In this document: positions 1 to 64,000 of the stretch, one piece after another
Numbering within the stretch: position 1 is the first letter of the stretch
Layout of the letters: each line of letters starts with the position of its first letter
DNA from: Nitrospirota bacterium
GTDB taxonomy: Bacteria > Nitrospirota > UBA9217
NCBI GenBank assembly: GCA_963790205.1
Contig: CAWBNQ010000003.1
Coordinates: 32,001-96,000, forward strand
Length of the DNA: 64,000 bases
Direction of reading: 5' to 3'
The notes under the pieces: generated by a model
Told to the model about the DNA's origin: nothing
Seen by the model: the letters and a program-made list of their open reading frames with translations, nothing else
Database searches by the model: none
Program-made: the position numbers and the translations under genes

Positions 1-1368
1 ACGGTGAGCGATACCGCAAACCCGCAGAACGACTCTGTGGTGTCCTTCGGGACCATCGCAGCAGGGTATTCCAGCATGGAAGCGGTGGTCGTGACCAACA
101 ACGGCAACGGGGCCCTCGCCATCGGCCGGATAGCCGCGAACGATGCTCTTGCCGCACCCTTCAGCATAGCCCTGGACACCTGCTCGGGCGCGATCCTCGC
201 GCCGGGTTCGAAGTGCGATCTCATGCTCCGCTTCGCCCCTACCTCCTCGGGCCTGCTCACCGACACGTTCGACATACCGTCGAACGACCCCGATCATCCG
301 GAAACGGCGGTGGGCGTCATGGGAACGGGAACCTATGCCGTGCCCGTGCCCCACATGGTGCTCACGGACTCTGTTGCTCCGGCTGACGACCACATCCTGC
401 CCTTCGGGACCGTGAACCTCAGCACGGCAGCAACCCGCACAATCACGATCGGCAACGACGGCACGGTGAACCTCGTCATCGGCCAGATCGGCCAGGCCGA
501 GGCGCTGATCGGCCCCTTCGCCATAACGGACACCTGCTCGGGAAAGAGCATTGCGCCGTCGCAGACCTGCGTCTTCACCGTGGAGTTCCATCCGGACATC
601 ACGGGCGATTTCTTCGGCGGGTTCGACATCCCTTCGAACGATCCCAACGGCAGCGTCGGTATCGGCGTTGCCGGAACGGGCGTAGATCTCCTCACCCCGG
701 CGCGGCTGCAGTTCGGCAACGTGGCAACGAACCAGACCTCCGACCTCGCGGTCACGGTCACCAATAACGGGGCCACGGACCTCGTCATCGGCCAGATCGC
801 GAATCTCGATCCTCTTGCCGCGCCCTTCAGCATCGTGAGCGACGGGTGCTCGGCCCAGACGCTTGCCCCGGCCGCCTCGTGCCAGGTGACCGTGCGCTTC
901 GCGCCGACCGGCGACGGGTTCTATTCCGATACCTTCGATGTGCCGACGAGCGGCGACGTGACCGGCGACTTCTCTGTTGACCTGAGCGGCCTTTCCGGGT
1001 CCGGGACCGTTTCGGGTACGATCACGCTTCCTTCCGCGGTATCAGGGACCTGCTATGCCGTGGTGCTTACGCAGTCGTTCTCCCCGGCCAGTCCATTGCA
1101 GAACTCCGTTGCCGCCGCATCCGGTGCGACCGCCGGCACCCTGACGATCACCTACTCCTTCTCCAATGTCCCGCCCGGGCAGTACTACCTCTTTGCGGGA
1201 GTGGACAACGACGGAAACAACGCAAGCGCGCCTGCATGCTCCTTTACCACCGTGAACCTGACGCCTGGAGATTTTTACGGCTTCTACGGCGGCGGGTTCC
1301 CGGCCGCCCCGAACGTGACCGTGAACATTGGAGCCAACACATTCGATTTCACTCTGACGACATACTAA
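1..1368 (+). CDS. Surface/secreted protein with repeated Ig-like (choice-of-anchor D/ASH-like) domains; 5' end outside the window
   Basis: Frame open from base 1; three repeats of FGxV...VTN.G..L.IG.I...PF.I..D.CSG..LAP...C.....F.P.....DTFDIPSND. Confidence 0.75.
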   Translation, partial: TVSDTANPQNDSVVSFGTIAAGYSSMEAVVVTNNGNGALAIGRIAANDALAAPFSIALDTCSGAILAPGSKCDLMLRFAPTSSGLLTDTFDIPSNDPDHPETAVGVMGTGTYAVPVPHMVLTDSVAPADDHILPFGTVNLSTAATRTITIGNDGTVNLVIGQIGQAEALIGPFAITDTCSGKSIAPSQTCVFTVEFHPDITGDFFGGFDIPSNDPNGSVGIGVAGTGVDLLTPARLQFGNVATNQTSDLAVTVTNNGATDLVIGQIANLDPLAAPFSIVSDGCSAQTLAPAASCQVTVRFAPTGDGFYSDTFDVPTSGDVTGDFSVDLSGLSGSGTVSGTITLPSAVSGTCYAVVLTQSFSPASPLQNSVAAASGATAGTLTITYSFSNVPPGQYYLFAGVDNDGNNASAPACSFTTVNLTPGDFYGFYGGGFPAAPNVTVNIGANTFDFTLTTY

Positions 1369-1405
1369 TACGGGACCGAATCGGCCCGTCAGAAAAGGAG
1401 AAATT

Positions 1406-2569
1406 ATGAAAAAAGCATTGTTCGCTGCAGCGGTTTCGATCCTGTTCGCATGTGCGGTCCTGCCGGGGTGCAGCGGGGGCGGGGGAGGAGTCCTGTTGCC
1501 CGCAAAGACAAGAATATCCCGCGCCTACGTCGTGAATGCGAACGAGGGAACGGTAGCGGCATTCACCATCGATCCTGCAAACGGGACCCTCACCAGCACC
1601 GGCACGATCACGGCGGGCGCGCTACCGAGTTCCGCTGCGACCGATCCCCAGGGCAGATTTCTTTATGTGGCGAACGGAGACACGACCCTCTCTGCGTTCA
1701 CTATCGATGCCGCCACAGGCGCGCTCACCAGCGCGGGCACGGGCACGACAGGAGGATATGCTATCTACGTCAATGTCGACCCGCGCGCCCGGTTCCTTTA
1801 CACCCCGAACTGGGATACCAATGATGTGGCCCTCTTTGCCATTGACCAGTCCAGCGGGGCGCTCGCGAGGACCGATTGCGGCGGCGGCGCTGGATGCAAT
1901 GGCATGAATTTCGCGACCGGAATGAGCCCCTACTCCAATGTCGCCTTCGACCCAACGGGGAAATACGCCTATCTGGCCCTCCAGGGGGCCAATAAGGTGG
2001 CTCGATTCGTCATCGATCAGACAACGGGGGCGCTCAGCAGCTCGGTCACGGTCACTGCGGGGACCTCCCCGGGCTACGTGGTCCTAGACCCCCAAGGCAA
2101 GTTTGCTTACGCTGCCAACGCGACTTCCAACGACATTTCGGCATACCTTGTCAGCGCAACGACCGGAACGCTCTCGCAGATCGACTGCGGCGGCGGCGCG
2201 GGCTGCAACGGCAAGAACTTCTCCGCCGGAAGCTTCCCGAACACCCTCGCAATGGATCCTGCCGGCCAGTTCCTGTACGCCGCGAATGCCAACGACAATA
2301 CGGTTTCCGCCTACACGATCAATGGCGCCACGGGCGCCCTCTCCCAAGTCGCGGGCTCGCCTTATTCCGTGGGGCCTGACGCCTGGGGGGACGAATCCGT
2401 TGCCGTTGACCCCTCGGGCAAATTCGTCTACGCCACCAGTGATCGGTCGAACAACGTCGCAAGCTTCTCCATAAACGGCGCGACCGGCCAGCTTACGCCG
2501 CTGACAGCCTCTCCAGTTGCTACAGGAGGGGAGGCGTACTTCATTACCACGACGGTCACCAGTTACTAG
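1406..2569 (+). CDS. Lactonase-family beta-propeller lipoprotein
   Basis: RBS AAGGAG; lipobox-like LPGC; repeated DPxGKF(L/A)Y.AN...N.VSAF.ID..TG.L blades. Confidence 0.8.
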   Translation: MKKALFAAAVSILFACAVLPGCSGGGGGVLLPAKTRISRAYVVNANEGTVAAFTIDPANGTLTSTGTITAGALPSSAATDPQGRFLYVANGDTTLSAFTIDAATGALTSAGTGTTGGYAIYVNVDPRARFLYTPNWDTNDVALFAIDQSSGALARTDCGGGAGCNGMNFATGMSPYSNVAFDPTGKYAYLALQGANKVARFVIDQTTGALSSSVTVTAGTSPGYVVLDPQGKFAYAANATSNDISAYLVSATTGTLSQIDCGGGAGCNGKNFSAGSFPNTLAMDPAGQFLYAANANDNTVSAYTINGATGALSQVAGSPYSVGPDAWGDESVAVDPSGKFVYATSDRSNNVASFSINGATGQLTPLTASPVATGGEAYFITTTVTSY

Positions 2570-2614
2570 CAGGGAGAAAGAAAGACGCTCTTCCCCGGGA
2601 GGAACGAAAACACA

Positions 2615-2639
2615 AAGGCCCGGGAAACTCACGGGCCTT
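2615..2639. terminator. Hairpin between convergent genes
   Basis: AAGGCCCG-N9-CGGGCCTT. Confidence 0.55.
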
Positions 2640-2685
2640 CGCGTTTTAGCCGTCCTTGCTTTTTTTGTCATATACTACCTACAGC

Positions 2686-3219
2686 CTACCATCTCCCGTC
2701 TACTGTCTCTCCGGTCGGTTTCGAGATCGGCGATGGGGCCGCTTCCCGGTAATTGGAGATGCACACCGATTCCAGGAAACCCTGCATTGCTGCGGGGTCC
2801 AATCCCACGCGGACCTTGACATCCGATTGGCAGGCAGTAAGGATCGTCTGGACGAGGTTTCGTGCGCTGAACTCGAGGATCTCCCGGACAGCCTCGGGAG
2901 ACACGTCCTCGATCAGAAGATCATCCTCCTGATACCACCCATCCCCGTGATCGCCTGTCGAGCCTGAGGAAGTAGAGGCCTTCCTCGTCACAGTGCCCCG
3001 CTGCAGGGCAAAGTAGGACACATCGGCCCGAAGCTGCTGCAGGCCCTTGAATGCGGCGTTGGAGCAGATGCCGGTCCTTCCCCAGATGATGGGATTGAAC
3101 TTGGGCAGGCTGAGGCCGCTCGTAAAGATGTAGCTCCCGGGGCGAAGCTCGGACTCACGAATTTTGATGGAGAAAAAATCGTTCTTGTACTCCAGTGAAC
3201 CAATGGCTGTGGTCTGCAT
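2686..3219 (-). CDS. Hypothetical protein
   Basis: 177-aa ORF with strong RBS (AAGGAGG); no motif recognised. Confidence 0.6.
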   Translation of the reverse strand: MQTTAIGSLEYKNDFFSIKIRESELRPGSYIFTSGLSLPKFNPIIWGRTGICSNAAFKGLQQLRADVSYFALQRGTVTRKASTSSGSTGDHGDGWYQEDDLLIEDVSPEAVREILEFSARNLVQTILTACQSDVKVRVGLDPAAMQGFLESVCISNYREAAPSPISKPTGETVDGRW

Positions 3220-3374
3220 GATGGGCTCCCTCCTTTTGATGGAACTTATATAAAACCGTTTCTATCCTATTTAGATTCAGTATAGCCGATGTCAGGGCCG
3301 ATTGCCAGTAAAAAATAATGATTCTAAACTGAAGCTGTGATTTGATATCTCTTGATAATGATCGAATGTGGGGG

Positions 3375-3439
3375 TGTTGTTGCACCCGTTGCGCAGCATT
3401 CGGGGGTTCTGGCCGGAGAGAAAGCTCTCCGGTTTTTTT
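3375..3439 (+). repeat. Hairpin+terminator repeat, copy 1 (candidate sRNA)
   Basis: TGTTGTTGCACCCGTTGCGCAGC...GCCGGAGAG-AAAG-CTCTCCGGT-T tract; shared with 5226, 6744, 9846. Confidence 0.75.
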
Positions 3440-3525
3440 GTTTAGGGGCGCGCCGAACCGGTGCGGGATGTGCTACTATTTTCATGAGAGGAAAAATAGA
3501 AGAATAAAACTGAGGAGGTAATGAT

Positions 3526-4062
3526 ATGAAGAAGGTTATGACAGTAACCGTCGTACTCCTTTTAGCCATAGCATTCGGCCCTATGACAGTCTTCTCAAGC
3601 GAGCAGATGGGCCCGCCGGTAACCCACTCCAAGGACTTCGAAAGAATGAAGGACCTGGTCGGGGCTTGGGAAGGGAAGGCGGACATGGGCAAGGGCATGG
3701 TGACGCTTCGGGTCACCTATGAGCTGACCTCGGCCGGCAACGCCATAGTGGAAAAATTCGCCGCGGGGCAGCCCCACGAGATGGTCACGGTCTATCACGA
3801 TTTCGGCGGGAAGCTCGCCATGACCCACTACTGCTCCCTCGGGAACCAGCCGCACATGGAGCTCAAAAACCCCGGCGAGAGCACGATGATGTTCGTTCTG
3901 TCTGAAAAGAACCCCGGCATTGCGACGCTGACCGAGATGCACATGCACGCGCTCACGATCGTTGTTGATGGTAAAGACAGCATCACCGAGACCTGGTCGC
4001 TCTATGACAAGGGTGCCAAGAAATCCGACGTCACGGTGAAGCTCGCGCGGGTCAAAATGTAG
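3526..4062 (+). CDS. Exported hypothetical protein
   Basis: RBS GGAGG; signal peptide; EMVTVYH and LAMTHYC segments. Confidence 0.75.
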   Translation: MKKVMTVTVVLLLAIAFGPMTVFSSEQMGPPVTHSKDFERMKDLVGAWEGKADMGKGMVTLRVTYELTSAGNAIVEKFAAGQPHEMVTVYHDFGGKLAMTHYCSLGNQPHMELKNPGESTMMFVLSEKNPGIATLTEMHMHALTIVVDGKDSITETWSLYDKGAKKSDVTVKLARVKM

Positions 4063-4066
4063 CGAT

Positions 4067-4624
4067 TTGAAAAAACTCGATCATTCATTCTACCAGCGTG
4101 ATGCGAAAAAGCTCGCCCGGGACCTGATCGGGGCGGTCCTCGTTCGTCGCGTTCGCGACAGGGAATACCGGGCGCGCATCGTGGAGGCCGAAGCCTATGT
4201 CGGCCCTCATGACCTCGCATCCCATTCCTCCAAGGGCCGCACGAAACGTACGGAAGTCATGTTCGGTCCCGCGGGCCAGGCTTACGTTTACCTGATCTAT
4301 GGGATGTACGAGATGTTCAATATCGTGGCGGGCAAGACCGGCAGCGGTCAGGCGGTGCTCATCCGGGCGGCCGAGCCCCTGGGCGACTGGAAGGCCGATC
4401 TCTCGGGCCCGGGCAAGCTCACGCGCTCGTTCAAGATCACCCGTGACCTGAACGGACTGGACCTGACCAAGGACACGCTGTACCTCATGCATGATCCTGC
4501 TTACCGGCCGCGGACCAGGAGGACGAAAAGGATCGGCGTGGAGTATGCAGGGGAATGGAAAAACGAACTGCTCCGCTTTTTTGATGAGAGGAGCAAGGCG
4601 GTTACCCATCGCTTCAAGCCTTGA
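4067..4624 (+). CDS. mpg: DNA-3-methyladenine glycosylase (AAG/MPG family)
   Basis: IVEAEAY, DLASH, MFGPAG.AYVYLIYGMY, AVLIRA, GPGKL, RIGV motifs. Confidence 0.92.
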   Translation: MKKLDHSFYQRDAKKLARDLIGAVLVRRVRDREYRARIVEAEAYVGPHDLASHSSKGRTKRTEVMFGPAGQAYVYLIYGMYEMFNIVAGKTGSGQAVLIRAAEPLGDWKADLSGPGKLTRSFKITRDLNGLDLTKDTLYLMHDPAYRPRTRRTKRIGVEYAGEWKNELLRFFDERSKAVTHRFKP

Positions 4625-4775
4625 TCTTTTTTCCGTCCCGAATCTTTGCTATAATTACGCAGGATAATCCACGATCACCATTCTTAAGAACATGCAGGAC
4701 ATCGGTTCCTACGATAGTGCGAAGGGAGCGGGTCGCGGCATCCTGGAATGCAGTTAACAATGAACAGGAGGACAT

Positions 4776-5207
4776 ATGGGAGAGGTGCTGAGCCTGATAT
4801 TTCAGATTGCGGGTTTGTGGCTGGGTGTTTACCGCATCTGGCCCGAGGCGGCGTATCTTCTCCGCGCGGCGCAGGAGGCGCGGTTGTTCTTTTCGCCCGC
4901 GCTTGAGGCGGGGGAGCGCGTCCTCCTCTATTTCACGCTCGTGCTTTTGCCTTTGATGCATCCCCTGAGGAAAGTATTAGGAAATAAACTCTCCAGCGCC
5001 CTGGCTGTGCTCGTGTTCTCGGGGCTCTGCGTGGTCCTGGCGCATGTTCTTCATGCCTCGATCATCGACGGCTATGTTTTCTCCATATCTGTGAAAAAGA
5101 ACTGGGTTTCGCTCGCCCGGACTGCCGCTGTTTTTGTCATTGTCGCCGGCAACTGGCTTATTGCCTTTGCCGAGATGTACCGGACGGCCAAGGTCGCGGG
5201 GAAGTAA
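4776..5207 (+). CDS. Hypothetical membrane protein
   Basis: RBS GGAGG; about four hydrophobic segments. Confidence 0.65.
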   Translation: MGEVLSLIFQIAGLWLGVYRIWPEAAYLLRAAQEARLFFSPALEAGERVLLYFTLVLLPLMHPLRKVLGNKLSSALAVLVFSGLCVVLAHVLHASIIDGYVFSISVKKNWVSLARTAAVFVIVAGNWLIAFAEMYRTAKVAGK

Positions 5208-5225
5208 CAGCATGTAGCGGCGGGC

Positions 5226-5294
5226 TGTTGTCGCACCCGTTGCGCAGCGTTTGAACGATCACAAGCCGGAGAAGAAATTCTCTCCGGCTTTTTT
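5226..5294 (+). repeat. Hairpin+terminator repeat, copy 2
   Basis: TGTTGTCGCACCCGTTGCGCAGCGTTTGAACGATC...GCCGGAGA...TCTCCGGC-T6. Confidence 0.75.
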
Positions 5295-5604
5295 GTTTCA
5301 GAACGCCTTTCCGCATTTATCCCTGCGGGGCATACAATATGCAATCAGTATGTAATAAAGATGGTAGATCGTATCTGAACATTGTTTTAGACAGCGATAA
5401 TGCGGCCTTTTCCATGAGCTTTCAGTTGTTGATCTGTGTCGATAATGCTTCATGGTGGCGATTCTTCCACACTACAAGGAGCATTACGATACTTTGGTCA
5501 CCTGAGATAGAAAGTTGGAAAGGTTATGACCAGAGTTCGCAGAGGGGGAGGAAGTAGAACGTGAACGGTTTTGACCATACCATTTCGGGTCAAAGGAGGG
5601 CGCC

Positions 5605-5790
5605 ATGGATATTGAAAAGGTCCTGGAGGAGTATCGCAATGGCGATGAGGGCAAGCGGCTGCATCTTTTTCTGGCTTTCCGCGATCTGCGGGATTATTTC
5701 AGCAGGATTGAGCAGGAGAGCCCGGGCGACGATTTCACCATTGTGAGGTTCCCCTGGAGCAGGAAGCATCACGTTCCGCGCGCTGCCTGA
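5605..5790 (+). CDS. Small hypothetical protein
   Basis: RBS AGGAGG; 61 aa. Confidence 0.55.
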   Translation: MDIEKVLEEYRNGDEGKRLHLFLAFRDLRDYFSRIEQESPGDDFTIVRFPWSRKHHVPRAA

Positions 5791-5874
5791 CGGCGACTGT
5801 GAGCAGCGACGCATCCCTTCGATCATCCCCCACTTCGCGGTTGCGTTCCGGACAGAAACCCGGTACCATGCCGC

Positions 5875-6696
5875 ATGACCCGGTTCAAGACCCCCCTCGA
5901 GATCTATGCGCTCCTGCCGAAGACGAACTGCGGCGATTGCGGTATGGCGACCTGCCTCGCCTTCGCGGCGTCGGCTCTTAAAGGAGAGAAGCGTCCCGCC
6001 GACTGCCCGCGCCTGTCCCCGGAACAGCTCGCCAGGCTTGCGGGAGGGATCGGCAGGCAGGTCAATATCGAGAGCATCCGGGATGAACAACTGAAGGAGC
6101 TGAGGAAGAAGATCGCGAAACGGGACATCGTCTCCCGGGCGGGGCTGATCGGCGCCGCGAGCGACGGCCGGTCCGTTACGATCAGGTGCCTGGGCAAGGA
6201 TTTCGAAATCGACGGCCGGGGCGCGGTCGCGTCGCAGTGCCACACCCATGCGTGGTTCTCCCTGCCGCTGCTCGATTACCTTCTGCACTGCGAGGGAGCG
6301 GCGCCCTCCGGCAGGTGGGTGCCTTTCCGGGAGCTCCCGCGGGGGAAGACCTGGAACCCGCTCTTCGAACAGCGGTGCGAGAAACCTCTGAAACGGATCG
6401 CCGACAGCCATAACGAGCTGTTCGAGGCACTGGTGAGCATGTTCGGCGGGACCTCCGCCGCGCGCGCTTTCGACTCCGACATCGCCGTGGTCCTCTTTCC
6501 CCTGCCCCGGGTGCCGATGCTGGTCTGCTACTGGAAGCCGGAGGACGGCATGGAGTCGCAGCTTCACCTTTTTTTCGACGATACCGCCGAACGGAACCTC
6601 CCCGTGGAGTCGCTGTTCACCCTGGCGACCGGGATCGTGCGCATGCTCGAGCGGATCATGTTCCGGCACACGGACGGCAGGAGCGAACTGTCCTGA
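5875..6696 (+). CDS. Putative Fe-S domain + DUF3786-like protein
   Basis: N-terminal LPKTNCGDCGMATCLAFA...CP; C-terminal W.PFRELP and LFPLPRVP...W...F..TA pattern. Confidence 0.85.
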   Translation: MTRFKTPLEIYALLPKTNCGDCGMATCLAFAASALKGEKRPADCPRLSPEQLARLAGGIGRQVNIESIRDEQLKELRKKIAKRDIVSRAGLIGAASDGRSVTIRCLGKDFEIDGRGAVASQCHTHAWFSLPLLDYLLHCEGAAPSGRWVPFRELPRGKTWNPLFEQRCEKPLKRIADSHNELFEALVSMFGGTSAARAFDSDIAVVLFPLPRVPMLVCYWKPEDGMESQLHLFFDDTAERNLPVESLFTLATGIVRMLERIMFRHTDGRSELS

Positions 6697-6743
6697 CGCG
6701 AAACCAGGGGCCTGCCGGGAAACTTCGGAAGATACAGAGTGAC

Positions 6744-6808
6744 GTTGTTGCACCCGTTGTGCGGTGTTTAAACGATCGGGGCCGGGGTAAAATTCTCTCC
6801 GGCCCTTT
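6744..6808 (+). repeat. Hairpin+terminator repeat, copy 3 (diverged)
   Basis: GTTGTTGCACCCGTTGTGCGGTGTTTAAACGATC...GCCGG...TTCTCTCCGGC. Confidence 0.7.
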
Positions 6809-6905
6809 CCATTGACGACCGCTGATGAAGGCGGAGGTATTTCTGCCTTTTGAATGAAGAGAGCGGTTATCCTGAACGACTACCTTGGAGGAGGACCGTA
6901 TTGTA

Positions 6906-7472
6906 ATGTTTACTTCTTTTTTTTTGAAAATGCTGAACAGGGAAGCATCCTCCCGTCGGAGCAAGCCTGAGGAGATCCTCGAACAACTGCACATCCGGGA
7001 AGTGCAGGTAATTGCCGACATCGGGTCAGGGGGTGGGTATTTCACGCTCGCCTTTGCCAAGCGTGCAGGAACGGCCGGACGCGTCTACGCAGTTGACGTC
7101 AAGAAGAGGTACCTGGATTTCATCAAACAGCTGGCGGAACAGACGGGATTAGGCAACGTCATTTTCGTACTCGCTGCCGAAGGCAAGATGGACCTGCCGG
7201 AAGCGGGCCTCGATCTTGTTTTCGCAAGGAACGTATTTCACCATCTGCCTGAACCGGGAAACTTCTTCGCCAAGCTCAGAAGATATCTCAAACCGGGCGG
7301 CAAAGTCGCTATCATTGAGCATAAGAAAAAGGGCTTCGGCTTTGTCCCTCTCTTCGGCCACCATACGTCCCGTGAAACCATCATGCGGGATATGGCAACA
7401 GCGGGCTACTCTAAAACGAAGTCCTTCGATTTCCTGCCGGACCAGACCTTTACCCTGTTCGAAGTAACATGA
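6906..7472 (+). CDS. Class I SAM-dependent methyltransferase
   Basis: IADIGSGGGYF, VYAVD, LKPGG motifs; start uncertain (6885 or 6906). Confidence 0.88.
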   Translation: MFTSFFLKMLNREASSRRSKPEEILEQLHIREVQVIADIGSGGGYFTLAFAKRAGTAGRVYAVDVKKRYLDFIKQLAEQTGLGNVIFVLAAEGKMDLPEAGLDLVFARNVFHHLPEPGNFFAKLRRYLKPGGKVAIIEHKKKGFGFVPLFGHHTSRETIMRDMATAGYSKTKSFDFLPDQTFTLFEVT

Positions 7473-7604
7473 GGAACTCTCGAAGACCGGCTGTATTTCT
7501 GCAGTTGGATCACTTTGGTAATTTCAAAGCAATCGCTTTATGCGACACTCATGACGCTCCCGATCGCTTCCGCACTGCCTTCCCCCTCTAAACCATTCCC
7601 TGCC

Positions 7605-7659
7605 TGTTGACTTTCGATGTTGACTTTCGATTGACTTTCCTCCCCCCGCCTGATACTCT
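7605..7659 (+). promoter_or_regulatory. Sigma70-type promoter overlapped by tandem TGTTGACTTTCGA repeats
   Basis: TTGACT (7631-7636) N17 TACTCT (7654-7659) with extended TG; repeats at 7605, 7618 and partial 7631. Confidence 0.55.
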
Positions 7660-7702
7660 CAATAATAATATGCAGCAACGGATCACGGGTCCAGACTCAT
7701 GC

Positions 7703-8807
7703 TAATACAAACGCACTAAGTAATGTTACAAAGTCGCCTGACTTTGTGCTTTGACCACGAGTCAAGCGTCCTTTGGACCGTTGCCCAGATTGCGTCAAGG
7801 TTATCAAACCACCGGTTGGTAGTTGATTCATAGCGAATCTGGCGCCATATGCGTTCCTGCATATTCAAGGCAGGCTGATATGGTGGTAAGTACACAATCC
7901 GGAGTCGTTTATGCTTTCTGAGAAACTCCCGGATTGGGTCACCCCTATGCCAACGAGCTCGGTCAACATACAGCCAGATAGTGTAGCCACGAAGCTGGCT
8001 ATAAAGGTGCCGCAGCACTTTGAGAAAACCTTCTCGGTTGCCACGTTCCGTTTGGATGACGCCGGCACGAGCCAGAAGAGGAGCCACCCAGCCGGAAACA
8101 TTCAAACGTTTCTGATGCTGGCTGGTTGTCGGCACTTTCAACCGTTTCCCGATGAGCGCCCAGCCGCGGCCAAGCCGAGGGTGCAGAGTAAAACCGCATT
8201 CGTCCTGAAAAACCACAGTTTCTTTAGGACCCAGCGTTTTGAGTTTTTTTTAGGCTCCTGGCAAACTTCTTCGCGTCTTCTGCCTTTGCCTGGAGATAAA
8301 CGTGATTGGCTCGCTTTAACCGATACCCAAGTTGATGCATCCAGTATTGGGCCTGACGGACTTTCAGCTTTATCCCGAACTGGCGCTGTAAATGAGTTGC
8401 CAAAGTGGGGCCATCCCATCGAATACGATTTAAGCCGAACTTCTGGGGCGATTCCTCCAGTTGAAGCTCTAGCTGAGCTACGATCTTAGGAGTCATCCGA
8501 ACTGGACGGCCTGACTGCTTTTTCGGGACAAGGGCTTCTACTCCGTCCTTGTTTACCGCCCGCGTCCAGCGGTTTACGTTCATCCGGGTCTGGCCTAGGA
8601 CTTCTGAGATCCACCCCGGTCGTTGACCCTCCATTACCAAGAGGAGGGTAGCTATCTTTATGCCGATCCAAGCTCCTGGCACCTTCTCTGCGAGGGCCAG
8701 CAATTGCTCTTTGGACACCTTTATTGGGCTTGCAGGGGATGTTTTCATGCCCCCAGAATAACATAAAGTATGGTTAAAGTGTAACAATATTTACTGCGTT
8801 TGTATTA
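7703..8807 (-). mobile_element. IS630-family insertion sequence, apparently complete
   Basis: Terminal IRs 7703-7730 and 8780-8807 (25/28 identical, including the TA); duplicated TA in a CTAG site; HTH ORF plus DDE ORF. Confidence 0.93.
7716..8748 (-). CDS. IS630 transposase split over two frames (HTH 8748-8224; DDE 8216-7716), joined at an A8 run
   Basis: SGRP and W....L HTH motifs; FQDE...DRARWH...LPPYQPALNMQERIW; T8 at 8244-8251 on the plus strand. Confidence 0.88.
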
Positions 8808-8915
8808 GTTGAGATACAAGGGCGATAAACAGTAAAGATTCAAACCTGATAGGTTAGAGTGAATGCTCAGAAAAGGTCCGCGAGGTCGGGTCGCGGGGTT
8901 CAACGGCCGGTCATT

Positions 8916-9830
8916 ATGGTGAAAGCAACTATCCTGCTCGTGCAAGACGCGCAAACTCAGGGAAACGGCACCAAGTACTTTCTTGACGACGCCGGCTACC
9001 ACGTTATCTGGGTCGGGTCGGGCGTGTCGGCGCTTGCCGTTGCCACGCAACAGCCCCTCGACCTGATCCTCCTTGATGCCGCTCTTCCCGATATTGAAGG
9101 AGGCGACCTCTGCCGACGGTTCCGGTCGTGCGGTGAGACGAGCACCGTCCCGATCATTCTGCTCGTCGCGCCCGGGTACACGCCGGACCCGTCCGCCGGA
9201 CAGGTTGATGGACCTGACGACTATCTTACAAAACCCTATACAGAGCGCGAGCTCAATGCCAGTATCTCCACTGCGCTGAAAACGAGGGTGCTCAAGAATG
9301 AACTCGAAGAGAAGAACCGTCTGCTGGCCGAACAGCGCTCGCAGGCCGGGCCGCCGGACATCATCGATCCGGCCACGGGACTGTTCAGCCGGCGACAATT
9401 CGAGGCAATGTTCTCGAAGGAATTCAAACGTGCTGTGCGTTTCAAACAGCAGATGAGCTGCATGCTGATCGACCTGGACGGCCGGAAGGTGGGGCGTACG
9501 GCGGACGAAGCAACGCTCAAGGCAATAGTGCGGCTTGTTCAGGACACGATCCGGGAGGTGGATACCGCCGCCTGGTGGTCCGGCGAAGCACTCATCATCC
9601 TGCTTCCGAACACCATACGGAATGACGCGGTGCTGGCGGCTGCGCGCATCCTTGAGGCCGTGGCGGACTACCCGTTCACGTGGTCCGATTCCTCGAAGGT
9701 CACGATGAGCATTGGCGTTGCGGGGCTGCCCGATAGGAGCATTGACACTGAACAAAAACTGATCGAAGCGGCTGCTTCGGCGTGCAAGCGGGCCCGGGAA
9801 TTGATGCCCTCTTTCCGCCGCGAGAGCTGA
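8916..9830 (+). CDS. Receiver + degenerate GGDEF-domain protein
   Basis: DLILLD...DDYLTKP receiver; DPATGLFSRR; MLIDLD; WSGEAL in place of the GG(D/E)EF motif; TMSIGVA. Confidence 0.85.
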   Translation: MVKATILLVQDAQTQGNGTKYFLDDAGYHVIWVGSGVSALAVATQQPLDLILLDAALPDIEGGDLCRRFRSCGETSTVPIILLVAPGYTPDPSAGQVDGPDDYLTKPYTERELNASISTALKTRVLKNELEEKNRLLAEQRSQAGPPDIIDPATGLFSRRQFEAMFSKEFKRAVRFKQQMSCMLIDLDGRKVGRTADEATLKAIVRLVQDTIREVDTAAWWSGEALIILLPNTIRNDAVLAAARILEAVADYPFTWSDSSKVTMSIGVAGLPDRSIDTEQKLIEAAASACKRARELMPSFRRES

Positions 9831-9845
9831 GAGCCCCTAAGGGAA

Positions 9846-9870
9846 GTTGTTGCGCCCGCTGCGTTATGAC
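9846..9870 (+). repeat. Degenerate copy 4 of the hairpin repeat (no terminator)
   Basis: GTTGTTGCGCCCGCTGCG, 15 nt after a stop codon. Confidence 0.45.
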
Positions 9871-10248
9871 CATCAGCAGAACTTTGCAGACATTAGTGCC
9901 GAAGATGCAGTCTGTAATTGCGGTCAAATTTTACGAAGAACAACCTGCGTTTTTTATAAAGCCGGTGCCCATCCAGGACCTGCAAAGGCCGTCCGCGATA
10001 TCATCCGCAGGACCCGCACGAAGTCGTCGCATGAAGCTTTCCCGATACTCGGAACATCCTGAGGCCGGCCCGAAATCGGCAGTGTAGTATGCGAACGGTC
10101 AGTCACGATGAGCGATTTCAATGCCCTCGCGGGGTGTATACGCCGAGCTCTGAACTTGGAACCGTGATTCACATTCCGCATTTTCAACAATACCTTGGAA
10201 AAAAGAGATAGAGTACCATCTTCCCACGGGAGGTTCACTGAGAAAGCC

Positions 10249-10959
10249 ATGAAAAAAGCACTGCTCGCAGACGATATCCACGCTCTCCTGGAACCGAACC
10301 ACAGCTTTTTAAACCGGACGGACATCAAGGTGTTCACCGCGACAACGAACGATAAGGCGCTGAAGCTCCATCTTAAGGAGCGGGTCAACCTCATCATTAC
10401 GCAGCTCGACATGCCCGGCATGCCGAGCGAGCAGTTCTGTTCCCTGATCCGGGAGGATGCGAACCTTCGCTCCACTTCGATGATCATGGTTTGCGAGAAC
10501 ACGCCGGCGGCGATCGAACAGAGCAGGCAGTGCAGGGTGAATGCGGTGCTGCCGCGTCCGGTCCATCCCATCGTGCTCATGGAAAAAGCGCAGCAGCTCC
10601 TGGATGTTGCCGCGAGGCAGACGCTCCGCGTGTTCCTGAGCGCCAGTGTAGAAAGTCATACCGGGGACGAATCGTTCTTCTGCCGCTGCCTGAATATCAG
10701 CGTTACGGGAATGCTGATCGAAACCGATAAGCTTCTTGCTGAAGGCGCCCGGCTGTTCAGCGTACTCTACCTCCCTGATGCAAAAAAAATACTGACGCAT
10801 GGCAAGATCGTCAGGACCATTGCACGAGCTCCCGGAGGCACGGAATATCAATACGGTCTTATGTTTACGGAGATCAGCCCCGAGACCAGACGGCAGCTTT
10901 CGGAGTTTGTCGAAAATACGTCGCCTAAATCGCGTTCGGACGGCTTCGTAGCTTCGTAG
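10249..10959 (+). CDS. Receiver-like + PilZ-domain protein
   Basis: RQTLR (RxxxR) and NISVTG (D/NxSxxG); YGLMF.EI. Confidence 0.85.
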   Translation: MKKALLADDIHALLEPNHSFLNRTDIKVFTATTNDKALKLHLKERVNLIITQLDMPGMPSEQFCSLIREDANLRSTSMIMVCENTPAAIEQSRQCRVNAVLPRPVHPIVLMEKAQQLLDVAARQTLRVFLSASVESHTGDESFFCRCLNISVTGMLIETDKLLAEGARLFSVLYLPDAKKILTHGKIVRTIARAPGGTEYQYGLMFTEISPETRRQLSEFVENTSPKSRSDGFVAS

Positions 10960-11274
10960 TCCCCAGTCAGACTTCGCGGCCCGGCATCGGCCTCAACGGT
11001 TCCCGTTTTCCCAGCGGTTTAAAGGAAATAAAGCGACGTCGGCTCTTCGGATACTTCTGTGGATCGCCGCCACGTAGGAGTGCGAGCCTTCCCGTATTTC
11101 CTCCTTCTTCGGATCGCAGCCGGGCGACGCCTCTTTCCGAAAACCTTGACATTGCGGCCAATATCATGCATCATTGGTTGCCGGCACGCATTGCTGCGCC
11201 GGTACTCTGTACCTGACCTGAGTAGTTATTGTTTGCTTTGATTATTTTCCGCAGCACGGCATACCGAGGATCCA

Positions 11275-11928
11275 ATGAACTCCGGAGAACGTCTTATAGA
11301 AAACCTGCAGAGACATCAGTTGATGGTCGCGGTCCGTACTGAAACCGCCGAAGACGCCTATCGTGCGGCAACGGCCTGCGTGGAAGGCGGGATCAGGTTC
11401 ATCGAGATCACCTTCTCGGTGCCCGGGGCCGACGAGGTGATACGGCGGTTACGCGCAGACGAACGGGTTTTGGTGGGGGCCGGCACGGTCCTCTGCGTTC
11501 ATGACGCGAGAAAGGCGCTGAAGGCCGGCGCCTCCTACCTGGTAAGCCCCGGCTTCGATGAAGACGTGGTGAAGTTCGCAAAAAAGGAAGGCCTTGTTTC
11601 GATTCCCGGCGCGGCCACGCCGACGGAAATATACCGGGCCCATAAAGCGGGCGCAGATATCATCAAGCTCTTCCCCTTTGTCGAGCTCGGCGGCCTCGGT
11701 TTTCTCAAGGCGGTCAGGGGACCGCTGCCCTTCGTGCGATACATGCTGTGCGGCGGGGCGAACCTCGACAATGTTTCCAAATATCTTGCTGCCGACGCAG
11801 CGGGCATCCTTATCGGGTCGGCCATCATCAGGCGCGAGCTCGTGGCAACAAAAGATTGGAATTCCATTACCGGGCTGGCGCAAAGTTTTGTCAGAAAGGT
11901 TGAGGATTCTGCGCGGAAACAGGTATGA
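11275..11928 (+). CDS. eda: KDPG/KHG aldolase
   Basis: IEITF, VGAGTVL, VSPG, TPTEI, KLFP motifs. Confidence 0.88.
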   Translation: MNSGERLIENLQRHQLMVAVRTETAEDAYRAATACVEGGIRFIEITFSVPGADEVIRRLRADERVLVGAGTVLCVHDARKALKAGASYLVSPGFDEDVVKFAKKEGLVSIPGAATPTEIYRAHKAGADIIKLFPFVELGGLGFLKAVRGPLPFVRYMLCGGANLDNVSKYLAADAAGILIGSAIIRRELVATKDWNSITGLAQSFVRKVEDSARKQV

Positions 11929-12018
11929 CTTCACAGGAACGCGGAAAACGTGTATAATTACCCGGTCTTTTCCCCGCACAACGGGAAGGATTAATTTCAT
12001 TTCAGGAGGCATCACAAA

Positions 12019-12969
12019 ATGTTTCGTCCTCAGATAAAGGTCCTCGACTGCACGGTCCGCGACGGCGGCTTGATCAACCAGTGGCAGTTCAGCGACGATT
12101 TCGTCCGGAAGGTCTTTATCGCCCTTTCGAAGGCGGGTGTCGACTATATGGAGATAGGATACAAGTCTTCGGAAAAATGCTTTTCCCGGAGTGAAAACGG
12201 CGCATGGAAGTTCTGCTCCGAGGATGACCTGAAGCGGGTCGTCGGCGGCCTCGACAGGACGATGAAATTGTCCGCCATGGCGGACATCGGCCGTATCGAG
12301 CACGAAGACATCCCCAAAAAGAGCGAGAGCGCCCTCGACATGATCAGGGTGGCCTGCTATGCGAAAGAGGTCGATAAGGCGATCAGCCTCGCACACCACT
12401 GCATGGAGAAGGGCTACGAGACGACGATCAACCTCATGGCGGTCTCGAAGGTCCTCGAAAAGGACCTCGATGACGCGCTCGCGGACCTCGCGAAAAGCGA
12501 CGTGCCGGTCATCTATCTCGTCGACAGTTTCGGCGCGATGTATTCGGAGCAGGTCCAGTTTTTCGCGAAGAAATACCAGGCTGCGCTTCCGGGCAAAGAA
12601 CTCGGCATCCATACCCACAATAATCAGCAGCTCGCCTTTTCGAACACGATCGACGGGATCGTCGCGGGGATCAACCGCCTCGACGCGACCATCTACGGAA
12701 TGGGGCGCGGCGCCGGCAACTGTCCTCTGGAGCTTCTGCTCTCGTTCCTCAAAAACCCCAAGTTCGACATAACGCCCATCATCGAGATCATTCAGGAGAT
12801 CTTCATCCCCATGAAGGCAAAGGTGGAGTGGGGGTACCATATCCCCTATATGATCACGGGGATCCTGAACGAACATCCCAGAAGCGGGATGAAGGCCATG
12901 TCCGCGAAGAAGCTTCCCGACCTCAAAAAGTTTTACGAAGATCTCAGGGACGGCACTCCCTTGGACTAA
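12019..12969 (+). CDS. HMGL-like (DRE-TIM) aldolase, 4-hydroxy-2-oxovalerate-aldolase-like
   Basis: LDCTVRDGG, VDSFG, GIHTHNN, GMGRGAGN. Confidence 0.85.
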   Translation: MFRPQIKVLDCTVRDGGLINQWQFSDDFVRKVFIALSKAGVDYMEIGYKSSEKCFSRSENGAWKFCSEDDLKRVVGGLDRTMKLSAMADIGRIEHEDIPKKSESALDMIRVACYAKEVDKAISLAHHCMEKGYETTINLMAVSKVLEKDLDDALADLAKSDVPVIYLVDSFGAMYSEQVQFFAKKYQAALPGKELGIHTHNNQQLAFSNTIDGIVAGINRLDATIYGMGRGAGNCPLELLLSFLKNPKFDITPIIEIIQEIFIPMKAKVEWGYHIPYMITGILNEHPRSGMKAMSAKKLPDLKKFYEDLRDGTPLD

Positions 12970-13099
12970 GAAGAAAAAAAATTCAGACAAAATAAATATT
13001 ATTCTCAAAGAGCACATTGTATCCCGCGGTTCGAATACCCTCCCGCGGCCGGTGATATGCTTTAGTGAGAAGCTTAGTGCGTCTGAGGAGGTAAAAACC

Positions 13100-13421
13100 A
13101 TGAAAGGATTCTCATGCGCAAACCGGGGGAAAACTGCACGGTGGTCTTGACGGCCCGAACGGAAGAGCGGCTTGTTGAACTGGCATCGCTCCATCTGCAC
13201 GAAGTCCACGGGACGACGTCGCTTTCGCAGGAAAAGGTGGCCGATATCAGGAAGCACTTTGCAAGCCGGCCGACTGCGGACGTCGCCAGGGTCGTTGATC
13301 GCATCTTCGAGAAATACAACTGCAATGGAGAACCCGAGTGCAGCTGGCGGTACACAGCAGAAGCCGAGATTATCCTGAACGGCGGCAAGAGGGCTCACAC
13401 GCGGAGCTCAAGGCAGACTGA
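13100..13421 (+). pseudogene. DUF1059-like small metal-binding protein with two frameshifts
   Basis: GGAGG-ATG MKGFSC, continuing in the -1 frame as GENC...TEE.LV...H...H..VHG; second shift before AELKAD*. Confidence 0.6.
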
Positions 13422-13490
13422 CGACCGCGCTCCGCGCGCCTGGACGGACTTGTCCAGCGCACAATTCCCCCTAACGTTCTTTAATAAAAT

Positions 13491-13521
13491 AAGGCCGGCG
13501 GAAACGTTCCCGCCGGCCTTT
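13491..13521. terminator. Bidirectional intrinsic terminator
   Basis: AAGGCCGGCGG-N8-CCGCCGGCCTT between convergent genes. Confidence 0.7.
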
Positions 13522-13548
13522 CATCAGCATGGGGCCCCCCTGAGCTGC

Positions 13549-13866
13549 TTACCCGCCGAGATATCCGCCGGCAAAGTCGGGAGTCGATGTGTCGGCCGGA
13601 CCCACTGAAACGGTGTTGTCCTCATACTCAGTCTCTGCCGAGCCTTTCCAGTCATAGGAACAGGCATGCGACAGGATCTGGATCTTCCAGTCGATCTGCT
13701 CGACAAGCTCGCCAAGATGCCGCTCGTAGAGCCCGGAAAGATTATCCTGCGCTTTGTAGGTGCGTGCGAGATCGTCCCGCAACGCTTCAATCCTTTTTTT
13801 CACGTCTGAAAGTCCGCTAAATACGTTATCACAAACACCCTTTTTTATGTCTTTAACAGCTGCCAT
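13549..13866 (-). CDS. Hypothetical helical protein
   Basis: RBS GAGGAGG before ATG at 13866. Confidence 0.7.
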   Translation of the reverse strand: MAAVKDIKKGVCDNVFSGLSDVKKRIEALRDDLARTYKAQDNLSGLYERHLGELVEQIDWKIQILSHACSYDWKGSAETEYEDNTVSVGPADTSTPDFAGGYLGG

Positions 13867-14044
13867 AGTTGCCTCCTCACGTAAACGGTCGGCAGAGTGC
13901 ATTTCCTCTCCGCCGCCACACTGTATCGTTTCATACTTATACTATAGCACCTTCCGGCACTCGCCGCGAAAAAAGAGGACCACAATGGTATTTTTTTATA
14001 TGCGTTGCTCGTAGACCGGTCCTCCCGTCCCTTGTTATGAGACA

Positions 14045-14410
14045 TCAGACAAAAGACTCAGGAACTCTTGTGTCTGATGATGGATAATGAAAGAAATCGG
14101 CATAATATGCCCGACCCAAGCCCGCAATAATGCTGCGATCTGAAAGGCCGTTTATTTTCGTCATCATCTTTTCGGGGACAAGGCCGTAGTAATCCATCAG
14201 GCGCTGTCGAAGCGTTTTGGGCTCAAGCGTCCGTTGTATCTCGACCAGATCGGTTGGCCGGCCGGAGAGTTCAGTCGTCCGGGCCTTGGGCGCGGCGGGC
14301 AGGAGAACAGCGCCTCGGCTGGCCTCGCGAAGGAGGAAACGGCGGTCAGCGCGCAGGGATAATTCGAGAGCGACTTGGCATGGAAGGCACGCATTCAGGA
14401 TGCATTTCAT
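14045..14410 (-). CDS. Hypothetical protein
   Basis: RBS GAGGAG before ATG at 14410; no motif recognised. Confidence 0.45.
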   Translation of the reverse strand: MKCILNACLPCQVALELSLRADRRFLLREASRGAVLLPAAPKARTTELSGRPTDLVEIQRTLEPKTLRQRLMDYYGLVPEKMMTKINGLSDRSIIAGLGRAYYADFFHYPSSDTRVPESFV

Positions 14411-14549
14411 GAGTATCTTCTCCTCTCTGTCGGTGCCAAGCATATCATGCGGCCGTCTTGACTTTTCCCGTTGATTATTCTTGCGACGGCAACGGAGGAA
14501 TGGTATGCTGTGCCCGACGTCATCAAGTTGGTAACCACGAGGAGGAAGC

Positions 14550-15515
14550 ATGAAACCCAGGTTGATCGCTTCAGTTGCAGTGATGCTGTTTTTTTCAATG
14601 ACATCCCCCTGCTTTGCGGATGTCGACCTGTGCTCTCAGAATGCAGGGCTGGGGAGGACCGCTGACACTATTAAAGAATGCACCCGGCAGATCAACGGCA
14701 AGGTGAAAGCGGAAAATCTTGCGCGCTCCTATCTGTTCCGCGGACTAGCCTACCAGATCACCGGCCGGTTCGACGAGGCCCTGTCCGATTTCACCAAGGC
14801 CATCAAGCTGGCCCCGAAAGACGACAAAGCATACAATGACCGTGGGAGCACCTACCTGATCAAGGGCCGGCTTGACCAGGCCATCGCCGATTTCAACGAG
14901 GCGATCAGGCTGAATCCTAACAACGCGCACGCGTACTTCAACCGCGGAACCGTCAGCCAGGCACTGGGCCGGACCGACCAGGCCATCGGCGATTTCACCA
15001 GGGCGATTGAGCTGGACCCGGCGAATGCACGCGCATATTTGGGCCGTGGGACCGCCTATTTGTCAAATGACAGGACCGAGGAGGCCATCGCGGATTTCAG
15101 CAAGGCCATCGAGCTCAATCCGGGCTACGACGAGGCCTACAGCAACCGCGGTGCCGCCTATATGGCTAAGGGGCAGTTCGACCGGGCCATCCCTGAATTC
15201 AGCAAGGCCGTTGAGCTCAACCCGAACTACGACGAGGCCTACAGCAACCGCGGGGCCGCCTATATGGCCAAGGGGCAGTTCGACCGGGCCGCTGACGATT
15301 ACAGTAAGGCCATCGAGCTGAACCCGAAAGACGCCTCGGCCTATTACAACATGGCCTGTCTTCATTCCGTGAGGGGAAATGTACAAGAATCCTGTACCTG
15401 GCTCCAGAAAGCCGTTGATAAGGGATACGACAAGTGGGAGCACATGAAGAAAGATCCTGATCTTAAGAATGTTCGCGAAGCCGCGTGCTATAAGAAGATT
15501 ATGGAAGGCAAATGA
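14550..15515 (+). CDS. Exported TPR-repeat protein
   Basis: Signal peptide; about seven AY.NRG...A.ADF.KAIELNP repeats; C-terminal YNMAC...WL.KAV..GY...DPDL. Confidence 0.92.
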   Translation: MKPRLIASVAVMLFFSMTSPCFADVDLCSQNAGLGRTADTIKECTRQINGKVKAENLARSYLFRGLAYQITGRFDEALSDFTKAIKLAPKDDKAYNDRGSTYLIKGRLDQAIADFNEAIRLNPNNAHAYFNRGTVSQALGRTDQAIGDFTRAIELDPANARAYLGRGTAYLSNDRTEEAIADFSKAIELNPGYDEAYSNRGAAYMAKGQFDRAIPEFSKAVELNPNYDEAYSNRGAAYMAKGQFDRAADDYSKAIELNPKDASAYYNMACLHSVRGNVQESCTWLQKAVDKGYDKWEHMKKDPDLKNVREAACYKKIMEGK

Positions 15516-15576
15516 CTTTGAACACGCCCGGTCCGATCGTCGTTGCGAACGGAAAAGGCGTCTCCCCTGAGACAAG

Positions 15577-15612
15577 AAAAAGCCGGCACGGTTCACGTTC
15601 CTGCCGGCTTTT
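15577..15612. terminator. Bidirectional intrinsic terminator
   Basis: A5-GCCGGCA...TGCCGGC-T4. Confidence 0.7.
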
Positions 15613-15631
15613 ATTACCGCATATAAAAAAA

Positions 15632-15930
15632 GGCGTTGCTTCTGGACGCGTATTCAACCCCTCCGTTGCGCCTTCGAGAAGATAGTGCGATAAGCATCGC
15701 ACTCATGTTCCCGGACCTGCGCTGCAGGCCCGGAAGGGCCGGCTTTCCTCACCGGCGTCTTCTTGGGCCTTGGGAACTCCCGCATTCCGGACTTTCGTCG
15801 TCGTGCGGCGGGGGATCCTTGCAGCCTTGCGGCTTTCGGTCCCCTCAGCTCGGGGATGACTCAAAGCCGGCGCTTAAAGTCCTCAACGGATATACATACG
15901 TGAACCTTTCGGTTTCCATCCGGCAACGCC
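15632..15930 (-). ncRNA. Candidate large structured ncRNA, paralog 1 (family not recognised)
   Basis: Nested end-to-end stems, GNRA tetraloops on the minus strand, U7 tail, upstream TGGTATAAT; homologous to 16933-17240. Confidence 0.75.
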
Positions 15931-15952
15931 TTTTTACTATCCTTTTAAATAA

Positions 15953-15962
15953 ATTATACCAC
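15953..15962 (-). promoter_or_regulatory. Extended -10 promoter element for ncRNA 1
   Basis: GTGGTATAAT on the minus strand. Confidence 0.65.
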
Positions 15963-16020
15963 GGTTCCGGAATCATGAAATACTTCCTTAGGATTATTCT
16001 TATAGCGCATCAAGCTTACC

Positions 16021-16740
16021 CTATTCCTTCGAGGCTATAAAAAAAATATTTTGCGTTAAGAACGGAAGGAGGGCTGCCAGCACCGTGTCGATAAGGTTAT
16101 AGGCGGAGCAGAACAGCCTGCTGTTCTTGATAAAATCCGGCAATCCGGAAAGCATGGTCCGGGGCACTGCACTGTACTGGCCGATTTCGAGCAGCCTGAA
16201 ACCGGATTCGTCCAACAAATGAATGACGTCTCGCCTGGCATACAGATAGTTGTGGCGATACCGCGGCAATTTCAAGACGGTGACGAGATATTCTATCCAT
16301 GAATATTTACTGGGCAGGTGAAAGCAAAATAATTTGCCCTTCGGTTTTAATACGCGCTTGAGCTCCCCCAAGGAGGCCAGCTCATTTCCGCCGGTATCCC
16401 TGACATGTTCCAAAACACCGACGGAAAAGACTGCGTCAAAGGTCTCCGGAGCAAAAGGCAAGGAGCAAGGGTCCGTGTGCAGGCGGTAATTAAATGTTGT
16501 CGGCCACTGTCTCCGCAGCTCCGATTCTATCTTAAGGTTGTCCTCGATACTGTAGGCGGTGACGTTCATCCCGTTTTTCAGCAAAAAATACGTAAAGCGT
16601 CCATCGCCGCTGCCCCAGTCCAGGACCGTGGATTGCTGCGGCAGGTTTGCCAGCGTTTTCTCGAAAACGCGGCGATATCCCGCCGCTGTAGTTATATTAT
16701 CGAATAAACCGAGTTGCTTAAGGTCTTGATAAATAGTCAT
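16021..16740 (-). CDS. Class I SAM-dependent methyltransferase (Methyltransf_11-like)
   Basis: VLDWGSGDG, LPFAPETFDAV...VLEHV, RVLKPKG; own TTGCAA-17-TACGCT promoter near 16786-16814. Confidence 0.88.
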   Translation of the reverse strand: MTIYQDLKQLGLFDNITTAAGYRRVFEKTLANLPQQSTVLDWGSGDGRFTYFLLKNGMNVTAYSIEDNLKIESELRRQWPTTFNYRLHTDPCSLPFAPETFDAVFSVGVLEHVRDTGGNELASLGELKRVLKPKGKLFCFHLPSKYSWIEYLVTVLKLPRYRHNYLYARRDVIHLLDESGFRLLEIGQYSAVPRTMLSGLPDFIKNSRLFCSAYNLIDTVLAALLPFLTQNIFFIASKE

Positions 16741-16932
16741 GGACCCTCTGTCTCCGAGAGTTTGTTTTATATTTACGGAGTGAAACAGCGTACTATAAAA
16801 AGGGTAAAATTGCAAGAATTTTAGCCGAATTTGGGGCGGGATCCGATTAAGACTTCTTTTACTTCGGGAAGAGGGGACGTCGTCCTTGAATGAGGCGGGC
16901 AACAAGTTTCAGTATCGGGGGAAACAAAAAAA

Positions 16933-17240
16933 GGCGCTGCCTGCGAACCGGTTTTTAAACATTCCGTCGGGCCATGGTTACTGAGCGGGTACTCAATGTT
17001 CGCTTCTACGGCTCCGCTGAACGGACCCTGCGAAGCTCATTGTCCTTTTGCCCGCTTTCACCGCTGGCTTTGGGGCTTTCGGCTCTTCCGGTCTTACGGC
17101 GACCTGTGCGGCAGCCGGAAGACCGGCCGCTCAACTTGCAGCCTCCTTTCCGGCTTCGGACGCCCGTGATTCCCGGTGCCTGATTCCCCTCATAACGGGT
17201 TTAAAATACATACACCTATCGGTGTTGGTTCGGCAACGCC
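16933..17240 (-). ncRNA. Candidate large structured ncRNA, paralog 2
   Basis: Same nested architecture with compensatory changes; U7 tail; upstream TGGTATAAT. Confidence 0.75.
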
Positions 17241-17306
17241 CTGCGAACCTTTCTCTTACTTCACCACTTTCAAAGAACGATCACCATGCCGCTTATCTTT
17301 ATCATC

Positions 17307-17316
17307 ATTATACCAC
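17307..17316 (-). promoter_or_regulatory. Extended -10 promoter element for ncRNA 2
   Basis: GTGGTATAAT on the minus strand, identical to the element at ncRNA 1. Confidence 0.65.
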
Positions 17317-17398
17317 TTTTATGAATAAGCGGCCGGTATTTTTCGCGAGATTTATCTTGACCCCCCGGACAAATGCCTTTAAAATTTCAGCACTCATT

Positions 17399-18925
17399 AT
17401 GACGTCGATACGTCCAACCAAAGAAGCATTTCTCGAAGCAACGGGACAAGGAACGATACTCCCGCTCTCGTTCGAGCTCGGACAGCCGGACCTGACGCCG
17501 GTCGCTGCGCTGGAGGCTGTCCGGGCCGCGGGCCATTCGGCGCTTCTCGAGAGCGCCCGCGTGAACGATAAGACCGGCAGGTATTCGTTCGTCACCGCTG
17601 ATCCGTACCTGATATTCCGCTCAAAAGGTGACACGGTCGAGCTCAGTCTCCCCGCGACCCCCGCGGGCAGATACGGCAGGCGCGCAACGATGAAAAGGAG
17701 GCCGCTCCAAAAACTGCGCGAGCTCATGTCCAATTACCGGACCGCACAGAGACCGGACCTGCCGCCCTTCACCGGCGGCGCCATCGGTTTTTTTTCGTAT
17801 GACTTTGTGCGCCAGTTCGAGAAGCTCCCGCGGAGGGCCGACGCGGATCTCGACATTCCCGAGGCCTGCTTTATCTTCGTGGACCTGGTAATCGCCTTCG
17901 ACCATGTCCTGAACAAGGCCTGGGTGATCGTGAACCCCGGGGCCCGTGAACAGGAGATGGGCTTCCGCAGGCCCGATCCTGGCCAATGGGAGCGGTTCTA
18001 TGATGAAGCAGCGGATAAGCTTATAGCGTACGGCTCGAAGCTCGCGGCAGCGGATAGGAAGGGCGATGTCCTGTTTTCGGGAAAAAGCGATCCCGAACGT
18101 TTCCGCCTCTCGCCGAACATGACAAAAGACCGCTTCGAGTCCATGGTCGCCCGCTGCAAGGAATATATCGCGGCAGGCGACATCTACCAGGCAAACCTCT
18201 CCCAGCGTCTCTCGGTGAACATCGGCGACGCGGACCCGCTCCGTTTGTACAGGATCCTCCGCGAAATCAACCCCTCTCCCTTCGCGGCTTATCTTGATTT
18301 CGGAGAGGTAACGCTCGTGAGCTCTTCGCCCGAGCGGCTCATCCGCCTGAGAAACGGTACGGCTGATACGCGTCCGATCGCGGGCACCCGCAGGCGCGGC
18401 AGGGACCGGGTTGAAACCGAGGAGCTTTCCGCCGAGCTTCTGGCGAATGAAAAGGAGCGCGCCGAGCACATCATGCTCCTGGACCTCGAGCGCAACGACC
18501 TGGGGAAGGTCTGCGATTACGGGTCGGTGCGGGTCGACGAGATGATGGTCGTCGAGGATTACTCGCACGTGATCCATATTGTTTCGAACGTGCGCGGCCT
18601 GCTCACGGCCGGGAGGGACGCCTTCGACCTCGTGCGGGCCGTGTTCCCGGGCGGCACGATCACGGGCGTGCCCAAGGTGCGCTGCATGGAGATCATCGAC
18701 GAACTCGAGCCGGTGGCGCGCGGTCCCTATACCGGCTCCATCGGCTATATTTCAAACGCCGGCGACATGGACCTGAACATCATCATCAGGACCTTCGTGA
18801 TCAAAGACGGAAGGGCGCACCTTCAGGTCGGCGCCGGCATTGTCGCCGATTCCGATCCGGAACGCGAGTACCATGAGACCCTGCAGAAGGCCGAGGCGCT
18901 GAGAACGGCCCTGGAGAGGCTCTAG
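17399..18925 (+). CDS. Chorismate-binding enzyme (PabB/TrpE component I)
   Basis: LLESA, GRYSF, PFTGGAIG, SSPERL, PIAGTR, KERAEHIMLLDLERND, FPGGTITGVPK, GAGIVADS; pabB and trpE not distinguished. Confidence 0.93.
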   Translation: MTSIRPTKEAFLEATGQGTILPLSFELGQPDLTPVAALEAVRAAGHSALLESARVNDKTGRYSFVTADPYLIFRSKGDTVELSLPATPAGRYGRRATMKRRPLQKLRELMSNYRTAQRPDLPPFTGGAIGFFSYDFVRQFEKLPRRADADLDIPEACFIFVDLVIAFDHVLNKAWVIVNPGAREQEMGFRRPDPGQWERFYDEAADKLIAYGSKLAAADRKGDVLFSGKSDPERFRLSPNMTKDRFESMVARCKEYIAAGDIYQANLSQRLSVNIGDADPLRLYRILREINPSPFAAYLDFGEVTLVSSSPERLIRLRNGTADTRPIAGTRRRGRDRVETEELSAELLANEKERAEHIMLLDLERNDLGKVCDYGSVRVDEMMVVEDYSHVIHIVSNVRGLLTAGRDAFDLVRAVFPGGTITGVPKVRCMEIIDELEPVARGPYTGSIGYISNAGDMDLNIIIRTFVIKDGRAHLQVGAGIVADSDPEREYHETLQKAEALRTALERL

Positions 18926-18998
18926 CAGGGCTTTTTCCCGTTGCAACTTTAACCCACTTGCGCTATAGTGTCAAAATATTTAGGGAAAGGAGCGCTGT

Positions 18999-20906
18999 AT
19001 GTTCATTGTGGAGCTTGTCATGCAGGGGGTGCGGGGTATCCGTGAGCTGGCCCGTCTCAGGTTCAAGAGCGGCTTCAATTTCGTCGCCGCCGGCAATGAA
19101 TCGGGAAAAACCTCGTCAGTGGACTCAGTGCTGAGGCTCCTCTTTCCGAGCAACGAGCCGCAGGTGATCGATTCCCTCCTGTCGAAACACACTCCCGATG
19201 CGTCACGCGCGGCCCTCGTGGCGTATTCCGATGACGGGGCGTACTACCGGGTGATCGAGGACTTCTCGAAACGCGCGGTCAACCTGTCCCGGTATAATGC
19301 CTCCACCAAAGATTTTACCTTGATGCAAAAGGACTGGGATAACACGGCCCGGTTCATGACAGAACTTACCGGGGGAATTTCGGAAGGCGAATACAACAAG
19401 CTGTATGTCTTCCGGCGGGAACAGTACACGGTCCGGTCCGGCCGCGTTTCTTCGCCGGCCGCGCCGCCGCCCCCCACCCCTGCCAAACACGCCGCCCCGG
19501 CCCCGGCAAAGGGCAAGACGGCGGCGCTTGAAGCCCGGCTCGCCGAGCTTCGCGGAATGCTCCAGAAGGCGGAGGAAGCGGCGGACGCCGACTATAAGCT
19601 GCAGTCGGGCAAGCTCAGGCTTGAGGAAATCAGGAAAAAACTGGAGACGATCGAGGACATCAACAACCGCTTCGCGGACATCGACGCGAACGTCGAGGCG
19701 CTCAAAGGGTGCACGACGCTGCCCGAGGACCTTGGCGAAGTTCTCGCAGAGCACGAACGCCGTCAAGGCGAGAAGATGGCCCGGTCCGACGAATTGAACA
19801 AGGAAATCGCGGGGCTGCACGCGCAGATCGATTCCGTGCCGCGGGTGAACGTAGCGACCGATCCGCTGTTCCTCGCCGGCGCTGCCGTGGGGGCGCTCTC
19901 GGTCGTCGCCGCGCTGTTCCTGCTGTCCGAGGAGCAGAGGGATTATTTTCCCCTCGGCATCCTCGTTGCCCTCGTGTTTATCGCTGCTGCGTGGTACAAG
20001 GGATCGCGGAAGAGCACCGAGCGGAACATGCTGGCCAAAGAGGCGGAAGGGATAGAGGCCGAACTCGCTAATCTCGAAAAAAGTTTTGAACAGGGCGGGA
20101 CCGCCATCGCGGCCTGCATGAAGGCAACCAACTCGTCCACCACGTCAGAGCTCAAGGAGAAGGCCGAAAATTACCGTTATTTTCTCTCGATGCGGGACGA
20201 CATCGACGAACAGCGGAAACGCATGCTCGACGGCCGCTCGGCCGACGACCTGCAGGCGGAGTACGGCAAGCAGCAGCAGGAGGTTGTCGAGCTCGAAAAG
20301 GCCGCGGCCGCCCTTGCGCAGTACAATATAGATACCTATGCCATCAAGCAGGATATCGAGCGGGTGGAGTCCGAGATGTCCGGCGGGGCGACCGCGGATT
20401 TCAGCAACAGCGGACAGGAACTTTCCGATAATTTCGTTTTTGCCGCACCGCTCCCCGCCGATGGGCCGGCCGGATTTCTCGCCGAGCTCGGCGTCGCGAG
20501 CCGGATCGGCGGCATCGAGCTGGAGACGCTCATCCCCGCGGTAGAGGCCGCTGCGCAGCGGAACCTTTCGGCGGCCACGGGCGGGAAGTACGTCCGGATC
20601 GAAGCGGGGCATGAAGGCGATCCCGTCGTGCATGCGCAGGACGATTCCCCGGTCCGGTATTCGGAACTGAGCCACGGGACGAAGGACCTGATCTATTTTT
20701 GCCTGAGGACGGGGCTCGTCGAAGCGCTCGCAGGCAAGCGCAGGCTGCCGTTCCTTCTGGACGATCCGCTCGCGGGGTTCGATCCCGCGCGGCAGCAGGC
20801 GGCATGCCAGATCCTTCGCGGTCTCGGCGCAAAGACCCAGGTGCTCCTGTTTACCTCGAACCCCGCGCTCAAGGCGGCCGGTGACGCCGCGGCGGAGCTC
20901 AAGTAA
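18999..20906 (+). CDS. SMC/YhaN-like ABC-type ATPase with coiled coils and two TM helices
   Basis: Walker A AGNESGKT; signature LSHGT; Walker B LLDDPL; central hydrophobic hairpin. Confidence 0.8.
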   Translation: MFIVELVMQGVRGIRELARLRFKSGFNFVAAGNESGKTSSVDSVLRLLFPSNEPQVIDSLLSKHTPDASRAALVAYSDDGAYYRVIEDFSKRAVNLSRYNASTKDFTLMQKDWDNTARFMTELTGGISEGEYNKLYVFRREQYTVRSGRVSSPAAPPPPTPAKHAAPAPAKGKTAALEARLAELRGMLQKAEEAADADYKLQSGKLRLEEIRKKLETIEDINNRFADIDANVEALKGCTTLPEDLGEVLAEHERRQGEKMARSDELNKEIAGLHAQIDSVPRVNVATDPLFLAGAAVGALSVVAALFLLSEEQRDYFPLGILVALVFIAAAWYKGSRKSTERNMLAKEAEGIEAELANLEKSFEQGGTAIAACMKATNSSTTSELKEKAENYRYFLSMRDDIDEQRKRMLDGRSADDLQAEYGKQQQEVVELEKAAAALAQYNIDTYAIKQDIERVESEMSGGATADFSNSGQELSDNFVFAAPLPADGPAGFLAELGVASRIGGIELETLIPAVEAAAQRNLSAATGGKYVRIEAGHEGDPVVHAQDDSPVRYSELSHGTKDLIYFCLRTGLVEALAGKRRLPFLLDDPLAGFDPARQQAACQILRGLGAKTQVLLFTSNPALKAAGDAAAELK

Positions 20907-21548
20907 ATGAAGGGGGTCTTCATCACGTTCGAAGGCATCGAAGGCTCCGGCAAGTCCACGCAGATCGTCCTGCTCGCGAATTACCTCGCCTCGCGCGTAA
21001 AAGGCGTAACGCTCACCCGGGAGCCCGGCGGCACGGAAATAGGCGACCAGATAAGAAAGATCCTGCTCGACCCCGCAAACAGCGCGCTCGATCCCGGGGC
21101 GGAACTGCTCCTCTATGCCGCGGCGCGGGCACAACACCTGGAAGAGCTGGTCCGTCCCGATCTCGAATCGGGCAGGATCGTCCTGTGCGACCGCTACTCG
21201 GACGCAACCCTCGCCTATCAGGGCTACGGACGGGGACTTGACGTGGACATGATCCGCGCACTCGACCGTATGGTGACTGCCGGACTGCGGCCTGACCTTA
21301 CGGTCCTTCTCGACATCGATGCGGCCGCGGGGCTCGCGCGCGCACGGGGAAGAAACAACAGTTGCGGCCTTGAGGCGGAGGCGCGGTTCGAGAACGAAGA
21401 CCTGGCCTTTCATGAGCGGGTGCGGCGGGGATATCTCACGCTCGCGAAGAACGAGCCGGACCGTTTTCGCGTGGTGGAGGCAAAAGCGGCCCCCGATGAA
21501 ATACAGAACCGCATCAGGAAGATCGTTGACGACATCCTGAACGCATAA
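20907..21548 (+). CDS. tmk: Thymidylate kinase
   Basis: FEGIEGSGKST, TREPGGT, CDRY, AYQG. Confidence 0.97.
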   Translation: MKGVFITFEGIEGSGKSTQIVLLANYLASRVKGVTLTREPGGTEIGDQIRKILLDPANSALDPGAELLLYAAARAQHLEELVRPDLESGRIVLCDRYSDATLAYQGYGRGLDVDMIRALDRMVTAGLRPDLTVLLDIDAAAGLARARGRNNSCGLEAEARFENEDLAFHERVRRGYLTLAKNEPDRFRVVEAKAAPDEIQNRIRKIVDDILNA

Positions 21549-21551
21549 GCG

Positions 21552-21630
21552 CATTGGAAATTGAAGATTGAAAAATAAAAAATGAGAGGCCATCGCTCGA
21601 CCGTGCAATTTGCAATTTCCAATTTTCAAT
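21552..21630. repeat. Heptamer-based imperfect palindromic intergenic repeat
   Basis: ATTGGAA/ATTGAAG/ATTGAAA arm and complementary TTTGCAA/TTTCCAA/TTTTCAA arm. Confidence 0.6.
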
Positions 21631-21631
21631 T

Positions 21632-22657
21632 ATGAACTTTGCGATGATCGAGGGCCATGAGCGGCCCATCACCATACTTAAGCGGGCACTGGCGAACAAC
21701 ACCCTTGCCCATGCCTACTTGTTTTCGGGCGAAGCGGGCATCGGCAAGAAAATGACGGCGTTCGCGCTTGCCGCCGCGGTGAATTGCATGAACAGCGGAC
21801 CCGAGGGCGGGTGCGGTGCGTGCCCGTCGTGCCACAGGGTCGCCGCGCTTACCCATCCCGATGTCCATGTTGTGATGCCGGAGAGTGAGGACGCGCGGCT
21901 TCTCTCGACGTGGACCAGTAAAGAGGCCGCCAAGGCCAGCGATGAAATCAAGATCGATCAGATCAGGCAGGCCCAGGACCGTATTTCGCTGAAACCCTTC
22001 GAGGGCCGCAAGAATATTCTGATCGTGGACGGCGCGGAGACGTTGAACGCCGCCGCACAGAATGCTTTTCTCAAGACCCTGGAAGAGCCGCCGGGAGATG
22101 CTCTTATCATCCTCGTTACTTCGATGTCCCAAAGCCTGTTGCCCACCATCCGTTCACGGTGTCAGGAGATCAGGTTCCAACCGCTGCCGCGCCGCACGCT
22201 TGCCCGGGCATTGGTGAAAAAACGCGGATTGCCGGAAGGAGACGCCTGGTTCCTGGCGGCACTCGCGCAGGGGAGCATGGGCCGCGCGCTCGGGATGGAC
22301 GTTGAACAGGAAAAGGCCGCGCGGGAGGAGCTCATGACGTTTTGGGACGGGTTGGGGCAGATGGGGCCCGGAGAGGTGCTTGCCCGGGCCGAGGCGCTCG
22401 GGAAAGACCGGGACCGTTTCGAAGGGCTGCTCGATATCGGAGTGGAAAGGCTCCGCGATGTACTGGTCTATCGCGCAACGAGCAACGAGGCGCTTCTCGT
22501 ATACGGGCACGGAATGGACCGGCAGTGGGGTGCGCAGGTCCCGCTCCAGCGGCTGCTCGCGGACATGGAACTGTTTATAACGAGCAGGGGCCTGCTCAAC
22601 CGCCGCGTGAGCGCTCAGCTGGTAGCGGAGAACCTGCTCTTGAAACTGGGAAGGTAA
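21632..22657 (+). CDS. holB: DNA polymerase III delta' subunit
   Basis: HAYLFSG..GIGK, CG.C.SC, HPD, NAFLKTLEEPP, TIRSRC; follows tmk. Confidence 0.95.
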   Translation: MNFAMIEGHERPITILKRALANNTLAHAYLFSGEAGIGKKMTAFALAAAVNCMNSGPEGGCGACPSCHRVAALTHPDVHVVMPESEDARLLSTWTSKEAAKASDEIKIDQIRQAQDRISLKPFEGRKNILIVDGAETLNAAAQNAFLKTLEEPPGDALIILVTSMSQSLLPTIRSRCQEIRFQPLPRRTLARALVKKRGLPEGDAWFLAALAQGSMGRALGMDVEQEKAAREELMTFWDGLGQMGPGEVLARAEALGKDRDRFEGLLDIGVERLRDVLVYRATSNEALLVYGHGMDRQWGAQVPLQRLLADMELFITSRGLLNRRVSAQLVAENLLLKLGR

Positions 22658-22695
22658 ATTCATTGCGGATTTCACCCTGCACTCGCGCTGAGCAC

Positions 22696-22870
22696 AATAC
22701 TTAGACCCATTGTCGTACCCTCTCGCTGGGAATCGAGAGACGGGGATCAAGGGTAATACTTAGACCCGTTGTCATATCATCTCGCTGGGTAAGGCTTAGA
22801 CTCTTTGTAGTACCCTCGCACTGAGAAACATGCGAGGGGAATCAATGACCGCAGAGACGGGAATCAAGGA
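22696..22870 (+). repeat. Triple structured repeat in the holB-ricT intergenic region
   Basis: CTTAGAC.C.TTGT..TA.C.TC three times; GAGACGGG.ATCAAGG twice. Confidence 0.7.
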
Positions 22871-22930
22871 CCTCATAAACGCTGGGCACGGGCCGGGCGC
22901 AGGCGGAAGGCGGATTGCGGAATTAAAAAC

Positions 22931-24193
22931 ATGGAAGACAGAGAACAGAAGACCGATAATAATACGAAGAAATTAGCAGGCGTACGCTTTCGGGAAAACT
23001 GGAAGGTCTACGACTTTGACGCCGCCGGTATAGACGTTGTCGTGGGCGACCGGGTGATCGTCGATTCAGACCGGGGCCCCGGCTTCGCCCGTGTTGTACG
23101 GATCAGGAGGTCCCAGGCCCCGGCCGTCCTGGAAACGCACGTTGCCCCTGCCCCTGTTCCGGAAATTCCGGATGGAGTGGAGATCGATATCGACGATGTG
23201 GGGAAACAACCGGCGCCCGATGTTTCTCCTGCCAAGACCCACGCACCGAAAGGCGGGCGCAAGATCCTGCGTAAAGCCACGGACGACGATATTGCCAGGG
23301 AAGAAAAGAACCGGGAGCGCGAGGCAGAGGCGTTCAAAGCCGCCCAGGACATGATCACGGAGCGGGAACTGCCGATGAAGTTGATCCGCGTGGAGTACTC
23401 GTTCGACGCCTCGCGGGCGACTTTCTTTTTCTTTTCCGAGACCAGGATCGACTTCCGCGAGTTGGTGAAAGATCTTGCCTACAAGCTTAAGAGCCGCATC
23501 GAGATGCGTCAGGTCGGCGTGCGGGACGTGGCGCGCATGATCGGAGGCTTCGGACCCTGCGGCAGGGAACTTTGCTGCTCGTCGTTTTTAAAGAATTTTG
23601 AGCCTGTCTCGATCCGCATGGCGAAGAAACAGGACATGGTGCTCAACCCGGCGAAAATTTCGGGCGTCTGCGGCAGGCTGCTGTGCTGTCTCTCGTACGA
23701 ATACGGGATGTACGATGAGATCAAGAAGGACCTTGCGGGTATGCGCGAGGCCGTGGTCCAGGAAAAGAGGGACGAAGAGGAGCGCCGGATCGCCGAGGAG
23801 CGGAAAGAGGAGGAGCGAAGGCTCGCCGAGGAAAAGAGGCGCCAGGATGAGCGCCGTCCGCAGCAGGACCAGCGACGGGACCGGCAGAGAGAAGGGCACA
23901 AGGGCGGCGGCAGGCCCGAGACGAAAAGGGACCAGCAGCAGGAAAAGAGGGCGCAGCCGCAGAAAATCGAACAGCCACGGGAGCGGCAGCAACAGCAGAA
24001 ACAGGAAAGGCAACAGCCGACGGACCAGAAAGTCCAGCAAGTTCAGCAGGCCCAGCAGCAGAAGGCACAGCCGCAACAGGAAGGGGAGAAGTCCGGCAAG
24101 AAGAAAAAACGCAGGTTCTGGCGCCGGAAAAAGAAGGGGCAGCAGGGAGAGAACAAACCCCAGGGGCCGGCAGGTCCTCAGAATCAGGGATAG
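22931..24193 (+). CDS. ricT: PSP1/RicT (YaaT) family protein with a long Q/K/R-rich tail
   Basis: RIDFRELVKDLA, IEMRQVGVRD, GPCGRELCC, KISGVCGRLLCCL.YE. Confidence 0.92.
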   Translation: MEDREQKTDNNTKKLAGVRFRENWKVYDFDAAGIDVVVGDRVIVDSDRGPGFARVVRIRRSQAPAVLETHVAPAPVPEIPDGVEIDIDDVGKQPAPDVSPAKTHAPKGGRKILRKATDDDIAREEKNREREAEAFKAAQDMITERELPMKLIRVEYSFDASRATFFFFSETRIDFRELVKDLAYKLKSRIEMRQVGVRDVARMIGGFGPCGRELCCSSFLKNFEPVSIRMAKKQDMVLNPAKISGVCGRLLCCLSYEYGMYDEIKKDLAGMREAVVQEKRDEEERRIAEERKEEERRLAEEKRRQDERRPQQDQRRDRQREGHKGGGRPETKRDQQQEKRAQPQKIEQPRERQQQQKQERQQPTDQKVQQVQQAQQQKAQPQQEGEKSGKKKKRRFWRRKKKGQQGENKPQGPAGPQNQG

Positions 24194-24197
24194 CCGG

Positions 24198-24322
24198 ACA
24201 AATTTCAAGCACCAAATCACAAAGCACAAACAATATGGAATTCCGAACGTTCAAGAGCCAAACGACTTGGTTTTTGGCATTTGGAATTTATTTGAGATTT
24301 GGGATTTTCATTTTAGGATTTT
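24198..24322. repeat. Heptamer-based palindromic intergenic repeat
   Basis: CAAATTT/CAAGCAC/CAAATCA/CAAAGCA arm and TTTGG... arm. Confidence 0.6.
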
Positions 24323-24328
24323 ATGATT

Positions 24329-26290
24329 ATGTCGAAAAAGTTTTACATCACGACGCCCATCTACTACGTGAACGACGTGCCGCACATCGGGCACGCGTAC
24401 ACGACCATCGCCGCGGACACGCTCTCGCGCTACCACCGCCTGCGGGGCGACGCGGTGTTCTTTCTTACGGGCACCGACGAGCACGGCCAGAAGGTCGAAA
24501 AGGCCGCGCAGGAGCGGGGGCTCACGCCGAAGGCGCATGCCGACATGATGGTCCAGAACTTCCAGCAGCTCTGGAAAAAGCTCGAGATCTCCAACGACGC
24601 TTTTATCCGCACGACGGACCGGGAACATGTCGCCGTGGTGCAGGAATTGCTTCAGAAGCTCTACGACAAGGGCGAGATCGAGCGCCGGACCTACGAGGGC
24701 TGGTACTGCACGCCCGACGAGCGGTTCTGGACCGAGAAGGAGATCGTCGAAGGCAAGTGCCCTGACTGCGGCAGGCCCGTCGAACGCATCTCGGAAGACA
24801 ATTACTTTTTCCTGATGAGCAAGTATCAGGACCGGCTCGTCAGGCATATCGAGGAGAACCCGGATTATATTCAGCCGGAGAGCAGGCGGAATGAAGTGCT
24901 TGGGTTTTTACGGACGCAGACCCTCGGTGACCTCTGCATCTCCCGTCCCAAGGCGCGGCTCTCGTGGGGCATCGAGCTGCCCTTTGACCGGGAGTTCGTG
25001 ACCTACGTCTGGTTCGACGCGCTCGTGAATTATTTCTCGGCCACGCGCTATCTGAGCCCTTCCGTCGATGGATCAGCCGACCCCGCTGTTCGTGAAAAAT
25101 TCTGGTGGCCCGCGGAGCATCACCTCGTGGGCAAGGACATCCTTACTACGCACAGCGTCTACTGGTCCACGATGCTCATGGCTTTGGGACTTAAGCTTCC
25201 CAAAAATATTTTCGCCCACGGCTGGTGGACGCAGGACGGGAAGAAGATGTCCAAATCGATCGGGAACGTAATCGATCCGAACGCGGTGGTGGACGCCTAC
25301 GGTGCGGACGCCTTCCGGTATTTCGTGCTGCGCGAAGTGCCCTTCGGCCTTGACGGGGACTTTTCGACGGAGACGTTCATCACGCGCTTTAACACGGAGC
25401 TTGCGAACGACCTTGGGAACCTGCTTTCACGCGTGCTTACCATGATGGCCAGGTATTTTGACGGAAAGATCCCCCCGCCGGGTACGGAGCAGCCCCTTGA
25501 CAGGGGTTTGCGTGAAACCGCGAGCTTGTTGCCGGCCAGGGTCGATGAAGACCTTTCGGCGCTTGCGTTTGCCCGATATATCCAGGACGCGTGGACGCTT
25601 GTGACGCGGGCCAACCGCTACGTGGAGGAAAATGCGCCCTGGACACTCGCGAAGAACAACACTATGGACCGGCTCGGCGCCGTGCTCTATAATCTTTCGG
25701 AATCGCTCAGACTGATAGCGCTGCACCTTTATCCGGTCATGCCGTCAACCGCTCAGAAGATATGGAACGCTATCGGCGTGGACAGGCAGATTGCCGCATG
25801 TCGCATGAACGAAGAAAAACAGTGGGGGAAACTGGCGGCAGGCATTGCTATTCAGCCCGGCGCGCAGCTTTTCCCGCGGATCGACTTAAAAAAGAACACG
25901 GAGAAGAAGATGGAAAAAACCGAAGAAATGCAAAAACCGGCGCCGAAGCCCGAAACTGCCGGGCCGGAGCTGATCGGCATTGAAGATTTCATGAAAGTCG
26001 ACCTGCGGGTGGGAAAGATCGTTGCTGCCGAGCGCGTCGAGAAGTCCGAAAAACTGGTGAAGCTGCAGGTGGACATCGGCCATGAGACGCGCCAGGTGGT
26101 GGCCGGCATCGGGAAAAGCTATACGCCCGAGGAACTGGTCAACAAGACGGTCGTGATCGTCGCGAACCTGAAACCGGCCAAGCTCATGGGCATCGAATCG
26201 CAGGGCATGCTCCTGGCCGCGAGCAGCGGAGACGCCCTCGCCGTGGTCACCTTCGACCGGGAGATGAAGCCGGGGGCGAAAGTAAAGTAG
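24329..26290 (+). CDS. metG: Methionyl-tRNA synthetase with C-terminal tRNA-binding domain
   Basis: TTPIYYVN, HIGH, YVWFDAL, KMSKS, Trbp111-like C-terminus. Confidence 0.98.
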   Translation: MSKKFYITTPIYYVNDVPHIGHAYTTIAADTLSRYHRLRGDAVFFLTGTDEHGQKVEKAAQERGLTPKAHADMMVQNFQQLWKKLEISNDAFIRTTDREHVAVVQELLQKLYDKGEIERRTYEGWYCTPDERFWTEKEIVEGKCPDCGRPVERISEDNYFFLMSKYQDRLVRHIEENPDYIQPESRRNEVLGFLRTQTLGDLCISRPKARLSWGIELPFDREFVTYVWFDALVNYFSATRYLSPSVDGSADPAVREKFWWPAEHHLVGKDILTTHSVYWSTMLMALGLKLPKNIFAHGWWTQDGKKMSKSIGNVIDPNAVVDAYGADAFRYFVLREVPFGLDGDFSTETFITRFNTELANDLGNLLSRVLTMMARYFDGKIPPPGTEQPLDRGLRETASLLPARVDEDLSALAFARYIQDAWTLVTRANRYVEENAPWTLAKNNTMDRLGAVLYNLSESLRLIALHLYPVMPSTAQKIWNAIGVDRQIAACRMNEEKQWGKLAAGIAIQPGAQLFPRIDLKKNTEKKMEKTEEMQKPAPKPETAGPELIGIEDFMKVDLRVGKIVAAERVEKSEKLVKLQVDIGHETRQVVAGIGKSYTPEELVNKTVVIVANLKPAKLMGIESQGMLLAASSGDALAVVTFDREMKPGAKVK

Positions 26291-26365
26291 TGTCGCGCTC
26301 CGCGCTTTATTGCAGAATGCGGAGAGCGGAATTAAGAGAATCCAAAAATTAGATATTGCACTGTT

Positions 26366-26450
26366 GCCACGGATTTAAACGGATGTACGCGGATGAAGAT
26401 AAACCCGATCTCAAGATTTTTATCCGTGACTATCAGCGTCCCTCCGTGGC
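26366..26450. repeat. Nonamer-type palindromic repeat
   Basis: GCCACGGAT/AAACGGAT/ACGCGGAT ... ATCCGTG/CTCCGTGGC. Confidence 0.6.
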
Positions 26451-26492
26451 TTATATTTTTTGTTTGTTGAATTCAATAAGGCAGATTGAACC

Positions 26493-27863
26493 ATGCTGAT
26501 CGACACCCATGCGCACTTAGAGATGCGCGAGTTCAATGACGACCGCGAGGACGTGATCAAGCGCGCCCGCGAAGCGGGCGTCGAGTATATCATCACCATC
26601 GGAACGACCGTGGAATCGAGCCGCGACGCCGTGCTCCTCGCGGACAAGTACGATTTCATCTACGCCGCGATCGGCATCCATCCTCACGAGGTCAAGGACA
26701 TCCTCCATCCGGCCTACGACATCATCAGGCACTTCGCCCAGCACAAAAAGGTCGTGGCCTACGGCGAGATCGGGCTCGATTACCACTACGAGCACTCGCC
26801 CCGGTCCGACCAGAAGAGAAAATTCCGCGACATGCTGCGCGAGGCGCGCGAGCTCGATTTGCCGGTGATTATCCATGACCGCGATGCCCACGAGGATACG
26901 CTTCAGATCCTCTCCGAGGAATGGTCGCCGGACCTCGGCGGGGTCATGCACTGCTTCTCGGGAGACATCGAGATGGCGAAAAAATTGATCGAGATGGGGT
27001 TCTCCCTCTCCGTCGCCGGCCCGGTCACGTTCCCGAAGGCGGAGGCCCTGCGCGAGGTCGTGCGCCAGGTTCCGATCGAATACCTGCTGGTCGAGACGGA
27101 CGCCCCGTACCTGGCGCCCCAGCCCGTGCGCGGCAAGCGGAACGAGCCGGCCTACGTGCGCCATACGGCCGAGGCTGTCGCAAAGATCAAGGGACTTTCC
27201 TACGACGACGTGGCGCGGATCACGGGCTTCAACGCCATGCAGCTTTTCGGCATCGGCACGATGCCCGAACGCGGACAGATCGCCTATCCCATACGAAATT
27301 CGCTCTATCTCAATATCACGAACCGCTGCACCGCCGCCTGCACGTTTTGCGTGCGCTACCACACCGATTTCGTGAAGGGGCATAACCTCCGGCTCGGCGA
27401 AGAGCCCACTGCCGGGGAACTGATCGCGCAGATCGGCGATCCCGGAAGATATGCCGAGATCGTGTTCTGCGGCTACGGCGAGCCGCTCCTCAGGCTCGAT
27501 GTGGTCAAGACCGTGGCCGCGGAGGTGAAGCGTCGCGGCGGGAAGGTGCGCATCGACACGAACGGCCACGCAAACCTCATCCATAAGCGGAACGTGCTGC
27601 CGGAGCTTGCCGGTCTTGTGGATGCCGTGAGCGTAAGCCTGAATGCCCAGAACGCGGAACTCTACGAAAAGATCAGCCAGCCGAAATTCGGAATCGAAAC
27701 CTACGAGTCCATTAAGGAGTTCATCCGCGAGGCCAAAAAGTACATCCCCGATGTCACCGCTACGGTCGTGTCGCTCCCCGAGGTGGATGTCGACGCCTGC
27801 CGCAGGATCGCCGAGGAACTCGGCGCCAGGTTCCGTGTGCGCGAATATAACGTCGTAGGGTAA
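26493..27863 (+). CDS. tatD: TatD hydrolase fused to a radical SAM domain
   Basis: DTHAH, GIHPH, GEIGLD, HCFSG, ETDAPY; then NITNRCTAACTFC, CGYGEP, TNG. Confidence 0.94.
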   Translation: MLIDTHAHLEMREFNDDREDVIKRAREAGVEYIITIGTTVESSRDAVLLADKYDFIYAAIGIHPHEVKDILHPAYDIIRHFAQHKKVVAYGEIGLDYHYEHSPRSDQKRKFRDMLREARELDLPVIIHDRDAHEDTLQILSEEWSPDLGGVMHCFSGDIEMAKKLIEMGFSLSVAGPVTFPKAEALREVVRQVPIEYLLVETDAPYLAPQPVRGKRNEPAYVRHTAEAVAKIKGLSYDDVARITGFNAMQLFGIGTMPERGQIAYPIRNSLYLNITNRCTAACTFCVRYHTDFVKGHNLRLGEEPTAGELIAQIGDPGRYAEIVFCGYGEPLLRLDVVKTVAAEVKRRGGKVRIDTNGHANLIHKRNVLPELAGLVDAVSVSLNAQNAELYEKISQPKFGIETYESIKEFIREAKKYIPDVTATVVSLPEVDVDACRRIAEELGARFRVREYNVVG

Positions 27864-28158
27864 CGAACACCCGGCAAAGACTGCTCTTACCTTTTTCAAA
27901 GCCTTCTCCTGGAATTCCCTTATCGTTAGCCATGCATGCCGAAGTCCACCCATACCCTTAAAATACCCTTCCAGGGCGATTTACTTTCACCATAAAACCC
28001 TGTACCGTAAACCTCACATATGCAGGAAGATTGCTGTTGAAGCTTGCCGTTATTGCATGGCCGGCTTGAGTGCTTGCGCCGGACTGCAGCGACCGTTTGC
28101 AGGAAAAGCGGAGGCCGGGGCTTCACCGGAACATAAGAACGCGGGGATAGATGAACTC

Positions 28159-28575
28159 ATGGGTTTGAGACAGGGAACGGAATGGATCCTTATGGTAGAG
28201 AGAGATATCTCGGTTAACGATCTTGCCCGGGACATGTTTCGCAGGTATGGATACAGCGTTCTGAGCGCCGGTGACGCAGGGGAAGCCGTGAGGCTCTATC
28301 GTCAACACGCCGAAAAAATAGCCGTTGTGATGATCGATGCGCTTTCGGACCGTGCCCGAAGCCGGGACCTCTTCACCATGATACGCAAGATCAATCCCGG
28401 CGCGCGCGTCATAGCTACCAGCGATGTTCCCCAGGACCCCAGCGACCACAACATGCTGCCGCACAGGGTTGACGGCCATCTCCGGAAACCCTATCGCATG
28501 ACCGACCTCCTGAACCTGGTGGGACGGCTGCTTGGCGGAGAAAGTCCTCCCGATGATGCAGCTTATCATTCATGA
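28159..28575 (+). CDS. Atypical single receiver-domain protein
   Basis: ILMVE...GYSVL.A..EA...VMID...KPY; start uncertain. Confidence 0.7.
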   Translation: MGLRQGTEWILMVERDISVNDLARDMFRRYGYSVLSAGDAGEAVRLYRQHAEKIAVVMIDALSDRARSRDLFTMIRKINPGARVIATSDVPQDPSDHNMLPHRVDGHLRKPYRMTDLLNLVGRLLGGESPPDDAAYHS

Positions 28576-28601
28576 CTTGACGCCGATGGCGGCTATAAAC
28601 T

Positions 28602-28976
28602 ATGGCAAATAAAAAACTCATTTTAGTGGTCGATGACGACCCCGGGATCCAGGTCTTGACCAGGGACATCCTTGAGCTCTACGGGCATTCGGTCCTGACC
28701 GCCGCAAGCCGTGGCGACGCGCTCGCGCTTTGCGAGCATCGCGGGAAGGAAATCTCGGTCGTACTCCTCGACGTGGGGGAACCGGAAACCGCCGCTTTCG
28801 ACGTCTTTCAGCGGATACTGGAAGTCAACCCGGCTGCGAAAGTCATCATTACGAGCTCCGACAGTCACGACGGCGAGTCCCTCGGAATGTTCGGACGAGG
28901 TTCCGCGGGGTTCCTGAAAAAAAAGTACCGGATGATCGAGCTTCTCCGGATGGTCGAAGGAGTTCAAAAAATTTAG
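28602..28976 (+). CDS. Single receiver-domain response regulator
   Basis: ILVVDDD, VLLD, VIITS, GFLKK. Confidence 0.8.
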   Translation: MANKKLILVVDDDPGIQVLTRDILELYGHSVLTAASRGDALALCEHRGKEISVVLLDVGEPETAAFDVFQRILEVNPAAKVIITSSDSHDGESLGMFGRGSAGFLKKKYRMIELLRMVEGVQKI

Positions 28977-29164
28977 CAAGGTCGTCCGTGCGGCGATCAC
29001 GCGGCAAATACCTGCCTGAGATGTTGCCGCGAAAGCGGTACGCAGCGAAAAACATCCTCCCTTATCCCCCTCCGGTTTCCGCAGGGTTTTCTTACCCGAT
29101 CTCCTGTCTTTGATAACAGCGCGCAACGAAGGCTCAAAGCCCTGGACCCGGGGGCTTTAATTCA

Positions 29165-29193
29165 TTGACATCCCCTGTTGTTTCGGTTAATAT
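29165..29193 (+). promoter_or_regulatory. Sigma70 promoter
   Basis: TTGACA-N17-TAATAT. Confidence 0.7.
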
Positions 29194-29239
29194 TTACTCC
29201 TAAATTCCGTAAAAATTATCGCTCTTCGGAGGCTGTATT

Positions 29240-29857
29240 GTGGGGAAAGTAACGCGCGCTCTGATCAGTGTCTCGCACAAGGAAGGCATTCTCGATTTCG
29301 CCAAAGGGATCGCGGGTCTCGGCATTGAAATCCTCTCGACCGGCGGCACGGCCAAGCTTTTGCGCGACGGCGGCGTCAAGGTCAAAGATGTATCGGAATT
29401 CACGGGCTTTCCCGAGATGCTCGACGGCAGGGTCAAGACCCTTCACCCCAAGGTCCACGGCGGCCTCCTCGGCAGGCGGAACGACCCCGAGCACGTCAGG
29501 CAGATGAAGCAGTACGGTATCGAGCCCATCGATCTTGTCGTCGTGAACCTCTATCCCTTCGAGCAGACCGTTGCCAAACCGGGATGCACGCTCGAAGAAG
29601 CAATCGAGAACATCGACATCGGCGGCCCGACCATGCTGCGTTCGGCTGCGAAGAACTACACCGATGTGGCTGTGGTGGTTTCGCCCCATGATTACGGCCG
29701 CGTGCTTGAAGAGCTCAGGAAGACCGGCGAGGTGTCCGCCAGGACCCGCTTCGAGCTCTGCCGTACCGTTTTTCATCACACCGCGCGCTACGACAGCGCG
29801 ATCTCGGCCTGGCTCGACGGCCAGGCCCCGAAGGATCGCTCAACGGCCGAGAAGTGA
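29240..29857 (+). CDS. purH: IMP cyclohydrolase (PurH N-terminal domain only)
   Basis: [50 protein letters not shown]; ends at 205 aa. Confidence 0.9.
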
Positions 29858-30062
29858 TCAAGGCGCCCGGCGAACACGGCCCGGCCGTGACCACGACCGG
29901 CGCCAGGCATTCAACAACGAAATGCAGGTCAATGCGTCCGGCACTTCAGGCGGGGAGAGGGCTCCTTCTCCTCCCCCCTCTGACCGCGCGTTTCCCCGCT
30001 CGTACACCGTGACGGCATGACCCGATCGGTTTCGCCGTGCGTCGGGACGGGACTGCAGGACA

Positions 30063-30638
30063 ATGACCATGAAAAGCGTACTTGTTGCAGCATCGGTCTT
30101 CCTCGCGCTCTTCACAGGATGCCGGGACTCCGATGGTAAAAAGCCGGTTGTCGTTCCCACCGCCGCCGCGCACGCGCCGAAGTCCGAAACCCTTACTCCT
30201 TATTACTACGGGTTGATCGAAGAGTACCGGACGATCCTGGCGGAAGATCCAAACAATCTTGCGGCAGTCATGGCCCTGGGCAATGCGTACTTCGACAGCG
30301 GCCAATGGCATGAAGCGGTCCGGCTGTACGAGCGGGCGCTCGCGCTAAACCCCCGGAGCGCGGACGTGCTCACGGACATGGGGACCGCTTACCGGAACAT
30401 GGGCAGGCCCGACCGTGCGCTTGTCGAGTACCGTCGCGCCCTTGCGCTCGATCCCGGGCACGTGGAGGCCCGCTACAACCTCGGGGTCGTCTATGCCTAT
30501 GATGTCAAGGACTATACGCGGGCCATCAACGTATGGGAGCAGCTCCTCCGGCTCGCGCCGAACCATCCCCGTGCCGACATGATACGGATGGCCATCGCCG
30601 CGCTCAAAAAGAAGGCGCGAAAGAAGGACGACCAATGA
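30063..30638 (+). CDS. TPR lipoprotein
   Basis: Lipobox FTGC; LGNAYFD, MGTAY, YNLGVV repeats. Confidence 0.85.
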   Translation: MTMKSVLVAASVFLALFTGCRDSDGKKPVVVPTAAAHAPKSETLTPYYYGLIEEYRTILAEDPNNLAAVMALGNAYFDSGQWHEAVRLYERALALNPRSADVLTDMGTAYRNMGRPDRALVEYRRALALDPGHVEARYNLGVVYAYDVKDYTRAINVWEQLLRLAPNHPRADMIRMAIAALKKKARKKDDQ

Positions 30639-30895
30639 TTCGGAATCTCCTGGTTTTCATCGTCATCATCTTCGTTTATTATTCCCTCAAGACGGTGCTC
30701 CGCTCGGCGTTCAAGGCCTACCATGAGGAGCCCGACGCCCCGGCGCGGCTCAAAGGCGAGGAGATGGTGCTGGACCCGGAGTGCCGCACCTATGTGATCA
30801 AGGGCCGCGCCTTGACGCGGCGTATCCAGGGCAAGCTCCATTCTTTTTGCAGCGAGGCCTGCGCGCAGCGGTACGAAGAGAAGCATCGCGGCTGA
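30635..30895 (+). CDS. YHS/TRASH-domain membrane protein
   Basis: N-terminal TM helix; MVLDPECRTY...FCSEAC; ATGA overlap. Confidence 0.8.
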   Translation: MIRNLLVFIVIIFVYYSLKTVLRSAFKAYHEEPDAPARLKGEEMVLDPECRTYVIKGRALTRRIQGKLHSFCSEACAQRYEEKHRG

Positions 30896-30909
30896 CGCGG
30901 GTGCAGGTC

Positions 30910-31542
30910 ATGGAACGGATTGTCAAGAATATTTTCTTCTTCCTCAGGCTCATTATCTCGCTTTTGCTCTTGAGCTGCCTTTCTCCGGCGCCCGAGGCCC
31001 CGGGCGGCAAACCGTCCACCTTCGCCTCCCGGATCTCATCCCTCGCCGGCCCTCTCAGGCTCGTGATCTGGAAATCCCAGTATACCCTCACCCTCTATAA
31101 AGGAGACCGGCCTGTGAGGACCTATCACGCGGTGTTCGGCAAGGGGTTTCGCGACGGCGATAAGAGGATGACGGGGGACAAGCGGACGCCCGAAGGCGAG
31201 TTCTACATCTGCACCATGAACCACAGCAAACGTTTTTACAAGTTCATGGGGCTGAGTTACCCGGGTTTGAAACACGCTGAATACGGGCTTCAGTCCCGGA
31301 TGATCTCGCCCGGCGAGTACCTGATGATCAAAAAGGCGATCGAAGAACGGCAGCCGCCGCCGTGGGACACGCGGCTCGGCGGCGCGGTGGGGATCCACGG
31401 CCGGATGCCGGACAACGCCGGTGCGTCGCATTTCTCTTCCGTGATGAATTGGACCGACGGCTGCATCGCCCTCGATAATGCCGATGTCGACGAGATCTAC
31501 AGCGTCGTTTCTCTCGGTACGCCGGTGACGATCCTGCCATGA
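30910..31542 (+). CDS. L,D-transpeptidase (YkuD family)
   Basis: GDKRTPEG.F, LSYP, GIHG...WTDGCIAL. Confidence 0.9.
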   Translation: MERIVKNIFFFLRLIISLLLLSCLSPAPEAPGGKPSTFASRISSLAGPLRLVIWKSQYTLTLYKGDRPVRTYHAVFGKGFRDGDKRMTGDKRTPEGEFYICTMNHSKRFYKFMGLSYPGLKHAEYGLQSRMISPGEYLMIKKAIEERQPPPWDTRLGGAVGIHGRMPDNAGASHFSSVMNWTDGCIALDNADVDEIYSVVSLGTPVTILP

Positions 31543-32795
31543 AATCATCAGTGCGGAGTTCGGAGCGCGGAGTGCGGAAAGAAAAATACCACGGCCCTTT
31601 GGAGCGCCATCGCGACGAGCTCTCCCGCTGCGTGAAATGCGGGTCGTGCGCCGCCGTCTGCCCTTCGTTCCTCCATGCACGCGCGGAGTCGTTCTCGGCG
31701 CGCGGCAGGATGGCCCTTCTCAAGGCCGTGCTGGACGGGCGGCTCGGCATGTCCGGTATCACCATCGACCGCCTGGAGACCTGCACAACCTGCCACGCCT
31801 GCGAGGCCTCCTGCGCGAGCGGGGTGCCTGTTACCAGGATCATCCAGGCCGCGAAGGAACAGGCATGGGAGGCGGCCGGGCCCATAAAAACGATCATCGC
31901 CGGTGTCCTGAAACACCCGGCCTTGTTCCGGGCTGTTGCATGGCTCGCGCCGCTGTCGCTCCATTATGCGGGGAAATCGTTTGAGCAGCGTGGGGCGCGT
32001 TCGGAGTTCCCCCGATACAAGCATTCGAGGGCAGGCTCCGTTCGGAGTTCAAGGAAAACCAAGGGCAGGAGACAGGGGTCAAAAGGCAGGATAATTTTTT
32101 TCCCGGGATGCGCTGTCGAGAACTTCCAGCCGGACCTTGGAAGGGCGGTGGTAGCGGTCCTGGACCGGCTCGGGTACGAGGTGATCGTGCCAGAGGGCCT
32201 GAAGTGCTGCGGCAGACCGCTGCTTTCCCTCGGCGACCGAAAAGGGGCCGAAGAGCTTGCGGCGCACAACAGCGCGCTCCTGGCCGGGTTTGAAGCGGAC
32301 GCACTGGTCACGGCATGCGCTTCATGCGGCTTGACTTTTAAAAGGGAATATCCTAAACTGCACCCTTCCGGAGTGAAGCGACCGGCCATGCTCGACATCC
32401 ATGAATTCCTCGTTGACAAGCTCGACGATATTCAGTTTACGCCGCTCAATAAAAGCATTACCGTGCACGACCCCTGTCACCTCGGACGGGGACAGGGATT
32501 ATCGAACACGGTGAGGGACCTGCTGGGCAGGGTCCCCGGGATCACGCTCCTGGAGATGCAGAATGCCGACCGCTGCTGCGGGTTCGGCGGGGTGATGCGT
32601 CTGACCCATCGGAGGCTTTCCGACGGGATCGCGGAGGAAAAGGCCAAAAACATCATTGCCACGAGCGCGCCTGTAGTCGCGACCGGGTGCCCCGGCTGCC
32701 GCATGCAGATAGCCGATGCGCTCCAACGGGCGGGATCGGACGTTAGCGTGCTGCATCCGGTGCAGATTCTGGAACTCGCAATGAGTGACGAGTGA
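31539..32795 (+). CDS. GlcF-like Fe-S oxidoreductase (2x4Fe-4S + CCG domains)
   Basis: CVKCGSC...CP, CTTCHAC...C, FPGC, CCG, HDPCHL, CCGFGG, CPGC. Confidence 0.9.
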   Translation: MKSSVRSSERGVRKEKYHGPLERHRDELSRCVKCGSCAAVCPSFLHARAESFSARGRMALLKAVLDGRLGMSGITIDRLETCTTCHACEASCASGVPVTRIIQAAKEQAWEAAGPIKTIIAGVLKHPALFRAVAWLAPLSLHYAGKSFEQRGARSEFPRYKHSRAGSVRSSRKTKGRRQGSKGRIIFFPGCAVENFQPDLGRAVVAVLDRLGYEVIVPEGLKCCGRPLLSLGDRKGAEELAAHNSALLAGFEADALVTACASCGLTFKREYPKLHPSGVKRPAMLDIHEFLVDKLDDIQFTPLNKSITVHDPCHLGRGQGLSNTVRDLLGRVPGITLLEMQNADRCCGFGGVMRLTHRRLSDGIAEEKAKNIIATSAPVVATGCPGCRMQIADALQRAGSDVSVLHPVQILELAMSDE

Positions 32796-32855
32796 AAAGT
32801 AAGAAGTAAGAAGCATGACAGTTAGCATCTGCTTATGAAAACCAGAGACAGGTAA

Positions 32856-33022
32856 ACCACAGAGGGCGCAGAGAAAACTGAGGATCAATCTCTGTGTTCT
32901 CAAGTAGTTTTGAAAAAACTCAAGATGACTAACTGAAGAGCCTAGAGAGGACGCAGAGGGGAGGGAAGAAATACTCCCGAGCTTATTAAGATCAAATGCA
33001 TTTCTCTGAGTTCTCTGTGGTG
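32856..33022. repeat. CACAGAG/CTCTGTG nonamer-type palindromic repeats
   Basis: AACCACAGAGGGCGCAGAG...TCTCTGTG; CTCTGAGTTCTCTGTGG; similar arms at 59546-59740. Confidence 0.55.
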
Positions 33023-33059
33023 GATTTTGACAATACTTTTAAGCTAAAAAGGAGAAAGC

Positions 33060-33707
33060 ATGAAATTTTTTATCGACACAGCGAACGTGAAAGAGATCCG
33101 CGAGGCGGCGAGCCTCGGGGTGGTTGACGGCGTGACCACTAACCCCTCGCTTATCGCCAAGGAGGGCAGGGACTTCAAGCAGGTGATCGCCGAGATCTGC
33201 TCCATCGTGGACGGGCCGATCAGCGCGGAGGCGGTGAGCCTCAAAGCCGATGAGATGGTTGCCGAGGGCGAGGCCCTGGCAAAGCTCCATAAGAATATTG
33301 TGGTGAAACTCCCGATGACCAGGGACGGCCTCAAGGCCACGAAGGTGCTCGCCGGGAAAGGCATCAAGGTGAACATGACCCTGGTGTTTTCGGCCTCGCA
33401 GGCCCTGCTCGCCGCCAAGGTGGGAGCCGCCTATGTGAGCCCCTTTGTGGGCAGGCTTGACGACATCAGCCACTACGGCATGGACCTTGTGAACCAGATC
33501 ATAACGATCTACGATAACTACGGCTATGACACCGAGGTGATCGTCGCCAGCGTGCGGAACCCGCTCCACGTGGTGGACGCGGCCCTTGCCGGCGCGCACA
33601 TCGCCACGATCCCCTTCAGCGTCATCGACCAGCTCGTACAGCACCCGCTCACGGACATCGGGATCGAGAAGTTTTTGGCGGACTGGAAGAAACTGGAAAA
33701 GAAATAA
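33060..33707 (+). CDS. fsa: Fructose-6-phosphate aldolase / short transaldolase
   Basis: [36 protein letters not shown]. Confidence 0.95.
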
Positions 33708-33822
33708 TCGCATTATGGAGCATAACGCAGGGTGAGGCCGGGGTTTAGGCTGGCATTACTCAACCTCAGCTTTACCCTTATGCCGGCGGGCTATTTGCGC
33801 TCGCCTGCGGAACTATTAATCC

Positions 33823-34047
33823 ATGCCTATCTACGAATATCACTGCAAAGCCTGCAACGCCGTGTTCGAGAAACTGGTCTTCGGATCGAACCCCGAGGTC
33901 GCCTGCGAGAAGTGCGGGTCGAAGAAAACCGAGAAGCTCATGTCGCGCTTCGGCATGGGCAAGTCTTCGAGCGCGCCTTCGTCGGGCTCCTCAAGCGGCT
34001 CAAGCTGCGGCGGCTGCGCGTCCTCGTCCTGCGCGGGATGCCATTAA
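33823..34047 (+). CDS. FmdB-family zinc-ribbon protein
   Basis: MPIYEYHC..C...FE...C..CGS; Cys-rich tail. Confidence 0.9.
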   Translation: MPIYEYHCKACNAVFEKLVFGSNPEVACEKCGSKKTEKLMSRFGMGKSSSAPSSGSSSGSSCGGCASSSCAGCH

Positions 34048-34076
34048 CAGGTTGTTGCAGAACACCGATTACGTCA

Positions 34077-34119
34077 TTTTGAGGAGCGCTTTCCGCATTG
34101 TGTAAAGCGCTCCTCAAAA
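34077..34119. terminator. Long hairpin (terminator or MITE remnant)
   Basis: TTTTGAGGAGCGCTTT...AAAGCGCTCCTCAAAA. Confidence 0.6.
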
Positions 34120-34204
34120 AGCATCCCTCAAAAATACCCCATCAATTTTCTTGACAAGCGGACATACTTTCCTGAATAATCATCGTAACCATCAACGAGA
34201 ATAA

Positions 34205-34544
34205 TTTCTCCCTACGACGTCGGGGCAGCGAGGAACTAAAAGCCTCGTAACAAAGTACGGCGGTGCTCTGCTATATGTTCGTTTCCGAATATGATGCGAA
34301 GTCGCGTCAACGGTTGAAGACGGTCGAACTGATCGTCGAAAGGACGGAATGGACTCCACCTTCGCCACGCTATGCTCCGGACACTTTTGTTCCTCCGCAC
34401 GTTAAAGCTACCAGCATGCCTTCGCGGGTGCAAGCCAAAGCGGCAGGGGGGAGATGGAATCCTGAGAAGCAGCTCTGGTTCGTGAAGTATGGTAAAATCG
34501 CGGGAACACCTTTGGGAAAGCATATTGGTAGAGCAAGCGTCTAA
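34205..34544 (+). pseudogene. Frameshifted small conserved protein (GQRGTK.L..KYG..L..VR / YD...RLKTVELIVE...AGGRW)
   Basis: Two frames join near 34285; no intact start found. Confidence 0.6.
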
Positions 34545-34575
34545 CTGCTCAATAATCTGGTTGTAGAATGAACAT

Positions 34576-35016
34576 ATGCCCATCATCATTGCCATGGTTC
34601 TCGGATTAGCTGTTCTTCTCATCTATGCATTTACCAACATTGACAAGCTTGTGCAGATTGAATATAAGAAGTTCAAGGAGGAATGGACCAAGGACGGTAA
34701 ACCACGAGGTTTTTTCTGGCGATCACCGGAGTGCTCCTGGTTTGCCAGTTCGATAGCTATGCAGAAATTATCATTCACATGGATTTTCAAAACACCCCAA
34801 TGGATGCGAACCGACTTTGAAGCAAATAACCATTTAAGAAGACTTCGACTATTTGTTTTGCTGTTTAATAACGGTATAGTTGTTTGGTTTATGATCGCTA
34901 TGATAATAATAAAAAATCCAACTTTGCCTGGCCACAGACATCAGAAAATAAATCCGCAGCAGATATCGTTTGGCATGAGACTGACCAAGATAAAGCAGAA
35001 CGAGCCATTTTTTTGA
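34576..35016 (+). CDS. Low-GC hypothetical membrane protein (cassette-like)
   Basis: AT-rich; W.KDGKPRGFFW; ATCCAAC (R''-like) at about 34916. Confidence 0.55.
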   Translation: MPIIIAMVLGLAVLLIYAFTNIDKLVQIEYKKFKEEWTKDGKPRGFFWRSPECSWFASSIAMQKLSFTWIFKTPQWMRTDFEANNHLRRLRLFVLLFNNGIVVWFMIAMIIIKNPTLPGHRHQKINPQQISFGMRLTKIKQNEPFF

Positions 35017-35354
35017 AACAACTGTTGACGGGAATATGATCACAAGCGTTCGTTTCCCGGTAAGCCAAGGGGTTCGATCAGATATAAAACCAGAAAAAAG
35101 CAAAAGATATTTGCATATTCGCTTACTCTCAATAAGAAAGATGGTCGCAGCTTTAGAGGCGTCTCCAGTGGCGATATCCAAGGCAATATTTGGATGGTCG
35201 GACTGGAACCGAATGGTGTTATCTTCGGGATCTCTTGGGCCACGGGTAATAAAATCCTACTGAACACGCTGCATATTGCCACTATTGATAAGACGGAAAC
35301 TTCAGAAATCGCTCCAGGGGGGTTTTTAAAAACGTATTGGACCTCAAAGAAATG

Positions 35355-35381
35355 ATACAACGCGGCTTACCCGCGTTAGCC
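35355..35381 (+). mobile_element. Collapsed attC-like site preceding mscL
   Basis: AACGCGG-CTTAC-CCGCGTT hairpin ending in GTTAGCC core. Confidence 0.45.
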
Positions 35382-35406
35382 GGACCAACAACACAGGAGG
35401 TGACAG

Positions 35407-35853
35407 ATGCTGAAAGACTTCAAAGAGTTTGCGATGCGTGGCAACGTTGTCGACATGGCAGTCGGAATCATCATTGGAGGAGCCTTCGGTACTATCGTCA
35501 AGAGTCTAGTCGACGACGTTCTCATGCCGCCCATCGGGCTTCTTCTGGGCGGTGTCGATTTCTCGAATTTGTTCTTGGTCCTGAAGGAGGGAGCAAGGCC
35601 TGGCCCCTACGCGGCGTTGGCCGATGCCAAGGCTGCGGGAGCGGTAAGCATCAACTTCGGTGTGTTCCTGAATGTTGTCATCAGTTTTCTGATTGTGGCC
35701 TTCGCGGTCTTTCTCCTGATCCGAGGCATCAGTGCTTTGCGTCGACAGGAAGAGGCCGCTACTCCGCCCAGTACCAAGGAATGTCAGTTTTGCGCGTCAT
35801 CCATCCCCATAAGGGCGAGCCGATGCCCCCATTGCACCTCTCAAGTTGGATAA
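35407..35853 (+). CDS. mscL: Large-conductance mechanosensitive channel with C-terminal zinc ribbon
   Basis: [28 protein letters not shown]...CPHC tail. Confidence 0.96.
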
Positions 35854-35864
35854 GTGGAAGCGCG

Positions 35865-35926
35865 GCCTAACAACGGCATTCAGCTGACGGCGCTTCGCGC
35901 CGCGGCTGATGCCGGAGGAGTTGGCA
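35865..35926 (+). mobile_element. Integron attC site
   Basis: R'' GCCTAAC; CGGCATTCAGC/GCTGATGCCG arms with one extra base; R' GTTGGCA; 62 bp. Confidence 0.78.
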
Positions 35927-36005
35927 CCGGATAAATTCTCCTTTGCCAGCCACAAGTCCGAGGCGGTCAGGCCGTTCAACGACTGAAAGGAAAAATGGAG
36001 GAAAC

Positions 36006-36506
36006 ACGAAAAAGAATCTCTTGATCTGTATCATTGTTGTGCTGTTCCTTGGCATCGGTTGCGCCAATACGTATCTCAAACCGACATCTGCCTGTCAACC
36101 GCTATCAGCTTTTGACACTCTCGTGGTCGCCCCGCTCAGCGGCGCCGCGGTTTTTATCGAAGAAGAGCGATACGGGAGCATTCCTCATGACATTGTCGTT
36201 GAGACCACCGAGGATTTAAAAGACGAGGTAGCAGAAAATAGCCGCTTGTTCAGTAAAGTAATTCAATCTCCAGATTGCCCAAAGCATGCCATAAAAATTG
36301 ACGGCAAAATTTACCGTTTAATCCACCACAGAGGTTTTCATCCCCGCGTTCGAGGGTAAAGCATTGATTGCCAAACCGGCAAAAGCCTGTATAAATTCAG
36401 CAACGATGACGAACAAGATGATGACAGCTATAAATTGCCCGGACAAATTGCAGCGAAGCCTACCGACGGCATCAAAGCAAACATGACCTGTGTGAAACTC
36501 AAATAA
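36006..36506 (+). pseudogene. Decayed lipoprotein gene
   Basis: GGAGG followed by ACG instead of ATG; lipobox GIGC; in-frame TAA at 36357; frame continues to 36506. Confidence 0.55.
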
Positions 36507-36525
36507 CAAAAGAACGACCAAGGAG

Positions 36526-36790
36526 ATGAACACCCACGGTTGCTGCGAACGCGATGCGGATTTTACACGAAGCCCTGGAAGCGCATGGCGGGATGGATTA
36601 CGGAACAGCATCGGGGCGCTCGAGATGGAACTTTCGGCCCGCAGATTCCTGTTCACGGCAAAGAGGCGGCTCGTTTTGCGCCGCGTCCGCATGCGGGCCT
36701 ATACCAGCGAGCCGAGGTTTGCGTCTTTGATTTCCCGAAGCCCGGCCAGACTGCCGAACTCATCGGGAACGAAGAGGTCCGCAAAGACGG
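36526..36790 (+). pseudogene. Multiply frameshifted gene fragment
   Basis: Protein-like pieces in three frames: LHEALEAHGG / ELSARRFLFTAK / FDFPKPGQ. Confidence 0.4.
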
Positions 36791-36926
36791 CAAAAAGACT
36801 TTTTTAACGGCCTTTAATGCCTCGAAGATTGTTGAAGAAGCGCGATACCATGAAGCAAACCAATCACCCCCTGGTCATGTCGCAGACCACTCCTTCGACA
36901 CGCACTTCGATCACCCGCAGTCTTCA

Positions 36927-37958
36927 TTAAAAATCATTGATCGCGTCGATCAGGCCCCTGAGCCTGCCGAAATCGTGTCGGTTAAAGTCCATAACGAGCC
37001 TCGGCAGGTCGATGACATCGGCATCCTCCTGTTCAGCCGGGAGCGCCCCGGACGGCGCAATGTCGCCCTGGGGCAGCAGGATGTCCTGAAACGTTTCCTT
37101 CAGGACCCGAATGTTGTTCGTACTGAGCGGTGAAGTGAGCCTGAAGACGAGCTGTCCGTTCACATAGCGCATGCTGTGATACCGGCTGTAGAAGCGGTTG
37201 ATCTTCGCGACCGCCGCTTCCGCCGATTCGACGCGCTCGAAAAGAGCAAGGTCCGAGGGGCTTATCAGGTTCCGGGACAGCAGCTCGTTTTCCATGAACT
37301 CGATGAATTCCGTCCAGTACGAGCGGTCCGGGTCATCGATGAGCACCAGGGGCAGTGGATTGCGTTTGCCGGTCTGGACGAGGGTGAGCGTTTCCATGGC
37401 CTCATCGAGGGTGCCGAAGCCGCCGGGAAAGAGCGCGACCGCGTCCGCCTCCTTGAGAAAGGCCACTTTTCGGTTGAAGAAATATTTGTACGTGATGAGG
37501 CGCGGGTTCCCTTCAAGCACGGGGTTGGGGTGCTGTTCGAAGGGGAGGCGGATGTTTACGCCGAAGGAATGCTCGGGCCCGGCCCCTTCGTTCGCGGCCT
37601 GCATAATGCCGCCCCCGCCGCCGGTGATGACCATGTAGCCCGCCTGGGCGAGCTTCTGCCCGAAGAGCTTTGCCATCTCATAGCTCGGCTCGCGGGGCTG
37701 GGTCCGGGCCGACCCGAAAACCGTGACCTTCCGCTTGTTGCGGTAGGGGCCGAAGACCTTGGAGGTGAAGCGCATTTCCTTGAGCGTCGTGTTCATGAGC
37801 TTGAGGTCCGCGCTGTCGTCGTCCTCCTGGCCGGCCTTGAGGGCGGCCAGGATCATCTCGCGCACGTATTCCGGCCTGCGGATGCCGTCCGACAGCTCGA
37901 TCAGTTTGTCGATGGCCTCGTCTACGCGGCCGTTCGTCCTGGTGAAGTGAAGTTGCAT
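36927..37958 (-). CDS. LOG-family nucleotide phosphoribohydrolase
   Basis: VFGSAR, TGGGGGIMQAAN, YFFNRK, PGGFGTLDE. Confidence 0.92.
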   Translation of the reverse strand: MQLHFTRTNGRVDEAIDKLIELSDGIRRPEYVREMILAALKAGQEDDDSADLKLMNTTLKEMRFTSKVFGPYRNKRKVTVFGSARTQPREPSYEMAKLFGQKLAQAGYMVITGGGGGIMQAANEGAGPEHSFGVNIRLPFEQHPNPVLEGNPRLITYKYFFNRKVAFLKEADAVALFPGGFGTLDEAMETLTLVQTGKRNPLPLVLIDDPDRSYWTEFIEFMENELLSRNLISPSDLALFERVESAEAAVAKINRFYSRYHSMRYVNGQLVFRLTSPLSTNNIRVLKETFQDILLPQGDIAPSGALPAEQEDADVIDLPRLVMDFNRHDFGRLRGLIDAINDF

Positions 37959-38236
37959 GGATTTTGCTTGCTCCTGTCGCGCTGATTTTGACGCATGGAT
38001 ACGTATAATAAGGCATTTGCTGATTTTTGTCGAGGGAAAGAAATTCAGGGCTCTTCTCCTCCTTTTGCTTTTTCAGAGACCCCCGCATCCCGTGAGCGGC
38101 GGTGCAGAACAAAAAAGGTTTTCTTCGTATCTTGGCGCCTTCGTGGCTGGACGCGGGGTTGGGAAAGGTTGCATTTGCTCCCCCTCTCTGCTACCATTGA
38201 GCATATGTACGTATAAATCGAAAGGGAGGTACGGGT

Positions 38237-38800
38237 ATGAGAAAAAGCTTGATCAGTATATTTTTCGGCATTATCTTTGTCGCGACTGCGGTCTTGAACG
38301 CGCAGGCGCAACAGATGTGCGGTTGCATGGGCGAAAAGGGCGGGGGCATGCAAGAGGGCATGGGCATGATGCACGGCATGGGCGGCATGCCGGGCGGCGG
38401 AATGATGATGGATGGTGGCCACCCCCTGTGGAAGCATCTCATGAGCCTCGGCCTCGATGATAAGCAGCTGGATGCGCTCAAGGCGCTTCGCAGCAAGACG
38501 ATGAAGGACATGATAAAAAAGAGGGCGGACAAGCAGATCGCCGGCATCGAGCTGAAAGACCTTCTCGACAAGGACCCGGTGGACATGAAGGCCGTTGAGG
38601 CATCGGTGAAAAAGAACGAGTCGCTCAAAACGGAGATGTTCCTTGCTCATATCAGGGCGCGCGAAGAGATGAAGGCCCTGCTGACGCCCGATCAGAGGAA
38701 ACGGCTGAAGGAGATGATGGAAGCGGGCTGCGGCGCGGGCTGCGGCATGATGGGCGATGCGGAACACAAGGACATGCCGATGCACCAGCACATGCCCTAA
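38237..38800 (+). CDS. Spy/CpxP-family periplasmic protein, Met/His-rich
   Basis: Signal peptide; LGLDDKQ and LLTPDQR motifs. Confidence 0.85.
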   Translation: MRKSLISIFFGIIFVATAVLNAQAQQMCGCMGEKGGGMQEGMGMMHGMGGMPGGGMMMDGGHPLWKHLMSLGLDDKQLDALKALRSKTMKDMIKKRADKQIAGIELKDLLDKDPVDMKAVEASVKKNESLKTEMFLAHIRAREEMKALLTPDQRKRLKEMMEAGCGAGCGMMGDAEHKDMPMHQHMP

Positions 38801-38854
38801 AGAAACCAGGGATGCCCGCGCGACGGGAACGATATCCCCGGAGAGAGTGACATT

Positions 38855-38886
38855 ACCCCGCCCGCTGCCGGGAGGCGGGGTTTTTT
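38855..38886 (+). terminator. Intrinsic terminator
   Basis: CCCCGCC...GGCGGGG-T6. Confidence 0.75.
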
Positions 38887-39068
38887 AATGGTTTTTTTCG
38901 GGGTCCGGGTCTATCCCGGCCCCGGTCTTTCTCCTCTGCCATGGTATCCCCGGAATCTCCTGAAAGGAACCGTCATGATCTCTTCCGCAAATGAGCGATA
39001 TGAGATATAGCCGTATTGTTCATATGATAAAATCTATATGGTCAGTGAACACCGGATCAGGACAAAAG

Positions 39069-39770
39069 ATGTTGTTCATCGGTGTTGTTGTCATTGCCTT
39101 GTGGCTTGTCGCCGCCTTCGTCCCTGCTGGCCTGCTGCAAGCGGGTGCGCCGGACGGCTTGTTGCCCGTCCGAAAACCTGTTGCGCCCGCGTTGCCCGGA
39201 CCGGACCCCTTCACTGTTTCTTTGCCGGACAAGGGGAGTTTTCTCGTTGCCAGCCGCAGGCTCGTTGATCCCCGCTTCCAAGAGACCGTCGTCCTGCTCA
39301 TCAGCTATGGCGCTGACGGTGCGACCGGCGTCATCATCAACCAACCCACCGAGGTGCGTCTTGTTGATCTACTCCCGTCCGTGCAGGGCCTGAAGGGCCG
39401 CGCCGACGTCGTGTACTACGGCGGGCCCGTCGAGGGCAACCGGATACTGATGCTCATCCGGTCCGGAGAAAAACCGGAAGACTCACGCCGCGTGTTCGGA
39501 GACGTATACTTCAGTTCGAGCAAGAACACGCTGGAGAGCCTGCTCAATGCGCACAAGACGGCAAAGCAGCTGCGGTTGTATGCCGGGTATGCGGGGTGGA
39601 TGCCGCAGCAACTTGACGGAGAGGTGTCGCGCGGCGACTGGCTCATCGTTCACGCCGATGCGCGCTCGATCTTTGAAAAGAAGCCGTCCGAAATATGGCC
39701 CGAGCTCATTCGCCGGGGCGCAGAAATCCAGGTACGGGACGACAACAAACCGGATTTCGCGAAACGCTGA
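39069..39770 (+). CDS. YqgE/AlgH-family protein with N-terminal hydrophobic leader
   Basis: LVA...DPRF.ETVVLL, GVIINQP, GGPV, GYAGW...QL..E...GDW; start uncertain. Confidence 0.88.
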   Translation: MLFIGVVVIALWLVAAFVPAGLLQAGAPDGLLPVRKPVAPALPGPDPFTVSLPDKGSFLVASRRLVDPRFQETVVLLISYGADGATGVIINQPTEVRLVDLLPSVQGLKGRADVVYYGGPVEGNRILMLIRSGEKPEDSRRVFGDVYFSSSKNTLESLLNAHKTAKQLRLYAGYAGWMPQQLDGEVSRGDWLIVHADARSIFEKKPSEIWPELIRRGAEIQVRDDNKPDFAKR

Positions 39771-39859
39771 CCATCATTTGCATCGGCTTTCCCCTTGGAG
39801 AAAGGCTTATGATTTCCACCGTTACAAAAGAATTGAAAATGAAGGTCTTTTAATCCCTG

Positions 39860-40387
39860 ATGAATGGAAAACCCTCCAATATCGTTCTTATCGGCATGCC
39901 CGGCTCGGGAAAGAGCACCGTGGGCGTCATCCTGGCCAAGCTGAGCGGACGGGACTTCGTCGATACGGACGTCCTCCTCCAGAAAGAACAGGGCCGCTCC
40001 CTGCAGGACATCGTCGATCGGGACGGGTACCTTAAGCTGCGCGAGATCGAGGAAAAGACCATCTTAAAGCTCGAACGCCGCCGCCACGTTATCGCCACCG
40101 GCGGCAGCGCCGTGTACAGCCATGCGGCCATGATGCACTTAAAGTCCAGCGGCATCGTTGTTCTTCTCGAGGTGGACCTGCAGACCCTGGAAAAGAGAGT
40201 TCATGATTATGAGACCCGAGGTCTTGCAAAACATCCGGACCAGAGTTTCGCTGATCTGTTTACGGAACGCCGCGTGCTGTACAGGAAGTATGCTGACATG
40301 ACCATTGCCGCCGGGAGCCTTACCCACGAAGAAATCTGCGCGAGGATCATCGAGGAGCTGAACGCAGGAAGACCGGTTGGGAAGTAG
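39860..40387 (+). CDS. aroK: Shikimate kinase
   Basis: GMPGSGKST, FVDTD, IATGGS, ER..LY. Confidence 0.92.
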   Translation: MNGKPSNIVLIGMPGSGKSTVGVILAKLSGRDFVDTDVLLQKEQGRSLQDIVDRDGYLKLREIEEKTILKLERRRHVIATGGSAVYSHAAMMHLKSSGIVVLLEVDLQTLEKRVHDYETRGLAKHPDQSFADLFTERRVLYRKYADMTIAAGSLTHEEICARIIEELNAGRPVGK

Positions 40388-40445
40388 CAGGAATCCCGCC
40401 CCTGCAGCCCAGGCTTCAGCCTGCGCCGAGTGCGTTATTTATGCT

Positions 40446-40820
40446 ATGGGGAAACTCAGGAAGGAAATGCTCTCCTCTTGTGGTTTAGTCTGCCATACCT
40501 GCCCCATCTACCTGGCAACAAGGGAAAAGGACAAGGAAGAGCAGTTGCGAATGAGGGCCGACATCGCCCGGTTGTGCAATGAGCGGTATGGCATGAAGTA
40601 TGAGGCGAAAAATATCACTGACTGCGACGGTTGCCGGGCAGAAGGGAAAAGGCTCTTCATCGGATCTCAAAGCTGCGCTATTAGGAAGTGTGTGAGACAG
40701 AAGGGGCTTGTAACGTGCGCACAATGTGCTGATTACGTTTGCGAAAAGCTTGCGGCCTTTTATGCCACAGACCCGGAAGCAAAGGCCCGCCTAAATGAGA
40801 GGAGAGGCAGGTCTTCTTAG
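40446..40820 (+). CDS. DUF3795-like Cys-rich protein
   Basis: CGLVC..CP...CDGC...CAIRKC...CAQC..Y.C. Confidence 0.8.
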   Translation: MGKLRKEMLSSCGLVCHTCPIYLATREKDKEEQLRMRADIARLCNERYGMKYEAKNITDCDGCRAEGKRLFIGSQSCAIRKCVRQKGLVTCAQCADYVCEKLAAFYATDPEAKARLNERRGRSS

Positions 40821-40945
40821 CGTCCACGTTCGAATCGCTCAGGTACCGACCACGTCAAGAAAAACCTGCCGCCGCGAAACTGATCGCCTGAGAATTCATC
40901 ACTGATTGCCCTTGCCATAGCTTCCCGCATCCGGCATAATGTCTC

Positions 40946-42532
40946 ATGCTCCTCATCTTTCCTCCTGTTGCGAAACCCTGCGAACCGCCTGCCGGCATAG
41001 CAAAACTTGCAGGCGCGCTCAAAGCCCACGGGATATCCTGCCGCGTCCTTGATGCGAATCTGGAGGGGCTTCTGTATCTCCTGGGGCAGCCGCAGGCAGT
41101 GAACGATACCTGGACCCGCAGGGCCGTCAAAAATATCTCAAAAAATATCGCCGCGCTGAAGGACCCCGGGACCTATCGGTCTCTTGATCGCTACAGCCGG
41201 GCTGTCAAGGACATTAACCGGGTGCTCGAAGCCCCTGCCGGGGCGCGCGGCGCGCTCCTGGGGCTTTCGGACTATCAGGACCAGCGGCTCTCTCCCGTGC
41301 GGAGCGCCGATTTGCTCCTTGCGGCGGAGCATCCGGAGCGAAACCCGTTCTATCCCTGGTTCAGAAAACGTTTGTCGGAACTGATTGAAAAAACATTTTC
41401 TTCGCGAAGGCGCCAAGGACGCGAAGGAAAGCGTGAAGACGAGGGAAGGGATAACACGACAGCGGAACATTTAATTGGCTTTTCTCTGAACTATCTGAGC
41501 CAGGCGCTGTGCGCGTTCGCCATGATCGGATTCGTCAGGAAAGAGTTCCCCGGGATGAAGATCATTCTCGGCGGCGGACTCGTGGGCTCATGGATGAAGA
41601 GGCCGGGATGGAAAAACCCGTTTATCGGACTCGTTGATCACCTTATCGCGGGTCCGGGAGAAGGGCCTCTTCTCGACCTTCTCGGCGCCGAAGAGGTGCA
41701 GCAGAAACGCACTTTGCCGGATTACGAAGCTCTGCCCATTCATGATTATCTCTCACCCGGCTTCATTCTTCCCTACAGCGGGTCGAGCGGATGCTATTGG
41801 AACAAATGTTCCTTTTGTCCCGAAACAGCCGAAGAGAACCCCTATGTCGCTGTTCCCGCCGAGAGGGCAATGGATGATCTGTACGCCCTTGTCGCAGAGC
41901 ACAGGCCGGTCATGCTCCATTTGCTGGACAATTCCATAAGTCCCGCGCTCATGCGCGCGCTCTCGGAAAAGCCGCTCGAAATCCCCTGGTACGGTTTCGC
42001 GCGCATCGGCAAAGAGCTGATGGACATCGATCATTGTATGCGGCTCAAACGCTCGGGATGCGTGATGCTGAAGCTCGGGCTGGAGTCGGGAGACCAGAGC
42101 GTCCTTGATGCGATGCAGAAAGGGATCGACCTTGAGACCGCGTCGCAGGTCTTGAAGAACCTGCACCAGGCGGGCATCGCCGCTTATGCATACCTTCTTT
42201 TCGGCACGCCGGCTGAAACAATAGCCGAAGCCCGGAAGACGCTCGAGTTTGTCGTCAGGCACCGGGAGGCGATCACGTTCCTGAATCTTGCGATCTTCAA
42301 TATGCCCCTCTGTGGAAAAGAGGCGGGGGAGTACGAGACCGAAGAGTTCTATGACGGTGACCTTTCGCTCTATACCGGCTTCAGGCATCCCCGAGGATGG
42401 GACCGGAAACTTGTAAGGCAGTTCCTGGACAGCGAGTTCAAGCGGCACAGCGCCGTATCCTTGATCCTGAAAAACGACCCCCCGGTGTTCACTTCCAACC
42501 ACGCCGCGTTCTTTTTATCCCGTTCGGCATGA
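40946..42532 (+). CDS. B12-binding-type radical SAM protein
   Basis: PPAGIA.L, LDAN, GCYWNKCSFC, GLESG, LFGTP. Confidence 0.88.
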   Translation: MLLIFPPVAKPCEPPAGIAKLAGALKAHGISCRVLDANLEGLLYLLGQPQAVNDTWTRRAVKNISKNIAALKDPGTYRSLDRYSRAVKDINRVLEAPAGARGALLGLSDYQDQRLSPVRSADLLLAAEHPERNPFYPWFRKRLSELIEKTFSSRRRQGREGKREDEGRDNTTAEHLIGFSLNYLSQALCAFAMIGFVRKEFPGMKIILGGGLVGSWMKRPGWKNPFIGLVDHLIAGPGEGPLLDLLGAEEVQQKRTLPDYEALPIHDYLSPGFILPYSGSSGCYWNKCSFCPETAEENPYVAVPAERAMDDLYALVAEHRPVMLHLLDNSISPALMRALSEKPLEIPWYGFARIGKELMDIDHCMRLKRSGCVMLKLGLESGDQSVLDAMQKGIDLETASQVLKNLHQAGIAAYAYLLFGTPAETIAEARKTLEFVVRHREAITFLNLAIFNMPLCGKEAGEYETEEFYDGDLSLYTGFRHPRGWDRKLVRQFLDSEFKRHSAVSLILKNDPPVFTSNHAAFFLSRSA

Positions 42533-42721
42533 AAAACGCTGACGCAGAGCGTTATTTTCCGGAGCTCCGTTTCCAGCCATGAAGTGAAGCCGGGTTTTAT
42601 TTTAATTGCCAATGTGGTATATTTGGATAAGTACGAACAGTCGAAATCCGGGAGATGGGGGGCTGAGGAGGTCTCGTTCGGGATTTAGGCAGACTTTTTC
42701 CCGGAGGTCCGGAAGGTATTT

Positions 42722-43324
42722 ATGGATGTCAAGCCGATCAGCGTGCTGCTCATCGAGGATAGTCCCGATGACGCCGTTCTCATTCAATGGTACTTGTCCA
42801 ATGCCATGAAGGTCCCGCATGAAGTGAAACATGCGGACCGGCTGAGCAAGGGCCTCGGGTTCCTGGGAAGCGGCGGCTTCGATGTGGTGCTCCTGGACCT
42901 CGGGCTGCCGGACGGACAGGGCCTCAGCACCTTTGAAAAGGTTCATGCGCACGCGCCCGGGGTCCCGATCATCGTGCTGACCGGTCACGACGATGACGAT
43001 CTTGCCGTGGAGGCCGTTCAGAAAGGCGCGCAGGATTATCTCGTCAAGGGCAAGGTCGACGGCAGCCTCGTCGGCCGCTCCATACGCTACGCCATCGAAC
43101 GCCAGAAACTGCTCACCCAGATCGAGCATTCCACGAGGGAAATTAAAACCCTCAGGGGGTTCCTGCCCATCTGCGCGGGCTGCAAAAAGATCCGCGACGA
43201 CCAGGGCTATTGGACCCAGATCGAGACGTATATCAGCCAGCACTCGGACGCGGAATTCAGCCATGGCCTGTGCCCGGAGTGCGCATTGAGGCTCTACGGT
43301 CATGTCCTCGGGAAAAAAGCATGA
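42722..43324 (+). CDS. Response regulator with C-terminal Cys/His domain
   Basis: LLIED, LLDLGLPD, GAQDYLVK; LPICAGCKKIRDD.GYW...SHGLCPEC. Confidence 0.9.
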   Translation: MDVKPISVLLIEDSPDDAVLIQWYLSNAMKVPHEVKHADRLSKGLGFLGSGGFDVVLLDLGLPDGQGLSTFEKVHAHAPGVPIIVLTGHDDDDLAVEAVQKGAQDYLVKGKVDGSLVGRSIRYAIERQKLLTQIEHSTREIKTLRGFLPICAGCKKIRDDQGYWTQIETYISQHSDAEFSHGLCPECALRLYGHVLGKKA

Positions 43325-43402
43325 TGTTGCAGCGCTTCCGCCGCTTCCTCTCCTCACATAACGAGCCTTTGCTTTTTGCCCGCCATAAATCTCTTTCATA
43401 GG

Positions 43403-43560
43403 TGGTCATTCTGAGCGCAGCGAAGAATCTCGCATTTCCGGACCGTCGCAAGACCCTTCAGGGAGCCTACCCTGAGCAAGATTCTCCACTTCGCCGCGCT
43501 TCGTTCAGAATGACCGCGAAGGGTTCAGAGCTTGCCCTGAGCTTGTCGAAGGGGTGACCA
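43403..43560. repeat. Nested REP-like palindromic element
   Basis: GTCATTCTGAGCGCAGCGAAGAATCTC...TTCAGAATGAC; 33-bp reverse-complement identity with 59477-59509. Confidence 0.8.
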
Positions 43561-43713
43561 TTTAAGTAAAGAAGCGTTGGCAATGCAGAAAAAGAACAAG
43601 GACCCCGAACCTTCAGGAGAAGCTTTTTCGCAAGTTTTAAGTCCCTCGATCTTCTCCGTTCAATACCATTTTTTCACGTCTGTTATACTTTAAACAGCCT
43701 CTCCTCAGGGAAT

Positions 43714-44781
43714 ATGCATATGAAGAAATTATCGATCCTGTCCTTCGGGTTCCTGCTCCTGCTTTCCTTGCCTGCATTCGGCTCAGAGTGGCGCGATGTC
43801 TTGCCCGGAGACAGGGTGAACTTGCCGGAGGACCTGTACTTTCGGAAAGATTACCGGATACAATGGTGGTATTTCACCGGCCATCTCTTTGACGCCAACG
43901 GGAGGGAGTTCGGCTATGAGGTCACGTTCTTTGCCGCGGGCGTCCAGAAAAAAGCGTACCGGTCGAAATTCGGCGTGAATACCATATACCTTGCTCACAT
44001 TGCGGTCACCGATGTTCAGGGGAAGCGCTATTATCATTTCAGCATTGCCGATGCGGGCGCATACGGTTTCGCGGGCGCTGATAGTAAGCGCCTGCATGTC
44101 TGGGTGGACAAAGACTTCGTGGAGGGGACGCCTAGGAAGATGCATGTCAGGGCCGTTGCAGAGGATATCGAGCTCGACCTGGTTCTCATCCCGGCAAAGC
44201 CGGCGGTCCTGAACGGCGAGCGGGGATATTCGCGCAAGTCCGAAGCATCGTCCCTGATCGCGTCCCGGTATTTTTCCTTTACCGACCTGGAAACACGAGG
44301 GACGATGAAAGTGGGCCCCTCTGTTTTTCCGGTAAACGGGAAGAGCTGGTTCGACCGCGAGATCTCGTCCCGGGGTTTGTCGAAGGACGAAGCGGGATGG
44401 GACTGGTTCGCCCTGCAGCTCGAGGACGGCCGGGAGATCATGCTCTATGACATACGAAAAAAAAACGGCTCCATCGGGGCCTACTCCTCGGGGACGCTTG
44501 TGTATAAAGACGGCAGATACCGGCGCCTTTCAAAGGGTGATTTTACGGTGAACGTGCTCGATCACTATACGTCGGAGCACACCGGAACGCGGTATCCATC
44601 GAAGTGGGAGGTGGACCTTCCATCGGAAAAGCTGAGACTCCTCGTGACCCCTCTCTTGCCAGACCAGGAATTCACGGCCGCGGACGCGATGGGGAACTCC
44701 TACTGGGAAGGAACGTGCGGCATCGAAGGCAGCGCGCGGGGAAGGGCATACGTGGAAATGACGGGATATCAGGCGGATTGA
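43714..44781 (+). CDS. AttH/CrtC lipocalin-like exported protein
   Basis: WWYFTG.L, GWDWFALQL.DG, YP..W, DQE, YWEG, YVEMTGY. Confidence 0.88.
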   Translation: MHMKKLSILSFGFLLLLSLPAFGSEWRDVLPGDRVNLPEDLYFRKDYRIQWWYFTGHLFDANGREFGYEVTFFAAGVQKKAYRSKFGVNTIYLAHIAVTDVQGKRYYHFSIADAGAYGFAGADSKRLHVWVDKDFVEGTPRKMHVRAVAEDIELDLVLIPAKPAVLNGERGYSRKSEASSLIASRYFSFTDLETRGTMKVGPSVFPVNGKSWFDREISSRGLSKDEAGWDWFALQLEDGREIMLYDIRKKNGSIGAYSSGTLVYKDGRYRRLSKGDFTVNVLDHYTSEHTGTRYPSKWEVDLPSEKLRLLVTPLLPDQEFTAADAMGNSYWEGTCGIEGSARGRAYVEMTGYQAD

Positions 44782-44832
44782 GCGGCGGCGCGGGAAGCGC
44801 CGCCCGGTGCGCGTTTGCTGGAAAGAGGATTT

Positions 44833-45480
44833 ATGATTCAACTTCAGAACGTTGAAAAAAATTACGGGGCAAGGTCCGTTTTCCGCGGGATCAATCTTGT
44901 CGTCGGGAGCGGAGAATTTCTCGCGATCATGGGCAGCTCGGGGTCCGGCAAGTCCACGCTTTTAAACCTCATCGGCGGCATGGACGTCCCCGACCGGGGA
45001 AGGATCGTCGTGGATAAGGACGTCATCTCGTCCTTTGCCGAAGAGGAGCTTACCGCTTTTCGCCGGAAAAAGGTGGGCTTCATATTCCAGTTTTTCAACC
45101 TCCTGCCGAACATTACGGTCTATGAAAATATCGAGATGCCGCTGCTTTTGAACGGCCAGGAGGGATATGAAAAGAAAGTTTCCCAATATATACAAATGGT
45201 CGGTCTGCAGGGAAGGGAGAACGACTACCCCGCATCTCTTTCGGGCGGGGAACAGCAGCGGGTCGCCATTGTTCGCGCGCTTATTCACGACCCCGGGATC
45301 ATCCTTGCCGACGAACCCACGGGGAACCTGGACAGCCGTACCGGCATGTCCATCGTTGAACTGATAAGGTCCGTGGCCGGAAGAAACGGGAAGACGGTGG
45401 TCCTGGTCACCCATAACCAGGCGGTCGCGGAACACGCGGACAGGACCATCAGGATCAAGGACGGGGCGCTTTTGCCATGA
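44833..45480 (+). CDS. ABC transporter ATP-binding protein (LolD-like)
   Basis: GSSGSGKST, LSGGEQQR, ADEPTGNLD. Confidence 0.95.
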   Translation: MIQLQNVEKNYGARSVFRGINLVVGSGEFLAIMGSSGSGKSTLLNLIGGMDVPDRGRIVVDKDVISSFAEEELTAFRRKKVGFIFQFFNLLPNITVYENIEMPLLLNGQEGYEKKVSQYIQMVGLQGRENDYPASLSGGEQQRVAIVRALIHDPGIILADEPTGNLDSRTGMSIVELIRSVAGRNGKTVVLVTHNQAVAEHADRTIRIKDGALLP

Positions 45481-48002
45481 AATTTGCGAAACTCGTACAA
45501 CGTATTGTGCTGAGGTCCGTGAAGGAGGAACGGTTCCTGACGCTGCTCTCCATGCTCGGGGTGGCCCTGGGCATCGGCCTGTTCATGGGAGTGAACGTTG
45601 CCGCGAACAGGGCGCAGCAATCCTTCGAAACGAACATGAGGGGCCTTGACCCGGCCTTTAATTACGAGGTCGTGGACTCCTCGGGCAGCGATTTCCCGGA
45701 ACAGGTGTACGAGCCCGTCAAGGCCATCGCGGGAAAGGTGCTTCCGGTTTTGACCGTCAACGCGTATGTCCCTGATGCCGATGAGACAATAGAGATCAAC
45801 GGGATCTACACGGTAAAGGCCCTCGCCTTCATCGACGCAACGCCGGGCGGAAGGACCGACATTGAAGATTTTTTCAAGGACCGAAACGGCGTTCTCATAA
45901 CCAGGAGGTTTGCCCAGGCGCATCATATCAAACAAGGGGACACCCTGCGCGCGATCGCCTACAGCAAAGGGTATCGCCTCAAGATCGCTGGCGTCCTTGA
46001 TGCGCCACTCCTCCCGGGGAACCGGGTATTCATGGACCTTGGAAACTTTCAGGATTATTTCGGAAAGACCGGCTCTCTCACCAGGATCGATATCGCCGCC
46101 GATGAGAAGACCGCGGAAGAGATCGGTCGAATACTTCCTCCAGGCCTTGAGATCGAACAGAAACAAAAGATGATCGAGAGCCAGAAGTCCCTGGTCGGCT
46201 CCTTCCGGTCCAACCTCAGGTTCGTTACCTTCCTTGCCGTTCTGGTCGGGGTCTTTCTCCTGTACAACACGGTATTCATCTCCGTGGTCAAGCGGAGGAA
46301 GGAGATTGGGATCCTCCGCGGGCTCGGCATGGACCGGAAGACCGCTGTGGCCCTTTTTTCGGCCCAGGGCATGGTCCTCGGTTTCGCCGGCACCCTCCTC
46401 GGCATTGTGTTCGGCCAGGTCTGCGCCTGGTTTTCCATCATGGCAATGGAAAAGACGATCACCCGTTTCTACGGCGCGTTAAACGTATCGGGTTTCCTGA
46501 TAACCTGGCAGGAGGCCCTCAGGACCGTGATGCTGGGCCTCGGCGTCTCGCTGCTTGCTTCGATCGTGCCCGCGCTCGAGTCCGCACATATCAGGCCGAA
46601 CGAAAGCTCGCAGGAAGGCACCGCTGAAAGGGCATACCAGGGCCGGCAGTGGATTTTTTCCGTCATCGGCATCCTCTTTATTCTTTGCGGGGGCATGATC
46701 AGTTATATCGACTTTCGCTTTGTGCCTTTTGATTTTCCCTGGCTGTCCTACGGAGGGATCGTGCTTCTGATCCTGGGATGCACGTTCAATGCGCCCGTTT
46801 ACCTGGGAGCGTGCCTGAAGGCATTGAAGCGGCCGCTCTCTGCCCTGTTCAAGACCGGAGCGCGGATCGCCGTGGGTGACACCCGGGGAAACCGCTATCG
46901 CTTTTCCCTGGCGCTGATGAGCGTTGCGGTAAGCTCTGCCCTGATCGTGGCCACGGTCGCGTCGGTTCATTCCTTCAAAACCTCGTTCATCGACTGGATC
47001 GATACCTATATCACGGCCGATATGTACATAAAGCCGGCCTCCTGCACGTCGAACTTCTGCTTCCATCCCCTGCCGGGAGAGGTCGTACGGTCCATCGAGG
47101 GCCTTCCCGGAGTGGAAACTATAGGAAGGTTCCGGGCGCTCCTGGTCGATTTTCACGGGCAGAAGGTCGTTGCCGGGTTCGGGAATTCGTCATCCTTGTG
47201 GCAATACCGTCCCCGTATCAGCCGCAGCGAGAAGGAGCGGCTGCAGCGGCTTGCGCGATATCCCGAGCTTTCGATCTCGGATTACCTCGCGGTGAAGTAT
47301 GGGCTGAAAAAGGGGGACATCGTCGAGCTCGCGACCCCGAAGGGCAAGGTTGCTTTCACCGTCAACAATACGTCCATCAGCTATTCGACGATGTCGGGTT
47401 TCCTGTACATGGACCGGCGATGGTTAAAGGAATACTGGGGGCTTGACGACGCGACCCAGCTGAGCGTGTACCTGGCGAAAGGGTGGGACACCGGGCAATT
47501 CAAAAAGGAGATCGAAAAATCGCTTGGCGGAAAATACGCGCTCGAGATAACGGACAACGCCGAGCTTCGCCGCGACGTACTCGGGATATTCGACAAGAGC
47601 TTCGCCCTCACCTACACCATAGAGCTTATTGCGATCGTCATCTCTCTCATCGGCGTGGTGAACGCTCTCCTGATCCTCGTCTTCGAAAGAAAACGCGAGA
47701 TCGCAGTCCTGCGCTATCTCGGAGCGTCGTGGCGTCAGATCCGAAGCGTCATGGCCCTGACCGCGGGCATTCTCGGATCGGCCGGGACCGTGCTGGGCGC
47801 TGTCATGGGGTGGGCCATCAGTATCGTGATAACTCACGTGATCAATAAGATTTCTTTCGGATGGGAAGTGGCCCTCAGGGCGCCGCTGCTCACCCTTGCC
47901 GCGCTCATGGCGCTTCTCATCGTTGCCACGACTGCGGCGGGACTCGTACCCGCCTATCTTGCCCGGAAGATCGATCCAAAAGCGTTCATCAGCTTTGAAT
48001 GA
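45477..48002 (+). CDS. ABC transporter permease (double FtsX/MacB type)
   Basis: Two R..EI..LR.LG motifs; many TM segments. Confidence 0.92.
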   Translation: MKFAKLVQRIVLRSVKEERFLTLLSMLGVALGIGLFMGVNVAANRAQQSFETNMRGLDPAFNYEVVDSSGSDFPEQVYEPVKAIAGKVLPVLTVNAYVPDADETIEINGIYTVKALAFIDATPGGRTDIEDFFKDRNGVLITRRFAQAHHIKQGDTLRAIAYSKGYRLKIAGVLDAPLLPGNRVFMDLGNFQDYFGKTGSLTRIDIAADEKTAEEIGRILPPGLEIEQKQKMIESQKSLVGSFRSNLRFVTFLAVLVGVFLLYNTVFISVVKRRKEIGILRGLGMDRKTAVALFSAQGMVLGFAGTLLGIVFGQVCAWFSIMAMEKTITRFYGALNVSGFLITWQEALRTVMLGLGVSLLASIVPALESAHIRPNESSQEGTAERAYQGRQWIFSVIGILFILCGGMISYIDFRFVPFDFPWLSYGGIVLLILGCTFNAPVYLGACLKALKRPLSALFKTGARIAVGDTRGNRYRFSLALMSVAVSSALIVATVASVHSFKTSFIDWIDTYITADMYIKPASCTSNFCFHPLPGEVVRSIEGLPGVETIGRFRALLVDFHGQKVVAGFGNSSSLWQYRPRISRSEKERLQRLARYPELSISDYLAVKYGLKKGDIVELATPKGKVAFTVNNTSISYSTMSGFLYMDRRWLKEYWGLDDATQLSVYLAKGWDTGQFKKEIEKSLGGKYALEITDNAELRRDVLGIFDKSFALTYTIELIAIVISLIGVVNALLILVFERKREIAVLRYLGASWRQIRSVMALTAGILGSAGTVLGAVMGWAISIVITHVINKISFGWEVALRAPLLTLAALMALLIVATTAAGLVPAYLARKIDPKAFISFE

Positions 48003-48098
48003 CCGCCGCGGGCCGGTTGGCAGGTTGTTTACACCTGAGAATATCAAAGATGGATTTTTCAACAAACGCTAGGCTGGTTGCCGGGCCGCTTGCCGTAC

Positions 48099-48260
48099 CT
48101 AGCCGCGCTCCCCGGCGATATCGTCAAGAGGGAGCGTGGCCAGGTCTTCAATGGCGAGCATATCGGCAGGGGTGGGGGAAAAGGAAGAAATGCCCTTGAG
48201 ATAGCCCCTGCACTTGTCGCATGCCTCGATCCGCGTCTTCTCCCGGTTCCGTTCATCCGG
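48099..48260 (-). pseudogene. FdhE-like C-terminal fragment
   Basis: RIEACDKCRGYLK...EDLATLPLD.IA.ERG*. Confidence 0.6.
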
Positions 48261-48564
48261 CCGGCATCCGATATCGGCTCGCGCGACGACGCAGTCCACG
48301 GCAAAGGGATCCTCTGCGGCCGGCGCATTCCGGCGCCAGCAGCTATCATCAGCGCCGCCTACTGTATTGCATGTCAATATTGTGGCAAGGGTGAAGACTT
48401 CAGGTTGAAACATGCATATGAACCATTAGCAGAGATTCAATAAATTTATTGTATGTATTTCTCGAACGCTTTATCATTTACATCGTGAATTTTTGCCGCT
48501 GTCAGATACTGCAGCAGCAAAACAGTATCCGTTTATACGCTCAGAGTTTAACACCACGCACAGG

Positions 48565-49629
48565 CTATCCCAACTTCCCGAATGGACATACCGGATACCT
48601 GCACACGTCGCATTTCAGGCAGAGTCCGCCATGTCCAAGGGCCGCCACTTCTTTGCGTCCTATCCGATCTCCGGCAAGCACGCGGGGAAGGATGAGATCG
48701 AATATCGTGGTCTTTGCGTACATGCCGCAAGCGGGAATGCCGATAATGGGAACCGTTCCGAGATATGCGATGAGAAACATAGCACCGGGAAGGACCGCGG
48801 AGCCATAGATGATGTCTCCCGCGCCCAGTTCCCGAATCGCAAACCGCGTTACGTCATCGGGGTCCACAGACATGCCGCCCGTGGTGATCAGCAGGTCCGC
48901 CCCGGCTTTCAGCAGTTCCCGCAGCCTGTCCACGATGAACGCCTTATCATCCGGCGCATAGTAGACTCCGACAAGTTCCCCGCCGATATCCTCAATTTTC
49001 TTCGTAATGACCGGCGCGAAGGCGTCCTTGATTTTGCCGCTGTAGACTTCCTTCCCCGTGATCACAACGCCGACTTTCGGCTTTCTGATTTCCCGTACCC
49101 GGATGATCTTTCCAGCCCTTTCGCCGATAGTGACCGCCGTGTCCACGATAGTTTTCTTGATCACAAGAGGAATGGCCCTCGTCCCTGCGACTGTCTGCCC
49201 TTTCTTAACAAGCGTATTTGTGTGGAGCGTTGCAGCCATGACCTCGCCCAGCATATTGAATGCAAGCAGCGCGTCACGATCTATTGTGAGGAGGCCGTCG
49301 CGCTCGGCAACAATGCTGATCTTGCCCTCCTTGGGTTCGCCTTTTATCGCGACCCCTTCTCCCATGAGCGCAGTGGCAAGCGCATATGCCGCATCATTCT
49401 CGTGCATCTCGTCCTCGGCGACCTGGAGCACATAGAGATGCTCCTTGCCGAGCCGCTGGAGATGGCAGACATCTTCTTCTCGGATAAGGTGGCCTTTCTT
49501 GAAGGCGCGGCCCTTGAATTCGCCCGGCCTGATCTCGGTTATATCATGAGCCAGGACCGTGCCGACTGCCCGTGTCACCGGAATAGCTTTCATTGTCGGA
49601 CCCTGGGATTCATGCATATCGTCACACAT
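48565..49629 (-). CDS. Molybdopterin-binding (MoeA-like) protein with C-terminal Cys cluster
   Basis: AVG.VLAHD.T, TGGMSVDPDDVT, VLPGAM, GHGGLC..C..C.YP.CPFG. Confidence 0.9.
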   Translation of the reverse strand: MCDDMHESQGPTMKAIPVTRAVGTVLAHDITEIRPGEFKGRAFKKGHLIREEDVCHLQRLGKEHLYVLQVAEDEMHENDAAYALATALMGEGVAIKGEPKEGKISIVAERDGLLTIDRDALLAFNMLGEVMAATLHTNTLVKKGQTVAGTRAIPLVIKKTIVDTAVTIGERAGKIIRVREIRKPKVGVVITGKEVYSGKIKDAFAPVITKKIEDIGGELVGVYYAPDDKAFIVDRLRELLKAGADLLITTGGMSVDPDDVTRFAIRELGAGDIIYGSAVLPGAMFLIAYLGTVPIIGIPACGMYAKTTIFDLILPRVLAGDRIGRKEVAALGHGGLCLKCDVCRYPVCPFGKLG

Positions 49630-49987
49630 GGGAGGCTCCCCCGAATATTGACCTGAATCTCTTATCAACAATCGCTTGTACGCCTTTTTCAAGCGCTTCG
49701 TATTTCTTCAGGAACTTCCGGGCATCATCTGTCAATGTAGCGCCGCCGCCGTTCCTGCCGCCGGTTTGCCGCTTGACCAGCTGCACGTCCAGGCGTGCTT
49801 CCATGACCTTGATGTGGCCCCACGCTTTCCGGAAGGATATATCGACGCTTTTCGCCGCCCTGTTGATCGATCCGTGAGTGTCAATCGCTTCGAGCAGGAA
49901 GCGCCGTCCGCGTCCGAATACGGGTTCGCCGTCTACTTCGATCCATATTTTCGACCTGATGTCCAGCCCGTTATGACCTTTCTGCAT
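49622..49987 (-). CDS. ModE-type winged-helix regulator (no TOBE domains)
   Basis: FG.GR..LL.AI...GSI..AA....SFRKAW...GG..GGGA.LT. Confidence 0.9.
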   Translation of the reverse strand: MQKGHNGLDIRSKIWIEVDGEPVFGRGRRFLLEAIDTHGSINRAAKSVDISFRKAWGHIKVMEARLDVQLVKRQTGGRNGGGATLTDDARKFLKKYEALEKGVQAIVDKRFRSIFGGASHV

Positions 49988-50615
49988 AACGCACCCCCGA
50001 AAAAAAATCTTTCACTGCGTAATAGCCGCCCTGTGCGCAGGTTGCACACAATATCTTCCCCTCTTGGCAGACTTCTCTCTTGTCCTGAACATGCTCGCCG
50101 CAGGAATCACACTGCACTCTTTGCAGGGGCCTGCCCGGCATGTCCTCGGGACGCACGGTGACAGAAACCTCCATCACGTCGAAAAGCTCTGCGTCGGCCA
50201 TGACCTTGTACGCCTCAAGTTGTCCCGCGTATTTGTTCTCAATGCCGGGGAAATATTCCTTCGCTTTCTCCCGCGATTCTTCCCTGGCGACGATCCTGAC
50301 CGCCCTCCCTGTTTTGAGGTTCATGTAGGTCGCCGCCATCTTACCGTAGTCCATGAATTTCATCGTCCGGCGGCCGAGACTGCAACCGGTGACCGACTGG
50401 ATGGCGTCCGTAGCGCACCGGTCCATCTCGACAAAAACAATGATGTTCTTCCGGTCCTTTTTTTTCGGGTCAAGAATGCCGATCTCCCGAAGGCCGAGCA
50501 TGGACATGCGGACGCCCAGTACCTGGCCCGCGCAGAGGTGTCCGTGTATTTCGACGGCCTCTGAGAGAATCCGTTCAAAATCAAAAATGTCTATCTGCAC
50601 GGGCTTTGTCCGCAT
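49971..50615 (-). CDS. FmdE-family protein with C-terminal zinc finger
   Basis: HGHLCAG, RCATDAIQ..TGC..G, DYGKMAAT, C..CGE...C..C. Confidence 0.92.
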   Translation of the reverse strand: MRTKPVQIDIFDFERILSEAVEIHGHLCAGQVLGVRMSMLGLREIGILDPKKKDRKNIIVFVEMDRCATDAIQSVTGCSLGRRTMKFMDYGKMAATYMNLKTGRAVRIVAREESREKAKEYFPGIENKYAGQLEAYKVMADAELFDVMEVSVTVRPEDMPGRPLQRVQCDSCGEHVQDKREVCQEGKILCATCAQGGYYAVKDFFSGVRYAERS

Positions 50616-50826
50616 TAGTAATCTCCTCTTACACAGTTTGCAGCTATCGATAATAATCGCAGCGTCGCGAAAAATGCAAATTCATAATAGTCATACCGTA
50701 TGTGAATTCACTGCATGGGTAAATAGTGCCCGTCAGCAAGCGCAGCCTCACCAACCTGATTGCCTGGCAGCCCTGTCGAAGGTCCCCGTTCGGGGTGGAA
50801 ACAGCCGGGGACCTGTGAAGCAAGGA

Positions 50827-51753
50827 TCAGTGCGGCCTCCCGGGGTGAAACAACAGGTTCGGACCGCTTCGTGTCTTGCCCGCTTCGTTCATCAGCATGT
50901 CCAGGCCAAGAGCGGCCAGGTCGTCCGCCGTCGCTTCCATTTGCGGGTCTTTTCCCAGGTACAACAGTTTCAGGTAGGAGTTGCAGTCGTCGCAACTCTC
51001 GGCCTTGATCGCGCCGTTCGAGCCTTCCAGGATATGGTAGTCGATCCCCTGGGTGGATTCGCAGGTACTGCACTTGACCCGCACCATGTGCCACTGTGAG
51101 GAGCAGAGGGAGCAGGAAAGGTAACGCAGGCCCTGCTCTGCCCCGCCGCTCTTCACGATACCCACCGTCGGAGAGGAACCGCACACCGGGCATATCCCGC
51201 CCTGCTCCGATCTGCCGAACGTCTCTTCTCCCAAAGAGGACGTCATGTGCACCCAGTAGACCTGCAGGGCTGCGGCGACAAAGGGCAGCTCCTGAGGAGG
51301 AATATCGGCAAAATCTCCCGCTAATATGCTGTCTGCCGTCTCATCCAACCTGGTTTCACTCGCCTGCATCAAGCCGGCTACGGCCGCATTTGCGGCTGGT
51401 GGAAGAGCAACCTCTCTCATCTGCTGAAGAATCATTTTCAGCCCCGCCCGCCAGGCCGGGTTTCGGGGCCAGGACCGGGCGGCCAAAAGCGGCGTGCCAT
51501 ATTTGCGGCATGATGCCTGCTCCTTGGTATCGGGCAGGGGTATGGAGGGGAATCGGTTCAAGGCATCTTGCTGCGCGTTTGCAAGTTGCGCCAAAAAAGC
51601 CAGGTAATCTCCCAGGGGATGACCTTTGGACAGGAACCGCAGACGCTCGGCGCGGCATGCAAAAGTATTCCGTGAAGGGAGGAAGAGAAAACGGATCTCG
51701 CCCAGGGGTGTTTCCAACTGACCGGGCTCAAGGATGCGGACCTCTGTGTTCAT
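50827..51753 (-). CDS. fdhE: Formate dehydrogenase accessory protein
   Basis: CPVCGS, RYL.CSLC...W..VR.KC..C, AESC..C.SYLK, ADDLA. Confidence 0.95.
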   Translation of the reverse strand: MNTEVRILEPGQLETPLGEIRFLFLPSRNTFACRAERLRFLSKGHPLGDYLAFLAQLANAQQDALNRFPSIPLPDTKEQASCRKYGTPLLAARSWPRNPAWRAGLKMILQQMREVALPPAANAAVAGLMQASETRLDETADSILAGDFADIPPQELPFVAAALQVYWVHMTSSLGEETFGRSEQGGICPVCGSSPTVGIVKSGGAEQGLRYLSCSLCSSQWHMVRVKCSTCESTQGIDYHILEGSNGAIKAESCDDCNSYLKLLYLGKDPQMEATADDLAALGLDMLMNEAGKTRSGPNLLFHPGRPH

Positions 51754-52382
51754 TTGCCTCCTCCGGTCATCTCCCGGTACCATGCGGGGTGATGCTGTTT
51801 CGCCCAGGCGCGCCTGACCCGGCCGTACAGCATGGCCCCGATGCTCTCCTTCATCCAGATGGCGGCATAGATATGAAAGATGATCAGGGCGATCATGATC
51901 GCTGCTGCTGCGGCATGAACGACTGAGGCGAAGCGGATCAACCCAACCGGGAAGAGGAACGAGAAATAGGCGCGCCAGATGACGATGCCGGACAGGATGA
52001 GCAACGCCATGCATATGGCCAGCAGCCAGAACAGGAGTTTCTGACCGCCGTTGAACTTGCCCGCTTCCGGCATGTTCCGGTCATCGCCGCCGACCAATTG
52101 GCGGACACGGCTTAGCCATTCCCAGTCAGTCGGCGTCATGACATTCAGCTCCCGGTAATTGAAAAACTCTATGCCGAAAGAAACGGCCATCACCACCCCG
52201 AAGAAGGGATGAAGGATGCGGGTCCAGACGCCGCCGCCGAACAGCAGGGTCAGTGGGTAGTAGAGGGGCTGAAAGAAACTGAGCCCGGACAGCGCTGCCA
52301 GGAAAAAGAGTAATGCCGTCAGCCAGTGTTTGGCGCGCTCGAATGGTGTATATCGGAGTATTTTTTTCGGGTCATTTTTCAT
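51750..52382 (-). CDS. fdnI: Formate dehydrogenase cytochrome b (gamma) subunit
   Basis: RY...[31 protein letters not shown]. Confidence 0.93.
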
Positions 52383-53253
52383 CTTTAAACTCCTTTTCGA
52401 TCTCGTCTGAGACCTCATTGGGACCCTTGGTTACATAATGGAGAGCAGCACCGAGGACGCCAAGGCCAAGGGCCAGAGAGGCAAGCGGCTTGGCGCCGTC
52501 TTTCCATAGGGATACCATCGCACTGATAGAGGGGTCCTTGGGAAGGCCGCTGTAGATTTCCGGCTTGTCGGCATGCTGAAGCACATACATCACATGCGTG
52601 CCGCCGACCCCTTGAGGGTTATAGATCCCTGCCTCGGCAAACCCCCGGCTCTTTAGGTCAGCGACCCGTCCGTCTGCGTGGTGGAGCATATCATCCTTGG
52701 TGCCGAACACGATCGCCCCGGTGGGGCAGGTCTTGACACAGGCCGGCTCCAGGCCCACGGCCACCCGGTCGGAGCAGAGGGTGCACTTGTAGACCTTGCT
52801 GTCCTTCTTCGACAGCCGGGGTATGTTGAACGGGCATCCGGTGATGCAGTAGCCGCAGCCGATGCAGTTCTCCTCGTGGAAATCCACGATGCCGTTGCTG
52901 TACTGCACGATGGCGCCGGGCGCCGGGCAGGCCTTGAGGCAGCCCGGTTCTGCGCAGTGCATGCAGCCGTCCTTGCGGATCAACCATTCCAGGCCCCGGT
53001 CGGTTTGCACTTCGGCATAGCGCATCACGGTCCAGGAGTTTTCGGTCAGGTCCATCGGGTTGTCGAGAACGCCATGGTTGGTGCCGATTGCGTCGCGGGT
53101 GTCGTTCCACTCCATGCACGCCGCCTGGCAGGCCTTGCAGCCGATGCATTTCGATACGTCGATCAGCTTCACCACCTCCGGGTCTTTGCGCTGGCTGGGC
53201 GAAGGGGTGGTAGTGGCCGAACGTCGGGTGATGTCAAGTGATTGCAGTGCCAT
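52372..53253 (-). CDS. fdnH: Formate dehydrogenase Fe-S (beta) subunit
   Basis: [31 protein letters not shown]-terminal TM helix. Confidence 0.95.
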
Positions 53254-53263
53254 GATCCACCTC

Positions 53264-56200
53264 CTATGCCTTCTCAATGTTGACGAGGAAAGACTTGAAC
53301 TCCGGTGTCTGGGTATTCGCATCGCCCACGAAAGGCGTCAGGGTGTTGGCCAGGTAACCGTTCTTGGCAATGCCCTTAAAACCCCAGTGGATCGGGATGC
53401 CCACGTGGTGCACGGTCTTGCCGTTCACCTGGAGCGGCTTGATGCGCTTGGTCACTACCGCCTTTGCCTTGATGAAGCCCCGGTTGGACCACACCTTGAC
53501 CATGTCGCCTGCCTTGATGCCCTTCTCTTTGGCTAGTTCCTCGCCGAGCTCCACGAATTGCTCCGGCTGCAGGACGGAGGCGATGCGGGTGTGCTTGGTC
53601 CAGAAGTGGAAGTGCTCCGTCACGCGGTAGGAGGTGCCGGCGTAGGGAAAGTCCTTGCTCTTGCCGAAGGCCGACCGATCGTCCGGGAACACGCGCGCCG
53701 CCGGGTTGCTGATCACCTTCGGGTGCAGCGGGTTGGTGTCGATCGGCGTCTCGAAAGGCTCGTAGTGCTCGGGGAAAGGACCTTCCGCCATTTTGTCCAG
53801 GGCGAACAGCCGCCCCACGCCTTCCGGCTGCATGATGAAGGGGTTCATGCCTTCACTCGGAGCGGAATCGGGTTTGAAGTCCGGCACGTCCACGCCGGTC
53901 CACGCGGTCCCGTTCCAGCTGATCAGCTTTCGTTTCGGGTCCCAAGGCTTCCCCGACGGATCGCAGGACGCGCGGTTGTAGAGGATGCGCCGGTTGGCAG
54001 GCCAGGAGAACGCCCAGTTGAGCGTGTTGCCGAGGCCCGACGGATCGTAATTGTCCCGCCGCGCCATCATGTTGCCCTTTTCCGTCCACGAGCCCGAGAA
54101 GATCCAGCAGCCGCAGCTCGTGGAGCCGTCGTCCTTGAGCTGGGCAAAGCCGTCGAGCTGCTGGCCTTTTTTCAGGATGACCTTGGTCTTCTCCTTGGGG
54201 TCATGCAGGTCCGCAAGGGCCTTGCCGTTGTACTCCATCGCCAGTTCCTCGGGCGAAGGCGCATGGGGAATCTTGTAATCCCACGTAAGGTTCAGGATCG
54301 GGTCGGGGAAAGCGCCTTTCTCCTTCTGGTACAGCTCCCGCAGCTTGAGGAAGATGCCGGCGATGATGTCCGCGTCGGGCTTTGCGTCCCCGGGCGGATT
54401 GGCGCCCTTGTAGTGCCACTGCAGCCAGCGGCCGCTGTTCGTGAGCGACCCGTTCTCCTCGGCGAAGCAGGTCGAGGGGAGGCGGAAAACTTCGGTCTGG
54501 ATCTTCGAGGGGTCCACGTCGTTGTATTCGCCGTGGTTCTCCCAGAAGCAGGAAGTTTCCGTTGCGAGAGGATCGATCACAACCAGATATTTGAGTTTGG
54601 ACAGACCGTCTATCAGCTTGGCCTTGTTCGGGATCGAGGCCAGGGGGTTGAAGCCCTGGCAGAAGTAGCCGTTCAGCTTGCCCTGGTGCATCAGTTCGAA
54701 CACCTGGAGCACGTCATATATCTTGTCCAGCTTGGGCAGCCAGTCAAAGCACCAGTTGTTCTCCTTCGTGGCGGCCTTGCCGAACCAGGCCTTCATCAGG
54801 CTGACATGGAACTTGGCGTAGTTCTGCCAATAGTCCAACTGGCCGGGCCGCAGGGGTTTGAGTGCCCGCGAGCCGATGTACGCCTTGTAGTCGGTCTCCT
54901 TGTCGCCCGGCAGGGTCATGTAGCCGGGCAGGAGGTTGGACAAAAGCCCCAGGTCGGTGAGCCCCTGGATGTTCGAGTGGCCCCGCAGGGCATTCACGCC
55001 GCCCCCTGCCATGCCCACGTTGCCCAGGAGAAGCTGCACCATGGCAGCGGTACGGATCATCTGCGATCCCACCGAATGCTGGGTCCAGCCCAGGGCGTAC
55101 ATGAAGGTGGTGGTGCGGTCAGGTACCGAGGTCGTCGCAATGATCTCGCACACCTTGAGGAATGTCTCCTTAGGAGTGCCGCAGATGTTGCTCACCACCT
55201 CAGGAGTGTAACGAGAGTAGTGCTTTTTGAGAAGCTGCAGCACAGAGCGGGGGTGTTGCATGGTCGCGTCGATCTTGGCGTATCCGTCCGATCCGAGCTC
55301 ATAGCCCCAGGTCGATTTGTCGTACGTGCGCTTGGCATCATCGTAGCCCGAGAACAGGCCGTCCTCGAATTTATAGCCTTCCTTGATGATGAAGGGCGCG
55401 TTGGTGTAGGCCTTGACGTATTCGTGCTGGATTTTGTCGTGGGAGAGCAGGTAATTGATCACCCCGCCCAGGAAGGCGATGTCCGTGCCGGTGCGCAGGG
55501 GCGCATAAAGGTCCGCCACCGATGCCGAGCGGGTGAAGCGGGGATCGATCACGATGAACGTCGCTTTATTATGCGCTTTTGCCTCGGTAACCCATTTGAA
55601 CCCGCAGGGGTGGGCCTCGGCGGCGTTCCCACCCATGACGATGATGACGTTGGCGTTCTTGATGTCAACCCAGTGGTTGGTCATCGCGCCGCGGCCGAAC
55701 GTAGGGGCCAGACTGGCCACCGTGGGGCCGTGTCAGACGCGCGCCTGATTGTCGAAGGCCAGGATGCCGGTGCTGCGGACCGCCTTGTGGGTGATGTAGC
55801 CTGATTCGTTGCTGGACGCGGAGGCTGCCAAAAAGCCGGTGCTCAGCCAGCGGTTGACCGTGGCGCCGGCCGCGTTCTTTTTTATGAAGTTCTTGTCCCG
55901 GTCGTCCTTCATCAGCCGGGCGATCTTTGTAAACGCCTCGTCCCAGGAAATGCGCTTCCATTCATTGGAGCCCGGCGCTCGATACTCCGGGTACTTGAGC
56001 CGGTTGGGGCTGTGGATGAAGTCCACCAGGGAGGCGCCTTTCGGGCAGAGGGTGCCGCGGTTCACCGGATGGTCCGGGTCGCCCTCAATGTGGAAGATGG
56101 ACAGCTCTGCGTTTTTCGCCTTGTCGCCCAGGCTGTGCATGATCAAGCCGCAGCTCACCGAGCAGTAAGGGCAGGTATTGCGGGTCTCGGTGCTGCCAAT

Positions 56201-56320
56201 CAGCTTGAACTCGCGCACCTCTGCCAGCGCCTCGCCGGGCGAAAAGCCGAGGGCCGCGACGCTGGAAGCCCCCAGTCCGCCGACGGAAATCTTGAAAAAC
56301 TGTCTCCGTGTCACGCGCAT
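53264..56320 (-). CDS. fdnG: Formate dehydrogenase alpha subunit, selenocysteine-containing (1018 aa)
   Basis: Tat signal [15 protein letters not shown]; in-frame TGA at 55733-55735 in NQARV-U-HGPTV. Confidence 0.96.
55700..55732 (-). promoter_or_regulatory. Bacterial SECIS element
   Basis: After UGA: CACGGCCCCAC-GG(U)GGCC-AGUCU-GGCCCC, like the enterobacterial fdnG/fdhF SECIS. Confidence 0.85.
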
Positions 56321-56499
56321 TTTTATACCTCCATGGTTTGCACAGGCATAGATGGCAATGTAATGCAGACTTTCGGCGACTGCTTACCGGTCTTGAGCGG
56401 GTTTTGCCCGCGCCGCAACCAGGGTCCGCGCCCAGGCTTACGGCCTCAGCGACAACACCGTGCTGAACGGACCCATTAATAAAAAAGGCTGATGCGGAA

Positions 56500-56528
56500 A
56501 GTCTAGCGCGACTGTTATGCCTTGTCAA
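56500..56528 (-). promoter_or_regulatory. Sigma70 promoter of the fdn operon
   Basis: TTGACA-N17-TAGACT. Confidence 0.7.
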
Positions 56529-56872
56529 ATACTGCGATCTATTTATATCTTACTAAAGTGTTAATTATATGCGTTGGACTTTTTTTGATGGGGGCGATGG
56601 GCAGAGGTTGCCAGCTTATTGAATACGTTAAAAAAACCTGCGCTCCATCCCGTGTTCGGGATGACCTCCGGCCGCACGTCCCAGGTCGAAGAAAGACTGT
56701 GGAGGCTGTGTGTGTCTTTCTGTATTGAGAAGCCTTTTGATCTCTGCGAGGTCGCGTACAGGATCTTCAAATAACATCATCTTGCCGGGTTGCTTACTGC
56801 GCGGACAGGTTTGAGCAATTTTCTCTGATGGAGTAAAGTCCGGGCAGGTCAAGGGGCGCGGGAGAAAAGAAA

Positions 56873-56900
56873 AGCAGGCCCTGGTAAAGCAGGGCCTGCT
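56873..56900 (-). terminator. cspA terminator
   Basis: AGCAGGCCCTG/CAGGGCCTGCT followed by a U-rich tract. Confidence 0.75.
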
Positions 56901-56924
56901 CATGAGGTTTAGGCTTAGATACGT

Positions 56925-57125
56925 TTAGAGCTTTACGACGTTGGCTGCCTTGGGGCCCTTGGGCGAGTCGACAACGTCGAACTGCACTTGCTGGCCTTCG
57001 GCCAATGACTTGAAGCCGCTGTCCTGTATGTCGCCGAAATGGACGAATACATCTCCGCCATTTTCACGGGTAATGAATCCAAAACCTTTGGAATCATTGA
57101 ACCATTTCACAGTGCCTGTTTCCAT
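56925..57125 (-). CDS. cspA: Cold-shock protein
   Basis: GTVKWFN..KGFGFI, DVFVHF, KGP.A.NV. Confidence 0.96.
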
Positions 57126-57445
57126 GATGAGCTACCTCCTTCTTGTGAATTGAAGCTGACGGAAAGGACAAAAAAAATCCGCAAAGCCTAACATGTCTTT
57201 GCGGTCACCCTACAAATACATCCGGAACTTCTGGAAAACATAATCGCACGTTGGCGCCGGGAAGTCAAGCATTATTTTTTAAAAAAGCGGCAGGTTCACG
57301 GACCTGTACGCGCGCCTCGGACCCGGGGCGGCGAAAAAGACTGTGCGCTCTTGTCCGCTCCGGTCATTTAGGCGTATACATCGTACGGACATCCCGGTAT
57401 AATGGAGTTGCTGAACAAATATCTTCGCTTGAGAGGAGCAACCCG

Positions 57446-57601
57446 TTGGGAAAACCGAATTTCAGTTTCCAAAAGCACCAGAAAGAAATGGCAAAGAAAA
57501 AAAAGAACGAGGAAAAAAAACAGCGCAAGCTGGAAAAGAATACGGTCCAGACCGCGGAGGGACCGGCCCGGCCAGCTGACGACGGGGGAGAGGCCAAATA
57601 A
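57446..57601 (+). CDS. Small Lys-rich protein (51 aa, TTG start)
   Basis: RBS GAGGAG; KPNFSFQK.QKE.AKKKK.EEK.QRKL; TATAAT upstream. Confidence 0.7.
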   Translation: MGKPNFSFQKHQKEMAKKKKNEEKKQRKLEKNTVQTAEGPARPADDGGEAK

Positions 57602-57861
57602 ATACCCCTGCCCGGCGCGCCTTCTGTCCTGTCCCAAGCCCGCAAAAAAAACAAAGGGAGCGGACCCGACCCCGTTGTTATTCTCCGCCGTTGCATGGAC
57701 CGCCCCTGGCCGGACGGGTTTCGGGTAAATATCATCCTTCCTCCTAAAGTATTTGTCTTGGCAAACCGTAACCGGACGCCCCTTGATTTACGGGGCTTTC
57801 AGTTGTAAAATATGGATAGAAGAGAAAGAAAAAAAAGAAGGAGTATATGAAGGAGTATATT

Positions 57862-59160
57862 ATGAGAAAGAGGCTGTCCATAATGCTGGCGGCCGGCTTA
57901 CTCCTCTATCCTTTCGCGGCCTTTGCTGCAGACTACGGATCGCAACCATCGCAAACCCAACAAACTCCTCCGGTAGCCCAACCACTGGTACGTGAAGGCG
58001 ATTTTGCAGTCAAGCTGGCAGCCACACTTGATTTAGGCACTCCGACCGACGAAGCGGTTGCCGAGGACATGCTGACCAGGGCAGGGGTCGCCCCGCTGAA
58101 CGGGTGGCTCTCGGACTACCCGATGACGCCCGAGATCGCGGGACAGCTTCATGACTCGATTGCTAAGGCCGCAGGAAAGGGCAAGCTGCCGATGACCTCG
58201 GAAGAGGCGATACGGGGGCTTGATTATCTGACCGCGAAGATGAACCTGCCGACACCGGCGGGCCCGGGGACCGAGGCGGCTGAAGGGACGACGCCCCAGG
58301 CCGATCAATCCAACCCGACGGTCATCAACAACTACTACTATGACGAGGGCGCCCCGGTCATCACCTACTATCCGCCTCCCTATGATTATTTTTACCTCTA
58401 TGACTGGGTGCCCTATCCGGTCTGGTGGTTCGGCTTCTGGTTCCCGGGCTTCTACATTTGCCACGATTTCACCACCACGGTGGTCGTGAGCAACCCCGTC
58501 TTCGTGAACAGGACGTTCGTGAACAGAACTGCCGTCGTGAGCAACCACGTGATCGATCCGGTCACGAGGACCGTTGTACGGGTCGACCCGGTCGGAAGAA
58601 CGGGCGCGCGTAACGGGAAGCCCGTGACCATGCTCCGGACCGAGGGCGGAAGGACTTTCACGACCCTTAGGGAGTTGAGAAGGGTCGCCGCCGTTACCGG
58701 CCTGAACGCCGGGAGGCCGGGAAGTTTCGCGAGGGGCACGCTCCGGACCGAAGGATTCAATTCTCCTGCCGCCAGGAAGAGCGCGGAAGCCATCTACTCA
58801 AGGAGCATTGCCGGCGCGAGGTACGGCCGAAGGACCGAAGGGAGCTCATACCGCGGAGGAGGTCGTCGGACCGCCATCTCCGGCAGGCCGTACGGATCTC
58901 CGGCAACAACGAGGAGAAACAATGGATCCTTCAAGCCGTACGAAGGCCAAGGCAGGCCCGGAAGAACATATAATTATAACGGATATAACGGACCGGTCAG
59001 GGGCAATGAAAGACGGTATGCCGCGCCAGGCCCATCGGCAAGGCAGTACAGCGGCCCCCTGATGAGGGGCGGTTTTCAATCCATGAGGCCGATGTCCGGC
59101 AGCGGACGGCAAGGGGGCGGAAGTTACGGTCGAACCTACGCCTATCCGAGGCGGCAGTGA
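57862..59160 (+). CDS. Exported hypothetical protein with aromatic-rich core and Arg/Gly-rich tail
   Basis: RBS AAGGAG; signal peptide AFA-A; YYPPP..Y.YLY.WVPYP.WW. Confidence 0.75.
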   Translation: MRKRLSIMLAAGLLLYPFAAFAADYGSQPSQTQQTPPVAQPLVREGDFAVKLAATLDLGTPTDEAVAEDMLTRAGVAPLNGWLSDYPMTPEIAGQLHDSIAKAAGKGKLPMTSEEAIRGLDYLTAKMNLPTPAGPGTEAAEGTTPQADQSNPTVINNYYYDEGAPVITYYPPPYDYFYLYDWVPYPVWWFGFWFPGFYICHDFTTTVVVSNPVFVNRTFVNRTAVVSNHVIDPVTRTVVRVDPVGRTGARNGKPVTMLRTEGGRTFTTLRELRRVAAVTGLNAGRPGSFARGTLRTEGFNSPAARKSAEAIYSRSIAGARYGRRTEGSSYRGGGRRTAISGRPYGSPATTRRNNGSFKPYEGQGRPGRTYNYNGYNGPVRGNERRYAAPGPSARQYSGPLMRGGFQSMRPMSGSGRQGGGSYGRTYAYPRRQ

Positions 59161-59408
59161 GAGAGGTAATTGCGGCCGCAGCGTAAGGTTGGCGCCATAC
59201 AAGGCCACGGAGCATCGCGGGCGGAGCAAAGCAGTCGTTATTTTTTCGAGCGGAAAAGAACGATCGCTCGGCCGCTCCGCTCCTCGCGATGTGTTTATCG
59301 CGTTTTCAGGCATCGTTGCATTTCGCCGGTTTTCGGCAAAGGGACCCTTCCGGGCGTTGATTAAATTCTCCTACTACACCCTCTATCATATATCCGTAAT
59401 GTCAAGAA

Positions 59409-59547
59409 TTAACGGGCTGTTGCCCAAACTATTTTTTGTCACCCTGAGCAAAGTGAAGGGTCTGCAATCATATTGTAAATGCGAGATTCTTCGCTGCGCT
59501 CAGAATGACATTTTGGGCGCAAAGTGATTTGGGCAACAGCCCGTTAA
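59409..59547. mobile_element. MITE-like element with internal REP-like palindrome
   Basis: Perfect 20-bp IR TTAACGGGCTGTTGCCCAAA (59409-59428 and 59528-59547). Confidence 0.75.
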
Positions 59548-59992
59548 CCACAGACCACAGAGAAGGTCCTGAATGTATGGGGGTAACTTCCTCTGTGTCC
59601 TCCCTCCCCCTCAGCGTTTATTACCAGCTCCGTTTGTTTTGTCTTGTCAGTTAAACCATGAGAACACAGAGCATCTTATTGATAAATAAATTCAAAGTGC
59701 TTGGGCTTTACCCAGGCGTTACTCGGTGCCCTCTGTGGTTTGATGCTTTGCCTCTCTTCTTTCATGAAACTTTTGACAGTACCCACATATCACAACAGAC
59801 CACACCACGAAGAGAGGGAAATTCGCGGCCGGCCCTTAACTCGAAGAATACAATAATGCGCGTTGTACGTTATAATTATAGGCAGGAGCGACCTTTGGAA
59901 GCGGCGCCGGCGTTTAAGCTCCTGCCGCGCACGCCCAGGCGCATGCGACGTGAGGCGGCGTAAGCTCAGGAGCCGTAGTGCGGGGAAGCGTC

Positions 59993-60943
59993 ATGGGACA
60001 GACGGAAACCTATGAAGTAATCATTGCGGGAGGAGGGCCTGCAGGGCTCACCGCGGGACTGTATTGCAAAAGGGCCGGCTTGAAAACAATCCTCTTTGAG
60101 AAAGGATTGATCGGCGGCCAGATCGCCATTTCAAAAGAGGTGGAGAACTACCCGGGTGTTGAGGGCATTACCGGCTTCGACCTGGCTGAGAAACTGATCC
60201 ATCATGCCCGGTCCTTCAACCTGCACGTTGTCCCGCGGGGCGTTTCGAAGATAACCGTGGGGTCCGATCTTCACTCGGTCCTGCTTGCCGACGGCGAGCT
60301 GCTCCAGACCGTTGCCCTGATCCTCGCCGTCGGCGGGACCGCGCGAAAGCTCGGCGTCCCCGGGGAAGCGGAATACCTCGGCATGGGCGTTTCCTACTGC
60401 GGCACCTGCGACGGGTTCTTCTTCAGGGACAAGACCGTCGTTGTCGTCGGAGGGGGAGACACGGCCGTGGAGGAGGCGCTCTATCTCTCGCGGCTGGCTG
60501 GCAAGGTCACTCTCGTGCACAGAAGGGATGCCTTGCGGGCAAGCAAAATACTCCAAAGCCGTCTTATGAACGAGCCGCGGATCAACGTGGTCTGGAACAG
60601 CGTTATTACGGAGATCAAGGGAGACGCGAGAGCGGTCCGCGCCGTTTCCGTGGAAAATACCGGGACCGGGAAACGGGGAGAAATACCGACGGACGGCGTT
60701 TTTATTTTTCTCGGCTATGTTCCCGATAACCGATTGGTCCCTCCCGCGGTGCGGACGAACGAACTGGGCTTCGTCATCACCAACGAGATGTGCGAGACGA
60801 GCGTTCCGGGCATCTTCGCGGCCGGCGATCTGCGGCAAAAGTTTGCCAACCAGATCGTGGTGGCGGCCGCGGACGGTTGTATCGCCGCACTGGGCGCCGC
60901 GCGGTACGTCGAGGTGCAGAAAGCCGGGGCCCGCGTGGTGTGA
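59993..60943 (+). CDS. trxB: Thioredoxin reductase
   Basis: GGGPAG, GGQ, VENYPG, CGTCDG, VGGGDTA.EE, HRRD, AAGD. Confidence 0.95.
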   Translation: MGQTETYEVIIAGGGPAGLTAGLYCKRAGLKTILFEKGLIGGQIAISKEVENYPGVEGITGFDLAEKLIHHARSFNLHVVPRGVSKITVGSDLHSVLLADGELLQTVALILAVGGTARKLGVPGEAEYLGMGVSYCGTCDGFFFRDKTVVVVGGGDTAVEEALYLSRLAGKVTLVHRRDALRASKILQSRLMNEPRINVVWNSVITEIKGDARAVRAVSVENTGTGKRGEIPTDGVFIFLGYVPDNRLVPPAVRTNELGFVITNEMCETSVPGIFAAGDLRQKFANQIVVAAADGCIAALGAARYVEVQKAGARVV

Positions 60944-61184
60944 TGAGGAGAACGCCCGGAGTGAGGCGTGATATGACGAAAGATGACTATCCGCATTGAT
61001 GCAGGATACCGTGTAAATCCAAGCCCTCTCCCTCGTTTTAGATCCCCTTGATCAAACGGCTGAACCTAGAAACGGCATTTGACACATATCAATTCATTGT
61101 GACATTTATCGACAAGAAGCCGGGAAAAAAGCGAGGACGACACCAGGGCATCTGGTGCAGGGCTCGCGATATCCACTATTGCTA

Positions 61185-61224
61185 TTGATAATTGCCAATT
61201 GGAATGATATAATGGCAATTATCA
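61185..61224 (+). promoter_or_regulatory. TA promoter with palindromic operator
   Basis: TTGATA-N17-TATAAT; perfect 12-bp IR TGATAATTGCCA/TGGCAATTATCA. Confidence 0.8.
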
Positions 61225-61234
61225 GGAGGTTGGC

Positions 61235-61498
61235 ATGAAAACAACGCTGGACCGTTTCGGAAGAGTAGTGGTACCCAAGGACATCAGGGACCGGCTGGGA
61301 CTGCGTCCGGGGGTAGAGATCGAGATAGACGAAAAAGAGAATGAAGTCGTACTGAAGCTCGTTGATCACGAACCCTCGCTCATGGTGAAAGGGGGCCTCC
61401 TTGTTTATTCCGGGAAAGCGATCGGAGACTTAAGGGGGGCTGTCAGCGCTCATCGTGACGAGCGGCTTCGCAAAGTCGCGTCCGGGAAGAAATCATGA
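61235..61498 (+). CDS. vapB: AbrB/MazE-fold antitoxin
   Basis: LDRFGRVVVPK.IRDRLGL.PG. Confidence 0.88.
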   Translation: MKTTLDRFGRVVVPKDIRDRLGLRPGVEIEIDEKENEVVLKLVDHEPSLMVKGGLLVYSGKAIGDLRGAVSAHRDERLRKVASGKKS

Positions 61499-61929
61499 AA
61501 GCGCTGCTCGACACATCGGTGCTCGTCGCCGCGCTCGTGGAACCGCACCCTGAACATCAGCGCGCCCTTCCCTGGCTCACAAAAGGGAAGTCTCGTACAA
61601 ATGAGTTGGTGATATCGTCGCACAGCATCGCAGAGCTCTATGCCGTGCTCTCGACGCTGCCGGTCAGTCCACGGATATCTCCGGGCCTCGCATGGCGGCT
61701 TATCCACGAGAGTGTTGAGCCGAGGGTGTCCATTGTCCCGCTTTCCTCCTCCGATTATCTTGCAACGATCAAACACATGAGCGATATAGGGCTTTCCGGG
61801 GGAGCTGTGTACGACGCCCTTATCGTGAAGGCTGCACAGAAGAGCGGGGCCGACCGCATTGTGACCTTTAACTCGAACGATTTTAAGCGCGTATGGCCTG
61901 AAGGGGCGGACCGTATCGTCGCGCCGTGA
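61495..61929 (+). CDS. vapC: PIN-domain toxin
   Basis: LLDTSVL, AELY, YDALI, TFN..DF; ATGA overlap. Confidence 0.9.
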   Translation: MKALLDTSVLVAALVEPHPEHQRALPWLTKGKSRTNELVISSHSIAELYAVLSTLPVSPRISPGLAWRLIHESVEPRVSIVPLSSSDYLATIKHMSDIGLSGGAVYDALIVKAAQKSGADRIVTFNSNDFKRVWPEGADRIVAP

Positions 61930-62035
61930 AACCTGTTTTAAGGCAGCCGGTCATCTTTAGCCGTGGATTCTTTTACCCGCGAGTGCCGGACCCGGGAGAT
62001 TGTCCGCTTGAATTTTCCCGCTCATCCGTGGTAAA

Positions 62036-63667
62036 GTGCCCCCTGTGACCGCCGCGCTTGTCATCTTCATCATCACCTATCTCTTCATCGGGCTCAGGCA
62101 GATCCCGCGGGTGCATATCGACCGGACCGCGGGCGCGCTCGTGGGCGCGGTGCTCATGATCGTCTTCGGCGTGCTGACCCTCGACCAGGCCTTTGCCGCC
62201 ATCGACATGAACACCCTGCTTCTGCTGCTCGGCATGATGATCATCACCGTCTACCTCCGGACCGCGGGGTTCTTCGAGCTTATGGCAGACAAGATTCTTT
62301 CACTCTCGAAGACGCCGACTCAGCTCCTTATCTTCATTACACTCTCGTCGGGCCTGCTCTCCGCCCTGTTCGTGAACGACACGATCTGCCTGCTCTATAC
62401 GCCGATCATTCTCGAAGTGACCGTCCAACTCGGCGTGAACCCCATGCCGTACCTGCTCGCGCTCGCCACGTCGTCGAATATCGGGAGCGTCATGACCGTC
62501 ACGGGCAACCCGCAGAACATGCTCATCGGCATCTACTCGAAGATCCCCTATCTTTCTTTTTTCGGCGCGCTCTTTCCGGTGGCGCTCCTCGGGTTTGTCG
62601 TGATTGTCCTGGTGATCCGGTTCCTGTACCGCAAGGACATGAAGAAGGAGTGCTTTCTGAAGAGGCCGGCGGTGCCTGTCTACGAGGTCAACAAACCGCT
62701 GCTCACAAAGGCGCTCGTGATCTGCGCGGGGGTGCTCGTCGCGTTCTCGGCGGGATATCCCTATTCCCTGACCGCGGCAACGGGAGCGGTGGTCCTGATG
62801 CTCGTGGGCGGGGTACGCACGGAGCGGGTCCTCGAAGGCGTGGACTGGACGCTCCTGCTTTTCTTCTCCGGCCTCTTTGTGGTCATGCACGGCGTCGAGG
62901 CGTCGGGCCTTGCCCGCACGATGATCGGCTGGACCGGCGGAGTTACGGAAACGACGAGCGCGGGCAGGATCGCCGGGCTGTCGTTCATCTCCGCCCTGCT
63001 GTCCAATGTCGTCAGCAATGTGCCTGCGGTGATGCTGCTCAAACCCTTTGTAGAATCCCTCGGCGGAGACAGGACCGCATGGCTCGCGCTCGCTATGAGC
63101 AGCACCCTCGCGGGAAACCTCACTCTCATCGGTTCGGTCGCGAACCTGATCGTGGTACAGCAGGCGAGGCGGAAGGTGGAGATCGGGTTCATGGAATATT
63201 TCCGCGCGGGCGCCGTGATCACGGCCGCGACCATCGCCATCGGCATCCTGGTGCTCGCCCTGGAAGTGCGCGCGGCGCACGGCGCCGAGGCGGGGGTCCT
63301 GGAAAAGCAGATGACGGTGACCGTCGCCTCTCCCGGTACTGCCGCAGGAGCGCGGACCTTCCGGGTCGTGCTTGTGTGCGATACCATCCAAAAACGGGAA
63401 CAAGGACTGCAGGGATTCCGGCCCTTGATGCCCGGCGAGGCCGCGCTCTTTGCGTTCGACAGGCCCGAGGCCGTTTCCTTCTGGATGGGCAGCGTCGCGT
63501 TTCCCATCGACATCATCTTCGTCTCTTCCGGGAAAGAGGTCGAGCGAGTTTATCCCTCCCTCAGGCCCGGAAGTTCTGGCCTGTATCCCTCGGGCGGGCC
63601 GGTCACCTGGGTGCTCGAGACCGCGGCAGGCTCGGGGGTCAGGGTGGGGGACAGGGTTGTTTTTTGA
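62036..63667 (+). CDS. ArsB/NhaD/CitM-type anion transporter fused to a DUF192 domain
   Basis: SALFVND, NIGS..T.TGNPQN, SNVP, STLAGN.T.IGS.AN.IV; C-terminal R.QGL...FWM....FPIDIIF...VLE. Confidence 0.88.
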   Translation: MPPVTAALVIFIITYLFIGLRQIPRVHIDRTAGALVGAVLMIVFGVLTLDQAFAAIDMNTLLLLLGMMIITVYLRTAGFFELMADKILSLSKTPTQLLIFITLSSGLLSALFVNDTICLLYTPIILEVTVQLGVNPMPYLLALATSSNIGSVMTVTGNPQNMLIGIYSKIPYLSFFGALFPVALLGFVVIVLVIRFLYRKDMKKECFLKRPAVPVYEVNKPLLTKALVICAGVLVAFSAGYPYSLTAATGAVVLMLVGGVRTERVLEGVDWTLLLFFSGLFVVMHGVEASGLARTMIGWTGGVTETTSAGRIAGLSFISALLSNVVSNVPAVMLLKPFVESLGGDRTAWLALAMSSTLAGNLTLIGSVANLIVVQQARRKVEIGFMEYFRAGAVITAATIAIGILVLALEVRAAHGAEAGVLEKQMTVTVASPGTAAGARTFRVVLVCDTIQKREQGLQGFRPLMPGEAALFAFDRPEAVSFWMGSVAFPIDIIFVSSGKEVERVYPSLRPGSSGLYPSGGPVTWVLETAAGSGVRVGDRVVF

Positions 63668-63768
63668 TTGCGGATTGCCGATCTCGGATTGCGGACCGTG
63701 CAAATGCGGAATGAGAGGAGCGTTAATTGCGTTTTTAAATCCGAAATTCGTAATCCGTAATCCGAAAT
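63667..63768. repeat. Heptamer-based palindromic repeat
   Basis: ATTGCGG/ATTGCCG/ATCTCGG arm and AATCCGA/AATTCGT/AATCCGT arm. Confidence 0.65.
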
Positions 63769-63775
63769 GGAGTCT

Positions 63776-64000
63776 ATGGAACTGGGTTATCGAATAATCA
63801 GGCCTGACGATGTGGGAAAGTACCCCTTGCCTTTTGCTCAGATATCGCTCTGGCGCGAGGCGAACTGGGGTGTGGCCGCCGGAGAAGAGGCCGTTCGGCA
63901 GGCAATCGCTATCGCGCAGAGGTGCAAAACGCGCGGTATTCGGACGGTTTTTCATCCCCTCGAATATCCCCTGTCCAACGCGCACAATCCTCAAACCCTG
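63776..64000 (+). CDS. Hypothetical protein, 3' end outside the window
   Basis: GGAG RBS and ATG; frame open to the window end. Confidence 0.5.
   Translation, partial: MELGYRIIRPDDVGKYPLPFAQISLWREANWGVAAGEEAVRQAIAIAQRCKTRGIRTVFHPLEYPLSNAHNPQTL

Follow-up and report, generated by a model that had tools for sequence, protein, structure and literature searches.

In the 64,000-nucleotide stretch of Nitrospirota DNA analyzed here (the window), two predicted structured RNAs, RNA1 and RNA2, lie in tandem on the minus strand between a divergent pabB/trpE-like gene and a convergent TPR protein gene, and are separated from each other by a methyltransferase gene. The features of the locus, in window coordinates, are as follows.

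17399-18925, plus strand: pabB/trpE-like chorismate-binding gene, divergent from RNA2 and the marker of the conserved locus.
17307-17316, minus strand: predicted extended -10 promoter element of RNA2, present in 58/59 type A copies.
17267-17278, minus strand: boxA-like element GTTCTTTGAAAG in the RNA2 leader, the same as the boxes in the host's rrn leader and spacer.
17240-16933, minus strand: RNA2 body (308 nt), type A, the class-wide orthologue; in its predicted fold, two long arms branch from a three-way junction on top of a stalk (P1-P4), which bears a small side hairpin.
17072-17189, minus strand: RNA2 arm I (P5-P8), with a terminal hairpin at 17142-17126 and the loop AAGUUGA.
16970-17069, minus strand: RNA2 arm II (P9-P13), a bulged rod.
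16926-16932, minus strand: U7 tract abutting the closing helix of RNA2, the inferred 3' end and terminator.
16021-16740, minus strand: SAM methyltransferase gene (Pfam Methyltransf_11) between RNA1 and RNA2.
15953-15962, minus strand: predicted extended -10 element of RNA1, also found 5' of four RNA1 orthologues.
15930-15632, minus strand: RNA1 body (299 nt), a paralogue in tandem with RNA2, diverged from it and built with three hairpins in arm II.
15625-15631, minus strand: U7 tract behind the RNA1 body.
15577-15612, no strand assigned: hairpin that resembles a terminator and has A and T tracts, located between RNA1 and the TPR gene convergent with it.
14550-15515, plus strand: TPR protein gene, convergent with RNA1.

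The original prediction for this region had described two paralogous RNAs of one architecture. All of the helices and motifs that it named were located in RNA1 and RNA2 as described, an identical GTGGTATAAT precedes both RNAs (15962-15953 and 17316-17307), and a T7 tract lies behind each. The proposed paralogy was confirmed by a profile built without the copies of the present genome, which recovered RNA1 end to end (E = 2.6e-15); the homology thus does not rest on the RNA1/RNA2 pair. Instead of the two copies claimed, the genome holds three, the third being located on another contig (C14:139005-139306), and pairwise identities among them are 50-54% (50% between RNA1 and RNA2). The single architecture holds for the stalk and arm I and fails for arm II, which is a three-hairpin junction in RNA1 and a rod in RNA2. 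Helices that differ in sequence and still pair were likewise seen in the predicted folds, except that P3 consists of adjacent sub-helices in different alignment columns, with no clean covariation. The AACC-GAAA-GGUU hairpin of RNA1 is not kept, being absent in one of the three distinct RNA1 orthologues and altered in the rest. Among the short blocks thought to be conserved, CCGGAA is common (32/75 copies), and most others are not features of the family: CCCAA occurs in 15 of 75 copies, AGGCUGCAAG in six, UAUGUAU and GCCGCAC in four each, GAACAU(U)GAGU in two and CGGUGA..AAAGC.GG in one. Moreover, AGGCUGCAAG is not equivalent in the two RNAs, as it forms the 3' side of a hairpin in the RNA1 fold and the 5' side in the RNA2 fold.

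Both RNAs fold better than 100 of 100 dinucleotide shuffles (z = -3.95 for RNA1 and -4.61 for RNA2), and the predicted folds of both contain P1-P4 as well as the small hairpin. A consensus averaged from single-sequence folds of 32 aligned copies comprises a stalk (P1, P2, the side hairpin, P3 and P4), a three-way junction above it and then two long bulged arms; the arm helices were drawn from these averaged folds because RNAalifold recovered only 28 pairs from a 64-row alignment. To avoid circularity, the minimum-energy fold of RNA2 itself was placed on an alignment made from sequence only. There, 81% of cells pair, as against 32-44% for slid partners, and 68 of 95 pairs vary on both sides (shuffles 47.2, with 0/500 reaching the observed number; slid partners 43-52). 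Since kinship inflates raw counts of double changes, events were also counted on a tree. For 75 sequences, about 98 double changes on the same branch preserve pairing, compared with 11 on average and at most 24 when partners are shuffled; for the 59 type A rows, the counts are 85-87 and 6-7, respectively. In a model-fitted alignment of 80 matches, which leans to the model, 69 of 75 pairs agree, and an R-scape-like per-pair test with a rate-weighted null on this fitted alignment returned no pair at E < 0.05, the best one being a model pair (E = 0.47). Covariation supports the structure as a whole and not any single pair.

Individual parts of the fold differ in their behavior. The register of P3 shifts between groups (46% paired), and the tip helix of RNA2 arm II (17036-17002) is the best-paired stretch within the arms. 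P1 is nearly invariant, with 5/9 pairs that never change, which makes it uninformative on pairing and suggests that its sequence itself is read. At its fifth pair, U-A is found in 49/64 copies and U-G in 15/64, never C-A, and across 60 core pairs G-U outnumbers A-C (235 vs 155); both observations point to the minus strand as the transcribed one. Two copies in a single genome (G002) carry a C-A mismatch within P1. All 75 copies begin with GGCGTTG, partly as a result of the collection procedure, and two further copies begin with GGCGCTG. In the core, 41 positions are at least 85% conserved, no column exceeds 95%, and conserved bases are mostly helical; A-rich internal loops are conserved as well. 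The arm I loop CAAGUYGAG is present in 41/75 copies, and RNA1 and type C carry GNRA-type loops instead. Neither a pseudoknot nor a complementary loop pair rose in the covariation scan. Inspection by eye led to the rejection of a candidate pseudoknot pairing the GUUGAG loop with CUCAAC close to P4, as variants of the loop show no matching changes. Protein coding was also rejected, given that copy lengths fall into all three frames (19, 21 and 34 of 74) and the longest sense frame varies from 6 to 101 codons.

These features bear on what the RNA might do. A mostly helical molecule with conserved bulges, no pseudoknot detected and no near-invariant core is more in keeping with a protein-bound scaffold or decoy than with a catalyst. 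A ribozyme would agree with the predominance of catalysts among large bacterial RNAs whose function is known (PMC10861870) and with the 41 well-conserved core positions; nevertheless, no column passes 95%, the conserved bases lie mostly in helices, paralogues are only about 50% alike, and the invariant portion amounts to a simple terminal helix, so that we regard catalysis as highly improbable. An RNA-only oligomer, i.e., a cage or filament of the ROOL, GOLLD or OLE kind held together by loop-receptor contacts, could make use of the conserved or GNRA-type loops at the end of arm I, the retained A-rich internal loops and the tandem copies. This too seems very unlikely, as the RNA is about half the size of ROOL, GOLLD and OLE, covariation gave no complementary loop pair or pseudoknot, and no Rfam family matches.

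To define the distribution of the family, we used a covariance model built from 27 sequences, whose 261-position core excludes P1, P2 and the side hairpin. Matches were obtained in 62 of the 64 genomes of the class (which here consists of one family), including 32/32 high-quality genomes and 19/19 genera; the two genomes without a match are 68% and 71% complete. Copy number is 1-5 per class genome, with 2-5 matches in 17 genomes, and a DNA search alone gave matches in 57/64 family genomes. In a phylum-wide sample, the model matched 37/37 family genomes and none of 112 genomes from 23 other families (13 candidates scored per genome). It also matched none of 141 genomes in the phylum of genome G212 (14 candidates scored in each, without a positive control) and none of four outside genomes. 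A loose P1 pattern run on 201 phylum genomes gave only chance-like matches outside the family, as judged by eye. A loose pattern scan of a genome collection, too permissive to serve as a test of absence, had two real matches among at least 120 listed, both identical to family copies; pattern scans of viral contigs listed at least 120, 23, 0 and 0 matches, none of them real, and blastn against phage and plasmid collections found no match. Judging from its being a one-family class, the class should be GTDB UBA9217, a lineage described as associated with aquifers (PMC11033732). A total of about 80 diverse sequences in three subtypes are now available for this family.

The whole region gave nothing at the gathering thresholds of Rfam 15, a check that had been proposed with the original prediction; the best match at E ≤ 10 reached 17.8 bits against a cut-off of 60, and it fell on the terminator. 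The RNAs had been held to be distinct from tmRNA, RNase P, SRP and 6S RNA, and each of these was indeed found elsewhere in the genome. 6S RNA has paired ends and bulged helices and is sometimes paralogous. However, 6S (RF00013) is a rod of 180-200 nt with a central bubble, whereas the RNA described here is branched and about 300 nt long. The large bacterial SRP RNA (RF01854) resembles the new family in length (about 300 nt), in its paired ends and three-way junction, and in having a small side hairpin near the 5' end; in contrast, the host's SRP RNA lies at another locus, and the tip loop of arm II is variable. A mimic of SRP helix 8 in arm II was rejected, as the bases facing CAG vary, which is not how the Ffh-binding loop of SRP RNA behaves. 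Other candidates were also discarded: a CsrB/Rsm sponge, because the 98% complete host genome has no match to CsrA (PF02599); a bacterial Y RNA, as the host has no match to Ro60/TROVE (PF05731) and ARAGORN reported nothing in the window; and a retron-type RNA, as no reverse transcriptase is encoded among the 10 window proteins. Reverse transcriptases were likewise absent from 33 selected paralogue neighbors (33 of 104 cluster representatives, E ≤ 1e-10).

The closest precedents are Ms1 and CoRP, which are likewise intergenic, stand-alone, lineage-restricted and largely double-helical, Ms1 also being about 300 nt long (as described in PMC9130861 and PMC11077062). Ms1, as portrayed there, differs in having a central bubble and two short end hairpins rather than a stalk with two long arms. 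No match to the Ms1 model (RF02566) was found in the genome at E ≤ 1, and remote Ms1 RNAs are reported to be able to escape model searches (PMC9130861). A further difference is that the present family coexists with 6S RNA, which occurs in canonical form in 37/38 family genomes and at another locus in the host; the new RNA is therefore no stand-in for a missing 6S RNA, unlike Ms1 and CoRP. With raiA, OLE, ROOL and GOLLD the family shares large size, structure, variable neighbors and orphan function (PMC10861870 and PMC12286853), and it differs in having no Rfam match, no pseudoknot found, a range of one class in the searched genomes, and a boxA. The literature searched held no description of a Nitrospirota RNA of this kind, with the reservation that supplements of motif surveys could list the motif unnamed. 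RNA1 and RNA2 can be regarded as members of a new RNA family fitting no known class, with the caveat that its mechanism may prove Ms1-like.

The three subtypes have different histories. The tree of type A, to which RNA2 belongs, largely tracks genera, and RNA2 represents the orthologue next to pabB that has been passed down vertically. The pabB gene, which has a promoter-like site of its own at 17357-17385, stands head to head with the RNA in 56/66 full-length rows, a tally that includes one locus twice. No close orthologue of RNA1 was found among the 64 class genomes, and its orthologues come from four metagenome contigs (L386-L389) representing three distinct sequences, as two contigs carry the same RNA1. 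On three of these contigs, RNA2 and pabB are present too, and the order is pabB, RNA2, RNA1, TPR; the fourth, L386, is too short to reveal RNA2. RNA1 is thus a tandem paralogue that has been stably kept and whose second arm has been rebuilt. The methyltransferase gene between the tandem RNAs is present in only 1/61 loci, the present one; among the RNA1-orthologue contigs it is absent in L388 and L389 and reduced to a 71-aa remnant in L387, and we conclude that it is a passenger outside the RNA system.

Type C is the group of the third host copy. It forms a single clade of 11 rows (support 96/94) spread over five genera, and the six nearest copies are 86-94% identical to the C14 copy. Its members start 7-9 nt after the -10 element (where measured), have no boxA and possess a separate terminator. 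Their neighbor genes are unrelated, and the copies have in common approximately 100 bp upstream and 60 bp downstream. We read type C as a probable cassette that has moved sideways between genera, carrying its promoter and terminator. The hairpin at 15577-15612 behind RNA1 resembles the hairpin found 3' of type C copies.

Such mobility, together with the fixed place beside pabB and the invariant inverted ends, could instead indicate a cis-acting element (a riboswitch, an attenuator or an antisense leader of pabB) or a DNA element, for instance a MITE; P1 is indeed an 8-bp inverted repeat at the RNA ends, with G-U wobbles in 15/64 copies, and resembles the terminal inverted repeat of a MITE. We consider either extremely unlikely. 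Downstream genes differ in kind and direction, in accordance with the earlier argument against a riboswitch, and the neighbors of paralogues are unrelated, so that no consistent class of co-oriented downstream genes exists for a riboswitch or attenuator. Furthermore, 10/66 rows are not directly divergent from pabB, which has its own promoter-like site. As for a MITE, the genome has three copies at 50-54% identity (1-5 per class genome) and no target duplications, abutting direct repeats are lacking in 69/75 copies and never exceed 4 nt, and the moving unit includes a promoter and a terminator.

Expression signals are well preserved in type A. The extended -10 element is found in 58/59 copies, and a U-tract (at least 6 T in 8) directly behind P1 in 56/59. 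Between promoter and RNA, a box YGNTCTTTGAAA lies 13-27 nt before P1 (mode 16) in 53/58 copies, against a background of 1.5% per 45 nt, and equals the boxes of the host genome's own rrn leader and spacer. NusB, which binds boxA (described in PMC10250234), is encoded in the host, and both parts of an rrn-type boxA unit are therefore present. In enterobacterial rrn operons, the leader strand begins 18-19 nt past boxA according to the same account (PMC10250234). The RNA thus resembles a pre-rRNA leader in its box sequence and in the similar distance to a long-range closing helix; the differences are that the enclosed RNA is not rRNA, a U-tract follows the closing helix, and the helix seems to be kept in the product. 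The box is absent from 20/20 counted non-type-A copies and so is dispensable for some members; the RNA1 leader, with 22 nt between the -10 element and P1, has none. The original prediction had overlooked boxA in the leader, the existence of a third copy and the wider family. Besides, the RNA2 leader repeats a 10-mer of the 3' part of RNA2, which can misplace alignments. In RNA2, the leader could form a strong transient hairpin with P2 (-10.5 kcal/mol), which was rejected as a family-wide feature (25/58 copies vs 32% of shuffles).

The box raises the possibility of a stable RNA that is produced by the rRNA transcription complex in parallel with rRNA, binds ribosomes or their assembly factors and is linked to the supply or storage of ribosomes. 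Its identity with the rrn boxes, its absence upstream of the host's RNase P, 6S, SRP and tmRNA genes (0/4) and the retention of the family like a core gene would agree with this; against it, genome-wide profile searches revealed no rRNA similarity, rRNA and ribosomal genes are not adjacent, and the paralogues have no boxA. On balance, a link to ribosomes appears unlikely.

For external signs of expression, five runs from three studies share sequence words with the region, and four metatranscriptome-labelled ones were compared at 80% likeness. Both RNA bodies have coverage from relatives' contigs in 4/4 runs (three studies). Depth summed per bin rises to 600, 2,400, 1.3 million and 0.3 million for RNA2 and to 19, 153, 55,000 and 7,700 for RNA1 in the same four runs. 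The data are contigs, which give neither strand nor start nor level; each depth adds up over organisms, and two of the four runs carry the flag 'probably DNA'. Single contigs with a depth of 1,000-1,500 on 300 nt, in a rare lineage, seem hard to attribute to genomic DNA. No contig falls on the methyltransferase bins and none on most of pabB (depth at most about 5 where any), an observation that cannot rank genes, as the coding DNA of relatives may fall below 80% likeness.

In three of the four runs (X4, X1 and X5; two studies), contigs jump from the 5' end of RNA2 (17240-17250) to its 3' end (16924-16978), for example from 17240 to 16928 (depth 495) and from 17240 to 16924 (depth 262). Read as RNA, several of these joints run from the U-tract through 3-8 leader bases into P1. 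They may represent a circle, or library ligation or template switching. Either reading hints that the mature RNA ends close to P1 and that its leader is removed. A covalently closed circle, ligated after trimming and possibly derived from a domesticated viroid-like rod, would account for the joints, and the host encodes RtcB. The joints are heterogeneous, though, which would fit template switching between juxtaposed ends; one loose end in X4 looks like a sequencing adapter, the leader contains the 10-mer repeat, no end-to-end joint is among those listed for run X3, and viral contigs, phages and plasmids gave no real match. We therefore rate a circular mature form as quite improbable.

Taken together, class-wide retention, covariation, promoter and end signals, unrelated downstream genes and contig cover bear out the earlier view of an independently transcribed, multi-domain RNA, and the RNA1/RNA2 family is almost certainly a real non-coding RNA gene. 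Of the results that had been named beforehand as refuting the prediction, none was obtained: Rfam gave no hit, the genome has only three copies, and target duplications are lacking. Among the functions once offered for it (ribozyme, scaffold or sponge), a CsrA sponge is excluded in the host genome and a ribozyme is the least likely, which leaves a scaffold or decoy. We lean, with some reserve, toward a stable, abundant RNA of about 300 nt that acts in trans as a scaffold or decoy bound to some housekeeping protein machine. RNA polymerase, to which Ms1 and CoRP bind, is a tentative first guess for its partner, as size, restriction to one lineage and a stand-alone layout make these two RNAs the nearest precedents.

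For the scaffold or decoy reading, the following course of events can be proposed. The main RNA polymerase would start about 40-65 nt before P1, and boxA would recruit NusB/NusE in the manner of an rRNA operon, which would protect an RNA that is not translated. The boxA complex may retain the 5' half of P1 until its 3' counterpart emerges 300 nt later; closure of P1 ahead of the U-tract would then stop transcription, so that only full-length folded RNA is freed, and the leader would be cut back until a few bases are left in front of P1. Protein contact sites could lie in the invariant P1 and in the bulged helices of the arms. RNA1 and type C would be variants with simpler promoters of their own, type C moving as a self-contained DNA cassette. 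The full combination, in which a chromosomal, very abundant class-wide RNA is made by rRNA antitermination, terminated solely through closure of its own helix spanning 300 nt, trimmed and circularized covalently into a housekeeping scaffold, with daughter copies spreading sideways as cassettes, would be a long shot.

Large structured bacterial RNAs are rare, and the ones of known function do basic work, as do RNase P, SRP, tmRNA, 6S RNA and self-splicing introns. The impact of a further one is limited by its narrow and presumably uncultured host lineage. Nevertheless, its diverse sequences, supported fold, signs of expression and three subtypes suffice for in vitro studies of structure and binding, and both the boxA on a non-ribosomal stable RNA and the terminator formed by a helix spanning 300 nt are testable in a model host. 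Within the sampled phylum, the family has been kept like a core gene across one whole class and was not found in the rest.

As many as five copies of the RNA family were found in a single relative's genome (G051), three of them arranged as a tandem array next to pabB. The copies in this genome are located as follows:

L034, 2196-3384
L358, about 2495-2798
L356, 2487-2788

Three viral contigs (L368, L369 and L377) also contained two pattern matches each, 390 nt apart. These matches have no relation to the RNA family; the pairs are probably a repeat belonging to those viral contigs.

Within RNA2, the type A copy divergent from pabB, a 10-nt direct repeat occurs in the leader (17240-17249, minus strand) and in the 3' part (16940-16949, minus strand). 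It could form a transient hairpin, which is without significance over the family. Other features of the window include:

7716-8787, minus strand, two adjoining ORFs resembling an IS630-type transposase pair
18999-20906, plus strand, SMC/AAA-like gene (635 aa) with weak Pfam matches
55680-55738, minus strand, SECIS_3 element, an Rfam match over threshold

The SMC/AAA-like gene follows pabB in 22 of the 61 loci, many of which are too short to reveal it. Two tRNA-Sec genes are present in the host genome.

Ahead of the type C promoter, a non-coding stretch of approximately 100 bp (L054, about 4905-5005) is conserved in matching type C flanks and includes a near-palindromic ACTAAAGTACTA segment; this region is possibly an operator or a cassette end. 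Two type C copies are each flanked by one of the following genes, hinting at mobile neighbourhoods in these cases, not in general:

L055, 808-2151, IS110 transposase
L068, 3042-3473, HicB-like antitoxin

Among 79 regions upstream of family copies, TTGACA lies exactly 8 nt 5' of the predicted -10 hexamer in 18 (for example, L054 before 5006 and L044 before 2528), and at 16-18 nt in none. Genome-wide, TTGACA-to-hexamer spacing has its maximum at 17 (n=96), compared with n=5 at 8. The TTGACA at 8 nt may represent a regulator site.
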